Source: an uncultured Planctomycetaceae bacterium (GTDB lineage Bacteria; Planctomycetota; Planctomycetia; Isosphaerales; Isosphaeraceae). Taken from it: a stretch of DNA of 64,000 nt. The notes beneath the pieces were generated by a model. That model saw only the letters and a list, made by a program, of their open reading frames with translations. It was not told the DNA's origin and made no database searches. The stretch lies in contig CAWIAD010000001.1 in the NCBI GenBank assembly GCA_963833985.1, positions 1,248,001 through 1,312,000 of the forward strand, in the 5' to 3' direction. The translations under genes and the position numbers were made by a program. Positions 1-64,000 of the stretch are shown here, one piece after another (the first letter of the stretch is position 1; every line of letters starts with the position of its first letter).

Positions 1-1307
1 AACGCTGCCCTTGAGCAGGAACTCGTGGTCGGCCTCCAGCGCGTCGAGCACCTCGCCAAGCGAGCCCGGCGTGCTCTTGACCTTTTCGGCCTCCTCGGGC
101 TCGAGGTCGTAGAGGTCCTTGTCGATGGGGTCGCCCGGGTCGATCTTGTTCTGCACGCCGTCCAGCCCCGCCATGAGCATGGCGGAGAAGGCGAGGTAGG
201 GATTGCAGGACGGGTCCGGGCAGCGGAACTCGATGCGCTTGGACTTCGGGCTCTTGCTGTAGATGGGAATGCGGACAGCCGCGGAGCGGTTGCGCTGCGA
301 GTAAACCAGGTTCACGGGCGCCTCGTAGCCGGGTACCAGCCGGCGGTACGAGTTGGTGGTGGGGGCACAGAGCGCCAGCAGCGCGGGGGCATGCTTGAGC
401 AAGCCTCCGATGTAGTGGCGCGCCGTCTGGCTGATCTGGCCGTAGCCCTTCTCATCCCAGAAGAGGTTCGTCTCACCCTTCCAGAGGCTCTGGTGACAGT
501 GCATCCCCGAGCCGTTATCGCCGAAGATTGGCTTGGGCATGAAGGTGACCACCTTGCCGTGCTTGCGCCACGTTGCGGATGATGTACTTGTAATACATCA
601 GGCTGTCGGCCAGCCTTGTGAGCGGGCCGAACCGCATGTCGATCTCGGCCTGGCCGGCGGTGCCGACCTCGTGGTGGTGCACCTCGATGGGCACGCCCAC
701 CTTCTCGAGCGTCAGGATCATCTCGGAGCGGAGATCCTGGAACTGGTCGGCGGGCGGGCAGGGGAAGTAGCCTTCCTTGTGCCGCAGCTTGTAGCCCAGG
801 TTCGGGCCCTCCTGGCGGCCGGTGTTCCAGACGCCCTCCACCGAGTCAATGAAGTAATAGCCGCCCTGCGCCGACTGATCGTAACGGACGTCGTCAAAGA
901 TGTAGAACTCGGCTTCCGGTCCCCAGTAGCTGATATCGGCAATGCCGGTGTTCTTGAGGTAGGCCTCGGCCTTCTGGGCGATGTGCCGGGGATCGCGCGT
1001 GTATGGTTCCCGCGTGACGGGGTCCTGCACACTGCAAATCATGCTCAGCGTGGGAATCTGGAGCACCGGGTCGACGAAGGCGGTCTCCGGATCCGGGATC
1101 AGCAGCATGTCGCTTTCCTGGATCTGCTGGTAACCGCGGATGCTCGACCCGTCGAATCCCAGCCCGTCGGTGTACATGTCATCGGACAGCTCGCGCAGGG
1201 AGCGAGAAATGCTGCCACACGCCGGGCAAGTCGACGAACCGCAGATCGATGATTTCAACCTTGGAATCATCCACGAGTTTCTTGACGTCGTTGGGTGATC
1301 TGGACAT
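1..1307 (-). CDS. glnA: Glutamine synthetase type I, 5' part (runs off left edge; apparent frameshifts near 1200 and 570)
   Basis: [34 protein letters not shown], then [40 protein letters not shown] and [20 protein letters not shown] across three frames; GGGAGGGGGG RBS upstream. Confidence 0.95.
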
Positions 1308-1545
1308 GCTCCCCCCTCCCTTGTTGAAGTGCGGCAGCCGGTACCGTGCCGGCAGGTACGGGGCCGGAGCCGACTCTCGTTTGATAGTGGCTCGGCGGGC
1401 GAAATGCAAGAAGCAACCGCCGTTGCACTTCTGATCGAGGCGGGATCGGTCTCATGGAAACCGAGGCAAATCCACATGCGATCAGCCGAGGGCGGGCCGT
1501 GCATCTCCGCTGGCGCGTCTTCATAAAAACAACTTCAGCTTTTCC

Positions 1546-1590
1546 GTCAACCTCTTGACAAACGTGAATCCACTGAAATGATGAAATGTT
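1546..1590. promoter_or_regulatory. Putative back-to-back sigma70 -35 elements (GTCAA-N4-TTGAC) for divergent glnA / hyp-hhy transcription
   Basis: TTGACA on + at 1555-1560 and TTGACG on - within an AT-rich patch; -10 boxes are weak. Confidence 0.4.
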
Positions 1591-1808
1591 ACGCTGGTAA
1601 GGTCAGCCGCTCGTTTCGTGTGACCAAATCCCCGAAGGTCTCGGAGTCCATGACCTACTTGCGGGAGTGATCGGGAAGGCCCGATACTTGAAGCAACGAC
1701 GCGTTTGCCCGCTCTTGGGGCGCCTGCGTCAGCCTTGGGATCAGAGCGCCTGAGATCATCTGCCTTCCAGGACGGTCCGGACGCCGGCTCATCGCAGGGG
1801 ACCCGCGC

Positions 1809-2060
1809 ATGTGTCTGGGGATACCCGGCAAGGTCGTGGAAACGTTCCATGAGGACGGAGTTCTCATGGGTAAGGTTGATTTCGGTGGAATCCAGAAGCA
1901 GGTCTGCCTGGAGCACGTCCCCGAAGCTGCAATCAGCGACTACGTGCTCGTTCACGTCGGCTTCGCGCTCTCGCGGATCGACCCGGAGGAAGCCGTCCGG
2001 GTCTTCGAGTTTCTGGAGCGGATGAACCAGCTCGACGAGCTGGAGGTGCCTCCGCCATGA
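1809..2060 (+). CDS. hypC: Hydrogenase maturation chaperone HypC
   Basis: MCLGIPGKVVE...DYVLVHVGFAL motif. Confidence 0.96.
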   Translation: MCLGIPGKVVETFHEDGVLMGKVDFGGIQKQVCLEHVPEAAISDYVLVHVGFALSRIDPEEAVRVFEFLERMNQLDELEVPPP

Positions 2061-3180
2061 AATACGTGGACGAGTATCGCGACGGCGAGGCCGCGGGAAG
2101 GCTGGCGCAGGCGATTGCGCAGCGTCACGAGGCCGTGGACGATCATGGAAGTCTGCGGCGGGCAAACTCATACGATCGTCAAGTATGGAATTGACCGGCT
2201 CGTGCCGTCCGCGGTGGAGCTGGTGCACGGCCCCGGCTGCCCCGTGTGCGTCACCTCCCTGGAGATGATTGACCGGGCGCTCGCCATCGCCGCGCGGCCG
2301 GAGGTGACCTTCTGCTCGTTCGGGGACATGCTGCGCGTGCCGGGCTCGCGGGGCGACCTGCTCCAGCTCAAGTCGATGGGCGCTGATGTGCGCGTGGTCT
2401 ACTCGCCGCTGGACGCCGTGAACCTGGCGGCCGAGCGGACCGACCGCCAGGTCGTGTTCTTCGCGATCGGCTTCGAGACGACCGCGCCGGCCAATGCCAT
2501 GGCCGTCTGGATGGCCCGCAAGAGGCGGCTGCGCAACTTCAGCGTGCTCGTCTCACACGTCCTGGTGCCGCCGATGCTGGAGGCCCTGCTCCAGGCGGAG
2601 GACAACCGGGTCCAGGGTTTCCTGGGGCCCGGCCACGTCTGCACCGTGATGGGGACCTCCGAGTACGAACCGATCAGCCGCCGTTTCCATGTGCCCATCG
2701 TGGTCACCGGCTTCGAGCCGCTCGATCTGCTCGATGGGATTCTCCGTACGGTCCGCCAGCTCGAGGGGGGCCGCGGAGAGCTGGAGAACCAGTACGCCCG
2801 CGCCGTGCGGCCGGAAGGCAACCTGCCCGCGCAAGCTGCTCGACGAGGTCTTCGAGGTCTGCGACCGCAACTGGCGCGGGCTTGGTCTCGTGCCCGCCAG
2901 CGGCTACACGCTGCGCCCCGCGTACCGCGCGCTGGACGCCGAGCAGATCTACCAGGTCGACCAGATCAAGACCGAGGAGTCCGCGGTGTGCATCAGCGGC
3001 CAGGTGCTCAAGGGGCTCAAGAAGCCCCATCACTGCCCCGCGTTCGGTACGCTGTGCACGCCCCAGAACCCGCTGGGAGCCACCATGGTCTCCAGTGAAG
3101 GCGCGTGCGCCGCGTATTATGCCTATGGCCGGCACCTGGAAACCAGCGCGCCCGCTGCGCTCCAGACTGCACAGGTCTGA
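2057..3180 (+). CDS. hypD: Hydrogenase maturation protein HypD (apparent frameshifts near 2120 and 2830)
   Basis: [67 protein letters not shown] overlap with hypC. Confidence 0.95.
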
Positions 3181-3216
3181 GCAGCAGTCCGCTCGACGGA
3201 AGGACGTGGATCGCGC

Positions 3217-4317
3217 ATGGGCAAGATTGAACAACCGCTGGCGCAGGGCAACCTGGGCACCTGCCCGCTGCCGCAATCGAGGTACGACCATATTGTGCTG
3301 GGCCACGGCAGTGGCGGCAAGCTGACCTCGGACCTGATCGAGAAGCTGTTCCTGCCCGGCCTGGCCGACGGTGACGGACCGCTCGTCTCCCTGGAGGACC
3401 AGGCGACCCTGAGCCTGGGACCAGGCGGCCATGACGGCCGCGCCGCGCCGCGCATCGCCTTCACGACCGACTCCTTCGTCGTCCGCCCGCTCTTCTTCCC
3501 GGGAGGGGATATCGGGCAGCTCGCCGTTCATGGCACGGTCAACGACCTGGCCGTCGGCGGCGCCCGGCCGCTCTACATCTCGGCCGCCTTCATCCTCGAG
3601 GAGGGGCTGCCGCTGGCCGATCTGCGCAACATTGTCGCTTCCATGCGCCGGGCCTGCGCCCGGCGCAGGTCGCGCTGGTGACCGGCGACACCAAGGTGGT
3701 GGACCGGGGCAAGGGGGACGGGGTCTACATCACCACGTCGGGAGTCGGGCTGGTACCCGAGGGCCTGCGCGCTGTCGATTCACAACGCCAGGCCTGGAGA
3801 CGCCGTGCTCGTGTCGGGAACGCTGGGCGACCATGGCATTGCCGTGATGTCGGTACGCGAGGGCCTGGAATTCGAGACCGTGCTGGAAAGCGACACCGCG
3901 CCTTTGACAGAGCTGACCGAGGCTGTGCTGGAGGCGTGCCCGGAAACTCGCTGCATGCGCGACCCGACGCGCGGCGGGCTCTCGAGCACGCTCAACGAGC
4001 TGGCCGCGGCCTCGCATGTGGGCGTGGTCCTGGAGGAGTCGGCCATCCCCCTGCGGCCCGAGGTCGCCGGCGCCTGCGAGATGCTCGGGCTGGATCCGCT
4101 TTACGTGGCCAACGAGGGAAAGCTCGTGGCCGTTGTACCCCCGGACCGGGCGGCAGCCGCGCTCCACGCCCTGCGTTCGCACCCTCTGGGGCGGAATGCC
4201 GCGATCGTCGGCCGGGTCGTGGCCGAGCACCCCGGCCTGGTCACGATGCGCTCGCGCGTAGGCGGCCAGCGCGTGGTCACTTTACTGATGGGTGAGCAGC
4301 TACCGAGGATTTGCTGA
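3217..4317 (+). CDS. hypE: Hydrogenase maturation protein HypE (apparent frameshifts near 3660 and 3770)
   Basis: [42 protein letters not shown] and the diagnostic C-terminal LPRIC. Confidence 0.95.
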
Positions 4318-5183
4318 TGCCCGCGAGCAGCCCCCAGGATCGGCCCGCCGGGTCCGACCTGTCCGGCGCGAGTCTCCCCGAGATCGCGCCCAAGAAAGCC
4401 TCGCGGCTCATCCTGCTGCATGAGATCGAGGAGGGCATCGATGCGCTCGAGCGACCGCTCCTGGGACTTTTCTTCTCGGGCCTGTCCGCCGGCCTGGACG
4501 TGGGCTTCAGCCTCTTCCTCATGGCCGTGGTGCTGACCCGCGTGGAAGGCAGGATTGCCGAGCCGGTCGCGTCTCTGCTGCTGGCGAATATGTACTCCAT
4601 CGGATTCATCTTCGTCATCCTGGGGCGCTCGGAACTGTTCACGGAGCAGACGACGCTCGCCGTGCTGCCCACGCTCAGCGGCCGTGCCACGCTCGGGGCG
4701 CTGCTCCGCTTGTGGCTTGTGGTGTTCCTGGCGAACACGCTCGGCGCGGCCGCGTTCGCGGCGATCGTCAGCGAGATCGGCCCTGCGCTCGGGGTCATCA
4801 ATCCACACGCCTTCGGCAAGCTCGCGCACTCGGTCGTGGACCATCCGGCCCGCGCCATGTTCGAGAGCGGCATCCTCGCCGGCTGGCTGATGGGCCTGCT
4901 CTCGTGGCTCATCGCCGCCGCCCGGGACACGATCAGTCAAATTGTGCTGGTTTGGCTTGTAACTAGCGTGATCGGTTTTGCGAACTTGCACCACGCGATC
5001 GTCGGGACGGCAGAGGTGCTGGCAGGGGCGCTCACGGGTCAGGGCATCAGCGGCGAGGACATCGGCCGGTTCCTGGTCTTCGTGACGCTCGGCAACATCG
5101 TGGGCGGCGTCGTCTTCGTGGCGTTCCTCAAGTATGGCCTGGCCCGACCCGGGGCGCAGGCGGCATCGGTGGCGGATTCCTGA
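4317..5183 (+). CDS. Formate/nitrite transporter (FNT) family channel, YfdC-like
   Basis: About 6 TM helices; GRSELFTEQT, NTLG, LHHAIVG, TLGNIVGG motifs; TGATG overlap with hypE. Confidence 0.88.
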   Translation: MPASSPQDRPAGSDLSGASLPEIAPKKASRLILLHEIEEGIDALERPLLGLFFSGLSAGLDVGFSLFLMAVVLTRVEGRIAEPVASLLLANMYSIGFIFVILGRSELFTEQTTLAVLPTLSGRATLGALLRLWLVVFLANTLGAAAFAAIVSEIGPALGVINPHAFGKLAHSVVDHPARAMFESGILAGWLMGLLSWLIAAARDTISQIVLVWLVTSVIGFANLHHAIVGTAEVLAGALTGQGISGEDIGRFLVFVTLGNIVGGVVFVAFLKYGLARPGAQAASVADS

Positions 5184-5207
5184 ATCCCCCTGAAAGGAGG
5201 AGTCCTC

Positions 5208-6304
<1,097 letters not shown>

Positions 6305-6317
<13 letters not shown>

Positions 6318-8104
6318 CTGCTCCCCAGCGCACCCGGGCATCCGACACCGGCAAGCTCGTGGAGATGTCCTGGGACCCCATCACCCGCATCGTGGGCAGC
6401 CTGGGAATCTACACCAAGATTGATTTCGCCAACCGGCAGGTCGCCGAGTGCCACAGCACCTCATCGATCTTCCGCGGTTACAGCATCTTCATGAAGGGGA
6501 AAGACCCGCGCGATTCGCACTTCATCACCAGCCGGATCTGCGGCATCTGCGGCGACAACCACGCCACCTGTGCCTGCTACGCCCAGAACATGGCCTTCGG
6601 CGTGCGCCCGCCCGACATGGGCGAGTGGATCGTCAACCTGGGCGAAGCCGCGGAATACATGTTCGACCATAACATCTACCAGGATAACCTGGTCGGTGTC
6701 GACTTCTGCGAGCAGATGGTCAAGGAGACGAATTCCGGCGTCTGGGACAAGGCGCAGCACACGAACTCGCCCCATTACGGCGACCACCCGTACCGCACCA
6801 TCGCCGACATCATGCGGGCGCTGAACCCGTTCACCGGCGAATTCTACCGCGAAGCCCTGCTCATGAGCCGGATGACGCGGGAGATGTTCTGCCTCATGGA
6901 AGGGCGGCACGTGCACCCCTCCACCCTCTATCCCGGCGGCGTCGGCACGGTCCCCACCCAGCAGCTCTTCACCGACTACCTCGTGCGCCTCATGAAGTAC
7001 GTCGAGTTCATGAAGAAAGTCGTCCCCATGCACGACGACCTCTTCGACTTCTTCTACGAGGCGCTCCCCGGCTACGAGGAAGTGGGCAGGCGGCGCGTCC
7101 TGCTGGGCTGCTGGGGCTCGTGGAACGACCCCAAGGTGTGCGACTACACCTACCGCAACATGAACGAGTGGGGCAAGGCGATGTTCGTCACGCCCGCGGT
7201 GATCGTGGACGGCAAGGCGGTGACGAACAACCTGGTGGACATCAACCTGGGCATCCGCATCCTGCTTGGCCACTCCTACTACGATGACTGGGGCGAGGAT
7301 GGCGAGGTGTTCGTCCCGCGCGATCCCCTGGGCAACCCGGTCGATCGCCGGCATCCCTGGAACCAGACCACGATCCCGCGCCCGCAGAAGCGCGATTTCA
7401 ACGGCAACTACTCCTGGGTGATGTGCCCGCGCTGGCTCGATCCCAGCACCGGCGACCACCTGGCACTCGACACCGGCGGCGGACCCATCGCCCGGCTCTG
7501 GGCCACGGCGCTGGCGGGCCTTGTTGATATCGGGTACATCAAGGCCACCGGCCAGAGCGTGAAGATTTACCTGCCCAAGACGATGTCGCTGCCGGACGTC
7601 GAGTTCGAGTGGAAGATTCCCAGGTGGAGCAACGCCATCGAGCGCGACCGGGCGCGGACCTACTTCCAGGCCTATTCAGCCGCGGCCGCGCTCTACTTCG
7701 CCGAGCGGGCGATGGAAGAGCTGCACGCCGGCCGGACGCGCACCTGGACCGACTTCAAGGTCCCCGAGAACGCCATCGGCTGCGGCTTCCATGAGGCGGT
7801 GCGCGGCGTGCTGTCGCATCACGTGGTGATCCGCGACGGCAAGATCGCCAACTACCACCCCTATCCGCCCACGCCCTGGAACGCGACCCCGCGCGACGTT
7901 TACGGCACGCCGGGCCCCTACGAGGACGCGGTGCAGAACACGCCCATCTTCGAGGAGAACGGCCCCGACAAGTTCAAGGGTATCGACATCATGCGGGCGG
8001 TGCGCAGCTTCGACCCGTGCCTGCCCTGCGGCGTGCACATGTACCTGGGCAACGGCAAACTGCTCGATGTGAAGCACGTGCCGATGTTCGGAGCACACTC
8101 GTAG
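6305..8104 (+). CDS. hhyL: Group 1h [NiFe]-hydrogenase large subunit
   Basis: EMSWDPITRIVGSLG, L1 motif TSRICGICGDNH, L2 motif RSFDPCLPCGVH followed by a cleavable C-terminal tail. Confidence 0.95.
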
Positions 8105-8105
8105 C

Positions 8106-8144
8106 GCACATGCCCGCGAGGCGAGTGCACATGCCCGCGAGGCG
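8106..8144 (+). repeat. Direct repeat GCACATGCCCGCGAGGCG x2 (21-bp period) just after the hhyL stop
   Basis: Read directly from sequence. Confidence 0.85.
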
Positions 8145-8173
8145 TTCGCCGCACGGCCAGGGGGAGCGTGACG

Positions 8174-8719
8174 ATGGATTCTCCGGAACTGCGTGCCTTT
8201 CAGGACCAGCTCGGGCGGCTTGACTCCTTGCTCCGGAGCATCGGCCGTCTGGCGGATACCCCGGCGGGAGAGCAATACCGCGACGCGGTGCAGGCCATCC
8301 TGGACCTTCATGGCTCCGGCCTGGCGCGCCTGCTGTGCTTGCTGCAAGACGCCGGGGGCGAAGGCGCGAAGGTCCTCGACGCCTGCATCCGCGACGAGAT
8401 CGTGGGGGGGCTGCTGCTCCTGCACGGCCTGCATCCGCAGAGCCTGGAGGAGCGCGTGCACGAGGCCCTCGAGCAGGTGCGTCCCTTCCTCCGCTCACAT
8501 GGGGGGAACGTCCAGCTTCTGCGCATCAACGACGGCGTCATCAGGCTCCGGCTGGAGGGAAGCTGCCACGGCTGCCCCTCCTCCGCCGCCACCATGAAGC
8601 AGACCATCGAGGAGGCCATCCTGGGGCGGGCGCCCGATGCGATCGGAGTGCAGGTGGAAGGCGTCGTGGAAGAGCCCGCCGTCACCCCAGGGGGCCACGC
8701 GCTTCACGTTCTTCAATAA
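8174..8719 (+). CDS. NifU-family Fe-S scaffold-like protein of group 1h clusters
   Basis: LLLHGLHP followed by NifU domain VRPFLRSHGGNV...GSCHGCPSS. Confidence 0.9.
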   Translation: MDSPELRAFQDQLGRLDSLLRSIGRLADTPAGEQYRDAVQAILDLHGSGLARLLCLLQDAGGEGAKVLDACIRDEIVGGLLLLHGLHPQSLEERVHEALEQVRPFLRSHGGNVQLLRINDGVIRLRLEGSCHGCPSSAATMKQTIEEAILGRAPDAIGVQVEGVVEEPAVTPGGHALHVLQ

Positions 8720-8761
8720 CCAGGAATCGTCAGCCCGAACGGGCGGAAGGGAGAACTCAGC

Positions 8762-8962
8762 ATGGCCTGGTTCGATTCTCGATCCGAGCTGCCCGCGCAC
8801 ACGCCGGGCGCGCCCCGTGGTGAGGATCTGGTACGCCGGCTCGGCCGGGAGCCGGGCCGCGAGCGCAGGAAGGGAGGACGCACGGCGCGCGATGCGACCA
8901 GCATCAACCCCGAGGCGCGCGACCCGATCGATCCGCAGATGCCGCATCTTCCTCCTGCATGA
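8762..8962 (+). CDS. Small hypothetical protein of the type seen in group 1h clusters
   Basis: GGGAG RBS; RTARDATSINPEARDPIDPQMPHLPPA tail; lies within the operon. Confidence 0.65.
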   Translation: MAWFDSRSELPAHTPGAPRGEDLVRRLGREPGRERRKGGRTARDATSINPEARDPIDPQMPHLPPA

Positions 8963-8974
8963 GGCAACACCATC

Positions 8975-9600
8975 ATGGTTCCGGTCCAGACCGACTCGGA
9001 CTGTGATCTGCCCCCGCTGGCATCGATCCGCAGGTTCCTCCGGCCCAGGCCGTGCGCGAGCATTGCGGCCTGTGTCACCTGGAACTGGGCGATGAGCACG
9101 CGCACCTGGTGGAGTCTGCGTCACACCGGCTGATCTGCGCGTGCGATGCCTGCGCCCTGCTCTTCAGTGGCCAGGGCGCAGCGCGGTATCGCCAGGTCCC
9201 GCGCCGGGTACGGGCGGTCCCCGGCTTCGCCATGAGCGATGCCACGTGGGACGCGCTTCAGCTACCGATCAACCTGGCCTACTTCATGCACAGCACGGCG
9301 GCCGGCCGGGTGATCGCCCTCTACCCGAGCCCCGCCGGCGCCACCGAGGCGATGGTGGAGCCGGGCGCATGGGAAAGCCTGGCGGAACAGAACCCGGTAC
9401 TGCGCGAGCTCGAACCCGACGTGGAAGGGCTGCTGGTCAACCGGGTCGGCGAGACGCGCCAGTATTTTCGGGTCGGCGTTGACCAGTGCTATCGCCTGGT
9501 CGGCGTGATCCGCACCCACTGGCGCGGGCTCTCCGGAGGGGCGCTTGTCTGGGGCGAGATCGCGCGGTTCTTCGATGAGATCCACCAGCGAGCCTCGTGA
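8975..9600 (+). CDS. DUF5947-like hydrogenase-associated protein (apparent frameshift near 9050)
   Basis: EHCGLC...CACDAC, YPSPAGATE, LEPDVEGLLVNR, WRGLSGG. Confidence 0.8.
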
Positions 9601-9617
9601 AGCAGAGAAAGGGATTC

Positions 9618-10271
9618 ATGCCAGACCTGAGCTTCCAGGTTCAGGGAGCCGAGCCCGAGCGTGATGCGGCCGTGCCGGCCCTGCGCTTCGCGCTGGAGGT
9701 CCGGGAACAGGGCGATCCGCCAACCCCCATCCACTCCGTGGCCCTGCGTTGCCAGATCCGCATCGAGCCGGCACGCCGGAGCTACAGCGGCGCCGAGCGG
9801 CAGCGGTTGCTCGATCTCTTCGGCACGCCCGACCGCTGGGGCCAGACGCTCCGTCCCATGCTCTGGACGCACACCATCGCCACCGTGCCGCCTTTCACGC
9901 GGCAGATGAGCGTGGGGCTGGTCGTCCCCTGCAACTTCGACTTCAGCCTGGCCGCCACCCGTTACTTCAGTGCCCTCGAGGACGGTGACCTGCCGCTCTG
10001 CTTCCTCTTCAGCGGCACGATCTTCTTTCAGGGTGACGAAGATCGCTTGCAGATCGCGCAGATCCCCTGGGAGAAAGAAGCCGTCTACCGGCTGCCGGCG
10101 CGCACCTGGCAGGAAGTCCGCAAGCACTACTATCCGAACACCTCCTGGCTCGGCCTGAGCAGCGACCTGTTCGATCGCCTGGAAGAGTATCGCCGCGCCC
10201 GCGGATTGCCGACCGCCGAACAGGCCCTGGAAAAGCTGCTGGGCGCGGTTGCGGGAGCAAACAAGCCATGA
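9618..10271 (+). CDS. DUF6084-like hydrogenase-associated protein
   Basis: ALRCQIRIEP, LFGTPDRWGQTL, FLFSGTIF, PWEKEA, YYPNTSW. Confidence 0.8.
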   Translation: MPDLSFQVQGAEPERDAAVPALRFALEVREQGDPPTPIHSVALRCQIRIEPARRSYSGAERQRLLDLFGTPDRWGQTLRPMLWTHTIATVPPFTRQMSVGLVVPCNFDFSLAATRYFSALEDGDLPLCFLFSGTIFFQGDEDRLQIAQIPWEKEAVYRLPARTWQEVRKHYYPNTSWLGLSSDLFDRLEEYRRARGLPTAEQALEKLLGAVAGANKP

Positions 10272-11337
10272 ACCGAGCCCCCGTGGACCTTATCGCCCGC
10301 GCCGTGCTCTACGAGGGGTACATCCTCTATCCATACCGTCCCTCGCTCAAGAACCGCCAGCGCTGGACGTTCGGCGGGCTCTATCCTGAGGGCCATTGCG
10401 GCGTCCGGGCAGGGACCGAGAGCTGCGAGCAACGGACCGAGTGCCTGGTGATCGGAACGCCGCGAACACGCGTGGAAGTGGTGGTCCGTTTCCTGCACCT
10501 GAGGGCCCGCCGGCTGGGCGCGATCGAGCCGCCCCTCGACGCATGGAGCAGCAGCGACGAGCCGCCGTCGCGGCCCGTCGAGTCGCTCCAGGTGGACGGC
10601 CGGTCGTTCCATGCCTGGCAAGAGGCCCAGGAGCGCGAGATCGTCTGCCGCCCGCTCACGCTCGGTGCGCTCTCGCCGGGACCTTCGTGCAAGAGTTCCA
10701 GTTCTCCGGCAGCCGGAGCTGGGAGCCGTTGCGAACACCCGCGTCGGGCGCGATCGCGGGCGTCTTGATCCGCGAGCAGCACAGCATCGCGGGCACCATC
10801 GAGCTCTCGGCCGTTCAGCTCGAAGCCACGCTTTTCGGGCTCGCTGCCCGTACCGTGAACCGGACGCCCCTCACCGATCCGCATCGCTTGACACGCGATG
10901 AAGCGCTCGAGCGTGCCCTGGCCTCGACGCACGCCATCCTGGGAGTGGCAGACGGCGCCTTCGTCTCGCTCACGGACCCGCCCGAGGCGTGCCGGCAGGC
11001 CGCTGCCGCCTGCCGCAACGTGGGAGCCTGGCCCGTGCTCGTGGGAGCGGAAGGGGAGACTAGCCTGATGCTCTCAGCGCCGATCATCCTCTATGACTAT
11101 CCGCAGGTGGCGCCCGAAAGCCCCGGAGACTACTTCGACGGGACCGAGATCGACGAGATGCTCACCTTGCGGATCATGACCATGACGGACGATGAGAAGG
11201 CGGCCATGTCCGCCGTGGATGAGCGGGCCGGCGCCTTGCTGGCACGCACCGAATCGCTCGCGCGCCGGCAGCTTCTCGGTCTCCACGGCACCTTCCGCAT
11301 TCCTGGCGAGAGCCAGGCAGGAGGTCAATCGTGCTGA
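10268..11337 (+). CDS. Conserved hydrogenase-associated hypothetical protein (apparent frameshift near 10680)
   Basis: AVLYEGYILYPYRPS...RWTFGG in one frame; SAPIILYDYPQVAPESPGDYFDGTEIDEMLTLRIMTMTDDEK in the next. Confidence 0.8.
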
Positions 11338-11639
11338 GCTGGGACCCCGATGATGGCCTGCGCAAGCTCGAGTGCCTCCACGTCGGGGCGTACGAGCTGC
11401 GGGCGGGCGACCGCGTGCGGCTGCGTCCCAGGCGACGGGCCGACATCCTGGACCTGGCGCTGGAGGGGAAGGCCGCCACCATTGCCTCGATCGAGCTGGA
11501 TTTCGAGGGCCGCTTCCACCTCGCCGTGACGGTGGATGACGACCCGGGAAGCGACCTGGGCACGCTTCGTCATCCCGGACACAGGTTCTACTTCCTGGCC
11601 GATGAGGTGGAACCTCTGGATGCCGGAGGCACCCCATGA
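11331..11639 (+). CDS. Conserved hydrogenase-associated hypothetical protein
   Basis: GDRVRLRPRRRADILDLALEGK...DDDPG...RFYFLADEVEPL; overlaps both neighbours. Confidence 0.75.
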   Translation: MLSWDPDDGLRKLECLHVGAYELRAGDRVRLRPRRRADILDLALEGKAATIASIELDFEGRFHLAVTVDDDPGSDLGTLRHPGHRFYFLADEVEPLDAGGTP

Positions 11640-12193
11640 CCACGCGCTACCGGATCGACGCGTCACAGAGCCGGTTCACCGTTCACGCCGATGCCACGGG
11701 GATGCTCTCGGTTCTCGGCCACAGCCCCACCTTCGCCGTCGGAGACTATCAGGGCCACGTCCACTTCGACGACGACCATCCGGGCCGGATCAATCTCGAC
11801 GTAGTCGTCAGGGCCGATTCGCTGGTCCTCACCGACCACGTTTCGCCGGCGGACCGGCGCGATATCGAGCAGCGCATGCGTGCCGAGGTGCTGGAAACGT
11901 TTCACTATCCCGAGATCCGCTACGAGGCCTGGGACAGCTCGTCCGTCGCTTCGCGGACGGCCCCTTTTCACGTGCGCATGACCGGGCGGCTGTCGCTGCA
12001 CGGAGTGACCCAGCCGCAGCCGTTCGATGCCGAGATGCGCGTCTTCCACGACGGCATTCACCTCATGGGGAGCTGCTCGCTCTGGATGTCCCGGTTCCAG
12101 ATCAAGCCCGTGACGGCGCTCGGTGGGGCCATCAAGCTGAAAGATGAGCTGAAGGTCTCCGCCACCATCGTCGCCTTGCCGGAGGCGTCGTGA
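11636..12193 (+). CDS. YceI-family (polyisoprenoid-binding) protein, no signal peptide
   Basis: YRIDASQSRFTV, VLETFHYPEIRY, GRLSLHGVT, FQIKP; ATGA and TGATG overlaps with neighbours. Confidence 0.82.
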   Translation: MTTRYRIDASQSRFTVHADATGMLSVLGHSPTFAVGDYQGHVHFDDDHPGRINLDVVVRADSLVLTDHVSPADRRDIEQRMRAEVLETFHYPEIRYEAWDSSSVASRTAPFHVRMTGRLSLHGVTQPQPFDAEMRVFHDGIHLMGSCSLWMSRFQIKPVTALGGAIKLKDELKVSATIVALPEAS

Positions 12194-12732
12194 TGCCCTG
12201 CCGCGTGCTGATCGCCTGCGTCGGCAACATCTTCCTGGGCGACGATGCGTTCGGCGTGGAGGTCGCTGGCCGGCTTCGGGGGATCGACCTGCCCGAGGGC
12301 GTTCGTGCCGTCGATTTCGGGATCCGCGGCCTGGACCTGGCGTACGCCCTGGCGGACGGCTGCGAGTCGCTCATCCTGGTCGACGCCGTTCCCCGCGGTG
12401 GAGCGCCTGGAACGCTCTACGTGATGGAACTTCCCACGGTGCATGATGCGCAGGCGGCTGAGGGCACGCTGATGGGCGGACACAATCTCCACCCGGTGCA
12501 CGTGCTTCAGCATGCCGCGTGCCTGGGTGCCCGTGTCGAGCGTCCCATTCTGGTTGGCTGCGAACCTCAACCCGCCGACGAATCCGACGACTTCGGTACC
12601 GGGCTGAGCGCCCCGGTGGCCTCGGCCGTGGACGCGGCGGTTCCCCTGATCGTGTCGCTTGCCACGAAACTCCTCCGCGGAGAAGAGATCGCGGCGAGTG
12701 CGGACCTTGTCCCCTTGCAAGAAGGAAACTGA
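12193..12732 (+). CDS. Hydrogenase maturation endopeptidase
   Basis: VGNIFLGDDAFGVEV, DFGIRG, ILVDA, HNLHP, VGCEP. Confidence 0.92.
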   Translation: MPCRVLIACVGNIFLGDDAFGVEVAGRLRGIDLPEGVRAVDFGIRGLDLAYALADGCESLILVDAVPRGGAPGTLYVMELPTVHDAQAAEGTLMGGHNLHPVHVLQHAACLGARVERPILVGCEPQPADESDDFGTGLSAPVASAVDAAVPLIVSLATKLLRGEEIAASADLVPLQEGN

Positions 12733-12735
12733 GCC

Positions 12736-12948
12736 ATGCTAGGACTGACATCCGAGCCAACGCGCCATCTGTTCGGCCGTTCTGAAGACGGCTGGCGTGA
12801 AAGAACCGGACTGGCCGAGTGGGAGCGCGCCGGGGGTCCGCCCTTGCGGTGGCTGGTCACCGGCGCCGTCGTCCTCGGCCTGGGGGTGCTTGCCTGGAGC
12901 TATCTGGGACCGGACCTGAGGCGCTATGTTAAGATTCATCGAATGTGA
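12736..12948 (+). CDS. Small single-TM protein (DUF6893-like)
   Basis: Hydrophobic stretch followed by PDLRRYVKIHRM. Confidence 0.7.
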   Translation: MLGLTSEPTRHLFGRSEDGWRERTGLAEWERAGGPPLRWLVTGAVVLGLGVLAWSYLGPDLRRYVKIHRM

Positions 12949-13046
12949 TGGAGCCGGAAGGCGGGTCGGAAGTGGGACATCGCTCAGCGCGGCGTTCCAT
13001 CCGCAGCGGCTGGAATCTCGTCGTTGCTCTTGAGCTTGACTCATGA
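12948..13046 (+). pseudogene. 32-codon ORF at the hypA position; probable hypA remnant
   Basis: MEPEGGSEVGHRSARRSIRSGWNLVVALELDS*; TGATG overlap upstream, ATGA overlap with hypB; C-terminus resembles the HypA end but MHE and CxxC motifs are missing. Confidence 0.5.
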
Positions 13047-13735
13047 ACGAAAATCCTCGGCTGGTCCAGGTGCGCCAGCATGTGCTCAAGCACAACGATA
13101 CGATCGCCCGGGCGCTGCGCGCGCAGTTCCAGGCGGCCGGCACGTTCGTCGTCAGCCTGGTGTCGAGTCCGGGCTCCGGCAAGACCGCTTTCCTGGAGCG
13201 AGTGCTCTCTGCGCTGGGCAGCCGCAACCGCGTGGCCGCCCTGGTGGGCGACCTCGCCACCGAAAACGACGCGCGCCGGCTGGCGCGGAGCGGCGTGGCG
13301 GTGAAGCAGATCATCACCGGCACGGTCTGCCACCTCGACGCCGACATGGTCACGCGGGCCCTGGACGGCTGGCCCGGCTCGCCGCTCGACTTCCTGTTCC
13401 TGGAAAACGTGGGCAACCTGGTCTGCCCCGCCACGTTCGATCTGGGCGAGGCGCTGCGGCTGGTCCTCTTCTCCGTCACCGAGGGCGAAGACAAGCCGCT
13501 CAAGTATCCCACCATCTTCAACACGGCCGACGTCGCGGTGATCACCAAGCTCGACCTGTCTGACGCCGTGGAGTTCCAGCGCGAGGCCGCGTATCGGAAT
13601 ATCGAGGCGGTCCGTCCCGGCATGCCCGTCTGGGAAGTCTCGGCGAAGACTGGCGCCGGTCTGGACGCCTTCGTGGCCTTCCTCGCGGCGCGCCGGGAAA
13701 GCGCGGCAGCCGACGCGTGCACCGCAAGCCGCTGA
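13043..13735 (+). CDS. hypB: Hydrogenase nickel incorporation GTPase HypB
   Basis: SSPGSGKT, CHLDA, ENVGNLVCPA, EGEDKPLKYP, TKLD, VSAKTG. Confidence 0.96.
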   Translation: MNENPRLVQVRQHVLKHNDTIARALRAQFQAAGTFVVSLVSSPGSGKTAFLERVLSALGSRNRVAALVGDLATENDARRLARSGVAVKQIITGTVCHLDADMVTRALDGWPGSPLDFLFLENVGNLVCPATFDLGEALRLVLFSVTEGEDKPLKYPTIFNTADVAVITKLDLSDAVEFQREAAYRNIEAVRPGMPVWEVSAKTGAGLDAFVAFLAARRESAAADACTASR

Positions 13736-14158
13736 TGTCGGCACACCTCGAACCAGATTCTCCGGCTCTGCTGGCCAGTACCCGCCGGCTGTTCACCTGG
13801 CCGAACCTTAACGGGTACTCAGCTTCCCCTTTCTTCATGCGAGGCGTGAAGTCGGAGAAGCGGAGGTGCCGGGATTGCAGGTTCGCAGAACGGCCGCGGG
13901 TACCACTCTCGCTCCACAAGTTCCGGGATCCGTTCAAGTAACAGCTCGACGATGGAGAATGTGGCCGTTTGGCACCTGGCTTGCTTTGGCCATGCTCATT
14001 CACGTGCACCTCCACTGCAACCTTACCCTGCCGTAAAGTTCAGCGAATGAGACTACAGCGGGCTCGCTCATGGAACAGGGCGACTGCGACACTCGCGACG
14101 GAGCGGTGCCGTGGGTCCGTATACGCTTGAAAAACCAAGAAAACGAGGTGTCTGCCCC

Positions 14159-14977
14159 ATGCTTTCGTCACCGCAAGAGGGACCTGCGGAGGAAGGATTG
14201 TGTAGCTCCTTGCTTCGTCTCGTTCAGAACGACCATCAAGTTCAGCAGCTTCGTAAAGAGCTGGGCGCCTTCAGCCATCGATGTCGCAACCTGCTCCACG
14301 GCATGAAGATGAGCTTCTATTTCGTGCGCCGTGGCGCCGTGCAGCCGTTGCCGCCATGGTGGGACTGCCTGGAGCGCAATTACGAGGGCATCGAGCAGCT
14401 CCTCAACCAGTTGCAGGCGATTTACCGGCCGATTGTTTTGACGCCCGTGCACGGCCAGTTGGGGCGCCTGATCGAGGATCGGCAGCGGCACTGGAGTAGC
14501 TGGTTCGAGACCAGTCGCGGCACCCTGAGAATGATCCCTCCCGCGAGCGAGTGCGCCGGTGATTTCGACCCCATGTGTCTGACAATGGGCCTGGACGCTC
14601 TAGTGCGATGGCGGGCCCTGGCGATTCCCGAGGGCGGCGCCGCAAGTCTTTCCTGGAAAACCGAGGGAGACCAGTTCGAGGCGACCTGGGACGAATCCGC
14701 CGGACCGCCTGGCTTGCCGCCGACCCTGACCGGCCCGGACGGCCCGGGGTCAACCCCGCCCCTGTCGGCTCATCAGCCGCTGGCCTTGCCACTTCTCGCC
14801 CGGGTGCTCACGGCCCACCGCGGTACGATCGACTGGAGTTTCAAGCCAAACTTCCGGACCTGCTTACGCTGGCCCCTGCTGCAACAGACGGATGCCTGTG
14901 ACAGTTCGGCAGCGATGCTGCCGGCTTGCGACCAGGGAAATCTGGTCCTGGAGAAGGTCGCCGGCAGCAGCCGCTAG
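14159..14977 (+). CDS. Hypothetical protein with HisKA-like H-box and degenerate HATPase region (start uncertain)
   Basis: ELGAFSHRCRNLLHGMKM; LPLLARVLTAHRGTIDW...LRWP resembles a kinase C-terminus but lacks N and G boxes. Confidence 0.55.
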   Translation: MLSSPQEGPAEEGLCSSLLRLVQNDHQVQQLRKELGAFSHRCRNLLHGMKMSFYFVRRGAVQPLPPWWDCLERNYEGIEQLLNQLQAIYRPIVLTPVHGQLGRLIEDRQRHWSSWFETSRGTLRMIPPASECAGDFDPMCLTMGLDALVRWRALAIPEGGAASLSWKTEGDQFEATWDESAGPPGLPPTLTGPDGPGSTPPLSAHQPLALPLLARVLTAHRGTIDWSFKPNFRTCLRWPLLQQTDACDSSAAMLPACDQGNLVLEKVAGSSR

Positions 14978-15078
14978 CGCACGAGCCGCAAAGGGCCAGG
15001 GCCATGACTGCCGCATCCGACAGGCGCTCGCGGAGCAACTCCATTCCACGCGCCGCGCGAGCGCCGGTTGACCCGCCC

Positions 15079-15108
15079 TTGACCACACAGCCCGGGTACG
15101 CATACGAT
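15079..15108 (+). promoter_or_regulatory. Sigma70-type promoter for tRNA-Pro
   Basis: TTGACC-N18-TACGAT about 20 bp upstream of the tRNA. Confidence 0.6.
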
Positions 15109-15127
15109 GCCAGCGGGGCCGAGAATA

Positions 15128-15202
15128 CGGGGTGTAGCGCAGCCTGGTTAGCGCGCCTGCCTTGGGAGCAGGAGGTCACCAGTTCGAATCTGGTCACCCC
15201 GA
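15128..15202 (+). tRNA. tRNA-Pro(TGG)
   Basis: CGGGGTG/CACCCCG acceptor stem, CCTGC-CTTGGGA-GCAGG anticodon arm, GTTCGAATC T-loop; CCA not encoded. Confidence 0.97.
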
Positions 15203-15305
15203 CTGGAACGAGAGTGCACGCGATCCGGGTGAGCTGGCTTTTTTCACTGCGGCAGAGCATCGTTCATGAGCCCGGTATCGGTCAACGACGAGGCGGGATG
15301 GAGTT

Positions 15306-16025
15306 GTGGGTAAGGATCACAATCCGTCGAAGATTCGTGCGGCGCGCGCTGCCGCGGATCTGGTGGAGCCGGGCATGGTGGTTGGGCTGGGCACCGGCTC
15401 GACTGCGACACTGATGCTCCAGCGCCTGGGTGAACGCCGCGAGCAGGAGTCGCTGAAGATCCTCGGCGTCCCCACCAGCGTGGCCACCGCGGAGCTGGCG
15501 CAGAGCCTCGGCATCCCCGTGCGGGACCTCGATGACATCAGCGCACTGGACATGAACCTGGACGGCGCTGATGAGGTCGATCCTCAGTTCCGCATGATCA
15601 AGGGCCGGGGTCGCGCGCTGCTCCGCGAGAAGCTCGTCGCCTGTGTCGCCGCGCGGCGGGTGACCATCATCACCACCGAGAAGCGTGTCGAGCGGCTGGG
15701 GGTCAATGCGCCCATACCCGTCGAGGTCAGCCCGGTGGGCCTCAAGCATACCCACAGACGGCTGGAAAGCCTGGGCGCAGTGGCCCACATCCGGGCGCTT
15801 CCCAGCGGCGTCCCTTACCTGACCGATGGCGGTAACGCGATTGTCGACTGCCATTTCGCCGAATTCGGCGATCCCGAAGAGCTGGATGCCCGTCTCCAGT
15901 CGGTCGTCGGCGTCTTCGAGACGGGGCTCTTCCTGGGCCTGTGCGACCTGCTCGTCGTCGGTACGAGCGACGGCGTCGAACAGTTCACCTCCGGCGAGCG
16001 CCGGAACCTGGGCTGCCGAAGCTGA
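15306..16025 (+). CDS. rpiA: Ribose-5-phosphate isomerase A
   Basis: GLGTGSTA, DGADEVD, KGRGRALLREK, TDGGN, GVFETGLF. Confidence 0.95.
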   Translation: MGKDHNPSKIRAARAAADLVEPGMVVGLGTGSTATLMLQRLGERREQESLKILGVPTSVATAELAQSLGIPVRDLDDISALDMNLDGADEVDPQFRMIKGRGRALLREKLVACVAARRVTIITTEKRVERLGVNAPIPVEVSPVGLKHTHRRLESLGAVAHIRALPSGVPYLTDGGNAIVDCHFAEFGDPEELDARLQSVVGVFETGLFLGLCDLLVVGTSDGVEQFTSGERRNLGCRS

Positions 16026-16061
16026 TTGCCTACGTCCGGGCGACCGGCGAAAAACGGGCAA

Positions 16062-16751
16062 TCACCGCGGGAGCCTGGACCTGAGCTCCTCAAGGATGTC
16101 CGCGGTGCGCGATGCTCCGAACCGGTCACAGCCCAGTTCCACCACGGCGATGGCCTCGTCGAGCGTACGTACCCCGCCGGCCGCCTTCAGCTTCACATGT
16201 GGCGGCGCGGCCTGGCGCATCAGCCTGAGATCGGCGTGCGTGGCGCCGCCGGTGCCGTAGCCGGTGGATGTCTTCACATAATCGGCCCCGACCTCCCCGC
16301 AGATCTGGCAGAGCCTCGTCTTCTGGGCGTCGTTCAGATAGCAGTTCTCGAAGATGACCTTCACGATCGCCTTGCGGTCGTGGGCCACGCGCGTCACCTC
16401 GGCGATGTCGTGGGCGACGTCTTCCCACTGGCCGCCGATGGCCTGGCCGATATTGATCACCATGTCCAGCTCGATGGCGCCGTCGTCCATGGCCTTGTGG
16501 GCCTCGAACACCTTCACGGCCGTGGCATGTCCGCCGTGCGGGAACCCGATCGTCGTGCCCACGGCAACGCTCGTCCCCGCCAGCAGCCGGGCCGCCAGGG
16601 GCACGGCGAAGGGCTTGATGCAGACGCTCGCCACGCCGTAGCGGACGGCCAGCTTGCAGCCATCCTCGAGCTCTTGCTCGGTCAAGGTCGGTCCCAGCAG
16701 CGAGTGGTCGATGCGTCTGGCGATCAGGTCGTAAGTCAGTTCCAGTGCCAT
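16062..16751 (-). CDS. deoC: Deoxyribose-phosphate aldolase
   Basis: IDHSLL, IGFPHG, ELDMVINIG, KVIFE, VKTSTG, KAAGGVRT, RFGAS. Confidence 0.95.
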   Translation of the reverse strand: MALELTYDLIARRIDHSLLGPTLTEQELEDGCKLAVRYGVASVCIKPFAVPLAARLLAGTSVAVGTTIGFPHGGHATAVKVFEAHKAMDDGAIELDMVINIGQAIGGQWEDVAHDIAEVTRVAHDRKAIVKVIFENCYLNDAQKTRLCQICGEVGADYVKTSTGYGTGGATHADLRLMRQAAPPHVKLKAAGGVRTLDEAIAVVELGCDRFGASRTADILEELRSRLPR

Positions 16752-16941
16752 GTGCGGTGCGCTCCCGTGCAGCAGTGCGGGCCTCGTTCTCGATCGCTCA
16801 CTGATTCTGCCCCGCCGCCAGGGTCCGGGCAAGGGGGTGGACCGGGTGGCCCAGGCGGACCAGCAGAACTTGATTCGACGCGATAATTCCCCAGAGGTGT
16901 CCCGACCCGTTCCCAAGAAATTCCGACGCGGAGAAGCCAGC

Positions 16942-17325
16942 ATGCCCGAAACGCGCCCCACCATCGCCATCATCGGCGCCAGCGACGACCGATCCAAGTA
17001 CGGCAACAAGGCCGTGCGCGCGTTCCGGGACCAGGGCTGGCTGGTCTTCCCGGTCCATCCCAGCTTGACCGAGGTGGAAGGGATTCCGGCCTATCCCGAC
17101 CTCGATGCCGTTCCAGTACCGCAGCTCGATCGCGTGAGCTTCTACGTGCCGCCCGCCACCGGCTTGAAGCTCATCGACGCTGTGGCACGAAAGTCGGTCA
17201 GCGAGGTCTGGCTGAACCCCGGTTCCGAGTCCGACGAGCTGATCGAGCGCGCCGACGAGCTGGGGCTGAACGTCATCCAGGCGTGCGGCATCGTTGATAT
17301 CGGCCGGCAGCCCTGGCGGTATTGA
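16942..17325 (+). CDS. CoA-binding protein (YccU-like)
   Basis: IAIIGASDDRSKYGNKAV, PVHP, VWLNPG. Confidence 0.88.
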   Translation: MPETRPTIAIIGASDDRSKYGNKAVRAFRDQGWLVFPVHPSLTEVEGIPAYPDLDAVPVPQLDRVSFYVPPATGLKLIDAVARKSVSEVWLNPGSESDELIERADELGLNVIQACGIVDIGRQPWRY

Positions 17326-17402
17326 GGGCACAGCCAGTGCCTCGTCGGGGCGGCCGAGGCTATGCTCCGGCTGGTCCGTTTGCAGGCGATCGAGGGTGCA
17401 TT

Positions 17403-17548
17403 CTACAGCGGTTTTCACTTGGATCGCCGACTGAGACCGGGGGGCAGGCATTCCTGCCTGCCGGAGCAGGCCTGCCCTGGCAGACAGGAATGTCTGCCCC
17501 CCTTTCCAGAACTCAGGCGCTGCATGCAACCGTCAGAAAACCGCCCTA
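17403..17548 (+). mobile_element. ~146-bp MITE-like element containing a REP doublet (copy 1)
   Basis: Imperfect TIRs CTACAGCGGTTTTC / GAAAACCGCCCTA; internal GGGGCAGGCATTCCTGCCTGCC...GGCAGACAGGAATGTCTGCCCC; inverted copy at 20843-20988. Confidence 0.75.
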
Positions 17549-18565
17549 TTTCGCTCCCGGTTCGACAGCCGGCGCGGGAGAGCGGAGCTCGAAGAACTCG
17601 AAGTTCGCGTCCAGCTCGGTGGCGTCCTTGTTGCCGCCGTTCTTGGCCAGAATGCCAATCTGCTTCGGCGACCCGTCGCCCCACTCCACCGTGCCGTGGC
17701 TCTGGAAGTTCTTGCCGTCGGTGCTGATCTGGTACTCGTAGGAACTTCCGCGTTTGATCAGGCGCAGCCAGAAGCGATTCAGAACGCCGCCGGGCGCGCT
17801 CACGAAACGGGGTTCCGGCTTCGCGTCGGTCTCCGTGAGGATGCAGAAGCGCTGGCCTGGATTCTTCTCCCAGTCGTACTCGTAGCCGAACTTGAGGTAA
17901 TGGTCGTCATCGTTGTAAACGATCAGTCCGGCTTGCTGAAAGTACATTTGCGGGGTGAACCCGCTGACGCAGGTGGTGACGACGAACTCCCCGCCGGGCG
18001 CGAGCGGGTTGTCGATCATGTACAGATTCTTCGCCCTGATCCCCTCGCTGAGCTGGTCATCAGATTCCTTGCCGTGAATGCTACCGCGCTGGGTGGTCAC
18101 CGTCAGTGCCCCCTGGGTTCTGGTCAACGACACGTGCGACGGGTCGGGCCGCACGGGCTTCCAGTTCAGTCCCAGCTTGCCATCGAAGCCATCGTAGGCC
18201 AGCAGGGTGCAGCCCTGGGATGGAGCCTCCGCGGCTGGCCGCGCATCGCCCCGCGCGGAGGAATGGCCCCCGATCGCACTTTCGAATGCCGCCATGAATG
18301 CTTCCGCATCCTCGCCTCCCAGTACTAGCGGCTGGGGAACGCCCGAGAGACTGATCCTGACGATTGTCGTCCCGTTGTCGCCCTTCGTTCGCGAAATGGC
18401 CCGAATGTGATCCATGTTGACGTGAGTATCCGCTGTCGAGATGAAGCGGTGTTTCACGTCTTGCGTGGCGGCTGGCTGTGCGTGCACGACAGGGCCGGGC
18501 ACGCACAGGAGCAGGGCCGCAACTCCGATCATGGCCGGCAATGTTCGCTTCAAGGCGGCATACAT
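17546..18565 (-). CDS. Secreted ConA-like beta-sandwich protein (DUF1349 / beta-xylosidase C-terminal-like)
   Basis: Signal peptide; FQQAGLIVYNDDDHYLKF, WLRLIKRG, STDGKNF, ANFEFFE. Confidence 0.7.
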   Translation of the reverse strand: MYAALKRTLPAMIGVAALLLCVPGPVVHAQPAATQDVKHRFISTADTHVNMDHIRAISRTKGDNGTTIVRISLSGVPQPLVLGGEDAEAFMAAFESAIGGHSSARGDARPAAEAPSQGCTLLAYDGFDGKLGLNWKPVRPDPSHVSLTRTQGALTVTTQRGSIHGKESDDQLSEGIRAKNLYMIDNPLAPGGEFVVTTCVSGFTPQMYFQQAGLIVYNDDDHYLKFGYEYDWEKNPGQRFCILTETDAKPEPRFVSAPGGVLNRFWLRLIKRGSSYEYQISTDGKNFQSHGTVEWGDGSPKQIGILAKNGGNKDATELDANFEFFELRSPAPAVEPGAK

Positions 18566-18689
18566 GATATTCCTTCCTATCGGTGAAAGTCTTCCATTCT
18601 TCGATCCGTCTCGAAAGTCAACCCGGTGGGTTCACTGATGTCGTCGTGTCGGACCATCGATCGGCCCGGGACGCAGCGTGGTGCCCGGC

Positions 18690-19379
18690 TCAGCGCTCCT
18701 TGATCCGGGCGTTGCGAATCTGAACCGGGACTCCGTCGCGGCTGAGATACTGAAAACCGAGGTGCCCGCGCCTGGGACGGTCCTTCAGGGGCGATGCGGG
18801 GCTGTTGTCGTGCCGCTTGACTCCTTGATCCTGCCGGCTCAGATCCACGTCCTGGATAACCTTACCGTTCGCCGTGACCCTGAGGTGGGCTCCCGTCAGC
18901 TCGATGCGGAAGCTGTTCCATTCGGTGGGCCGGTAAACCTGCCGCGTCGGCGCGAGGGCGCGATAGATGCCGCCGGTCAGCTCCGAATCCCTTGCGCTGG
19001 TATTGTAGCGGTAGTCAGCCACCTGCAATTCCATGCCGTCGAAGGCCGGATCGCCGAGGAGCGGAGATCGTAGGGCGACGCCGCTGTTGCCCAGCTCGCC
19101 GAGCTTGATTTCAAATTCCAGGATGAAGTCGCCGTATTCCTTGTCGCTCACCAGCCAGACGTCGCGCTGCCGGTCCGAGCTGAGAACGCCATCCTTCACG
19201 GTCCAGGCGACGCCGGGGACCGGCTTCGAGAGGTCGTTCCAGGCGCGGATCGACCACCCCCGGGGAGGGCCATCGCTGGGGAAGAGATCGACGAAGCCTT
19301 CCTGGGCGCTCATCGCTGGTGGGGGAATGACGCCGAGGCAAAGCACCAGTGCGGCACAACCCACATGGACCCGGGACAT
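18690..19379 (-). CDS. DUF1080 (3-keto-disaccharide hydrolase family) secreted protein
   Basis: Signal peptide; YGDFILEFE, GNSGV, ELQVAD, TGGIY, EWN, GHLGFQ, IRNARIKE. Confidence 0.88.
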   Translation of the reverse strand: MSRVHVGCAALVLCLGVIPPPAMSAQEGFVDLFPSDGPPRGWSIRAWNDLSKPVPGVAWTVKDGVLSSDRQRDVWLVSDKEYGDFILEFEIKLGELGNSGVALRSPLLGDPAFDGMELQVADYRYNTSARDSELTGGIYRALAPTRQVYRPTEWNSFRIELTGAHLRVTANGKVIQDVDLSRQDQGVKRHDNSPASPLKDRPRRGHLGFQYLSRDGVPVQIRNARIKER

Positions 19380-19933
19380 GAGGCACCTCCTGCGGAACCG
19401 GCAAGGTGGAGAGGATGGCCATGCCCCCGATTGTACTGCCCGTGCCATCCGCCGCAATGAGCCTGATCCGGCCCGCGACCCAGCCTTCCACGCGAGGCCG
19501 ACGGTTGCCCATGACGGACAGGCGACGGTTCGGGACGTCTTCGACCAGCCCGCCGATCTCGACGAACCTGCGGTCAGGTTGCCTGGGGCCTGGCAGGCGA
19601 ACCCTTCCGCGGCCGGGCCAGCCAGCGGCAGCAACCTTTCGCGATGAGCGTCGAGGCCGCGTACCGGTTGAGGTTCACACGAAGTTGGCTCGAGAGACGA
19701 TCAAAAACAGATCTCCCACAGCGCTGACCCATTGCGAAGCCGGTCCCTGGCGGCTTCGATTGTAGCCGGACATCGCCAGATAGCCGGCACCTTCGCGTCG
19801 AAAAGAAACCCGCAACGAGAATTTCACCCGCTCCGGTGTCGGAATGGTGGTCGCCCGTTCGTTGTATCCACGCGAGGCGGGGGACAGGCCACCGCCCGCG
19901 TCTACGAAAGCGTCCCGAGTCTGGAGTTCCGAC

Positions 19934-20260
19934 ATGCCGAAGTTTCTGTTCGTCTATCGCGAATCCACGGATCCCCACGCCAGGCCGTCCGCTGAGGAAA
20001 TGCAGGCCTTGCAGACGGGCTGGTACGCATGGATGCAGAAGTACAGCGCGGCGATCGTCCCCGGCGGCGACGGGGTGAAGCATTCCGGCCGGGTCTTGAA
20101 GGAGGGGATCGTGACGGACGGTCCCTATGTCGAAGCCAAGGAGGTCATCGTCAGCTTCGCGATCATCCAGGCCGACAACTACGACGCGGCGCTGGCGATC
20201 GCCCGCGACTGTCCGCCCGGCCACACGATCGAGATCCGCGAATTCGCCGGCTACGCCTGA
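19934..20260 (+). CDS. YciI / DGPF-domain protein
   Basis: MPKFLFVYR...[13 protein letters not shown]...IEIRE. Confidence 0.88.
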
Positions 20261-20302
20261 GCAAACCGCGTCACCGAAGCAAATCACGAAAAGGAACGAA
20301 AA

Positions 20303-20790
20303 ATGGCTGCGAAGAAGGGCACGAGCAAGTCCGCCAAAGGCACCGATGCGACCGGCGAGGCGTCCACGGGATTCACGGCCGAGGAACGTGCCGCGATGAA
20401 GGAGCACGTCGCGGAGCTGAAGGCCGAGAAGCGGCGCGGCTCGGCGCGGACAAGAAGGGGGATGGAGAAAGCGACTTGCTCGCGCAGATCGCGGCCATGT
20501 CCGGACAGGATCGCGTGCTGGCCGAGCGGCTGCACGCGATCATCAAGTCCCATGCGCCAGCCCTCGAGCCGAGGACCTGGTACGGGATGCCCGCGTACTC
20601 CAGGGACGGCAAGGTGGTCTGCTTCTTTCAAAGTGCGGGCAAGTTCAAGACCCGGTACGCCACGTTCGGCTTCCAGCACCCGGCGAACCTCGACGAAGGC
20701 GCCATGTGGCCGGTCGCCTTCGCGCTCACGGACCTGACTGCCGCCGAGGAGGCAAGGATCATCGCGCTCTTGAAGAAGGCCGTGAGCTGA
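20303..20790 (+). CDS. DUF1801-family protein (apparent frameshift near 20450)
   Basis: [12 protein letters not shown], then [35 protein letters not shown]. Confidence 0.85.
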
Positions 20791-20842
20791 GGGCTGAGGA
20801 ACCCGGTCGCGAAGGAGAGCATGGCTTCATGTCCAGCGGCCC

Positions 20843-20988
20843 CTACGGCGGTTTTCTGACGGTTGCAGGGAGCTTCTGAGTTTTGAAAAGGGGGGCAGAC
20901 ATTCCTGTCTGCCAGGGCAGGCCCGCTCCGGCAGGCAGGAATGCCTGCCCCCCGGTCTCAGTCTGCGATCCAGGTGAAGACCGCTCTG
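20843..20988 (-). mobile_element. ~146-bp MITE-like element containing a REP doublet (copy 2, inverted)
   Basis: Closely matches the reverse complement of 17403-17548. Confidence 0.75.
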
Positions 20989-21077
20989 AATGTCCTGAAT
21001 GGTACAAACAGGTACGCGGACTCGGTGCTCGTCATGAGCCGCGATCCAAGGATTGCAGCCCTGATCGGAGACCAATC

Positions 21078-21277
21078 ATGACAACGCGCGTCACGGCGAC
21101 GGTGGTCGATGGCTGGCTCAAGCAGGATCGAAAGCTGGAACTGGCCGATGAGACGCGGGTCAGCCTCATCATCGAACCGCTTGCCCAGCGTCTCGAGACC
21201 GTGGAAGCCTGGCGGTCGCTGAAGTCATGGATTCAGCTTGCACACCGGACGAATGGCTTGTCGAGGAAGGAGACTGA
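21078..21277 (+). pseudogene. Truncated AF2212/DUF104-like antitoxin joined to the 3' tail of a PIN-type toxin
   Basis: MTTRVTATVVDGWLKQDRKLELADETRVSLII; in another frame CTPDEWLVEEGD* at 21239-21277. Confidence 0.5.
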
Positions 21278-21278
21278 C

Positions 21279-21425
21279 ATGGACGACATTCTCCGAGAGG
21301 TGCGTAAGGCCCGCGAAGCTTATGCGAAGAAGTTCGGCTACGACCTCCAGGCGATTCATTCCGACCTCAAAGCGCGGGAACAGGCGAGCGGTCGCCGGAC
21401 AGGGCGATTGCATGTTGAGTCATGA
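21279..21425 (+). CDS. Small protein of the kind found next to PIN toxins (putative antitoxin)
   Basis: AAGGAG RBS; MDDILREVRKAREAYAKKFGYDLQAIHSDLK. Confidence 0.55.
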   Translation: MDDILREVRKAREAYAKKFGYDLQAIHSDLKAREQASGRRTGRLHVES

Positions 21426-21580
21426 GCCGATCAGCACATTTTTCTAGATAGGTTTCGTCCCAGCCGGCGGTGAGGCGTTTGTTCTTGATGCCGACTTTCA
21501 GTGTGGTCTCGTTCTTCAACAGGCTCAGTGCGGCCCTGCGGAGGATGCTGAAGTTCGCATCCGCGTGACCTTGGCTGTCG
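21420..21580 (-). mobile_element. ISAs1-family transposase 3' remnant
   Basis: Minus-strand translation QGHADANFSILRRAALSLLKNETTLKVGIKNKRLTAGWDETYLEK resembles ISAs1 C-termini. Confidence 0.75.
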
Positions 21581-21617
21581 GGGTGTGGTATGCTGTCAGG
21601 CGAGGAGAACCCTCACC

Positions 21618-21896
21618 ATGACTATACACCTACCCAACGACATGGAACGCTCTATTGTAGCCTTCGTACAGCGTGGCCGCTTCGCTTCCGTGGACGAGGC
21701 AATGACCAAAGCTGCCCATTTATTGCTTCAGGCATTGAGTCAGGAGGCCAAGCCCGCGACAGGAGCGGACACGGCCGAGATGACCGATCCATTGCTCGGG
21801 TCAATGAGTGACCATGTTGATTTGATGGACCAGATTGTTGAAGATGCCATGCGACACCGCGAGCAGCAGCCGTGGCGGCTAAGTACCAGTGAATAA
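21618..21896 (+). CDS. Antitoxin (RHH / ParD-like N-terminus)
   Basis: MTIHLPNDMERSIVAFVQRGRFASVDEAM; GAGGAG RBS; overlaps the downstream PIN gene. Confidence 0.75.
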   Translation: MTIHLPNDMERSIVAFVQRGRFASVDEAMTKAAHLLLQALSQEAKPATGADTAEMTDPLLGSMSDHVDLMDQIVEDAMRHREQQPWRLSTSE

Positions 21897-22305
21897 AGGA
21901 CTTCTCGACACGGATACCCTCTCCGACATCGGCAAGGGCAAGAATCCGGCCATCGCGGCTAATGCCAAGACCTACCGGAGGGCATTCGGCCATTATTCGT
22001 TCTCGACCGTCACCGTGCTCGAAATCGTCCGGGGATACCAGAAGGCCCAACAACTCCAGCGTTTGCACACCTTCATGGCATCCATCGTCTCGGAAGAGGT
22101 TTTCCCCTTGGATGTCGCCGCCGCCGAGCTGGCGGGCCGCATAACCGGCGATCTCGACCGTATCGGCCAGACCATCGGCCGGGCGGATCCCATCATCGCC
22201 GCGATCGCCATCGAGCAAGGGTTGGAGGTGGTCACGGGCAACACTGCCCATTATCAGCGAATCCAACAGCCTGGCTATCCCCTGACGCTGGTCAACTGGC
22301 GGTAA
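21889..22305 (+). CDS. vapC: PIN-domain toxin, VapC family
   Basis: LLDTDTLS, VLEIVRG, ADPIIAAIA, VTGNTAHY, NW. Confidence 0.9.
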   Translation: MNKGLLDTDTLSDIGKGKNPAIAANAKTYRRAFGHYSFSTVTVLEIVRGYQKAQQLQRLHTFMASIVSEEVFPLDVAAAELAGRITGDLDRIGQTIGRADPIIAAIAIEQGLEVVTGNTAHYQRIQQPGYPLTLVNWR

Positions 22306-22360
22306 TTTCGCCTGAGATACCGGCCAGTTCCCTGCTTTGAAGGCCATCTGCTCGGTGAAA

Positions 22361-22457
22361 GCCGGTGCATGAGATATCCTGGGCCGGTTTCGGACTATGA
22401 GATTACCGAGGCCGGTCTATGAGACCCGGGGCCGGTCTATGAGATACCGTAGGCCGG
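22361..22457 (+). repeat. Four degenerate tandem units GCCGG-(N3-9)-ATGAGA, 20-28 bp period
   Basis: Read directly from sequence. Confidence 0.7.
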
Positions 22458-22718
22458 GAATTCGTCGTAAGTCGTTATTGAATAACGTTGAAGTGGAATT
22501 CACGCTACTCGCTCAGCAACTCGACGCGTTTTTCGAGGGTGCTCGGGAGCTGCCGGCAAGGTCCCGTCACCAGATCCTATTTTGCCGTGAGTGCCGACCG
22601 CTTCAACTCATTCAGATGCGGGATGAGGAAGCCTGCCCTACTTGCAGTGCCGACTTGATCACGCGGTCGTGAATAAGGAAAGGCGACGCAACCCGATGCA
22701 ATTGGCATCAGATACTTC

Positions 22719-23029
22719 GCTAAGCAGTTCCGCAAGAGTCTTTGCTCAGGATTGCAGTTCGCTTGCCCGGGGCTGAGGGCCAAGCCTGGTCGCTCTCCTC
22801 GTGGGGTACGATTCCGATCGTGCCATGCCATTCTCGTGGGGTACGATTCCGATCGTGCCATTCCTGGTCCATCAGATCGAAAAGTGACACGAATGGAATC
22901 GTGTCCCACGAGGAGATCGAAAAGTGACACGAATGGGAATCGTGCCCGACAAAGAGCGGCCTCCCGGTCATGCAGGATCGCGTCAACCTGCTGAATGTCT
23001 GTCAAAGAACTATTGCGAACCTGCTTAGC
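22719..23029. mobile_element. ~310-bp palindromic MITE-like element with a central REP-like cluster
   Basis: Imperfect TIRs GCTAAGCAGTTCCGCAAGAGTCTTTG / CAAAGAACTATTGCGAACCTGCTTAGC; inside, GTGGGGTACGATTCCGATCGTGCCA x2 facing GTGACACGAATGG(G)AATCGTG x2. Confidence 0.65.
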
Positions 23030-23057
23030 CGGACGTGTGCGAACTGGCCCGTTACAC

Positions 23058-24332
23058 ATGACCGAACCCCGCGCGCTGGTGGAGCACTTTTTTCGGCACG
23101 AGTCCGGGCGGCTGGTCGCGCTCTTGACCCGGTCGCTCGGCGTGCGCCGGCTGGAGCTCGTCGAGGACGTTGTTCAGGCCGCGCTGGTGCAGGCCCTGGA
23201 AACCTGGTCGCGGCGCGGCGTGCCGGAAGACCCGGCCGGATGGCTCTACCGCACGGCGCGCAACCTGGCGATCGACGCGCTGCGGAGGGAACGAACATAC
23301 GCCCAGACCTTGCCGCACCTGGCCACTGACGCAGAGCGGGAATCGTTGCCGCCCGAGGCGCATTTCGGCGACGAGATTGGCGACGAGCCGCTTCGCCTCC
23401 TTTTTGTCTGCTGCCATGAAGCAGTGCCGGCCGAATCCCGCGTCGCCCTCGCGCTGCGGACGCTCTGCGGTTTCAGCACCGCGGAGATTGCCCGCGCGCT
23501 GCTCACCGCCGACTCGAACGTCCAGAAGCGGATCGAGCGCGCGCGCGAACGACTGCGCGGGCTGCCTGTGGATCTGGACACGCCGGGCGCGGCCCAGCTT
23601 TGCGCCCGGCTGGAGGCGGTCCTCGCGGTCGTTTATCTCCTTTTCAGTCAGGGCTGCCACGTCACTCATGGCGACATGCCGATCCGCCGCGACCTGTGCG
23701 ATGAGGCCCGGCGCCTGGCGCGGATGCTCGCCGGTCATCCCGTGGGCGACGTCCCGGCGGTCCATGCGTTGCTCGCGCTGATGTGCTTCCACGCGGCCCG
23801 CTTCGACGCGCGCGTCGCTCTGGACGGCGCCATCGTGCTGCTCGACGAACAGGATCGCTCCAGCTGGAACTGGGGCGATGTGCGTGAAGGCATGGCGTGG
23901 CTCGCCAGGTCCGCCGCCGGCGAAGAGCTGACGCGCTATCACCTGGAAGCCGGCATCGCGTGGGAGCACTGCCGCGCGCCGAGCTTCGCCGACACCGATT
24001 GGCGGCGGATCGCCGAGCTGTACAGCCTGCTCGAGCGCATCGCTCCGTCGCCCCTGCACTCGCTCAACCGCTCCGTCGCCGATGCTTACCTGCACGGCCC
24101 GCAAGCCGGTCTCGAGCGCCTGGCCGCCGTTCCTCCGGGAAGCGTTCCGGCCGGTTATCCCGGCTGGTACGCGGTGATGGGGGAGTTTCATTTCCGGCTC
24201 GGCCGGCACTCTGCCGCCGAACGCGCCTGGCGGGAAGCGCTCCGCCTGACCACGGCCCGCGCCGATCGTGAGTTCCTGAGCCGCCGCCTCGCCGCTTGCC
24301 GGCCCGATGGAGCCGAACCCGCCACGGACTAA
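23058..24332 (+). CDS. ECF sigma factor with C-terminal extension (ECF42-like, DUF6596/TPR)
   Basis: FRHESGRLVA, EDVVQAAL, GWLYRTARNLAID, LRLLFVCCH, AVVYLLFSQG, LDEQDRSSW, TDWRRIAELY. Confidence 0.9.
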   Translation: MTEPRALVEHFFRHESGRLVALLTRSLGVRRLELVEDVVQAALVQALETWSRRGVPEDPAGWLYRTARNLAIDALRRERTYAQTLPHLATDAERESLPPEAHFGDEIGDEPLRLLFVCCHEAVPAESRVALALRTLCGFSTAEIARALLTADSNVQKRIERARERLRGLPVDLDTPGAAQLCARLEAVLAVVYLLFSQGCHVTHGDMPIRRDLCDEARRLARMLAGHPVGDVPAVHALLALMCFHAARFDARVALDGAIVLLDEQDRSSWNWGDVREGMAWLARSAAGEELTRYHLEAGIAWEHCRAPSFADTDWRRIAELYSLLERIAPSPLHSLNRSVADAYLHGPQAGLERLAAVPPGSVPAGYPGWYAVMGEFHFRLGRHSAAERAWREALRLTTARADREFLSRRLAACRPDGAEPATD

Positions 24333-24452
24333 CGGCGGCCCAGGGAAGAACGGCGCAGGTGAAAGTGGCGGGCGCGGGTCCTCGCGTGGCCCGGTGTCGT
24401 GGCGACGGGGATGTCCTCTGGAAGCGATTCGCGCGCGGGCGTTACTGCCGCG

Positions 24453-25820
24453 TCAACAAACGGGCTGGAGCAGTTCCAGCAACACATGCGCTGATGGGTC
24501 GGTGTCGATTCCGGCAACCCGCTCCTCGATCCTCTCGGCCTGCGTGCGTCCCACCACGGGGTCCGCCAGATGATGGAACTTGGCGGAGAGCTGCGCGGGG
24601 GAGAGCGGATTCGCGGGGTGGCCGGGAGGATGTCGGATCTCGGACCGGAGCTCGGAGCCGTCTTCCAGGCGGATCGTCAGCCGGTTCGGCGTGGCCTCGG
24701 GATAGGCCGCCGAGTAAGCGGGATCCTCGGTCACGCGGGTGCGATCGATGAGCGCCTTAACCAGCGGATCGTTCCATCGCTCGGGCCGGAACTGCGCGGC
24801 CGTGACCGTGCCGTCGACCAGGGCGATGACCGTGCAGAAGGGGAGGCTGTGGTCGGCCGTCTCGCGGCTTTGCGGCCGCCATTTTTCCGGATCCCGGGCG
24901 ATGATCTCGACGGCCGCGGCGAAGGTGGCAATCTCAATGGAGCCGATGCGCCGCGGATCGCCGATGCGCGGGCGCAGCTCCAGCGCCGCGGCGATCGCCG
25001 ACTGCGCGTGATACTCGGCCGGCACGAGCTTGATCGCGGTTCTGGGCAGCATCCAGTCGCCCGCGTCCGGCCCTCCCAGCGCGGGCAGCTCGATCGGTCC
25101 GGAGACCTGCTGCATGAAGCCCATCTCGCCCTCGAAGAGCGGCGCCGGGCCGGTCATCCCGAGCGCGGCGAGCTGCGCGGCGAGCACGCCGTTGCGCGCG
25201 GCGAATGCGAACGCGCATCCCTTCCACATGGAGAGCTCGCCGGCGCGAGTGAGGCGTAAGGCCGTGCCAGTCGTCCCGGCGATCCCCAGCGCGTGCACGG
25301 TCTGCTCATGGTTCAGTCCACCCAGCCGGGCCGCCGCCAGCGCCGCCGAGATCGAGCCATACGTGGTGTGATCCCAGCCCCGGCAGCGCAGGCAGGCCGC
25401 GTCGCAGAGCCGGCACTGCACCTCGTAGGCGACCACCGCGGCCGTGATCCAGTCCTTACCGCTGGCGCCGGCGGCCTCGCCGGCCGCCATCACCGCGGCC
25501 CAGTTGTCGCTGGGGTGCGCGGGTTCGAGCCCCAGATAGGTGTCGTTGCAGTCGAGGTAGCGCACATGCACACCATTGGCGAACGCGGCCCAATCCGGTG
25601 CCGACTGGCCGCCGCCGATGAGCGTGGCGGAGGGGGTGCCGTGGACCCGGGAAGCGGCCCGACGCGCCATCATGGGTGGCGGCTCGCCGACCGCGGCGAT
25701 GGCGCATCCCAGCGAGTCCAGCAGCCGCCGCCGGGCTTCAACGATCACCACCTCCGGCAGGTCCTCGAAGCGCGTCCCGAGCGCAAACACCGCAAGCCGA
25801 TCCGCCAGGTAAGCAGACAT
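24453..25820 (-). CDS. MmgE/PrpD family protein (2-methylcitrate dehydratase-like)
   Basis: RYLDCNDT, AHPSDN, LSMWKG, PAEYHAQ, RETADHSLP. Confidence 0.9.
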   Translation of the reverse strand: MSAYLADRLAVFALGTRFEDLPEVVIVEARRRLLDSLGCAIAAVGEPPPMMARRAASRVHGTPSATLIGGGQSAPDWAAFANGVHVRYLDCNDTYLGLEPAHPSDNWAAVMAAGEAAGASGKDWITAAVVAYEVQCRLCDAACLRCRGWDHTTYGSISAALAAARLGGLNHEQTVHALGIAGTTGTALRLTRAGELSMWKGCAFAFAARNGVLAAQLAALGMTGPAPLFEGEMGFMQQVSGPIELPALGGPDAGDWMLPRTAIKLVPAEYHAQSAIAAALELRPRIGDPRRIGSIEIATFAAAVEIIARDPEKWRPQSRETADHSLPFCTVIALVDGTVTAAQFRPERWNDPLVKALIDRTRVTEDPAYSAAYPEATPNRLTIRLEDGSELRSEIRHPPGHPANPLSPAQLSAKFHHLADPVVGRTQAERIEERVAGIDTDPSAHVLLELLQPVC

Positions 25821-25956
25821 TGCGCCACCCCATCGCGCCGCTCGCGGCGCCGGCACCCGCTTCGTGCCCGCTCGCGAACCTTCCCGGAGCTTAGCCTGTG
25901 GCACGCCGTTCCGCCAGGGGACAAGGCAACCGAGGAGCCGCGCGGATGACCGATGA

Positions 25957-27959
25957 CTACCGCGGCAGGGCCGGCATGAGGTCGGGCCCGGGGGCGACGG
26001 CCGTGGCGGGCGCCAGTGCTCGGACCGCGTCTGGAGCAGGGGCGGATGTCCTGGCCGGCGCGCGTACGGGTCCCGCCCGGCCGGCCCGGGCCGTCTGGAG
26101 TGACAACCCGGCATGTTCCCAGAGGATCCGGCGCACTTCCTGGATGGCCTCGCCATCCTTCTGCACGCCATGATCGGACCGCACCACTTTCTCGGAGGCC
26201 GCATTTTCCAGGTGGGCGCTCCTGTACGGAACGACTCCGTCGGTGGTGTTGTCCACGCCGCCAGGGCGCAGTGAGCCGATGATGGAGTGGTACACCACGC
26301 CTTCGCCAGGCTTCATGGCCAGCAGCGACTTGAGAATCGGCGAGCCGGGATCGAGCGTCTCGATACTGGTGGGAAAGCGCCGGAAACGACGGCGGTCGAA
26401 AGAGTCGGGGTTGTCCTTCACAAGCTGGTAGAGCAGCTTTGCCACGTAGTCCGGGTCGTTGATCAGCCCCGCGCTGACGCGCCCGACCATGCCGTGCGAC
26501 AGGTCGGACCCGCGGTGCGGCGTGGCCAGGAAGACCACCCGGCTGACGAACGGCAGGGGCTCGAAGACAAGCAGCCTGCGCAGCTCTTCCAGGACGTTCC
26601 TGGGCCCGTTGATCTCGTCGAACGGGCGGTCCGAGTACAGCCTCCAGAGCTGGTCGCTGCTGGAGACCGTCATGAAATGGCTGAGCAGGCCTCCCATGCT
26701 GTGCCCGAGCAGCACCATGCGGTCAAACGCCGGGTCGCGGCCGTCCGGGTTGTACATCATCTTGGCCTGGCTGAGCGCATCACGCAGACTGGCCGCGGCA
26801 ATGGGGATCGGCACGCCGGTGGGGTACATGTAGAGGAAGAACTGGTAACGCTGCTGGATCGCCGGATCACGCTGAGAGCTCGTTCAGCATGGGAATCCAG
26901 GCCAGCGGCGAGGAGATCAGCCCGTGCACCATGACCACGGGAATCTTCCCCGGTTCGTACGGGCGGATCATCAGCAGGTTCGCGCGGGCGAGAGCGCGCT
27001 CGGGACGCAGCAGGCCCGACCAGCGGTACTTCTCCAGGTCGGTGCGCGACCACATGTACGCCAGCGGCGTGGTCAGGTCGGACTCGAGCGCGATCAGGTT
27101 CGGCGGCTGGCCGACGGCGCGTTCGCGCACCGGGTCCTTCAGCTCCAGCGTGCACTTGCGGGCCTCGTCCACGCTCTCGCCGGGATCGCGTAGCCGCGAG
27201 TTCGGCATCAGGAACGCCGTGAGCGGGAACGCCATCTCGTCGGGGTAGAACCGCTCCTGGGCCGCCCGCTCCTCCTGCTTCGGATCGGTGACCCGGACCC
27301 CGATGAGCGGGACGCCCAGGCCGTACCGGTTGTGGCTCGTCGCCATGCCGGAGACCTCGAAGTCGGACGAGAGAATCAGCTTGTGCACGTCGGCCGGCGA
27401 CCAGGGCGAGTCGCGGAGCATCACCTGGAGCACCTGCTCGTGGCCGTGCACCTTGAGCTTGATGGCCCCTTGCGGATCAATCGGGTCCTTCGCCTGCGCC
27501 GCGCGGATGATCCGCTCCAGCCCCGCATTGTAAATCTTGCAAGCGAGCTGGAAGCGCGGGTCCGTCGGACCGCGGCCGTCGGCGAGATCGGGGTCGAAAA
27601 GGTAGTCATGGGCGTAGCCGACGGCGTCCAGGAACCGGTCGATCGCCTGGGCGCGGCGCCAGCGGTCCTGCTTCAGTCCGTCCACCCAGGAAAGCTCGGC
27701 CAGGGCGTAGACCAGCTCCGCGTCGGGCCGCTTCCGCGTCACCTTCTCCAGGCTCAGCAGCGCGTTGTTGGCGTTCCTGCGGTAAGCGCGATCAAGGTCA
27801 TACCGCTTGAGCGTCTCGAGCGTCCGCTCGCTGGGGCGGTCGATCTCCGCGGCCCCATGCTGAAAGGCCGAGCCCGCGCTCGCCACGGCTGGGAGAGATG
27901 GTGATGTCCGACCACCCCACGAGCGCGGAGCACAGTATCGCGATGTGAGCTGCTGCCAT
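25957..27959 (-). CDS. Secreted alpha/beta-hydrolase (esterase/lipase-like); frameshift near 26870, start uncertain
   Basis: PYEPGKIPVVMVHGLISS, GHSMGG nucleophile elbow, LATPHRGS, DGVVPY, SDH. Confidence 0.82.
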
Positions 27960-28501
27960 GTCGGGCCACTCCGTTGACCCAGGTTCCGTATCTCCCGTCG
28001 TCTGCTTCCTGCTGCGCATCCCTGCGATCCGGGCTGGCACCGGGTAGCCCCGGAATGATGACGTGGAAGGCCAGCCGGGTCAATGCCGGTCGCCGGAGGT
28101 TTTGAGGCGATTGAGGCGGCGAATCGCTCTCTACGGTCGAGGTGCCCCGAGAGCGTGTCGCAAACGATGTCAAGATGCAACGCGGCGAAGGGCCGTCTCA
28201 TTTCACGATGGAGGACCGGTTCGAGCGGCAACCTCGTTCCTTACCGATAGGTTTCGGAGGAAACACTTCGATGGGGAATCCTCGCTCAAGGCGGGAAACG
28301 GACATCGTCGAACGCCGCAGCATGACCGTGGTCGCGGCCCGAGCCGTTCGCGATTGTTCTCACTTTCCCTCGCGACTTCAAGACCGTTTTTCAGACAGGA
28401 TCAATCAATCCCACCGAATAAGCCGACCCGCGTGACAGGGCGGTTTCCAGCTGCGCTCGACGACCAGCAGGGTGATCCCGCCATTGCCGCGCCGCGAAAC
28501 G

Positions 28502-28664
28502 CAGCCGCTGGGATTCGCGACGGTAGGGTGAGGTCGAGCGGAGCGAGGCTCACGGTGTTGCTCAACGCGCCGAGCAGCCACTGGGATTCGCGACGGTAGG
28601 GTGGTGTCGAGCGGAGCGAGGCCCACTGTCTTGCTCAACGCGCCGATCAGCCGCTGGGATTCGC
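28502..28664 (+). repeat. 73-bp tandem repeat (~2.2 copies) containing a GTAG-type REP-like hairpin
   Basis: Units start at 28502, 28575 and 28648; core GTAGGGTG..GTCGAGCGGAGCGAGGC(T/C)CAC. Confidence 0.85.
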
Positions 28665-28759
28665 CAGATGATGCCGGCCCTGTTGCTCGGCGATTTCCTC
28701 CAATCGGCCCCGACTGGATGCGTAGTACCGGCCCAGCAGCCGGCCGCCGGATCGCTTCA

Positions 28760-28975
28760 GCAGCCGCGCTTGCCAGCTCTCGGCCATGCTTCCGACCCGT
28801 CGCTGGCTGGGTCCACTCCCGGACCTGGATAAGGGTCCTTCGGCCTGGCCCGGGCGATGCTCCCCGTCCTGTTTCGCGAGATCGCGCGATTCGATCGGCA
28901 GCCCGAAGAGTCGCTCCGGACCTGGCTCCGCCAGATGAGCGTGAACAAGATCCTGAACTGCCGTAGAATGCGTCT
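28760..28975 (+). pseudogene. Decayed ECF sigma factor (region 2 remnant); left boundary approximate
   Basis: ...WIRVLRPGPGDA and VLFREIARFDRQPEESLRTWLRQMSVNKILN in different frames; no sigma4 region recognisable. Confidence 0.55.
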
Positions 28976-29195
28976 CGGCAGCCTTCGGCTCGTTCGATAC
29001 GGCCTGGCAACGCCGTCGCATGAATCAGACAGGCGCCGCAGGAAGCCACTTCCTCGCCTGATTTCGGGCTCTCAAGCGTTCAGGCCAAGAAGCCGGTTTC
29101 GATTTTGGTAGTCTCAGTTCTTCGAGACAGATCGCGAGCGGAATCCACTTTTCCTTTCAGAGGCGGCCACGTATCGCGCTTCCGGAGTTCGGGTC

Positions 29196-31457
29196 ATGGA
29201 CGCCAGGGCCATCTCACATCCGACCGATGAGTCCTTGAGGTCTTACGGACTGGGCAAGCTCGACGGCGCTGCGATCGAGGTTCTCCGCGACCATCTTATG
29301 CGATGTCCCGGTTGTCGGAGACGGATTGGCGAGCTGACGGCTGAGAGTGTTGTCGATGGAGTGCGAAACGCGCGGGGGAAGGGCACGTACTTGCCCGGTC
29401 CATCCGCCACGGAAAGCATCAGCGCTCGGGGAGCGAACACCCCTGCGACGCCTCCGGCAAGCACGCTGCCGCCGGGCCTGGCAAACCACCCCGACTATGA
29501 GATTCTCCGCGAACTGGGTCGCGGAGGCATGGGCGTCGTATACCTGGCCCAGAACAGGCTCATGGGGCGGAAAGAGGTTCTCAAGGTCGTCAGTGGTCAT
29601 CTGCTTGATCGTCCCGGCGTCGCGGACCGCTTCCTGCGTGAGATCCGATCGGCCGCCCGGCTGCACCATGCCAACATTGTCACTGCGTATTCAGCGCTTC
29701 GCGCCAGCGAGAGCCTCGTCTTCGCCATGGAATACGTCGAGGGCTACGACCTGGCGCAGCTCGTGAAAAGTCAAGGGCCGCTCCCGGTTGCCCACGCCTG
29801 CAAGTTCGTTTACGAGGCGGCACTCGGTCTTCAGCACGCTCACGAGAAAGGGATGGTGCACCGCGACATCAAGCCGAACAACCTGATCCTGGCTCGCGAG
29901 GGCCGGAAGCCGGTGGTGAAGGTGCTCGATTTCGGGCTTGCCAAGGCGACGCGCGAGGGACACGAGGATACCAGCTTGACCGAAGAAGGCCAGTTGCTGG
30001 GTACCCCCGACTTCATGGCACCCGAGCAGTCACTGGATGCCCAGAAGGCCGACATCCGCGCGGACATCTACAGTTTAGGCTGCACCCTCTATTACCTCTT
30101 GAAAGGCGCCCCGCCGTTCCGAGCGAAAAGCCTGTACGAGCTGCTGAAGGCGCACCAGTCGATGAATCCGACGCCGCTGAACCTGGCCCGGCCGGCGGTG
30201 CCGCTGGAGCTCGCCGCGCTCGTGGCCAGGATGATGGCCAAGGAACCGGAACGGCGTTTCCAGACGCCGAAGGCCGTGGCGCAGGCGCTGAAGCCGTTCT
30301 TCAAGACCGCGATCGAAAGGCCGGAAGCGTCGCCTGAGCAGCCTCCTGCGCCGGCTGCGACTCGGAGCCCGAGCACGATCGAGCTGGCAGATGGCCTTGC
30401 CGAGACAGAACCCGAAGAGGTGGAACCGGAAGACACGCCCGCGCCAGAGCCGGCCAGCCGCCCGCGGTGGTTCTGGCCGTCGCTGGCTGCGGGCTTTTTC
30501 TTCGTGGCACTGCTGACCTCGTGGGCGGCGCTCTTCAGAACGGGTGCCGGCAACGGAAGCAACGCATCCGCCGGTCCAGAAACGGGCTCGAGCGTTTTCC
30601 CCGGTGCGCCGGCCGGGCCTGCGGACACCGCAAGGGAAGGTGATCGTACACGGCCGCCGGCACGACAAGAGTGGACAAACCCGATGGGGATGAGATTCGT
30701 CCGGATCGAGGCGGGTGAATTTCGGATGGGCTCAAGCCCCTACCAGGTCAACCAGCTCATGAACCTCTATCCGCCCACCAAAACTCTCGACTGGTGGAAC
30801 GGCGAGCAGCCCCAGCATTTCGTGAGGATCACGCGGCCGTTCCTGCTCGGCGTTTGCGAGGTGACGCAGGGGCAGTACAAAACCGTGACGGGCAAAAACC
30901 CGAGCCATTTCACGGGATCCGAAGCTCTCCCCGTCGAGCAGGTTTCCTGGATCGACGCCGCCACGTTCTGCAACCGGCTGAGCGAGCAGAGCGGCCGGAA
31001 GCCCTACTACCGTATCGCTGGCGATGAGGCCGCTGTCGCCGGCGGCACGGGCTACCGCCTTCCCGCCGAGGCGGAATGGGAATACGCCTGTCGGGCGGGC
31101 ACATCGACGCTCTTTCCGTTTGGGGACGATCCACGTGTCGCTGGTGATCATACGTGGTACATCGATAATTCCGGCAAGGTCACTCAGCCGGTCGGTCAGA
31201 AGCGTGCCAATCCGTGGGGTCTTCATGACATGATGGGGAATGTCTGGGAATGGTGCGATGACTGGTACGATGTGGCGTATTATCAATCTTCCCCAGGCAC
31301 TGATCCGCCGGGCGCACGGCGCGCCACGAAAAGGGTCAGCCGTGGCGGCGCCTGGGAGTGCTTTGCCGGGTTCTGCCGGCCCGCGTTCCGTGGCGGGTGG
31401 GTTCCTGGAACTCGTGACAAGGTCCTTGGCTTCCGCGTCGCCGCGTTCCAGGAATGA
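29196..31457 (+). CDS. Ser/Thr protein kinase with N-terminal zf-HC2 motif, one TM helix and C-terminal FGE-sulfatase (SUMF1) domain
   Basis: HLMRCPGC; LGRGGMGVVY, HRDIKPNN, DFG, APE; EVTQGQY, RLPAEAEWEYACRAG, NPWGLHDMMGNVWEW, GFRV. Confidence 0.93.
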   Translation: MDARAISHPTDESLRSYGLGKLDGAAIEVLRDHLMRCPGCRRRIGELTAESVVDGVRNARGKGTYLPGPSATESISARGANTPATPPASTLPPGLANHPDYEILRELGRGGMGVVYLAQNRLMGRKEVLKVVSGHLLDRPGVADRFLREIRSAARLHHANIVTAYSALRASESLVFAMEYVEGYDLAQLVKSQGPLPVAHACKFVYEAALGLQHAHEKGMVHRDIKPNNLILAREGRKPVVKVLDFGLAKATREGHEDTSLTEEGQLLGTPDFMAPEQSLDAQKADIRADIYSLGCTLYYLLKGAPPFRAKSLYELLKAHQSMNPTPLNLARPAVPLELAALVARMMAKEPERRFQTPKAVAQALKPFFKTAIERPEASPEQPPAPAATRSPSTIELADGLAETEPEEVEPEDTPAPEPASRPRWFWPSLAAGFFFVALLTSWAALFRTGAGNGSNASAGPETGSSVFPGAPAGPADTAREGDRTRPPARQEWTNPMGMRFVRIEAGEFRMGSSPYQVNQLMNLYPPTKTLDWWNGEQPQHFVRITRPFLLGVCEVTQGQYKTVTGKNPSHFTGSEALPVEQVSWIDAATFCNRLSEQSGRKPYYRIAGDEAAVAGGTGYRLPAEAEWEYACRAGTSTLFPFGDDPRVAGDHTWYIDNSGKVTQPVGQKRANPWGLHDMMGNVWEWCDDWYDVAYYQSSPGTDPPGARRATKRVSRGGAWECFAGFCRPAFRGGWVPGTRDKVLGFRVAAFQE

Positions 31458-31714
31458 GCCGTTGAGGGCGCCAGGAATGGGAGGCGAACACATCACGTGT
31501 TGGGTTCTTGCGAGATTGCTCCGTTCACGGTAAGTTGATCCGGTGTCCGATCGGCCGCGTGGAATCATGTCAGCAGGGCCTCGGCGGATTGACCCCGGGA
31601 GAGCCCGTTTCGCCACTGTCCGAGCACACTTCGTCCGAGCGGCATCGTCGTCGGTTTGCGTGATGCATATCTTCGCCGGCGGCACACCGTTGCACGATCC
31701 AGGGAGTCGTTGCG

Positions 31715-32605
31715 ATGGCGATTCAGTGGTACCTGCTCCAGGGCGACACCGACCTTGGTCCGATGTCGACGAGCGAGCTGAAGAGGATGGCCGCGGACGG
31801 CAAGATCGGCCCGAGGGACCTGGTGCGGAAGGAGGGCTCGACGCGCTGGGTCCCGGCCTCGGCGATCGAGGGACTCCTCTCAGCGCCCAGGTCGACACCG
31901 AGCACGCCCGTGGTAGAAACACCCTCGCCAGGTTCGGACGTTCCCGTCGAGCCTTCACCTGCGTCTGACCTCGACCACGCACAGCCCCAATCCGCTCCCC
32001 AACCTGTGCCCATCGAAACGGCCGCGCCGGGCGTTCGGCGCTGGCCTGGCTCGCCCCGGATCTGGCTCGGCGCCGGGGCGGCCGTGCTGACGGTCGCCGT
32101 CACCATCCCCGCGGCCTGGATGCTCATGCCGGACATCACCCAGGTGCAGGAGGGAGTGAACGAGCAGCCCTTGAACCCGCCCGTTGCCAGAGCGGCGCCA
32201 CCGCCGGCCCGTCCCGCTCCGGTTCCCAGGAAGGCCGCACCGTCGGTGCAGGTCGCTGCGAACAGGCCCGCTGCGGCCCCGGCTCCCGCACAGGCGCCGC
32301 CTCAGGCCCCGGTGCCCCAGGCCGCGTCTCAGCCGCCATCCAGACCGTCTGCCGATTACATCCAGCTCGCGAGCTTGCTGTCGAATATCCATCGCGGGAA
32401 AGGCGGAGCCGTCTTCGCCATCGACTCTGCCGGGTCCAATCTCACACGCCCCAGGCGGCCGGGTCCCCTTCTGGCCAATGGCGTTCCGATGACGAAGGAG
32501 ATCATCGCCGCGATCCCGAAGCTCAAGGGTGCTCGAGACGTGGTCGTGATGCAAGCCGTGGCCCGGCTCGAAGCCGGTCAGCAGGAGACCGTCGACGCGT
32601 GCTAG
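31715..32605 (+). CDS. GYF_2/DUF4339-domain membrane protein, N-terminal half (in-frame TAG separates it from 32606-34045)
   Basis: WYLLQGDTDLGPMSTSELKRMAADGKIGPRDLVRKEGSTRWVPA; TM helix; Pro/Ala-rich linker. Confidence 0.8.
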   Translation: MAIQWYLLQGDTDLGPMSTSELKRMAADGKIGPRDLVRKEGSTRWVPASAIEGLLSAPRSTPSTPVVETPSPGSDVPVEPSPASDLDHAQPQSAPQPVPIETAAPGVRRWPGSPRIWLGAGAAVLTVAVTIPAAWMLMPDITQVQEGVNEQPLNPPVARAAPPPARPAPVPRKAAPSVQVAANRPAAAPAPAQAPPQAPVPQAASQPPSRPSADYIQLASLLSNIHRGKGGAVFAIDSAGSNLTRPRRPGPLLANGVPMTKEIIAAIPKLKGARDVVVMQAVARLEAGQQETVDAC

Positions 32606-34045
32606 ATGATCGACGAGGAGCTGGAGGAGGCGAGGCGAACCGCCGAGGCTTCCACAGTCTCGACGTCCTATGATCCCGGAGCTGTGCAAGGCGACACACC
32701 CGAAGAGCATGCAGAGAGAAGAAGGCAACAGGAGTCTAACAATCGCAGTGCTTATGAAAGTGCCTGGAATCGGTACAGGCGGCTCCAGGAGACCGCCCCG
32801 GCGCGAAAGCTCGGGGCGACGGCCCTGGCCCTCGAGACGGCCCGGCTCGATTGCTGGAAAACGATCGCTGGTCGACTGCCCGAAGTCTACAGCGGAAGCC
32901 CGCAGAGCGTTGACCTGATTCAGTTCCGGATCATGGCTCCCGACGCGGCCCGCAAGAAACCAAGAGGGGAATTCGTCGTCGCCAACAGCAGCGGCCGGAC
33001 TCTCACGAACGTGACGCTTGTCCTCGACCTGCTTCATTTTTCGACCGCGCCAGACCCGTCAACGTTCCAGGCCTACTTGATTCCCGAGTGGCAAGCGGGT
33101 GAGGAGCTTCGCCTGCCCGTGTTTGTCTGGCGAAACTACGAGTCCGGTGAAGCCGGCAAGTCGCGGCCGATCAACGCCGATCCCCTACACACAAGGGAAA
33201 AAGGAGACTTGCTCACGGCGGAGTCCGAGTGGCGGGCTGGTCTGGGCGGGCTGGTCGCGGTGCGGGCGTCGGTCTGGTCGGCAGAGGCCCATCATCCCGC
33301 GCGTGACTTCCCCTTCCCCGATCAGGCACTCGCGGGGGCCCGCTGGGAGCTTGGCGTCGCCCTCCGGCTGGCCAGCAACCAGCTCTCGCTCGAGGTGCGC
33401 AAAGGGGTCCGGAAATCCGAGTTGAAGCTGCCAGATGACTTCTGGGAAGTCCGCACCGCGAAGCGTGTGCTGACGTTTGTCGCCCCGGACTCCGAGCTCG
33501 CCCGCCTCGCTCACCTCCTGATCGACGACCCTGTCCAGCTCTTGCAAGAACGAAACCCAGAAATCGAGACGGTCGCTTCCCGGCTGGCAACGGGCACCGT
33601 GTTTCAGGGCAAATGGACGTTCCGCATGCCGTATGGTCCGCCCATGCGCTACGGCCAGCTTACCCAGGACCGTCTGGGAAAGCTCGCGGTACTGACACAC
33701 AAATCCTTCCCGTGCACGCTTGAGATCAACGCATTCAACCCCAGATCGCTCGGGGTCACGGCGACCTTGCAGGCCGTGAATCAGCCAGGCGTGAAGCGTG
33801 TGTTCCGTGGCCAGATGATGCAAGAGCGAGGCACGGGCCGCGTATTCCTGTACTTCCCGGGACCGCAGGCGGCAGGGTTGAACCGCCGGATCCTGCTGGA
33901 CACGGATTTCGACCTGTTCACGGCGCCCGAGAGCCTGAAGCTGGAACTGACCGACAAGAAAATCGTTGGCAAGATGCCCGGACCGCTCAGCCCCGATGCT
34001 TTCTGGTTCGACCTCGAATGCACTCTCGGTGGGAAAAGCCCCTGA
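32606..34045 (+). CDS. Hypothetical protein, same frame as the upstream GYF_2 ORF
   Basis: 479-aa ORF starting immediately after the TAG, with coding-like codon usage. Confidence 0.7.
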   Translation: MIDEELEEARRTAEASTVSTSYDPGAVQGDTPEEHAERRRQQESNNRSAYESAWNRYRRLQETAPARKLGATALALETARLDCWKTIAGRLPEVYSGSPQSVDLIQFRIMAPDAARKKPRGEFVVANSSGRTLTNVTLVLDLLHFSTAPDPSTFQAYLIPEWQAGEELRLPVFVWRNYESGEAGKSRPINADPLHTREKGDLLTAESEWRAGLGGLVAVRASVWSAEAHHPARDFPFPDQALAGARWELGVALRLASNQLSLEVRKGVRKSELKLPDDFWEVRTAKRVLTFVAPDSELARLAHLLIDDPVQLLQERNPEIETVASRLATGTVFQGKWTFRMPYGPPMRYGQLTQDRLGKLAVLTHKSFPCTLEINAFNPRSLGVTATLQAVNQPGVKRVFRGQMMQERGTGRVFLYFPGPQAAGLNRRILLDTDFDLFTAPESLKLELTDKKIVGKMPGPLSPDAFWFDLECTLGGKSP

Positions 34046-34241
34046 TCGCGCGCAAACATCCGGCAGGTTCAAGAGCGGGTGACCGCACCGCGCCGCTGGA
34101 GACGGCAACCGGAGGTCCGGGCGGTGTTTACCTCCGCCGCGGTCAATGCCGGTCGACGGGCTTTGGCCGGAGCGACGGAGCGAGGAACTCTTTCGAGAAT
34201 GCTCGCAGCCGCATCTCAGCGAGTTTATGATCGAGGGAGGA

Positions 34242-34592
34242 ATGCGACTCGAATGGACGGTTCGCTCTCTCCGAAACCGGCGGGTCTTTGCGATGAAACC
34301 TCCCCGTGTGCGGATTGGCTTGCGATCCTCGATGATCGCGGTGGCTGTCCTCGCCCTCCTGATGGCGTGGTGCTACAACTGGTCGGAACGGAGGTATCGA
34401 TGCGGCGAGATTGCCTCCCGTCATGCGGCCGTGGGCATGGAATACAGGTTGAATGCTCGGGGCAATCTGGACATGCTGAGGATCGCGGCCTGGCACGACC
34501 ACATGCGGCAAGTGTTCCAGAACGCCGCCGAGCGGCCGTGGGAGCAGATTCCCACGAGTCGCCCCGTTCCACCGGCAAACTGGCAGCCATGA
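34242..34592 (+). CDS. Small membrane protein with planctomycete-type N-terminus (start 34242 or 34293)
   Basis: RVRIGLRSSMIAVAVLALLMAW; GAGGGAGG RBS. Confidence 0.6.
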   Translation: MRLEWTVRSLRNRRVFAMKPPRVRIGLRSSMIAVAVLALLMAWCYNWSERRYRCGEIASRHAAVGMEYRLNARGNLDMLRIAAWHDHMRQVFQNAAERPWEQIPTSRPVPPANWQP

Positions 34593-35062
34593 ATCGGCTG
34601 GCGCACCAAGCGATCGCAGGCTGGCTTCAGTCTGCGTCGAAGATCTCTGTGACTAAACAGCTTCCCAAAGAGGGAAAGTGTGGAACGGCCGCCCTCGGCC
34701 GTCCTGAGCCAGCCGAGGGCGGCTGGCCCACATTCCAAGAGGCGAGGAGCTATTTAGGAGCCAATGGCCCTGGCGCGGCAGCAGATCTTCGAGGATCTCT
34801 CTCCATTCCTGGTTCGGTGGAAGTGCGGGCGACCGTTGCGGCAGACTCGCCATGAGCGTTTCCTCGGGGGATGATTTTCCTGGCCCCACTGTAACGCGAA
34901 GTGACGCATCAGGCTACGCAAACGGGTTCGCTGAACTTTGTGGCGGTCACGTTGAGAGCTCCGGCGAGCGATGACGCGATACGGGCTCAGCCGACAGGCC
35001 CTTGATCGGGCGCGAAGTCGCCTCTACCCTGGCACATGGCGGCAACCCGCCGGGAGGGGAGA

Positions 35063-36361
35063 ATGAGCTCGAAGACCAGAATGAGCCGACGCCAGGCCCT
35101 GAGAGTGGGCGCGACCGGCGCCGTGATCGCGGCAGGTGGGACCGTCATCGCCCCGGGGATCGCCCGGGCGGCGCGACCGGGCGCGAACGACCGCATTCGC
35201 CTGGCCCTGATCGGCTGCGGAGGCATGGGCACGCGGCACCTCGAGGCGCTCGCGGTGAACCCGCACTGCGAGGTCGCGGCCGTCTGTGATTGCTTCCGAC
35301 CGCGCTATGAAAATGGCATCGCCGTGGTCAAGAAGTTCTCCGGGAAGGCGCCCGACGGCTACCAGGACTTCCGCCGCGTGCTCGACCGGGGCGATATCGA
35401 CGCCATCTTCGCGCCGACGCCCGACCACTGGCACCCGCTCATGGCGATCCTTGGCTGCCAGGCCGGGAAGGACGTCTATGTGGAGAAGCCGGCCTCGCCA
35501 ACGGTCGCCGAGGGCCGGGCCATGGTCAACGCGGCCCGGCGCTATGGCCGGATCGTGCAGCTTGGCACCCAGCAAAGGTCGATGACCATCTTCCAGGAGG
35601 CCATCAAGCTTGTCCATTCCGGCAGGCTGGGCCGGATCACCTCGGCGACCTGCTGGATCGGCGTCAACGGCCAGCGCGTGGGCTTCGGTTCGGCTCCCGT
35701 TCCCGATGGGCTCGACTGGGACCTGTGGCTCGGCCCCGCGCCCTGGGAACCGTACTCGCCCGATCGCCAGTTCGGCTTCATGGGCTGCCATGACTATGCC
35801 CGCGGCGGTGAGCTCACCAACTGGGGCGTGCACCTGATGGACATCGTCCACTGGGGCATCGGCCAGGACCGGCCGCTCAGCGTGCAGGCTACCGGCGGCA
35901 GCTACCGCGGCAAGGCCGGCTCGGAGAACTACGAGAATGTCGATGTGCTCTGGGAGTACCCCGGCTGCACCGTCACGTGGGAGCAACGGCACCAGAACCA
36001 GTACATGGGCCACACCTACGGCATCAAGTTCCAGGGGACCGAGGGCCAGCTCCTCGTCGATCGCAACACGTTCGAGGTCTTGCCGGAAGGCCTGGGCATT
36101 CCCCGCTACGTCGGCGAGCCGGAACGAAGCTGGGCGCATCCGCCGCACCACAATAACTTCTTCGAGAGTATGAGAACGCGAAGACCTCCCGCGGCCGAGA
36201 TCGAGCAGGGGCATCGCTCGACCACGCCGCTGTTGCTGGCAGGCATCGCGCTGAAGACCCGTCGCAAGCTTGTCTGGGACGGCGACTCCGAAACCTTCGC
36301 CGGCGACGAGGCCGCGAACCGCTACCTGTCACGCGCGTATCGCTACCCCTGGCAGCTCTGA
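35063..36361 (+). CDS. Tat-exported Gfo/Idh/MocA oxidoreductase
   Basis: SRRQAL Tat motif; IGCGGMG, PTPDHWH, DVYVEKP, GTQQRS, DWDLWLGPAP, WGVHLMD. Confidence 0.93.
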   Translation: MSSKTRMSRRQALRVGATGAVIAAGGTVIAPGIARAARPGANDRIRLALIGCGGMGTRHLEALAVNPHCEVAAVCDCFRPRYENGIAVVKKFSGKAPDGYQDFRRVLDRGDIDAIFAPTPDHWHPLMAILGCQAGKDVYVEKPASPTVAEGRAMVNAARRYGRIVQLGTQQRSMTIFQEAIKLVHSGRLGRITSATCWIGVNGQRVGFGSAPVPDGLDWDLWLGPAPWEPYSPDRQFGFMGCHDYARGGELTNWGVHLMDIVHWGIGQDRPLSVQATGGSYRGKAGSENYENVDVLWEYPGCTVTWEQRHQNQYMGHTYGIKFQGTEGQLLVDRNTFEVLPEGLGIPRYVGEPERSWAHPPHHNNFFESMRTRRPPAAEIEQGHRSTTPLLLAGIALKTRRKLVWDGDSETFAGDEAANRYLSRAYRYPWQL

Positions 36362-36380
36362 TCGGGAAGGAGAACGACGC

Positions 36381-38191
36381 ATGCGACCCCGCTTCCGAAT
36401 CTGGCTCTTTCCCGTGCTGATCTGGCTCCCCATGCCTGCGCTGGCCCAGGCCACTCGCCTCGATGACCTGGTCTCGGGTCTGAGCGGCGAGAATGAGCAT
36501 GCCCGAGCGCTGGCCCGGCAGCTTTTGCCGCGTGAGGGAGTTCCGGCCGTTCCCAGGCTCTTGCCACTCCTGCGCGCGGACACTCCGGCGGTGCGCGAGG
36601 CGGCCTTTCAGGTGCTGGCCGACATTGCCAACGAAGCCGCGGCGCCGGGCGCGGCGACGACAGGGTGAAGGCCACGGCTTACCTGATGATCCTTCTGGAC
36701 CAGGCCCAGCCCGCCGAGATCAAGCTCCGCGGCCTCCGCCTGCTGCCGATCGTGGTTCCACCCGAGGGCGACGTCGGCCCGATCGCGGCGCTCCTGGACG
36801 ACAAGGACCTGCGCGAACGGGCCCGCGCCGCGCTCGAGGAGATCGGCACCGCCGCAAGTCGCCGCGCCCTGCGCGATCGCCTGGCCAGGGCGGACGCCGA
36901 GCCGGACTTCACCGCCGCGCTGCTGAACTCCCTGGGCCGGCTGCGCGATCAGGACAGCGTCGCGACGATCGTCGCTCTGACGACGCACGCGAACCCGCGC
37001 GTCCGGGTCTGCGCCAGCCGTGCGCTGGCCTGGACCGGCGACCCGGCGGTGCTCGGTGCGGTGCGGTCCGTCGCCGCCAACGCCGGCGCGGACACGCGCG
37101 TCGAGGCGCAGGACGGGCTGCTGCGGCTGCTCAATGCCATGGAGCGCCAGCCCGAGCATCGCCTCGCGGCGCTCTCGGGATATCGTGAGCTGGTCACCTC
37201 CGCCGAGGGAGCCGTGCAGGACGGGGCCCTCGCCGGGCTGGGGCGCGTCGGCGATGCCTCCTGCGTTCCGCTCGTCCTGGCGACCGTGCGCGACGCCGAA
37301 CCACCCACGCTCCAGGTCGGCATGAACGCCCTGCGGTCGCTCGAAGGTAAGGAGGTCACGACCGCGCTGGTCGCGGCTTTCCCCAACCTGCCTCCCGCGG
37401 CGCAGCAGGCCATGATTCCGGTTCTGGGGGCACGCCGCGAGTCCACGGTATTACCGGTCCTGGAACAACTCTTGCGGTCCGGGCAGCCGTCCCAGCGCGA
37501 CGCCGCGCTCGAGGCGATCGGCGACTCCGACCTCCCCGGCGCCACGGAACTGCTCGTGGCCGAGGAGAAACGAGGAGATTCCACGTCTCACGCCAGGATC
37601 CAGAAGATTCTCGCCCGCCAGGCCGAGCGCCTCATCGAGAGTCGCCGGCGTGCCGCGAGCGGCGGCCTGCGTGACAGCGACCTCATGGCGCTGCTCGGCA
37701 TCATCGGCCGCTGGTGGGTCGTCGGCCCGTTCGACCTGGGCGAGAACCACCAGGGATGGGATACCGCATACGTGGGCGAGCCGAACGTCAGCGTGGTGGC
37801 GCGCTACATGGCCGGCAAGACGCGCAGGCAGTGGAAACCAGTGGAATCCCAGGACTCGCAAGGCAAGATCGACCTCCGGGCCGCGATCGCCAACCGCGAC
37901 CAGTGTATCGGCTATGCCTACGCCGAGATCGAGCTTCCGCAACCGGTGGATGCCATGCTGCTGCTCGGAGTGGACGACAGCGAAAAGGTCTGGGTCAACG
38001 GCGAGAAGGTCTTCGAGCAGTTCGTCGCCCGGCCCTTGCAGGTGGACCAGGACCATGTGCCGATCCATCTCAAGGCTGGCACGAATGCGATTCTGCTCAA
38101 GGTTTACCAGAACTCCGAAGGCTGGGAGTTCTGCGCCCGGATCGTCACGCCCAAGGGCCAGCCGGTCCCGTTCATGCAGAAGCGGGAGTAG
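36381..38191 (+). CDS. Secreted HEAT-repeat protein with C-terminal beta domain (apparent frameshift near 36660)
   Basis: Signal peptide; repeated A..ALG.IGD motifs; WWVVGPF, GVDDSEKVWVNG, LKAGTNAILLK. Confidence 0.8.
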
Positions 38192-38219
38192 GTTCTCGAT
38201 CGTTGCGGCAAGGCAGCGT

Positions 38220-39516
38220 TCAGCGTGTGCGGGACGCGTCATGAAGCGCCGCGTGCGAGTTGGCCGTCCGCCAGAGGGCGGGCTGGTGATCCGGCAGCGG
38301 GGTGCGCAGGCCGATGCGCGTCATCCGCGCGAATGATTGATCGAAACCCCCGCGCCAGCCAGGGCGATCGTAGTCGGTGGGATAGAAAAGGAACAGGGTG
38401 GCGAGCACGGCCGAGGCCGCGGCCAGGCGTGGAGCAGCCCCTTCGAAAAGCGGCGCGATCCAGAAGAGCCGCTCGCATCCAGGGCAGGGCGGGCTCCGCC
38501 AATTCCCAGCACGCTCAGGGCCAGCAGCGCCGGTACGTAATGAAACGCGTAGCCCGGAACACCGAAGTGCACAAGCAGGTGCGAGGCCAGCGGGGGAAGC
38601 ATGCTCACGAGGAGCAAGGCGAGCAGGGACGACCCACCCATCCGCTGGCGGAGCCGGAGCATGCCCCGCGGTACAAAGAAGAGGCATGGGCCGAGCGTCC
38701 AGAGCAAGGCCATGCCCAGCTTGACGGAGTAGCGAAAGGGGGCGTCCACCAGGCCAAGGTTCCAGACCGAGTTCAGGTACCCCGCGTGGTAGGCGAATTC
38801 CGAGGTTGCGGCGCGATAGCGCGCCCAGCCGCCCGCCTCGTACAGCATGGGCAGCAGCCACGCCAGGTTGATGGTGGTGAAAACAAGGCCCGCGAGCAGG
38901 GCCCTGCGCCAGCGGTGCTTCCAGAGAATGGTCAGGAAGACGGGCAGCCAGAGCGTGCCGATGTCTTGCCGGTACCCGGTACCCAGCCCGAGCACGACGG
39001 CGGCCGCGATCGGATGCCAGGGCTTCGGCTCATTCCAGGTGCGCCACGCCACCCCGAGCAAGAAAGCACCCGCGGCGAGGATGACGGTGTAGTTGCCGGC
39101 GATGGCACCGTACCCCCAGAAGATCGGCGCAAGGGCCACCACCAGCGTGCCCCAGGCGGCCGCGGAGGGCGCAACCAGCGCCCGCAGCCACCACCAGAGG
39201 GACACGAGCGCCAGAGCGCTCGTCGCCATGTCGAGGGCCACGAAGCCGAAGTAGGGGTCGGCGGTGAGCAACCCCGTCAGCCGGCCGGCCGTGAGGAAGA
39301 GGGTATGGTGCATAGGGAACCAGTGCTGGCGGACCTGCGCCAGGAACCCGAACTCGTCGCTCTCCAGGGGACGCCAGCGGGCCACCGGCAGGCGCGTCAT
39401 AACCACCAGGGCCAGGGCCAGCAAGCACATCGCGGCGACGGTTCGAGGAGCTGGTTCCACGGGCAAGTCGGCGTCCGCAGAAGGCAAGACTCGCCAGAGT
39501 TCCTGGTGGTGCTCAT
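38220..39516 (-). CDS. Polytopic membrane protein, GT-C/PMT (GT39-like) glycosyltransferase; frameshift near 38450, start uncertain
   Basis: Many TM helices; ESDEFGF, PMHHTLF, GYRQD. Confidence 0.6.
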
Positions 39517-39792
39517 CGCAATGGGGCCTCCTTCCCCGTGGTGTGGTCACGCATCCGGCGAGCGGGAATCGTAATCCAAGCCTGGAATCCCCGCAAGACC
39601 CGATCGGCTCAGGCGCTTCCCCCGGGCCAGAGCCCAGGCATGGCGCTCGATACGCAAGCAGGCCTCGCTTCGCGACCATTCGAAGCGAATCCGCCGCTTC
39701 CAGTGCCGGCCCGCATGGCGCAAAAAGAAACCTGCGCCATTCCTCAGGAAAGGCGCAGGTGGATTTGCACGCCAGGTTTTGCTGCTGGCCGT

Positions 39793-39960
39793 CTAGACGG
39801 CAGGGCTGCCGCGGCCGAACACGAGCGAGACGACAAAGAGCACCAGGAACACGAAGAGCAGGATCTTGGCAATATACGCCAGATCACCCTGAAGGCCGAC
39901 GAAGCCCAGCACTCCGGCGATCAAGGCAAGAATGGCGAACGCGATGGCCCATCTCAGCAT
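39793..39960 (-). CDS. DUF1328 small membrane protein
   Basis: [47 protein letters not shown]. Confidence 0.88.
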
Positions 39961-40091
39961 GATGCGATTTCCCTTCGTGGTTAAGGAACACCCGGCGTAC
40001 GGCTGTCCCGGCGATGCTTCAACGAGAGACGAACGAGAGACGGATAGGACACGACAACAGAGAGGCGCGAGGGAGACGCACCGGGGAGCCG

Positions 40092-40385
40092 TCAACGGCC
40101 GGAGGGTGAGATGGTCTCCAGCGGGCCGCGGTTCCGCTCGAAATGCCTGCGCTCGTGGTGATACGCCAGTCCCAGGAACGCGGTGCCCAGGCCCACGATC
40201 AAACTGCTCAGCAAGACCACGATGATCAGCATCATCGGCGTGTCCAGCTGGACCCACTTCAGATACGTGATCTCGGCCGGATTGCTGGCTGCCAGGTTCT
40301 GGTAGCGCGTGCCCAGCCCCAGGGCCGAAAGACCCAGCCCGATCAGGGCGCCTGCGCTGATGATCGCCCCGGAGAGTGCTCGCAT
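40092..40385 (-). CDS. Small two-TM hypothetical protein
   Basis: [19 protein letters not shown]...[21 protein letters not shown]. Confidence 0.65.
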
Positions 40386-40460
40386 GGCCATCCCTTTCGA
40401 TACGTTGAGACGAAACCCGTTCCGGATGGGAAACCGCTCCCGCCCACTGAGCAGTGCGAT

Positions 40461-40622
40461 TCACATGTTGCAGCCGCGCATGAGCCCGGCGAGCACCAGC
40501 AGCATGCCGGCCATGATCATGACGATTCCACTGCAACCGCAGCCCGGATACGCCCCGTAAGCACCCTGGGGCTGATACCAGCCGCGCCCGCCGCCGAACA
40601 TTCCGCCCGGTCCTATGCTCAT
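40461..40622 (-). CDS. 53-aa Gly-rich single-TM protein (below the ORF-track cutoff)
   Basis: [58 protein letters not shown] upstream. Confidence 0.6.
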
Positions 40623-40767
40623 GTGAAGATCCCTGTTGGCTCGTAGAACAACCTGGCAGATCTGCGGCGTCCACCGCGCCGGTTCGAAAGGAGAGAACCA
40701 CCAGGCAAAAGCGGTGCCGAGCCGGGAAATCCGGGCGAGATTCTTCGGCCCTGGCGACCCGGGGTGT

Positions 40768-42332
40768 TCAGCTCACCTGGCGCTTCGACTTGTGCCGGGA
40801 GCGCAAGTTGGACCAGACCTGGCGGCCTTGAGTGCCGATCTGGCCGATGACCCGCCCGACCTTGGAGCGTTCCGAAAGCCGATGAAGCTGGCGGATGAGT
40901 GCGGCCCGCTCCGCCCGGTGCAGCAGCGCCGCGAGCGCGGGCAGGACGTGTTCGGCCACGCCGAACGGCGTCTCACCGGCAAGACCGGCCGCCGTGGATG
41001 TGGCGAAGGCGGGCGGCAGGGTGGAGCGTATCGAGTCGAAGAGTGCGCGGATGGCGGTCTCACGCGTGCCCTGGCCGGTCGTCCAGTCGTACGGCGGCGA
41101 CCAGACGGGGCCGAACTCGGGACGGTCCACGCCGGTGATCACCACCAGGGCCGGTGGAGATTCGCGGTTGGGGTGCTCGATGAAGTGCCGGTCCCAGGCC
41201 TGCGCCACGGCCACGTCGGCCGGTTGCAGACCCTTGCGGCCGTCGACCACCAGGATCAGAAGGTCACAGTCGACGGCCGCGGTGACGGCCGCCTGTGTGA
41301 CCGACCGGTCGCGCCGTGACGACTTGTCGGAGGATGGCGGATATCCCGGAACCTCGACCCAGCGCACCGAGCGCAGCCGCGCGGTCAGGTCCGGGTCCAG
41401 GCCCAACCCCTCGAACCGCGCCGCGATCAGCTTGGGATCGCCCGTGAACACCTGGTGCAGGGTCTCGATGAGCCGGGTCTTGCCAGCGCCGCGCGCGCCG
41501 ATGATGGCGGCCGTAAGCGGTTCCTGGTCCGGCGCCAGGGTGCTCGAATCCCAGGCCGTACGCCGGGTAAGCCGGCGATACCGCTCCGAGCCGATCGCCA
41601 GCCGGCCGCTCATGAGCTCGACCAGGTGCAGTCCCAGCCGGTTCACGTAGGCCTGGTAGAACCAGCGCAGCACGTTCTGCTGCATGTTCTTCCAGGCCGG
41701 CTTCATGAGCAGCTCACGAGTGCCCAGACGCGCCAGTCCGGAGAGCGGGTTCAAGATCGGCGAGATCATGGCATAAAGATCATTGCGCGCGAGATGTAGC
41801 CGCTTAGCTTGACGGCCTTGCGCCAGTGCGAGAGCGTGATCAGATCGCCTCCGGGAACCTGCCGCGACAGGCGGGACAGGTCTTCGGCGGCCAGCTCCAG
41901 TGCCGTCAAGAGCTCGATCAGGGGCACTTCATCGAGCGGATTGGCGGCGGCCGGATGATAGAACTCGGCCAGCCTGCGCAGCAGTCTGCGGCCGGTGCCG
42001 ATGTAGGTCTCGGGCTCGATCAGGGCTTCCATCTCCAGCGCATCGCCGGCATCCGATTCGTTCTCGACAATCTTCCATGCCTCACGGTCGCGCGGGGAGA
42101 AGGTGGTCGGGGAATCCCAGTCCAGAGGAGGCATGATCGCGTGCGCATCCCGCGTCCACCGCGCCGCCAGGATCGAGAACACGGTGCCGGCGATGATCCA
42201 GCCGAGCGCGGCGTGGAGCAGCCAGCCGTGGTTCCAGAGCCAGATCGTGCCGAACCCCACATAGGCCAGCACCGGGCCAATCAGCAGCAGGGCCAGGACC
42301 CAGAAGCGCCATTGCCTGAGGATGCCGATCAT
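40768..42332 (-). CDS. Membrane-anchored P-loop GTPase-family protein (apparent frameshift near 41770)
   Basis: Two N-terminal TM helices; GARGAGKT; EVPGY; TGVD; WSPPYDW. Confidence 0.75.
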
Positions 42333-42519
42333 GGAGAGCTCGCCGCGGTGCATTTGAGACGTCCGGAAAGCGGGTGCCCGGGAGAGGCGGCCCCGGGGTA
42401 CGGACGCCAGGGCGGGAGCCGTACAGCCGGTCTGCGCTCCCGATGTTGCGATCGTCCGGCTCCGCTCCTTGCAAGCAATGTGCCCTGGCCGCCCCCCTGG
42501 TAATAAGGGACGAGATGGG

Positions 42520-43860
42520 TCAGTCTTTTCGCCCCGTGTAGCTGACTCGCCAGACACTGCCTGAGCCGTCGTCGGTGACCAGCAGCGCCCCGTCGGCGGC
42601 GACGGCCACGCCGACCGGCCGGCCCCAGACGTTGCCTTCCCTGGTGACGAAACCGACGAGGAAATCCTCGTACTCGCCCGTGGCCTTGCCGTCCTTCATC
42701 GGTACGCGAATCACCTTGTAGCCGGTTCGCCGCGCGCGGTTCCACGAGCCGTGCTCGGCCGCGAAGGCGTCCAGCCGGTACTCGGCCGGGAACTGCGTGC
42801 CGTCATAGAAGGTCATATCGAGCGAGGCCGAGTGCGACTGGACCAGCACGTCGGGTACGATGACCCTGTCCTTGAGCTCCGGGTGCTTGCCCTCGTGCCG
42901 GGGGTCCTGGTGGCTGCCCAGGTAATACCAGGGCCACCCATAGAAACCGCCCTCCTCGACGTGCGTGATGTAATCCGGCACGAGGTGGTCGCCCAGGCCG
43001 TCGCGCTCGTTGGCCGACGTCCAGAGCTGTCCGGTCACAGGATGAATCGCCAGGCCGACGGGGTTGCGAATTCCCGAGGCGAAGACGCGCTCGTTCTTGC
43101 CGTCGGGATCGAACGCCAAAATCATGGCGCGGCGGTTCTCTGCGGCGTCGTCATCCACGTTCGACCGTGAACCGACCGCGACGTACAGAGTCTTGCCGTC
43201 GGCCGAGAATTGCAGGTCACGCGTCCAGTGCCCGCCCCCGCCCACCTGCTCGCGGCCGGTCGGGATGTTGCCCACGATCAGCTCCGGCTTGCCGCGTGCC
43301 CTGGTATCGCCGTTCTGGTAGGGCAGACGCACGACCGAGCCGGTATTGCCGACGTACACGAACCGCGGTTCGGGTCCCGGCGGATAGAAGGCGATGCCGA
43401 AGGGCCGCTCCAGTCCGCCAGTGAATACCTCGCTCAGCTCGGGATTGCCGTCGCCATCCGCATCGCGGAAAACGTGGAGCCGGCCGGCGCGGCTCTCGGC
43501 CACGAAGATATCGCCGTTCGGCGCCCGCACAATCACCCTCGGCTCGACCAGCTTGCTGGCGAACCGCGTCACCGTGAAGCCCTCCGGCGCCTTGGGCCAG
43601 GCTCCCTGCGGCTGACTGACCACGCGCGGAAAGTTGTTCGCCGAAGGCGTGTCATACGGGGCCGCCAGGTCCGCCAGCGTGATCTTGCGGCGCACGCCGG
43701 GCCCGTCGCTGGTCCAGTCGCCCAGCGCTTGCTTGCCCGTGAGCACCGCGCCGGAACCCCGCGCCTCATCTCCCCCCGCACGCGCTGGCCGGGGTTCGGC
43801 CCACAGGCTCGCAAGCCCGGCCACGCAAGCAACCATCATTGGATGAATTCTATTACTCAT
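42520..43860 (-). CDS. Glucose/L-sorbosone dehydrogenase family (PQQ-dependent-like beta-propeller), secreted
   Basis: Signal peptide; PFGIAF, GHWTR, VGSRSN, GIRNPVG, NERDGLGD, HGSWNR, GRPVGV. Confidence 0.9.
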   Translation of the reverse strand: MSNRIHPMMVACVAGLASLWAEPRPARAGGDEARGSGAVLTGKQALGDWTSDGPGVRRKITLADLAAPYDTPSANNFPRVVSQPQGAWPKAPEGFTVTRFASKLVEPRVIVRAPNGDIFVAESRAGRLHVFRDADGDGNPELSEVFTGGLERPFGIAFYPPGPEPRFVYVGNTGSVVRLPYQNGDTRARGKPELIVGNIPTGREQVGGGGHWTRDLQFSADGKTLYVAVGSRSNVDDDAAENRRAMILAFDPDGKNERVFASGIRNPVGLAIHPVTGQLWTSANERDGLGDHLVPDYITHVEEGGFYGWPWYYLGSHQDPRHEGKHPELKDRVIVPDVLVQSHSASLDMTFYDGTQFPAEYRLDAFAAEHGSWNRARRTGYKVIRVPMKDGKATGEYEDFLVGFVTREGNVWGRPVGVAVAADGALLVTDDGSGSVWRVSYTGRKD

Positions 43861-44248
43861 CGACAGATCCTGTATTCTTGACCGAAGCCTGTTCCTTGTC
43901 GCGTTCCGCCTCACGTTTCCACGCGTCCGGGCGCACCGGGTCCGATTCCGGCGTCCTCAGACTAACCCAGCGGCCGGATCATCCGCTACGGGGACGGACC
44001 AGGGTGATCCGAGCGGAGCAGCCTTCACCTCGCGGCGCGGGATGCCACGCACGCCCGAATGCCAGAACATTAACAGAATTTCATCCCAGAATGAGTTCAG
44101 ACAGCTCTGCGTCCGTCCCGCGGGCCAAGAACTTGTCGACTCTCTTGTGGAATGCACGAAGTTTCACTGGCACCGCGGGATAGCGTCGCTCATGATGGAG
44201 TGTCACACGCAAGTTGAGGAACTTGCCTGAAGGATTGTCAGGCCTCGC

Positions 44249-45829
44249 GTGGGCGTGAGCGAGCGGTGTGATTCCCGGAGTCATCTCGCAGTGCCGAACG
44301 ATTCTCAAGCCGGCGCTGGTAGGCCCTCGACGGAGGACTTTCTGGCTAGCCTGGAAAGTGCGGGCATCCTCTCGGAGGCAGCCCTTCAAGAGGTGCGCGG
44401 CGCGCTGCCGGGTGAGCTCGGCGCTGACGATTCGGCGGCACTGGCCCAGTGGCTCGTCGAGCGCGGCAGCCTGAGCGAGTTCCAGGCCCATCGGCTGCTG
44501 GTCGGCAAGGCCCAGAGCCTGCTCTTCGGCCGGTACCTGCTGGTGGACCGCCTGGGAGTGGGGGCCATGGGGCGCGTGTTCAAGGCCCGGCATCGACTGA
44601 TGGATCGCCTGGTGGCGCTCAAGGTGGTACTGCCCGTGTGCGCGACCTCCAGGCACTCGGTGCAACGGTTCTTCCGCGAGATGAAGATCGTCGGCATGCT
44701 CGACCACCCCAACGTGGTCCGTGCCTTCGACGCCGACGAGCACGAGGGGTCGCCGTACATTGTCATGGAGTACCTGGAGGGGGACGACCTGGAACGAGTG
44801 CTGCGCCGCAGGAGCGTACTGCCCGTGCTGGAGGTCGTCGATTACATGGCTCAGGCCGCGCGCGGACTGGCCCACGCGCACGAGCGCGGAGTCGTACACC
44901 GCGATATCAAGCCCACCAACCTGTTTCTGGACAAGACCGGGGTTGTGAAGGTTCTCGACCTTGGCCTGGGTGCGTTCGTGGGCGTTTCCAGCGAGGGCGT
45001 GAGCCCGCACGACACCGACGAGGGCTTCGTGGTGGGAACCAGCGACTACATGTCGCCCGAACAGCTCTCCGGGCAGCCCATCGACGCCCGGACCGACCTG
45101 TTCAGCCTCGGCTGTGCCATGTACCGGCTGCTCACGGGAACCTTCGCCTTTCCCGGGACCAACAAGATGGACCGCATGGTCATGCGGATGCAAGAGCCGC
45201 ATGTGCCGATCTCGGACATCCGCAAGAACCTGCCCGTGCCGCTGGTCGCCCTGGTGGACGGCCTGCTCTCGCTGCGGCCCGAGGATCGCTTCGCCTCGGC
45301 CGACGAGGTGGCCGAGGAACTCGAGATGCTGCTGCCGCTCTCCGAGCGGCGCAACCGTGGTGCGCGGACCGGCCAGGCCGGCCGGCCCATTCGCGCCCTG
45401 GCCTCCCCGGTGCACGCGGACGCGGAGAAACCGCTCGACTGGAACCTGATCGAATCGGCCCTTCAGTCCAGGCGGGAATCCGCCTCCGAGCCCTCGGCAC
45501 CGTCTCGCCTCGCCGTGGATGAGAGCCCGCGTCCGACCGTGACGCAGCTTGACTCGCACCGCAGGAACCTCGAGCAGGACGGCGTCGAGACGGGCCGGCG
45601 CGTGCAGCAGGAATATCGCAAGGAAGTGATCCAACTGAAACGATCTCTGGCCGAGGAGCGCGCGCAGGACCCCGCGGCCGAAGCACCCACGGCGATGGAG
45701 CACTGGCTCGAGCGGCTGGGAGAGCAGATCGGCGACTTCCTGGCCGAACCCTCCGCCGGCCACATCATCGTCATCCTCGTCATCATCACCCTCATCGTCG
45801 CCATCGGCCTGGCGTACTCGCTCTCCTGA
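44249..45829 (+). CDS. Ser/Thr protein kinase with C-terminal TM helix
   Basis: LGVGAMGRVFKA, VALK, HRDIKPTN, DLG, YMSPEQ, DLFSLG; terminal hydrophobic helix. Confidence 0.92.
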   Translation: MGVSERCDSRSHLAVPNDSQAGAGRPSTEDFLASLESAGILSEAALQEVRGALPGELGADDSAALAQWLVERGSLSEFQAHRLLVGKAQSLLFGRYLLVDRLGVGAMGRVFKARHRLMDRLVALKVVLPVCATSRHSVQRFFREMKIVGMLDHPNVVRAFDADEHEGSPYIVMEYLEGDDLERVLRRRSVLPVLEVVDYMAQAARGLAHAHERGVVHRDIKPTNLFLDKTGVVKVLDLGLGAFVGVSSEGVSPHDTDEGFVVGTSDYMSPEQLSGQPIDARTDLFSLGCAMYRLLTGTFAFPGTNKMDRMVMRMQEPHVPISDIRKNLPVPLVALVDGLLSLRPEDRFASADEVAEELEMLLPLSERRNRGARTGQAGRPIRALASPVHADAEKPLDWNLIESALQSRRESASEPSAPSRLAVDESPRPTVTQLDSHRRNLEQDGVETGRRVQQEYRKEVIQLKRSLAEERAQDPAAEAPTAMEHWLERLGEQIGDFLAEPSAGHIIVILVIITLIVAIGLAYSLS

Positions 45830-46034
45830 GTGTCGTGGTGATCGAGGTCAGCCGGAATCTGAGTCGCCTGCCCGAGCCGTCGCCCTCACGGCCGGGGCTG
45901 ATCGGGCTGGCATCTGGGTTCTGGTCGGGCTCACGCCCGAGGTTGGGGGCTGCGCACGTGAAAACCACGTGCTCACGCACGTGGCCATGCGCCGCAGAGT
46001 GGCATCGTCCCAGAATGGCCTTGGTGCGCCGACC

Positions 46035-46064
46035 GTAAGGTGGGTCAGCGTAGCGCAACCCACC
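46035..46064 (+). repeat. GTAG-type REP element (GTAAGGTGGGTCAGCGTAGCGCAACCCACC)
   Basis: GGTGGG/CCCACC hairpin; inverted partner at 47739-47761 plus 49210-49236. Confidence 0.8.
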
Positions 46065-46564
46065 GGCTGTCAGGGCCTTGCGTGCGCCGAACCGCACACG
46101 CCGTACGACGTCCTGGGACGATGCCCGCAGAGTCCATCACGCTCGCGCACGGTGTCGTGCGTCGCGGGCTCCAGGTGTGGCGGGTGTGTCCAGCGCGGCG
46201 ACGACGCACCAATCCGCGGCACGGGCTCGGGCGGAAACCGACGCGGCGATGTCCACATCGCACCGGATGGAGCGACTGCAAGACATCCTATCGCAGGCCA
46301 GGTGCACGCCCCGGCACGCAAGCATCGCCTGCCGTACGAATACACCTGCCCGACGGCTGAGGGGGAAAATCAAAAATTCCCCCAGATTCCTCCGTTTTTT
46401 GGCAGTTTCGGTCGGATCCTCATAGATAGACGGCAGATCCCGGCGCATCGGCCGCGGCTCGCCGAGGAGGTCGCTCCCCGCGCCGCTCCTCAGGTGAACC
46501 GCCGGCCAGGGCCGCTCTGCGCACCGCACAGAAGTCCTGCACCACCAATAAAGAAAGCAACACC

Positions 46565-47766
46565 GTGGCCAGTACAGCCCAGATCGCGGCCAATCGCCGC
46601 AACGCCGCAAAAAGCACGGGGCCGAAGAGCGACCAGGGCAAGGCCCGCGCACGGCTCAACGCGCTGAGGCATGGCGCCAACGCCCGCATCGCCATTCCCG
46701 TCCTGCCCCAGGAAGATCCCAAGGAGCTCGCCGAGCGGATCTTGCAGTGGACGTTCGAACTCGTGCCGCGCAACGACGTCGAACGCACCCTGGTCGGCCA
46801 TGCGGCGCGCATCGACTGGCAGATCGACCGCGCCGAGCGGGCCGAGACGGCTTACCTCGCGGCTCGCGTGCACCGCCAGCGCGACCGCGACGAGGCCACG
46901 CGGCTGAAGCAGGCCCACATCCTGGGCCGCGAGCTGCTGGATACCCTCGACCCGCGCGAGCGGTTCGGCAAAGCCGAGTACTACGAGGACATGCCCGCCG
47001 TCTTCCTCGCCCGGCTCGAGCAGCTCCCCGAGGGCTGCCGCTGGCTGCTGGCGCGGTGGTCCGAGTTCCGCAACCTCATCGACGTGCGGGCCGCCTGGAG
47101 CGAGACCGACCACTACCGGTTCCTGCGGCTCATGGGCAAGAGCTTCCTGGAAGGCATGATCGACCCGGCCGCCAACCGCGTATTCCAGGCCGTCGACGCG
47201 ATCGACCCGGGTCAGGGCCGCGAGCTCTGGGAGCTGTTCCGCAACATGAAAGCCAGCTCCGGCCCTTACTTCAGCGGCGCGATGCCGTGGCGGCGCTGTT
47301 GCGCCCGCCGGCGAACGCGAAAGAGGGCTGGGAGGTCCTCAGCTCGATCGTGGACGAGGCGATCCACCGGCTGGAAGCAAGGCTCGGCGAGCACGAGGAC
47401 CTGGAGCAGATGGAAGCCGACGCCGAGCCCGACCGCGCGGTCTTCGCCGCCAGCAAGGCCCTTGCGGTCCTGCGGCGGCACCAGGGTGCGCTGACCCGGG
47501 AGCTGCTGCGTACGCTGACCACGCTGTCGAAGCTGCAAAAAGCCGAGCTCGGCGCCGACAACAACAACGAAGCCGACCGCCTCCCCATGCCGGTTGTCCA
47601 TGAGCCGCAGGTCGGCCCCGCGCCCGAGCCGGACGCACGTCAACCACACGATGAATCGCGCAATGGCCGGAACGAAGGGGATGGTCCCGGAATGTCGTCG
47701 AGCGGGGGCATCTCGCCGCACGTAAAGGTCTGCAAGACGGTGGGTTGCACTGCGCTGACCCCATAG
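46565..47766 (+). CDS. Hypothetical protein of the 'AANRRNA.KSTGP' family (apparent frameshift near 47290; 3' end runs into the REP/IS)
   Basis: MASTAQIAANRRNAAKSTGPKSDQGKARARLNALRHG; LRRHQGALTRELLRTL. Confidence 0.7.
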
Positions 47767-49209
47767 CGTCCAACTTAAGGAATTTGGCCTAGAAAAAAAG
47801 AAAGGAAGTCCTTAATCCAGTTCGCGTTGTATCGAGCAAGCGCGTCCTGGAAGAAGGAGCTTCCGTTGGGGATCATAAACAAGGTGGCCGTGTTGTTGCA
47901 ATCGAGCTTGGGTTCGAAACTCGACGAGATCGGTCGTGCGACGGGCGTGATCCGGCGGCAACGAAAATTCTCGGGCGCGTCGCTGCTCAAGACCATGGTT
48001 CTGACTGTGATGAAGACGCCTCGCCCCCATACCAACGACTTCGTCGCGACGGCGGCACTGCTGGGTGTGAACGTGACTGCCGAGGCGATCGAAAAGCGGT
48101 TCTCGGAGAAGCTCGTCGCGCACTTCGCGCGGGTTTGGAACACGTGTTGGAGTCCGTCGTGGAGGCGTCGGCGGCCGGCGTGGCGCTGCTGGACAAGTTC
48201 ACCGCCGTCGTGATCGCCGACAGCACCACGGTGACCTTGCCCGACGAATTCGAGGCGGAATTTCCCGGCTGCGGTGGCAAAACGGGCAGTGGTAAGGCAG
48301 CGGTGAAAATTCAGGTGGCGTGGGAACTGCGCCGCGGTCAGTTGGAGAAGTTGGAGGTCCATCCCGGTCGTCACAGCGACGCCACGAGCGTGGACGTGGA
48401 CGCACCAGTGGCCTCCGGATCGCTGACGCTCCGCGACCTGGGATACTTTTGCCTGGAGCGGTTCCGATCCATCGGCGCGCAAGGAGCTTATTGGATTTCG
48501 CGTTGGCAACACGGCACGGCCGTTTTCGACGCGGAGGGGCGGCGATGGGAGATGCTGGCGTTTCTCCGACGGCAACCCGCCGGCATGCCGGTCGACGTGT
48601 CGATCGCGGTGGGCGCGGCGGAGCGTCTGGGATGTCGGTTGATCGCCTTGCGAGTGCCTCCGGAGGTGGCGAACCGACGTCGGCAAGCGGCCTACGAAAA
48701 GGCTCAAAAACACGGCCGCGTGCCCACGCAAGAACATCTGGACTTGTGCGACTGGACGATTTTCCTGACCAACTGCCTGGCCGCACTTCTGACGTGGAAA
48801 GAGGTCGTGGTCCTGTATCGGACGCGCTGGCAAATCGAACTGCTGTTCAAACTTTGGAAATCTCACAACCACCTCGCCGAGTCGCGTGCACACTGGACCA
48901 GCATGGAACGCCTGGCGTTGTTCTGGGCGAAACTGATCGGCGTGGTGCTTCAGCATTGGCTGCTCCTGACCGCGAACGCGGCCGATCCCCGCCGCAGCCA
49001 CTGGAAAGCGGCCCGCGTCATCCGGAACTGGATGGAATCCCTGACCCGAGCGTTGGATAACATCGACGAGCTCATACGCACCTTGAGAGACATGGCCACG
49101 ACGATCGCCAGCGTCGCTCAGAAGAAACGTCGGAAGAAACGGCCCAGCCTATTCCAACTCCTTTTGGATCCAGAACTTCTGGAATGGAATCCTTAAGTTG
49201 GACGCTATG
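47762..49209 (+). mobile_element. IS4-family insertion sequence, IS231-like, 1448 bp
   Basis: Perfect 20-bp TIRs CATAGCGTCCAACTTAAGGA / TCCTTAAGTTGGACGCTATG; flanked by 20-bp near-identical direct repeats. Confidence 0.93.
47866..49196 (+). CDS. IS4-family DDE transposase (apparent frameshift near 48130)
   Basis: IADST, RDLGYF, YRTRWQIELLFKLWKS (YREK motif); AAGGAG RBS; stop codon lies inside the right TIR. Confidence 0.92.
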
Positions 49210-49638
49210 GGGTTGCGCTGCGCTGACCCACCCTACGGGTGGTTCTTCACGAGTTTCTCAGAGTATCTTGAACGAAGCCAATGATCTGGCGATGCAAGTT
49301 GATAGTGGCAAAGAAGATGCGGGCGTTGCGGAGCGAAACTGCCGGCCAGAAGGAACCCAATCGATCACGCGCCTCGGGCAGGAGGCGAATGGAGCGGGGG
49401 AAAGTGGCCAGAGGTGGAGAGGAGGCAGCAAGGGCCAGAGGAAGGACGGAAAAAGGAAGGATGTCCACCGAAGCACGCTGACGAATACGGTTGGACGGCG
49501 GAGACGCCGACCGAGCGGTCAAGTCGCCGCGGTGGACCCGTGATTCAGACCCGGCAGGGAGACACGCCCGGCCCGAGTCTCGACCGGCATATCGCGCCGG
49601 GAGGCCTCGGTCAGCCGGTTCCAGCGCACGGGCGTCGG

Positions 49639-51198
49639 TCAGGACGCTCCTGGCGAAGTCCGGGGACGGGCTTCGCGCGCGTTTCGGGCACCGATCCGCT
49701 CCCAGGCCAGATAGACCGGAACACCCGCCAGCACGATGAGAAAGCCGATCCCCGAGGTCTTGAAATTGAGGTAGATGAAGTCCACCACCAGGAGCACGGC
49801 CAGGGTGATGTAGATGAGAGCGGGAATCGGGTAGGCGAAGGTCCGGTAGGGCCGCTGGAGCAGGGGCGCCTTGATTCTGAGAAGAATCACCGCCCCGACC
49901 ATGAGCATGTAGAACGCGACATCCACGGGGATGATGTACTGGAGCAGGTCGCTGTAGAGGTTGCCGTACTTGATCGCCTGCGTGCCCGGGTCGATGGTGA
50001 CGGTGACCGGGAGCACGAGCAAGGCCGCCCAGAGGCCCTGGGCGGCGAGTGCGGCCGAGGGTACATGACGGGAATTCGTGGTGCCCACTCTCCGGAAGAA
50101 GAGGCCGTCGCGGGCCATCGCGTAGTAGACGCGGGCGCCCGCCAGGACCAATCCGTTCACGCACCCGAACGTGGAAACGAGAATCGCCCCGGCCATGGCG
50201 TAGCGCGCGCCCGACCCCAGCGCGGCCTCCATCGCCGCGGTTCCCACCCGGTCCTGGGGCGCATGCTGGATCTCGCCGAAGGGGAGCGAGACGAGGTACG
50301 CGACGTTGGCCAGCAGATAGAGCACCACGACGCTGGCCGTTCCCAGGAACAGGGCGCGTGGCAGCGTCTTGCCCGGATCACGCGTCTCGCCACCGGTGAA
50401 GGTGACGTTGTTCCAGGCCGATTGCGAAAAGAGCGGCCCGATCATGGCCATGCCCAGCAGGAACACGAGCGCAGGCGTCCCCTCGAGCGGCAACCGGCCG
50501 TCGTAGGCCGCCTGCGAGCTCCAGCCGTTCGCTGGCGCGTTCCACCACCAGGAGGTGAACGCAGCCGCCTTCATACTCCAGCCCAGGGTCAAGCCGATCA
50601 CGATCAGCGCGGTCAGTGCCGCGGTCTTCGCAAAGGTGAAGGAATTCTGAATCACCGTTCCAAGCTTCAGGCCACGCGTGTTCGCGGCCGTCAGAAGCAC
50701 GATCAGCACCAGTGCCACCATCTGCTGGGTGGACAGGCTCACCGCGTAGCCACCGAGGATGACCGGCCGGAACAGCGGGTGGTTCTCGGCCGAGATCGCC
50801 GGCCAGAAGACGCCCAGGAACTTGGCAAACGCCACGGCCACAGCCGCGATGGTTCCCGTCTGCACCACCAGGAAGAGCGACCAGCCGAACAGGAAGCCGA
50901 ACATGGGACCGTAGGCGACGCGCAGGAAGACATACTGCCCGCCGGCCCTGGGCATCATCGCGGCCAGCTCGGCGGAGGCCAGGGCCCCCGAGATCGTCAT
51001 CAGACCGGCCAGGGCCCAGGCCAGCAGCAGCCAGCCCGGCGCGCCGACGAGCCGTGCAGATTCGGCGGATGTGATGAAGATCCCCGAACCGATCATCGCC
51101 CCCATGACCAGCATGGTGGCATCGAGCCCCCCAATCTCGCGGTGCAAAGCACCCGCCCTGGCGGCCCTGGAGTGCGGGACGGCTTCCGGGGTCGGCAT
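49639..51198 (-). CDS. APC-family amino acid permease
   Basis: MIGSGIF, AELAAMMPRAGGQY, WNNVTFTGGE, RVYYAMARDG, RPYR; about 12 TM helices. Confidence 0.93.
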   Translation of the reverse strand: MPTPEAVPHSRAARAGALHREIGGLDATMLVMGAMIGSGIFITSAESARLVGAPGWLLLAWALAGLMTISGALASAELAAMMPRAGGQYVFLRVAYGPMFGFLFGWSLFLVVQTGTIAAVAVAFAKFLGVFWPAISAENHPLFRPVILGGYAVSLSTQQMVALVLIVLLTAANTRGLKLGTVIQNSFTFAKTAALTALIVIGLTLGWSMKAAAFTSWWWNAPANGWSSQAAYDGRLPLEGTPALVFLLGMAMIGPLFSQSAWNNVTFTGGETRDPGKTLPRALFLGTASVVVLYLLANVAYLVSLPFGEIQHAPQDRVGTAAMEAALGSGARYAMAGAILVSTFGCVNGLVLAGARVYYAMARDGLFFRRVGTTNSRHVPSAALAAQGLWAALLVLPVTVTIDPGTQAIKYGNLYSDLLQYIIPVDVAFYMLMVGAVILLRIKAPLLQRPYRTFAYPIPALIYITLAVLLVVDFIYLNFKTSGIGFLIVLAGVPVYLAWERIGARNAREARPRTSPGAS

Positions 51199-51337
51199 CA
51201 GGGTGAAGTCTCCGTGGACGTGATCGTGGACAGACGAGGTGAGCAAGATGAAGCTGGCACGTACTCGAGCGCGAGGGCCCAGTCAGGCCGGCGGCTGCGT
51301 TGGCCCTGCGCGCCGCTGGCGGCGCCGGACAAACCCG

Positions 51338-51574
51338 TCAGCCGGCGTTTTTCACAAAGGCCTCGACGTCCGCGATGGCCTGGGTCAAGCTTTCGCGACG
51401 CCAGTCAGTCAGGGCGGTGTCCATCGCGAGGGCCAGCTTGTTGGCCAGCAGCGCGGCCGCCTCCCTGGGAGATTCGCCATCGGCGCGTATCTCGGAAAAG
51501 TCCCGGTGGTGCACCTGGGCGGTGTTCGCGGTCGCACCGGCGCTGACGATCACACGGCTGAGGTCGGTATCCAT
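51338..51574 (-). CDS. Small hypothetical protein
   Basis: MDTDLSRVIV...QVHHRDFSEIRADGESPREAA...AIADVEAF; GGAG upstream. Confidence 0.6.
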   Translation of the reverse strand: MDTDLSRVIVSAGATANTAQVHHRDFSEIRADGESPREAAALLANKLALAMDTALTDWRRESLTQAIADVEAFVKNAG

Positions 51575-52181
51575 GAGAGGCTCCGTCGAGAGGAGAGCGT
51601 CGCTGTGCGTTGACCGGGTTGAAGTTGAGGCTGCGATGGAGGAAGGCGGTCGAAACGGGTCGAGGGATCGCACCCATGCAGAGCCGCTCGAGCCCCGGAC
51701 CGAAGGCAGAGCCGGTCACCTCCGCAGGATCGCGACCGAGCGCGAGACGCGTTGGGAGTCGACCCTCTCGGCTCCAACCATTTCAACCCATCGATCGACG
51801 CCGTGCCAGAGCATATTCACTTTGACACCCGGTTCCCCGAGCGGTCCGCCGCGGCAAGCACGGCCGATCGCAATAGCCCAAGGCCACGGGCGATCCACAA
51901 CGCGAAACGGGAACCTGGCGGGCTGGGCCCGCAGTATGGTGCCCGGGAGCGCACGACCTGCTGGCACTGGCTCAGGCCCGCGTGCCATTGGCATCAGCAG
52001 CTTCAGTCGTTGCCGGGACGCATTCCGCGTGCCATGCACTGGCCGGGCGTCTCGATCCGTGCGGCCTCGAGCCGCTGCTGGTTCTTCGCGGTTCAAGTGC
52101 CGCCAGTGCGGGCTGCTCCAGGCCGTCGATGTTGGCCAGAGGGCTGGAGAAGTCTGGTGGAGGTCATCGGCAGGGCGATGT

Positions 52182-52586
52182 TCAGCGAGCGACGGCGGCC
52201 GCCGGCTGGCGCGATCGGACCGCGGCATCGTGCCGATCCAGGTGCTCGCGTGCTAGGGCAACGATGGCGTCGAGCGTTTCCGGATCGTGGATCGCCAGCT
52301 CCGAAAGGCTCTTGCGGTCCAGGCCGATGCCGGCCAGCTTGAGCCCGTGGATCAACCGGCTGTAGCGGAGGCCGCGCATCTCGGCGGCGGCGCTGAGCCG
52401 GGTGATGAAGAGCCTCCGGAAATCGCGCTTCTTGGCGCGTCGGTCCCGGAACGCGAACATCCCGGCGCACAGCAAGGTTTCCTTGGCGGACTTCAACAGC
52501 CGTCGACGGCCGCCCACGAACCCCTTGGCGGCCTTGAAGATTCGCTTTTTCGCCTGATTTCGAGCCGCACCACTCTTGGAACGCAT
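52182..52586 (-). CDS. rplT: 50S ribosomal protein L20
   Basis: AKGFVGGR, DRRAKKRDFRRLFITRLSAA, YSRLIHGL, LDRKSLSELAI. Confidence 0.96.
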   Translation of the reverse strand: MRSKSGAARNQAKKRIFKAAKGFVGGRRRLLKSAKETLLCAGMFAFRDRRAKKRDFRRLFITRLSAAAEMRGLRYSRLIHGLKLAGIGLDRKSLSELAIHDPETLDAIVALAREHLDRHDAAVRSRQPAAAVAR

Positions 52587-52610
52587 CGTTCGGGTCTCGT
52601 CTCAATCGTG

Positions 52611-52630
52611 GGGTGCCCGCGCGGGCACCC
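52611..52630. repeat. Perfect 20-bp palindrome GGGTGCCCGCGCGGGCACCC between rpmI and rplT
   Basis: Read directly from sequence. Confidence 0.8.
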
Positions 52631-52675
52631 GAGCCATAGTTCCTGGGAATCGCCATCGCGGCGGCCGGGGGACGA

Positions 52676-52972
52676 TCACTCTGAGGACGGGGCGGGATCC
52701 ACGGGCGCGGCCTCCGCCTTGCCGGCCAGGGCGGCCTGCTTGCTGGCTTCCACATCCAGCGGGTTGACCGACTGGCGAACCAGCACGGCGTTGCGAACGC
52801 GCCGCGATTCGGCCGAGACGTCGAGAGTTGACTTCTTGCGCAACCGGCGAACCTGCTTCCCGTTCTTGTGGCTCATCAGGTGCGACGAGCCACAGCGCTT
52901 GTGCTGCACCTTGCCGTTGGCCGAAACCTTGAACCGCTTCTTCATTCCCTTGTGGGTCTTCAACTTGGGCAT
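52676..52972 (-). CDS. rpmI: 50S ribosomal protein L35 with C-terminal extension
   Basis: MPKLKTHKGMKKRFKVSANGKV...SHLMSHK..KQVRRLR. Confidence 0.95.
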   Translation of the reverse strand: MPKLKTHKGMKKRFKVSANGKVQHKRCGSSHLMSHKNGKQVRRLRKKSTLDVSAESRRVRNAVLVRQSVNPLDVEASKQAALAGKAEAAPVDPAPSSE

Positions 52973-53435
52973 GATCGCAATATCCTGTCAGTGCTCACGG
53001 CTGGCATTTCCCGACACCATCGCGTCGCCGTGAGCGGCAAAGGCTCGATCGACCCGATCGCGTCTCGCATCAGCAACCACTGTCACTTTTCACGGTGCGG
53101 CACGAGCTCAACCTGGCGGAACTGGCGAAAACCAGACCGCCGAGGGAAGGGCTCGACTTTGGCCGGGCAAGAGTCGTCTGGCGGAATCCCTGGGCCGGCC
53201 TGGCACGGCTCCGTGGCGCAGACCTTGAATGGTAGCAACGAAACCCGGTCCGCGTCCAGCGTCAATCCCGGGGGGATTGCGGAGCCCGCCTGATTCCAGA
53301 GGCAGACCGCGGGCTGCCGGGCGCAATTCACGGGCCACCGCAAGCCAGTTTGCCATGCCCTGGATACCCGCGGTCACCCGCGACGGCACCGGATGAGCAA
53401 GCTCGATCACGTCGCACCTGGAGAGCGGATCGCAG

Positions 53436-53954
53436 TCATGCGGTCGTCTTCGGAGCAAGGATCGCCGTCATGCGGCGACCTTCCATCGACGGATTCTTCT
53501 CGAGCTTCCCCACCTCCTCGAGGGCCTGGAGTACTTCCTCCATGACCCTGCGACCCTCATCGATGTGGGCGAGCTCGCGGCCGCGGAACAGCACATTCAC
53601 CAGCACCTTGTCCTTGTGCTCGAGAAACTCGCGAGCTCGCTTCACCTTGACCTCGATGTCATGGTCACCGGTCTTTGGCCGAACCCGGATTTCCTTGACC
53701 TGGATCTGGTGCTGCTTCTGCTTGGAGAGCTTCTTCTTCTGGGTGTACTTGAACTTGCCGTAGTCGATGACCTTGCAGACCGGGGGCCGCTCATTGGGAG
53801 CAACCTCGACCAGGTCCATGCCTGCCTCGCGGGCGGTCTCGAGAGCCTTACTGGTGGGCATCACGCCCAGCATGGCTCCATCGGCACTGATGACTCGCAC
53901 GGGTGAAATGCGAATCTGTTCATTAACCCTCAAACCACGCTCGATCGGTCCGAT
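53436..53954 (-). CDS. infC: Translation initiation factor IF-3 (probable ATC start)
   Basis: [59 protein letters not shown] 5 nt before ATC. Confidence 0.95.
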
Positions 53955-54098
53955 GACGTCCTCCCCGGGGACGAAAACAAGAATCTGCCTCGCCAAGGCG
54001 GTATGCCATTTGCCGAGCGCCGGCCGCGAATCGGAAACCGAGCGCTGCGGTGACTGACCCCCAAAGCCCGTCTGGCGGTCGCCGCGAGGCAACCCAAA

Positions 54099-54127
54099 TT
54101 TTTACTACCGGAAAGCTGGCCTGTCAA
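54099..54127 (-). promoter_or_regulatory. Putative sigma70 promoter for infC-rpmI-rplT
   Basis: TTGACA-N17-TAAAAA on the minus strand. Confidence 0.55.
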
Positions 54128-54155
54128 GATCCGATGAACATCCGGAGATCCGGAA

Positions 54156-54187
54156 AATCCTGGAATCCTGGAATCCTGGAATCCTGG
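54156..54187 (+). repeat. (AATCCTGG)x4 tandem repeat
   Basis: Four perfect 8-bp units. Confidence 0.9.
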
Positions 54188-54425
54188 AAAAAGTTCGGAC
54201 CGCGTGCCGGATCGGGAGCCGGCGCCGGGACCGGCGCGGCCGCAAAGGCGGGCGGCCGCATCCGGAATGTGGCCCATGCACGGGGGAGGATGGCGGGCCT
54301 GGCCCTCGGACTGGGCCGGAGCACGGCGAGGCCCGGGATCGACCCGGACCTCGATCCGATTCACGGCGACGGGGGCTTCCAGCAACGCCTGCACGGGCCG
54401 AACAGCCCGCGGGAAAGCCCGGGAG

Positions 54426-54498
<73 letters not shown>

Positions 54499-54711
54499 GA
54501 ATCCGCACCGCGAGAGCCGTCACGACTGGTGGCATCGTCCCCCAGGATGCGTCGTCGAGCAACCAGCAGATGCCCGGTCACTGCAGCCCAACGCGCTGAC
54601 CCGCGTGGCGTTGCGTGCCGCGGGCTGGACCCGGGGCCGCACGACATCGCCATCGTTTCCGGCGAGGAAGGGCGACGCAACGTGAAGACGGTCACGCGCT
54701 GCACCGATGCC

Positions 54712-54740
54712 ACGATAGGGCTGAGATGCGGCAATGTCAA
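54712..54740 (-). promoter_or_regulatory. Sigma70 promoter, probably for tRNA-Phe
   Basis: TTGACA-N17-TATCGT on the minus strand. Confidence 0.6.
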
Positions 54741-54946
54741 CAGCGCTCGCCGGATCGGCAGGGCTGCCGGAACGGAGAGTTCCCCTGGATTCTGCCGGGT
54801 CGAGTTCTCACCCGTCGTGGCGCCGGCTTACGGTCTGAGAATGCTGGAGTTCTCTTCTCAGCGAGCGACGTCTTAGGCTTCTCAATGAGCCATCCTGGCA
54901 CGACGGCCGGGTGGGCAGCAGGCCGTGGAAGAGGTGCGTCACACAT

Positions 54947-55783
54947 ATGGATCCTCGATCGCAGAAGAACGCTCGCGAGGTTGAAGAACCTGCCGCGGAG
55001 GCATCGCAGTCCGGCCGTTTTCCGCTGGCGCGGTTGATCCAGCTCATCCTTCTGCTCCAGACCGAACGCTGTCCGAACGCCCGGCGGCTGGCGGAGCTCT
55101 GCGAGGTGAGCCGGCGGACCATCTATCGCGATCTTGCCGCGCTGGCCGAAGCAGGCATCAACGTGCTCTACCGGTCGGACCGCCAGGGATACGAGCTGGC
55201 CCAGAACGTGTTCTTGCACCCCCCGCGGATGGACGAGCGCGAGGCGCTGGCGCTGCTGGTGGCCTGCCGGCAATGGGGCTCGGCCGACGACCTGGGGTTG
55301 AGCCGGAGCGCCAATCAGGCCATCGACAAGCTGGTTCAGAGTCTTCCGGAGGCGATGCGTTCGCGCCTGCTGGCTGCCGCCGAGATCCTTGGCGAGGCCG
55401 CGGATCATCGCGTGTCCTCTGCCGGCCGCAGCGAGAGCGACGACTCGATTCTGCGGGCGCTGAGCGAACGCCGCCAGGTCCGCCTGCGTTATCGCGAACC
55501 GGGCACCGGCTCGACCGAGACGACGAAGCTGGCGATCTATCGCCTGGCCCGGGTGCACGGCTCGTGGTGCCTGGTGGGGCGTTCGACGCGGCACTGCCTC
55601 GTGCTCCTGATTCCGCTCCACCACGTCGAGCAAGTGGAGGTGACCGCTGACACTTACACGATTCCCCCACGGTTCAACCTGGCCCGCTTCCTGAGCCAGG
55701 CGGATACGTCGCCGAACCTGATTCTCTACCCCAGGCCCACCGCAGAGGAGGCCCGGCGAACCCCCGAGTCGCTGGGAAGTTGA
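54947..55783 (+). CDS. HTH_11 + WYL domain transcriptional regulator (YafY/PafB-like)
   Basis: ARRLAELCEVSRRTIYRDLAAL; ERRQVRLRY; GSWCLVG; FNLARFL. Confidence 0.88.
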   Translation: MDPRSQKNAREVEEPAAEASQSGRFPLARLIQLILLLQTERCPNARRLAELCEVSRRTIYRDLAALAEAGINVLYRSDRQGYELAQNVFLHPPRMDEREALALLVACRQWGSADDLGLSRSANQAIDKLVQSLPEAMRSRLLAAAEILGEAADHRVSSAGRSESDDSILRALSERRQVRLRYREPGTGSTETTKLAIYRLARVHGSWCLVGRSTRHCLVLLIPLHHVEQVEVTADTYTIPPRFNLARFLSQADTSPNLILYPRPTAEEARRTPESLGS

Positions 55784-55807
55784 CTCCCGCGCTCGGATTA
55801 CTACAAT
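55780..55807 (+). promoter_or_regulatory. Sigma70 promoter for tRNA-Ile
   Basis: TTGACT-N16-TACAAT, 22 bp upstream of the tRNA. Confidence 0.7.
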
Positions 55808-55829
55808 AGGGGACTCGGATCAAGCATCC

Positions 55830-55903
55830 GGGCGCATAGCTCAGTTGGCTAGAGCGCACCCCTGATAAGGGTGAGGTCGACTGTTCGAATCAGTCTGCGC
55901 CCA
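55830..55903 (+). tRNA. tRNA-Ile(GAT)
   Basis: GGGCGCA/TGCGCCC acceptor stem, CACCC-CTGATAA-GGGTG anticodon arm, GTTCGAATC. Confidence 0.97.
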
Positions 55904-56408
55904 TTCCTGCCATATCTGTTCGGCCTTGCCTGCGCATGTCGTAAACTTACCGTGGCAGGCAACGCCGAGGATGACCTGCCGCGCGGTCCAGACGCTCTCG
56001 ACGAATGAAGAGAGCTGATCCATGAAGACCGCCGGCCCATCCTGGTGAACCTGTGAGCCGTGACACTGGCGGCCACCGTCGCGACCCATGGGATCGAGAG
56101 GCGGTACTGTGAGGGCCGGTCTCGTGGGACAGAACGCCACCGGTCCGGTCGCGTCCGACAAGATTCCGCTCTTGTCACCAGAAGAGAGAATCACCAGGAG
56201 ATTTGAAGAGCCAAGAATGGACTCTGGTCCCACGCGAGTGTTTCAGGGTCAACGGCTGAGGCTCGCCAGCGGCAAGTCCGTTCCAGCGGCCTCTTCCTTT
56301 TGTTCCGCATTCGTGGCCACGAGCAGCGGCCCCTGATTGTTCCCCTTCACTTGTGAGACAGACCCCAGGCCGGGGGAAGGGGCACTGCCCGCTCGCTCCG
56401 GCGGGCCG

Positions 56409-57662
<1,254 letters not shown>

Positions 57663-57680
57663 GATCGGGTCTCCCTTTCA

Positions 57681-59064
57681 TCAAGCGAGCTGGAATTCCG
57701 GGCACAGGAGCACACACTGGAGGGCCTTGCGCAGGCCGTTGACGTCATGGTCGCGATCGGCGGCCAGGATGAGGTCTCTGGATGCGGAGGCGAGGTCGTC
57801 CTGGAGGAGCAGATGGATGAACGCCCCGGCGCCGGCCTCCCGCGTGAGGTTGTGGCTCCCGGCCCAGTCGACCGGGTTGTACGGAGGAACGCCGCGATCG
57901 GGGTTCCCCCAGACGACGTCCGTCGCCCAGTTGAGGCGTTCCAGGATGGTGCTGCTGTTGATCCAGGCTTTGCCCCCGACCCAGCCCTTCACGTTCGGCG
58001 GTGCGAAGAGCTCCTGGCCCTGCTTCGTACAGGCCGTGGCCGCAGCCATCAGGTTGACATTCGGGCGCGAGACCTCGAGCATCCGCAGCAGGCCGATGGT
58101 GAATTCCACGGGCGATTTGATCCGGCGCCGGTACGACGCCCGGGAATAAAAATGCCGGGATCTCAAGATCATGGATATGACGTGATGGATGGAATAGCCG
58201 CTCGAGCGGAGGGCGTCCGCCAGGGGCTCGATCAACCCCGCGGTCGGTTCATTCTCCTCGGCCACGAACGCCCGGTAGAGCTTGCGCGCCAGGTGCCGGG
58301 CGGCTTCGGGGCGTGCCAGGGCGATGCGGACGATGTCGGCGGCCTTCCAGTTGCCGGTCTGGCCAAGGAATGCCTTGGGGCCGAGGTCATGGGCCTCGTC
58401 GTCGAACTCGAAGTTCGGGTTGGCGTCGGCCGGCATCGGGTTTCCGCCCGCGGGCACCCAGCCGGTGAAGGCGCGGGCGGCCTCGCGGATGTCGCGCTCG
58501 GAATAGGCACCTGCACCCAGCGTGAACAGCTCCAGGAACTCGCGGGCGAAGTTCTCGTTGGGCCGCTCGCGGTGGCTGGTACCGCCGTCGAGCCAGACGA
58601 GCATGGCCGGGTCGGCAATCATGGCCTCGAGCAGCCCGGCGAAGCCGCCGAGCGCACCTTTGCGAAGCGTCTCCACCTGGCCGGCCAGGGCGGTCACGCT
58701 GTCCACCTTCGTGAGGCTGGTGGCGAAGTGCCCGTGCCAGAAGAGCGTCAGCCGCTCGCGCAGGGGGTCGTTGCCGAGGAGCATGAGGTAAAGCCAGTAA
58801 GCGCGCAGCCGGCGGGGATCGCTCGAGGCGACGGCCCCTGCGCGGAGGCCTGCGCGGATGGCACGCTCCTCTTCCGAGGGGTCGGTCGGGCTCAGGAACC
58901 GTTCGACGCTCTCGGCCGGCCCGGCGGCGATGTCGCGCTCGAGCTCCGCCCGGGTCGCCCCGAACCCGGCGCGGCGGTGCAGGTGGGCCACCTTGCGCAG
59001 CGTCCCACGGATTGTCGGGCGTGGGCAGGAACGGGTCCCACGCGGTGGTGTCGATCTTCCTCAT
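57681..59064 (-). CDS. DUF1800 family protein (apparent frameshift near 59000)
   Basis: HLHRRAGFG, LFWHGHFATS, PNENFAREFLELFTLG, ARAFTGW, KSPVE, PPNVKGW, PEFQLA. Confidence 0.92.
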
Positions 59065-59067
59065 GGC

Positions 59068-62000
59068 TCACTCCGCCTGGTCGGGTTTGTGGATGACCAG
59101 GACGCCGAGATCCTTCGCCTCGCCTGGTTTGACTGTGAACTCGATCTCCGTCCTGACGGGCTGGTTGAACACGACGATCCGGTAGGTTGCGCCCGGGATC
59201 AGGGTCGGGAAGGTCATGCGGCCTTCTGCCTCGGTTTTCATGTCGCGGTAGCGATCGGGGTCGAGGTTTTCCACGTAGATCGAGTCTGCCTGAAGCGGGC
59301 TGGTCTTGCGGTTGCCGGGGAGGATGTCGCCCCACGAAGCACCCGGCGAGAGCACGAGCTCGAGATGAGCCGTCCTGTGACCCGCGCGAATGGGCTTGTC
59401 CTGAGCATCAACGAGCCGGACGGTCGCCGAGCCGCACGGTTGCAGTGTCACAGCGACGTCCTCCCCCGCCTGCTTGCCCGAGAGCTCGATGGCCGCGCCG
59501 CGCTGGTGCCTGGCGTCCAGGAAGAGGACCGGGGCCGAGGATCCGGGGTCGCAGCCGTTGAGCTCGAAGCGGCCCCCGCGCAGCGTCTTCCAGGCTGGAG
59601 CATGATTGACGCTGATGCCGTTTCTCGAAAGGTACCAGCGGCTCACGAGGACCGCCTCACGGACCGGCTGGCCGCCGGACTCGGTGAGATGACCGCGCAC
59701 CGTGACACCCCGTCGCAACGGGAACTCGACATCAAGGGGACCCTCGCCGGGCTTCGGGCTGAGCTTGCGGAAAGCGTCGGGGTAGTTTCGCGTGTTCGGC
59801 CAGTGGATCTCGCCGGCCAGCTCCACCGACGAGATCTCCTCGTGCAGGTAGTCGGCCGTCGGGCCCTTCACGAGGAGATAGCCGGGCCCCGGCATGATTC
59901 CCAGGCGGAACGTCCCATCGGCGGCCGTGAGCACTCTATGTTCGTCCGGGTTGAAGACCGCGGGATTGCCCTTGATGAAGAAGGGATTGTTGCGCTCGTG
60001 GGCCTGATGATAGACCACCGCGCCGGCGACGGGCCGGCCCGTGCCGGCTTCGGTGACCCGGCCGCGCACCAGGACGCCTTGGGGCAGGGCGATATCCACG
60101 TGCGACCGGACCGAGTCGCCCGGCACCACCAGCTCGCCGCGCATCAGGTAGGAGTCGCCCGCCGGATGAGGCGGAAAGACCTTCATCACGATCGATGCGC
60201 CGGGCGCGGCCTCGAGATGATAGCGTCCCTCCTGATCGGTGGAGAGCTTGGCGTCTCCGAGATACATTCCGATGCCATGCTTATCAGACATCGTTCGCGC
60301 CTCGATCTCTGCCGCGACGGCTGGTGGGCCGTCCTTCCCAAGGGTCACCCGGCCTTCGACGATGTGTGCGCGGCCGAGTGTGAGCGTGGCCGTGCCGGAA
60401 CCCGCCTTGATGTCCAGCCGCAACGCTTGCTTGCCGAATCCCGGCGCGCGGACCTCGAGGGCGGCCATATGGTCGGCCCCATAGCCGCGCACGGTGAACC
60501 GGCCGTCCCGGTCACTGGTCCATTTCCGGGCCAGCGGAGCGGGAAGTTCCTCGGACATCATCTCCGCCCCCAGTCCCGTGCCTCCCGTGGCGGGGTAGAC
60601 GCCAGAGGGCGAGACCTGGGCGCCGGCGATCGGCGAGCCTGTCAGATCAACGAGCCGGACCTCCACGGGCTGCTCAGCGGGGAGCCGGATCGGCTCCTCG
60701 ATGGTGGCGTTCAGGTCGAGAAGCTCCGTCGCCGCGAAGCCACACTCGGGCGCGGCCGCCACCAGGAGGCATGGCCCTTCATCGCTTGGGGGATCACCCA
60801 CCAGCTCGATGCGGAACCGACCCTGCGGATCGCAACGCCCGCGTCCCAGCAGCACGGCCGACGGCCCCTCAGACGCTCTGTACCCCCAGCGGAAGCGGGC
60901 CGCGACCGCGACGACCTCGGCCCCCGCGTGCGGCTTGCCGTCCGGTCCCAGGACCTGGCCGCTGACCACCGGGCGGGGCGTCTCCCGCGCCACCAGGCGT
61001 ACCGCGGCGAGCACTGCCGAGAGACCGAGCACGGCCGCCAGGCACGTGAACACCAGCCAGCGCGAAGGGCCGCGCCGGTTCCGGCGCGCGTCGAGGATGG
61101 CCCGCAGCCGGATTTCCAGTCCGCTTATCCGCGCCATCGCCAGGCCGGCAGGAGCCAGAGTTGGTGCGGGACGCAGCGACCGGGCCACATCGAGAAGCTG
61201 CGCCGCGTAATCCGACGCCCGCTCGCCCGCTTGCAGCACGAGGTCATCGCAGGCTTGCTCGCGCTCGGTCCGCAGCCGGGAAGCCGCCCACCAGGCAAGC
61301 GGATTGAACCAGTACGCCGCGCAGGCCGCCAGCCCCAGCCACTGAGTGAGACAGTCACGACGCCGGACGTGCGCCAGTTCGTGCAAGAGCACGGCCCGGC
61401 GCCGCTCCTGCGGCCACTCGTCGGCTTCTTCGGGAAGCAGCAGCACGGGCCGCATGACGCCCCAGGTCAGCGGCATCAGCGCCCGTCCGCCGCGCAGCAA
61501 GATCACATGTCGCCGGGTTCGCAGCCGTTCGGCCGCCTCGCAGAGCGCGCTGGCCCAGGACGAGTCGGTCATGCGCTCCGCGTGGCGTTCCAGCCGCCAG
61601 GTCGATGCGTAGCCGGCCGCGCCCCAGGCGAGGACGGCCAGCGTTCCGGCCAACCAGGTCAGGAGCGGCCAGGAGAAGGAGAGCCGGCTCGCGCCCGCGA
61701 CGCGGGACGGCACCGAGAGCACCTCCGTGGTGGCAGAGCTGGTGGTTTGCGGAACGACCGGGACCGCGACGACGGCCTCCTGCACCAGCCTGGCAGGCCG
61801 CGCCGCCGGCTCAGGAGCCGAGATCGTGCCGGATCCGGATCGGCCGGGCGGATCGAGGAGGGGCACTCCCCAGTCCGGCATCGCGAGGGCCAGCGGCAGC
61901 ACGGCCAGCGCCCCGGCGAGCCCCAGGCACCAGACCAGATGCCTCGTCGCCGCGGACCTGCGTCTCATGGCGAGCGCCGCGAGCCCGGCGCCGGCCAGGA

Positions 62001-62088
62001 CACCGGTCGCCTTGAGTGCGCAGGTGAGCCCCGTCATCACGCCACCGGCACCCAGATCGCTGAGGATGCTCCACGGATCGTCCATCAC
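59068..62088 (-). CDS. BlaR1/MecR1-like M56 metallopeptidase with long extracytoplasmic carboxypeptidase-regulatory-like repeats
   Basis: RRRSAATRHLVW, HELAHVRRRD (HExxH), YWFNPLAW, EQACDD, LEIRLRAIL. Confidence 0.92.
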   Translation of the reverse strand: MMDDPWSILSDLGAGGVMTGLTCALKATGVLAGAGLAALAMRRRSAATRHLVWCLGLAGALAVLPLALAMPDWGVPLLDPPGRSGSGTISAPEPAARPARLVQEAVVAVPVVPQTTSSATTEVLSVPSRVAGASRLSFSWPLLTWLAGTLAVLAWGAAGYASTWRLERHAERMTDSSWASALCEAAERLRTRRHVILLRGGRALMPLTWGVMRPVLLLPEEADEWPQERRRAVLLHELAHVRRRDCLTQWLGLAACAAYWFNPLAWWAASRLRTEREQACDDLVLQAGERASDYAAQLLDVARSLRPAPTLAPAGLAMARISGLEIRLRAILDARRNRRGPSRWLVFTCLAAVLGLSAVLAAVRLVARETPRPVVSGQVLGPDGKPHAGAEVVAVAARFRWGYRASEGPSAVLLGRGRCDPQGRFRIELVGDPPSDEGPCLLVAAAPECGFAATELLDLNATIEEPIRLPAEQPVEVRLVDLTGSPIAGAQVSPSGVYPATGGTGLGAEMMSEELPAPLARKWTSDRDGRFTVRGYGADHMAALEVRAPGFGKQALRLDIKAGSGTATLTLGRAHIVEGRVTLGKDGPPAVAAEIEARTMSDKHGIGMYLGDAKLSTDQEGRYHLEAAPGASIVMKVFPPHPAGDSYLMRGELVVPGDSVRSHVDIALPQGVLVRGRVTEAGTGRPVAGAVVYHQAHERNNPFFIKGNPAVFNPDEHRVLTAADGTFRLGIMPGPGYLLVKGPTADYLHEEISSVELAGEIHWPNTRNYPDAFRKLSPKPGEGPLDVEFPLRRGVTVRGHLTESGGQPVREAVLVSRWYLSRNGISVNHAPAWKTLRGGRFELNGCDPGSSAPVLFLDARHQRGAAIELSGKQAGEDVAVTLQPCGSATVRLVDAQDKPIRAGHRTAHLELVLSPGASWGDILPGNRKTSPLQADSIYVENLDPDRYRDMKTEAEGRMTFPTLIPGATYRIVVFNQPVRTEIEFTVKPGEAKDLGVLVIHKPDQAE

Positions 62089-62145
62089 CCTGGCCCTCCG
62101 AGGTTGACTCGAGACACCTTCACAGACAGGAGTTACCCGGTGCGC

Positions 62146-64000
62146 TCAAGCCCCGTCAGTCTTCACCCGTACATCTCCCAGATCCATCGTCTGGCCCGGC
62201 TCGACCGTGAAGTCGCGCCAGCGGTGCGCGTGACCCGACCTGCCGCGCGTGTATTCGTAGGTCCGGTAAGTGGCACCCGGTATGAGCGCCGGGAGCGTGA
62301 TGTGCCCGTCGCGGTCTGCCTTGGGGCCGCTCCAGTAGTTTTGCCGGTCGACGTTGGCGTAGATCTCCTCGTCGGCCGCAAGCATGGCTCGCTCGGCATC
62401 GGTCAGCGTGTCGCCGCCGAAGTCGGTACCAGGGCCCGGCGTGCCCACGACTTGCAGGGGCAGTGTCCCCTTCGCGACTGGACGGCCATTCTCGTCGACC
62501 AGCCGGGCCGTCGCTGCACCGAGAGGCTGAAGCCTCACGGTCAGCGGCCGATCGGCCGCCATGGCAGCGTTCACGTCGATCGTCGCACCCCATCCGTCCT
62601 TGACATCGAGGAACGAGCATTTGTAGTGACCATCAGGCGCCAGGCCATGCAGCTCGAAGCGGCCGTCGCGCACGGGGATTGTGAAATCACCGCGCCAGAA
62701 TGTATGGAAGGGGGAGATGGAGAGCGTGGTGATGATCTCCGCGCTGGCCACCGTCTGGCCATCCGGCCCCACGACCAGGCCCTCGACCGTGACACCGGGC
62801 TTCAGGGCGACATCCGTGGCCAGCGGGGGCTGCCCCTGCTTGACCTCGTAAGGCACGAAGGCATGAGCATAGTGGCGCCGGCCGCCGGGCTTGCCTCCTT
62901 CGATCTCCCGGCTCCCTTTCATCTCGTGGACGAAGTCCGCCGTGGCCCCGTAGACCAGAAGCTGGCCCTTGCCGGGCGCCACGGCGATGGCGTAGCGGCC
63001 GTCGGGGCCGCTGGTGATGGCCGCCTGCCAGCCGGGAATGGTGCCCTTCCCCGCAACAACGTTCGACTGGCCGTTCTCGTAAAAGACGCTGGCACCGGCC
63101 AGGGGACGATTGCTGCCGCGCTCGGTGATGCGGCCGGTCAGCAGCACGCCGCGCGGCACATTCAGGTTGATCTCGCGCGTGCAGCCCCCTCCTCGCCCTC
63201 GAAGTTTCGCTCGAAGATCAGGTAGGGAGACCCTGCCGGGGGGTATACCGTGACGCTCACAAACTTTCCGGAATGTGGCAGGGACTCGTATCGGCCGTCC
63301 GCGCCGGTGCGCGACTCGTCGGAACCCTTGCTGAACAGGTCCTTGCCAGATCCGACCACCACGAGGGCGCCGGCAAGCGGTGCGCCGGTGTCGGCACAGA
63401 TGGCCCGGCCCCAGACGCGCATCGCCGGCTGAACGGCGAGGGTGGTACGCTTGGGACCGTTGCTGGCGTTGTTCTCGATGCCCAGGGACTGGTGCGCGAG
63501 CTTGGGGCCCGCGAGCTTCAGGCTCACGGTCACGCCGCGCCCGATACCCGCGAGATGAATCCAGCCGTCGGCATCGCTGGTCATCGAGCTGGGCCAGATG
63601 CCATCCAGCCCTTCGATGAGGCCCCTGGGAAAGTACACCCCGTCATAGCGGCCGCCATCCTGCGCGGGCACGCCCATGCCCGTCACCTGAACCGTGGCAC
63701 CGGCCGCCGGGGCTCCTTGCAGGTCGACGAGCCGGGCTTCGATGAGCTGCTCGGGCCTGAGCCGCACGTCGGCCGCGGGTGCCAGGGCGTCACGATTCAT
63801 CTCGGCCCAGCCCAGGGCGAACCCGGGCCGGGAGGCCAGGGCGTACAGCTCATAATGCGTGAGCGACGAGGTTCGCGGCACCTCGAGGAGGAACCGGCCG
63901 TCGCCGCCGGCCTCGCCGCGACCGAGCACGGCATGCTGGTCTGCCGACCGGGCGGTGAGCGCCGCCAGCTTGCGCCGCGCCAGGATGACCACCTTTGCTC
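62146..64000 (-). CDS. C-terminal part of a protein with the same repeat-domain tail as the downstream M56 protein (frameshift near 63165; runs off right edge)
   Basis: [53 protein letters not shown]. Confidence 0.8.

Follow-up and report, generated by a model that had tools for sequence, protein, structure and literature searches.

A signal-less, hydrogenase-linked variant of the YceI family with a possible role in electron transfer from group 1h hydrogenases

A hydrogenase operon with an embedded yceI gene

The window, i.e. the whole 64,000-nucleotide stretch of an uncultured Isosphaeraceae (Planctomycetota) genome that was analysed, harbours a hydrogenase operon with the gene order hypC-hypD-hypE-FNT-hhyS-hhyL-nifU-like-66-aa peptide-DUF5947-DUF6084-hhaC-102-aa gene-yceI-protease-DUF6893-hypB. 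The hypA and hypF genes are found elsewhere in the genome, outside the cluster. Group 1h hydrogenases let soil bacteria live on H2 from air.

1809-2060, + strand: hypC (family profile)
2057-3180, + strand: hypD, with two frameshifts (family profile)
3217-4317, + strand: hypE, with one frameshift (family profile)
4311-5183, + strand: formate/nitrite transporter (FNT) family channel, between hypE and hhyS (family profiles)
5208-6317, + strand: hhyS, group 1h small subunit, without Tat leader or transmembrane (TM) helix (family profiles, TM scan)
6305-8104, + strand: hhyL, group 1h large subunit (family profiles; 82% identity to the C. necator pHG1 enzyme)
8168-8719, + strand: NifU-like HhyE, short form, no Rieske/rubredoxin-type C-terminal domain detected (family profiles)
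8762-8962, + strand: conserved 66-aa peptide, no Pfam family (conservation)
8975-9600, + strand: DUF5947 (HhaA-type) gene, with a probable frameshift near its 5' end (Pfam)
9597-10271, + strand: DUF6084 (HhaB-type) gene (Pfam)
10268-11337, + strand: HhaC-type hypothetical gene, about 355 aa, with a frameshift near 10690 (ORF reading)
11331-11639, + strand: conserved 102-aa accessory gene, no Pfam match (conservation)
11636-12193, + strand: signal-less YceI/lipocalin beta-barrel of 185 aa, hydrogenase-linked His-x-Pro clade (Pfam, AlphaFold2 model, tree)
12193-12732, + strand: hydrogenase maturation endopeptidase (PF01750, TIGR00072)
12736-12948, + strand: DUF6893 one-helix membrane peptide of 70 aa (Pfam, TM scan)
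13043-13735, + strand: hypB (family profile)

HhyL harbours the L1 and L2 Cys motifs. It is 82% identical to the large subunit encoded on pHG1 of C. necator H16, a hydrogenase classed in group 1h (PMC7174314), and 73-77% identical to actinobacterial large subunits. The genes downstream of hhyL, coding for NifU-like, DUF5947, DUF6084 and HhaC-type proteins and for the protease, are those of group 1h clusters. Based on its similarity to the C. necator enzyme and on these accessory genes, we predict the hydrogenase of the window to be a group 1h enzyme.

A sequence scan of HhyS revealed neither a [ST]RRxF Tat motif nor a TM segment, and none of the 16 window proteins scanned with Pfam matched a cytochrome b family. 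The first-pass annotation, which had described HhyS as devoid of a Tat leader and the operon as devoid of a cytochrome b anchor, is borne out on both counts. Among the 12 operon proteins scanned for TM segments, the FNT channel has seven, DUF6893 one and the protease a marginal one, and the others have none. An FNT gene lies between hypE and hhyS in five of 80 YceI loci, including some other planctomycete clusters. A scan for promoters and terminators yielded no more sites than shuffled sequences, and a look-up of sequencing runs covering positions 9600-13000 listed none from RNA.

Five frameshifts are spread over hypD, hypE, the DUF5947 gene and hhaC, and the reading frames of yceI, hhyS and hhyL are intact. 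Elsewhere in the genome, nine of the 60 genes that could be tested against relatives are split across frames. The five frameshifts of the operon are mildly in excess of the expected number (about 1.6; P about 0.02). Their simplest reading is indel errors of the assembly, the alternative being decay of this operon copy. A glutamine synthetase-like gene identified by eye upstream of hypC (515-1504, - strand) is also split by a frameshift, which fits indel errors.

Several small or hypothetical proteins of the operon were also analysed. The 66-aa peptide has a Pro-rich motif at its end and was seen in 37 loci, mostly after the NifU-like gene; its look-alikes in the ESM Atlas belong to unnamed clusters from Actinomycetota and Planctomycetota. 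We rejected it as an obligate partner of YceI: just 22 of the 74 complete clusters selected by YceI harbour it, and it is also found without YceI. The counterpart of the 102-aa gene in the plasmid clusters L083-L086 is a stretch inside a larger hypothetical gene that precedes the protease gene. A model of an HhaC-type protein (L125:10369-11436) predicts a long beta-sandwich and a helical tail, and the region of its C-terminal acidic motif is highly conserved. HhaC was discarded as an alternative lipid carrier, as the best match of this model is a beta domain of DrmA from DISARM (7s9w; Z 9.9, rmsd 4.7 Å, 182 aligned residues), with no lipid-binding fold among the matches listed.

The yceI ORF is intact, with no internal stop. 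Its product matches the Pfam family PF04264 over residues 5-180 (E 3.6e-15, 57 bits for a cut-off of 23.7) and over the full length of the profile (positions 1-150 of 150), and databases already label it 'YceI family'. With 25.6 bits for a cut-off of 232 against NF002994, the E. coli-type YceI equivalog, and with no periplasmic leader, it falls outside that subgroup. The domain starts at residue 5 and a hydropathy scan detected no hydrophobic segment; thus, no signal peptide is predicted. Almost every one of the 120 best homologues listed has a length of 183-190 aa. The ATG start at 11636 overlaps the TGA stop of the 102-aa gene (ATGA), and the stop codon (12191-12193) overlaps the protease ATG at 12193 (TGATG). 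The protease has an alternative, in-frame GTG start at 12190. The GC3 of yceI (0.86) lies within that of its neighbours (0.77-0.92). The genome encodes two further YceI proteins, both with leader-like N-termini.

Structure prediction, which the first-pass annotation had suggested as a check, yielded an AlphaFold2 model with a pLDDT of 87. Its closest structures are all YceI proteins (5ixh, 1y0g, 5ixg, 7bwl and 1wub; Z 20.0-20.4), the next fold having a Z of 10.8. The rmsd values to B. cenocepacia BcnA (5ixh), E. coli YceI (1y0g) and T. thermophilus TT1927b (1wub) are 2.3-2.4 Å over 157-163 residues. The protein is thus modelled as an extended, 8-stranded antiparallel YceI barrel, and a search of the ESM Atlas with it returned only YceI clusters. 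Pfam, the model and the hydropathy scan therefore concur with the first-pass call of a YceI-type gene without a signal peptide, and the coupling that it had noted on both sides of the gene is also found. The known YceI barrels, which also include BcnB (5ixg) and P. aeruginosa PA0423 (7bwl), share with the window protein the extended 8-stranded barrel, the inward hydrophobic pattern and conserved glycines. Nevertheless, the solved proteins are only 13-20% identical to it in structural alignments and, unlike them, it has no leader and harbours a G-x6-H-x-P loop as well as a hydrophobic loop with GG at its end.

Residues G22, H29, P31, G117, G164 and D170 are invariant in our YceI alignment A4, and conservation reaches 80% or more at 43 columns in a set of 134 members whose identity goes down to about 35%. 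We selected 38 inward positions by strand alternation from the sequence and secondary structure, without coordinates. In the 134 sequences, 95% of the residues at these positions are hydrophobic or small and 0.4% are charged, a test that is partly circular because of the way in which the positions were picked. G40, G117 and G145 are conserved at 96-99%, and A18, A20, A132 and A180 at 81-93%; these residues would make room for a chain in the predicted tunnel. The median pI of the protein is 6.0, and it has no membrane anchor of its own. Decay of the window copy was rejected, since it departs from its relatives at five of the 43 conserved columns (F19, R36, R142, F147 and F176) for a median of four, and is no outlier.

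The signal-less clade and its link to hydrogenase clusters

A profile search of 1.84 billion representatives yielded 256 matches at E values up to 1e-30, the best 150 of which were used. These split into two types, signal-less proteins with the G-x6-H-x-P loop and leader-bearing proteins with an H-x-H motif. A FastTree phylogeny of 181 sequences places the signal-less, hydrogenase-linked proteins in a single clade (support about 0.83-0.85) that branches from within the secreted group; two leader-bearing sequences fall inside this clade. Residues T15, Q17, A18, F19, A20, S25, P31, E76 and E171 are specific to the clade. The uncharacterized secreted sisters with a G-x6-H-x-H loop, from Acidobacteriota, Gemmatimonadota and others, have G22, H29, G40, G117, H122, G123, G145, G164 and F176 in common with the window protein. 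They differ from it in having signal-like leaders, a His at position 31 where it has Pro, and variation at positions 15-20, and they show no link to hydrogenases. As His29 and both putative capping loops are also found in these secreted proteins, they are not adaptations to the hydrogenase.

A scan of GTDB with a 109-sequence YceI alignment confirmed 117 relatives. The best 80 of these, a set biased to close kin of the query, were analysed in their genetic environments. According to the record titles, 57 are from Acidobacteriota, 19 from Planctomycetota, two from Gemmatimonadota and two from others, one of which belongs to Acidobacteriota in GTDB. Every one of the 80 loci has a hydrogenase gene within 10 kb of yceI; hhyL itself is present in 75, and the number rises to 78 when 1h-type accessory genes are counted as well. 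Nine of these 80 loci harbour a tandem pair of yceI genes. The placement of yceI varies: it may precede the protease gene, follow the DUF6084 gene, or follow the protease-DUF6893 pair and precede hypC or hypA.

Searches of genome sets, free of that bias, gave the same picture. The 301 Acidobacteriota genomes contain 32 YceI profile matches, 11 of them signal-less H-x-P proteins that all sit in hydrogenase clusters. Hydrophobic leaders and unrelated neighbours were found for all 19 proteins examined of the 21 other matches. Among 201 Gemmatimonadota genomes, three have matches above 170 bits, all in 1h clusters. A single signal-less YceI, L111 on a 5-kb contig, was seen without a hydrogenase gene nearby. 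Cultured soil strains with a hydrogenase-linked YceI include Pyrinomonas methylaliphatogenes K22 and Tunturiibacter (L037, L042, L045 and L049). An extension of the clade to Betaproteobacteria was rejected, as the record so labelled (L074) groups in the same GTDB phylum as Pyrinomonas. Thus, the gene that the first-pass annotation had seen as embedded in this operon belongs to group 1h clusters as a dedicated component, far more often than chance would allow.

Patchy presence of YceI among group 1h clusters

The link is one-way: a signal-less YceI almost always lies with hydrogenase genes, but a 1h cluster does not imply a YceI. Searches of 121 Isosphaeraceae genomes, with thresholds of E up to 1e-150 for hhyL and at least 80 bits for YceI, detected hhyL in 39, YceI in 30 and both in 21. 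Fifteen of the 18 hhyL-only genomes have clusters that are complete past the protease gene and devoid of YceI, and the clusters of the other three stop at contig edges. The nine YceI-only genomes comprise six in which the gene is beside frameshifted hhySL or 1h accessory genes, one with a frameshifted cluster elsewhere, the L111 case and genome G401. For Acidobacteriota, YceI is present in nine of 13 hhyL genomes versus one of 288 others, as a copy next to hypF at the start of a contig. A search with HhyL gave 80 metagenome loci; 29 of them extend 2.5 kb beyond the protease gene, and 22 of these 29 carry YceI. None of the five plasmid-borne 1h clusters viewed, of 13 records, harbours YceI (C. 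necator, Methylocystis parvus, Kitasatospora, Streptomyces and M. chimaera). Chromosomes were sampled outside Actinomycetota and Chloroflexota, and a random 401-genome phylum sample, with only two hhyL genomes, was uninformative.

With these proportions (21/39, 9/13, 22/29 and 0/5), YceI is not a core or universal accessory gene of group 1h clusters. The co-occurrence count proposed by the first-pass annotation therefore gives a mixed answer. The association recurs in three phyla, but YceI is missing from 15 complete clusters of Isosphaeraceae, four of 13 hhyL genomes of Acidobacteriota, seven of 29 complete metagenome clusters and all five plasmid clusters. In a tree of 125 HhyL sequences, the presence of YceI changes at least nine times. 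The YceI-bearing clusters form one weakly supported HhyL clade (0.66) with absences inside it, and YceI is thus an accessory of one branch. Since the co-occurrences of YceI and hhyL are not independent, we did not rely on Fisher tests of these tables. A comparison of 101 HhyS sequences from YceI-bearing clusters with 29 others revealed no residue cleanly specific to the former.

DUF6893 is closer to universal in 1h clusters than YceI is. In most 1h clusters, whether or not they carry YceI, a DUF6893-like one-helix peptide comes after the protease. A profile detected them in 107 of 108 YceI-positive complete clusters versus 12 of 33 YceI-negative ones, and divergent versions were found by eye in several more YceI-negative clusters, including that of Methylocystis. 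Long forms are encoded in 69 of 93 YceI-positive versus four of 14 YceI-negative clusters with a call, figures that rest on noisy start calls and only two supported independent pairs. In some YceI-positive loci (L024:10688-10798, L068:10661-10777 and L164:17654-17818), the opposite strand encodes a second, short DUF6893-type peptide in addition to the long one adjoining YceI.

Other features of 1h clusters were noted along the way. In many acidobacterial-type clusters (e.g. L140:402-3945, L144:4764-8579 and L075:1454-4946), the genes just upstream of hhySL encode, in this order, an additional orphan small subunit (about 70% identity to HhyS), a PAS histidine kinase and a response regulator of the LuxR type, and 54 loci have a second small-subunit match. 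This set may sense H2 or the redox state for the 1h operon. Stand-alone second hhySL pairs (77-79% identical) without accessory genes are present in the Isosphaeraceae loci L090, L093, L096, L097, L120, L121 and L122. The four of them that were included in the HhyL tree join L117 in one weakly supported branch. A nuo (complex I) operon comes immediately after the 1h cluster of the M. chimaera plasmid (L142:18874-25740).

Candidate roles of the hydrogenase-linked YceI

Most solved YceI proteins hold octaprenyl phosphate, octaprenylphenol or ubiquinone-8 in their tunnel (PMC9113575), and a prenyl ligand is therefore the default expectation for the family. The signal-less YceI is probably a purposely retained, putatively prenyl-binding accessory of these clusters, a much safer claim than that of a shuttle. 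More tentatively, and with chances that we put somewhat below even, it may be an optional, CoxG-like carrier or presenter of menaquinone.

The M. smegmatis 1h enzyme is reported to feed the menaquinone pool by a route described as unresolved (10.1101/769216; PMC6883350), and membrane association appears important for the high affinity of 1h hydrogenases (PMC7174314). The genome under study has two PF02621 genes (MqnA/MqnD family) of the menaquinone pathway. CoxG is described as a small, soluble domain that takes menaquinone out of the membrane into a hydrophobic cavity and serves a soluble trace-gas enzyme, the Mo-CO dehydrogenase (PMC12202499). It has an SRPBCC fold, a C-terminal membrane helix of its own and demonstrated quinone binding, whereas the window protein is modelled as a YceI barrel, has no anchor and is assigned a carrier role by analogy. 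The absence of the SRPBCC fold and C-terminal anchor lowers the case for membership among CoxG proteins, not the proposal that it works like them.

The first-pass annotation had likened the protein to the quinone-transport stalk of the group 2a enzyme Huc. That stalk, HucM, is a structural enzyme subunit forming a tetrameric coiled-coil tube (PMC10017518). HucM addresses the same problem, how to reduce menaquinone at a distance from the membrane, but YceI is a globular beta-barrel in our model and is missing from many clusters; thus, it is not of the HucM type, and CoxG, as a soluble carrier domain, offers the closer analogy. HhyE of M. smegmatis, a putative Fe-S protein required for Hhy activity, is a candidate link between Hhy and respiration (PMC6883350). 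A NifU-like gene is also found in the window. YceI does not take the place of HhyE, and the idea of YceI as a substitute for a Rieske-bearing HhyE was rejected, as the Pyrinomonas cluster carries a NifU plus Rieske-like protein together with YceI.

The signal-less YceI probably descends from a secreted subfamily whose leader was lost, and its hydrophobic tunnel is predicted to have been kept. As a carrier, it would bind a polyprenyl chain, with menaquinone as the most likely source, and ferry this ligand between the inner membrane face and the hydrogenase, which has no anchor. The invariant His29 and the hydrophobic loops 22-31 and 158-164 may cap the head-group end of the ligand, and the clade-specific, outward stripe T15/Q17/F19 with P31, E76 and E171 might represent a partner surface. 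The one-helix DUF6893 peptide may provide in trans the membrane tether that CoxG has in cis. Because many clusters are devoid of YceI, it would supplement a more basic connection to the membrane rather than replace it. The first-pass proposal of a cytoplasmic YceI as the quinone link of group 1h enzymes therefore survives in part. A dedicated, cytoplasmic-type YceI with hydrophobic or small inward positions supports it, but its absence from many complete clusters speaks against a general solution. The absences, the lack of a co-varying HhyS residue, the lack of an anchor and the median pI of 6.0 all count against a shuttle. A complex prediction for HhyS (residues 17-350) and YceI with alignments of 89 rows each scored 0.00 in the absence of folded controls, and counts neither way. 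The most elaborate version is doubtful. It holds that, in Acidobacteriota, Planctomycetota and Gemmatimonadota, a periplasmic quinone-binding lipocalin lost its export signal and became a soluble menaquinone shuttle for the 1h enzyme, with DUF6893 as a separate tether. Such a 'split CoxG' would represent a third, independently evolved route of out-of-membrane quinone reduction in trace-gas oxidation.

The main rival to the carrier is a helper of maturation or assembly, although we consider it unlikely. YceI would then bind a hydrophobic ligand, or a hydrophobic stretch of a maturing subunit or of DUF6893, alongside the Hyp proteins and the protease. The recognized neighbours of yceI are nearly always such maturation or accessory genes (protease, 102-aa gene, hypC, hypA or hypF). 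Moreover, six split clusters keep YceI with hyp or accessory genes and not with hhySL, in the arrangements hypF-yceI (L013), hypF-hypE-yceI (L112 and L114) and yceI-hypCDE (L050), or in accessory-plus-maturation blocks without hhySL (L002 and L116). As YceI is already among maturation genes, however, breakpoints would leave it there by position alone, and L075 represents the opposite case, with YceI next to hhySL-NifU-DUF5947 and no hyp gene in the 20-kb locus.

Two genomes have kept YceI with other hydrogenases, which also favours a maturation role. In G401 (99% complete, three contigs), an intact YceI follows hypF-hypE, and we found no 1h large subunit or DUF5947 and only a Hox-type NAD-linked enzyme. 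In G1031, a Gemmatimonadaceae, the sole large subunit among its matches is 42% identical to HhyL, with an N-terminus that we take to resemble that of group 1l. This non-1h uptake hydrogenase is encoded with two protease-like genes and a NifU-Rieske-like gene (L258:5100-9065), and the 1h-type YceI gene precedes hypCDE on another contig. Nevertheless, G401 is a single genome and G1031 a fragmented assembly. The lone second hhySL copies of Isosphaeraceae without YceI are consistent with a maturation role as well, but other [NiFe] hydrogenases are known to mature via Hyp proteins without YceI.

Less likely still is a cytoplasmic antioxidant or quinone store, in which YceI would bind quinol or oxidized lipids in starved, H2-respiring cells and be co-regulated with the hydrogenase without ever touching it. 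Such a role would mirror, in the cytoplasm, the one proposed for BcnA, a YceI protein that guards against peroxidation of membrane lipids (PMC9113575), and it would account for the optional presence of YceI, its tandem copies and the absence of a co-varying HhyS surface. It leaves unexplained why the signal-less clade hardly ever strays from hydrogenase genes, L111 being the one exception seen. In addition, the window yceI is in a hydrogenase operon with no cytochrome b561 partner beside it, whereas bcnA has a linked gene for cytochrome b561 (PMC9113575).

The least likely reading is that of a passenger inserted once in an ancestral cluster, moved along with transferred operons and lost time and again, with H2 oxidation hardly affected; the single HhyL clade with repeated absences, in which co-occurrences are not independent events, is compatible with it, but the 43 conserved columns, the fixed clade-specific residues, the tandem duplications and the persistence of the gene through operon rearrangements argue against it.

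Full-text searches, which cover few subscription papers and no figures or figure labels, found no paper joining YceI, hydrogenase and group 1h. Papers containing both 'YceI' and 'hydrogenase' look unrelated as judged by their listing. In the same type of search, neither 'polyisoprenoid' nor 'YceI-like' occurred in the papers listed on high-affinity hydrogenases, and no paper dealt with Isosphaeraceae and group 1h. 'YceI' is absent from the accessible text and one supplement of a comparative paper on acidobacterial 1h operons (PMC5900883), and from the main text of the CoxG paper (PMC12202499). The protein is thus a real, apparently undescribed, hydrogenase-linked variant of a known family, with a candidate role in electron transfer.

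Even if confirmed, a YceI carrier would explain only one branch of the 1h enzymes. Natural pairs of related clusters with and without YceI allow their H2 affinities to be compared. For the route from group 1h enzymes to the quinone pool, described as unresolved (PMC6883350; 10.1101/769216), a small soluble protein from a family known to bind prenyl quinones, found with these clusters in cultured soil strains, offers one possible answer that can be tested directly.
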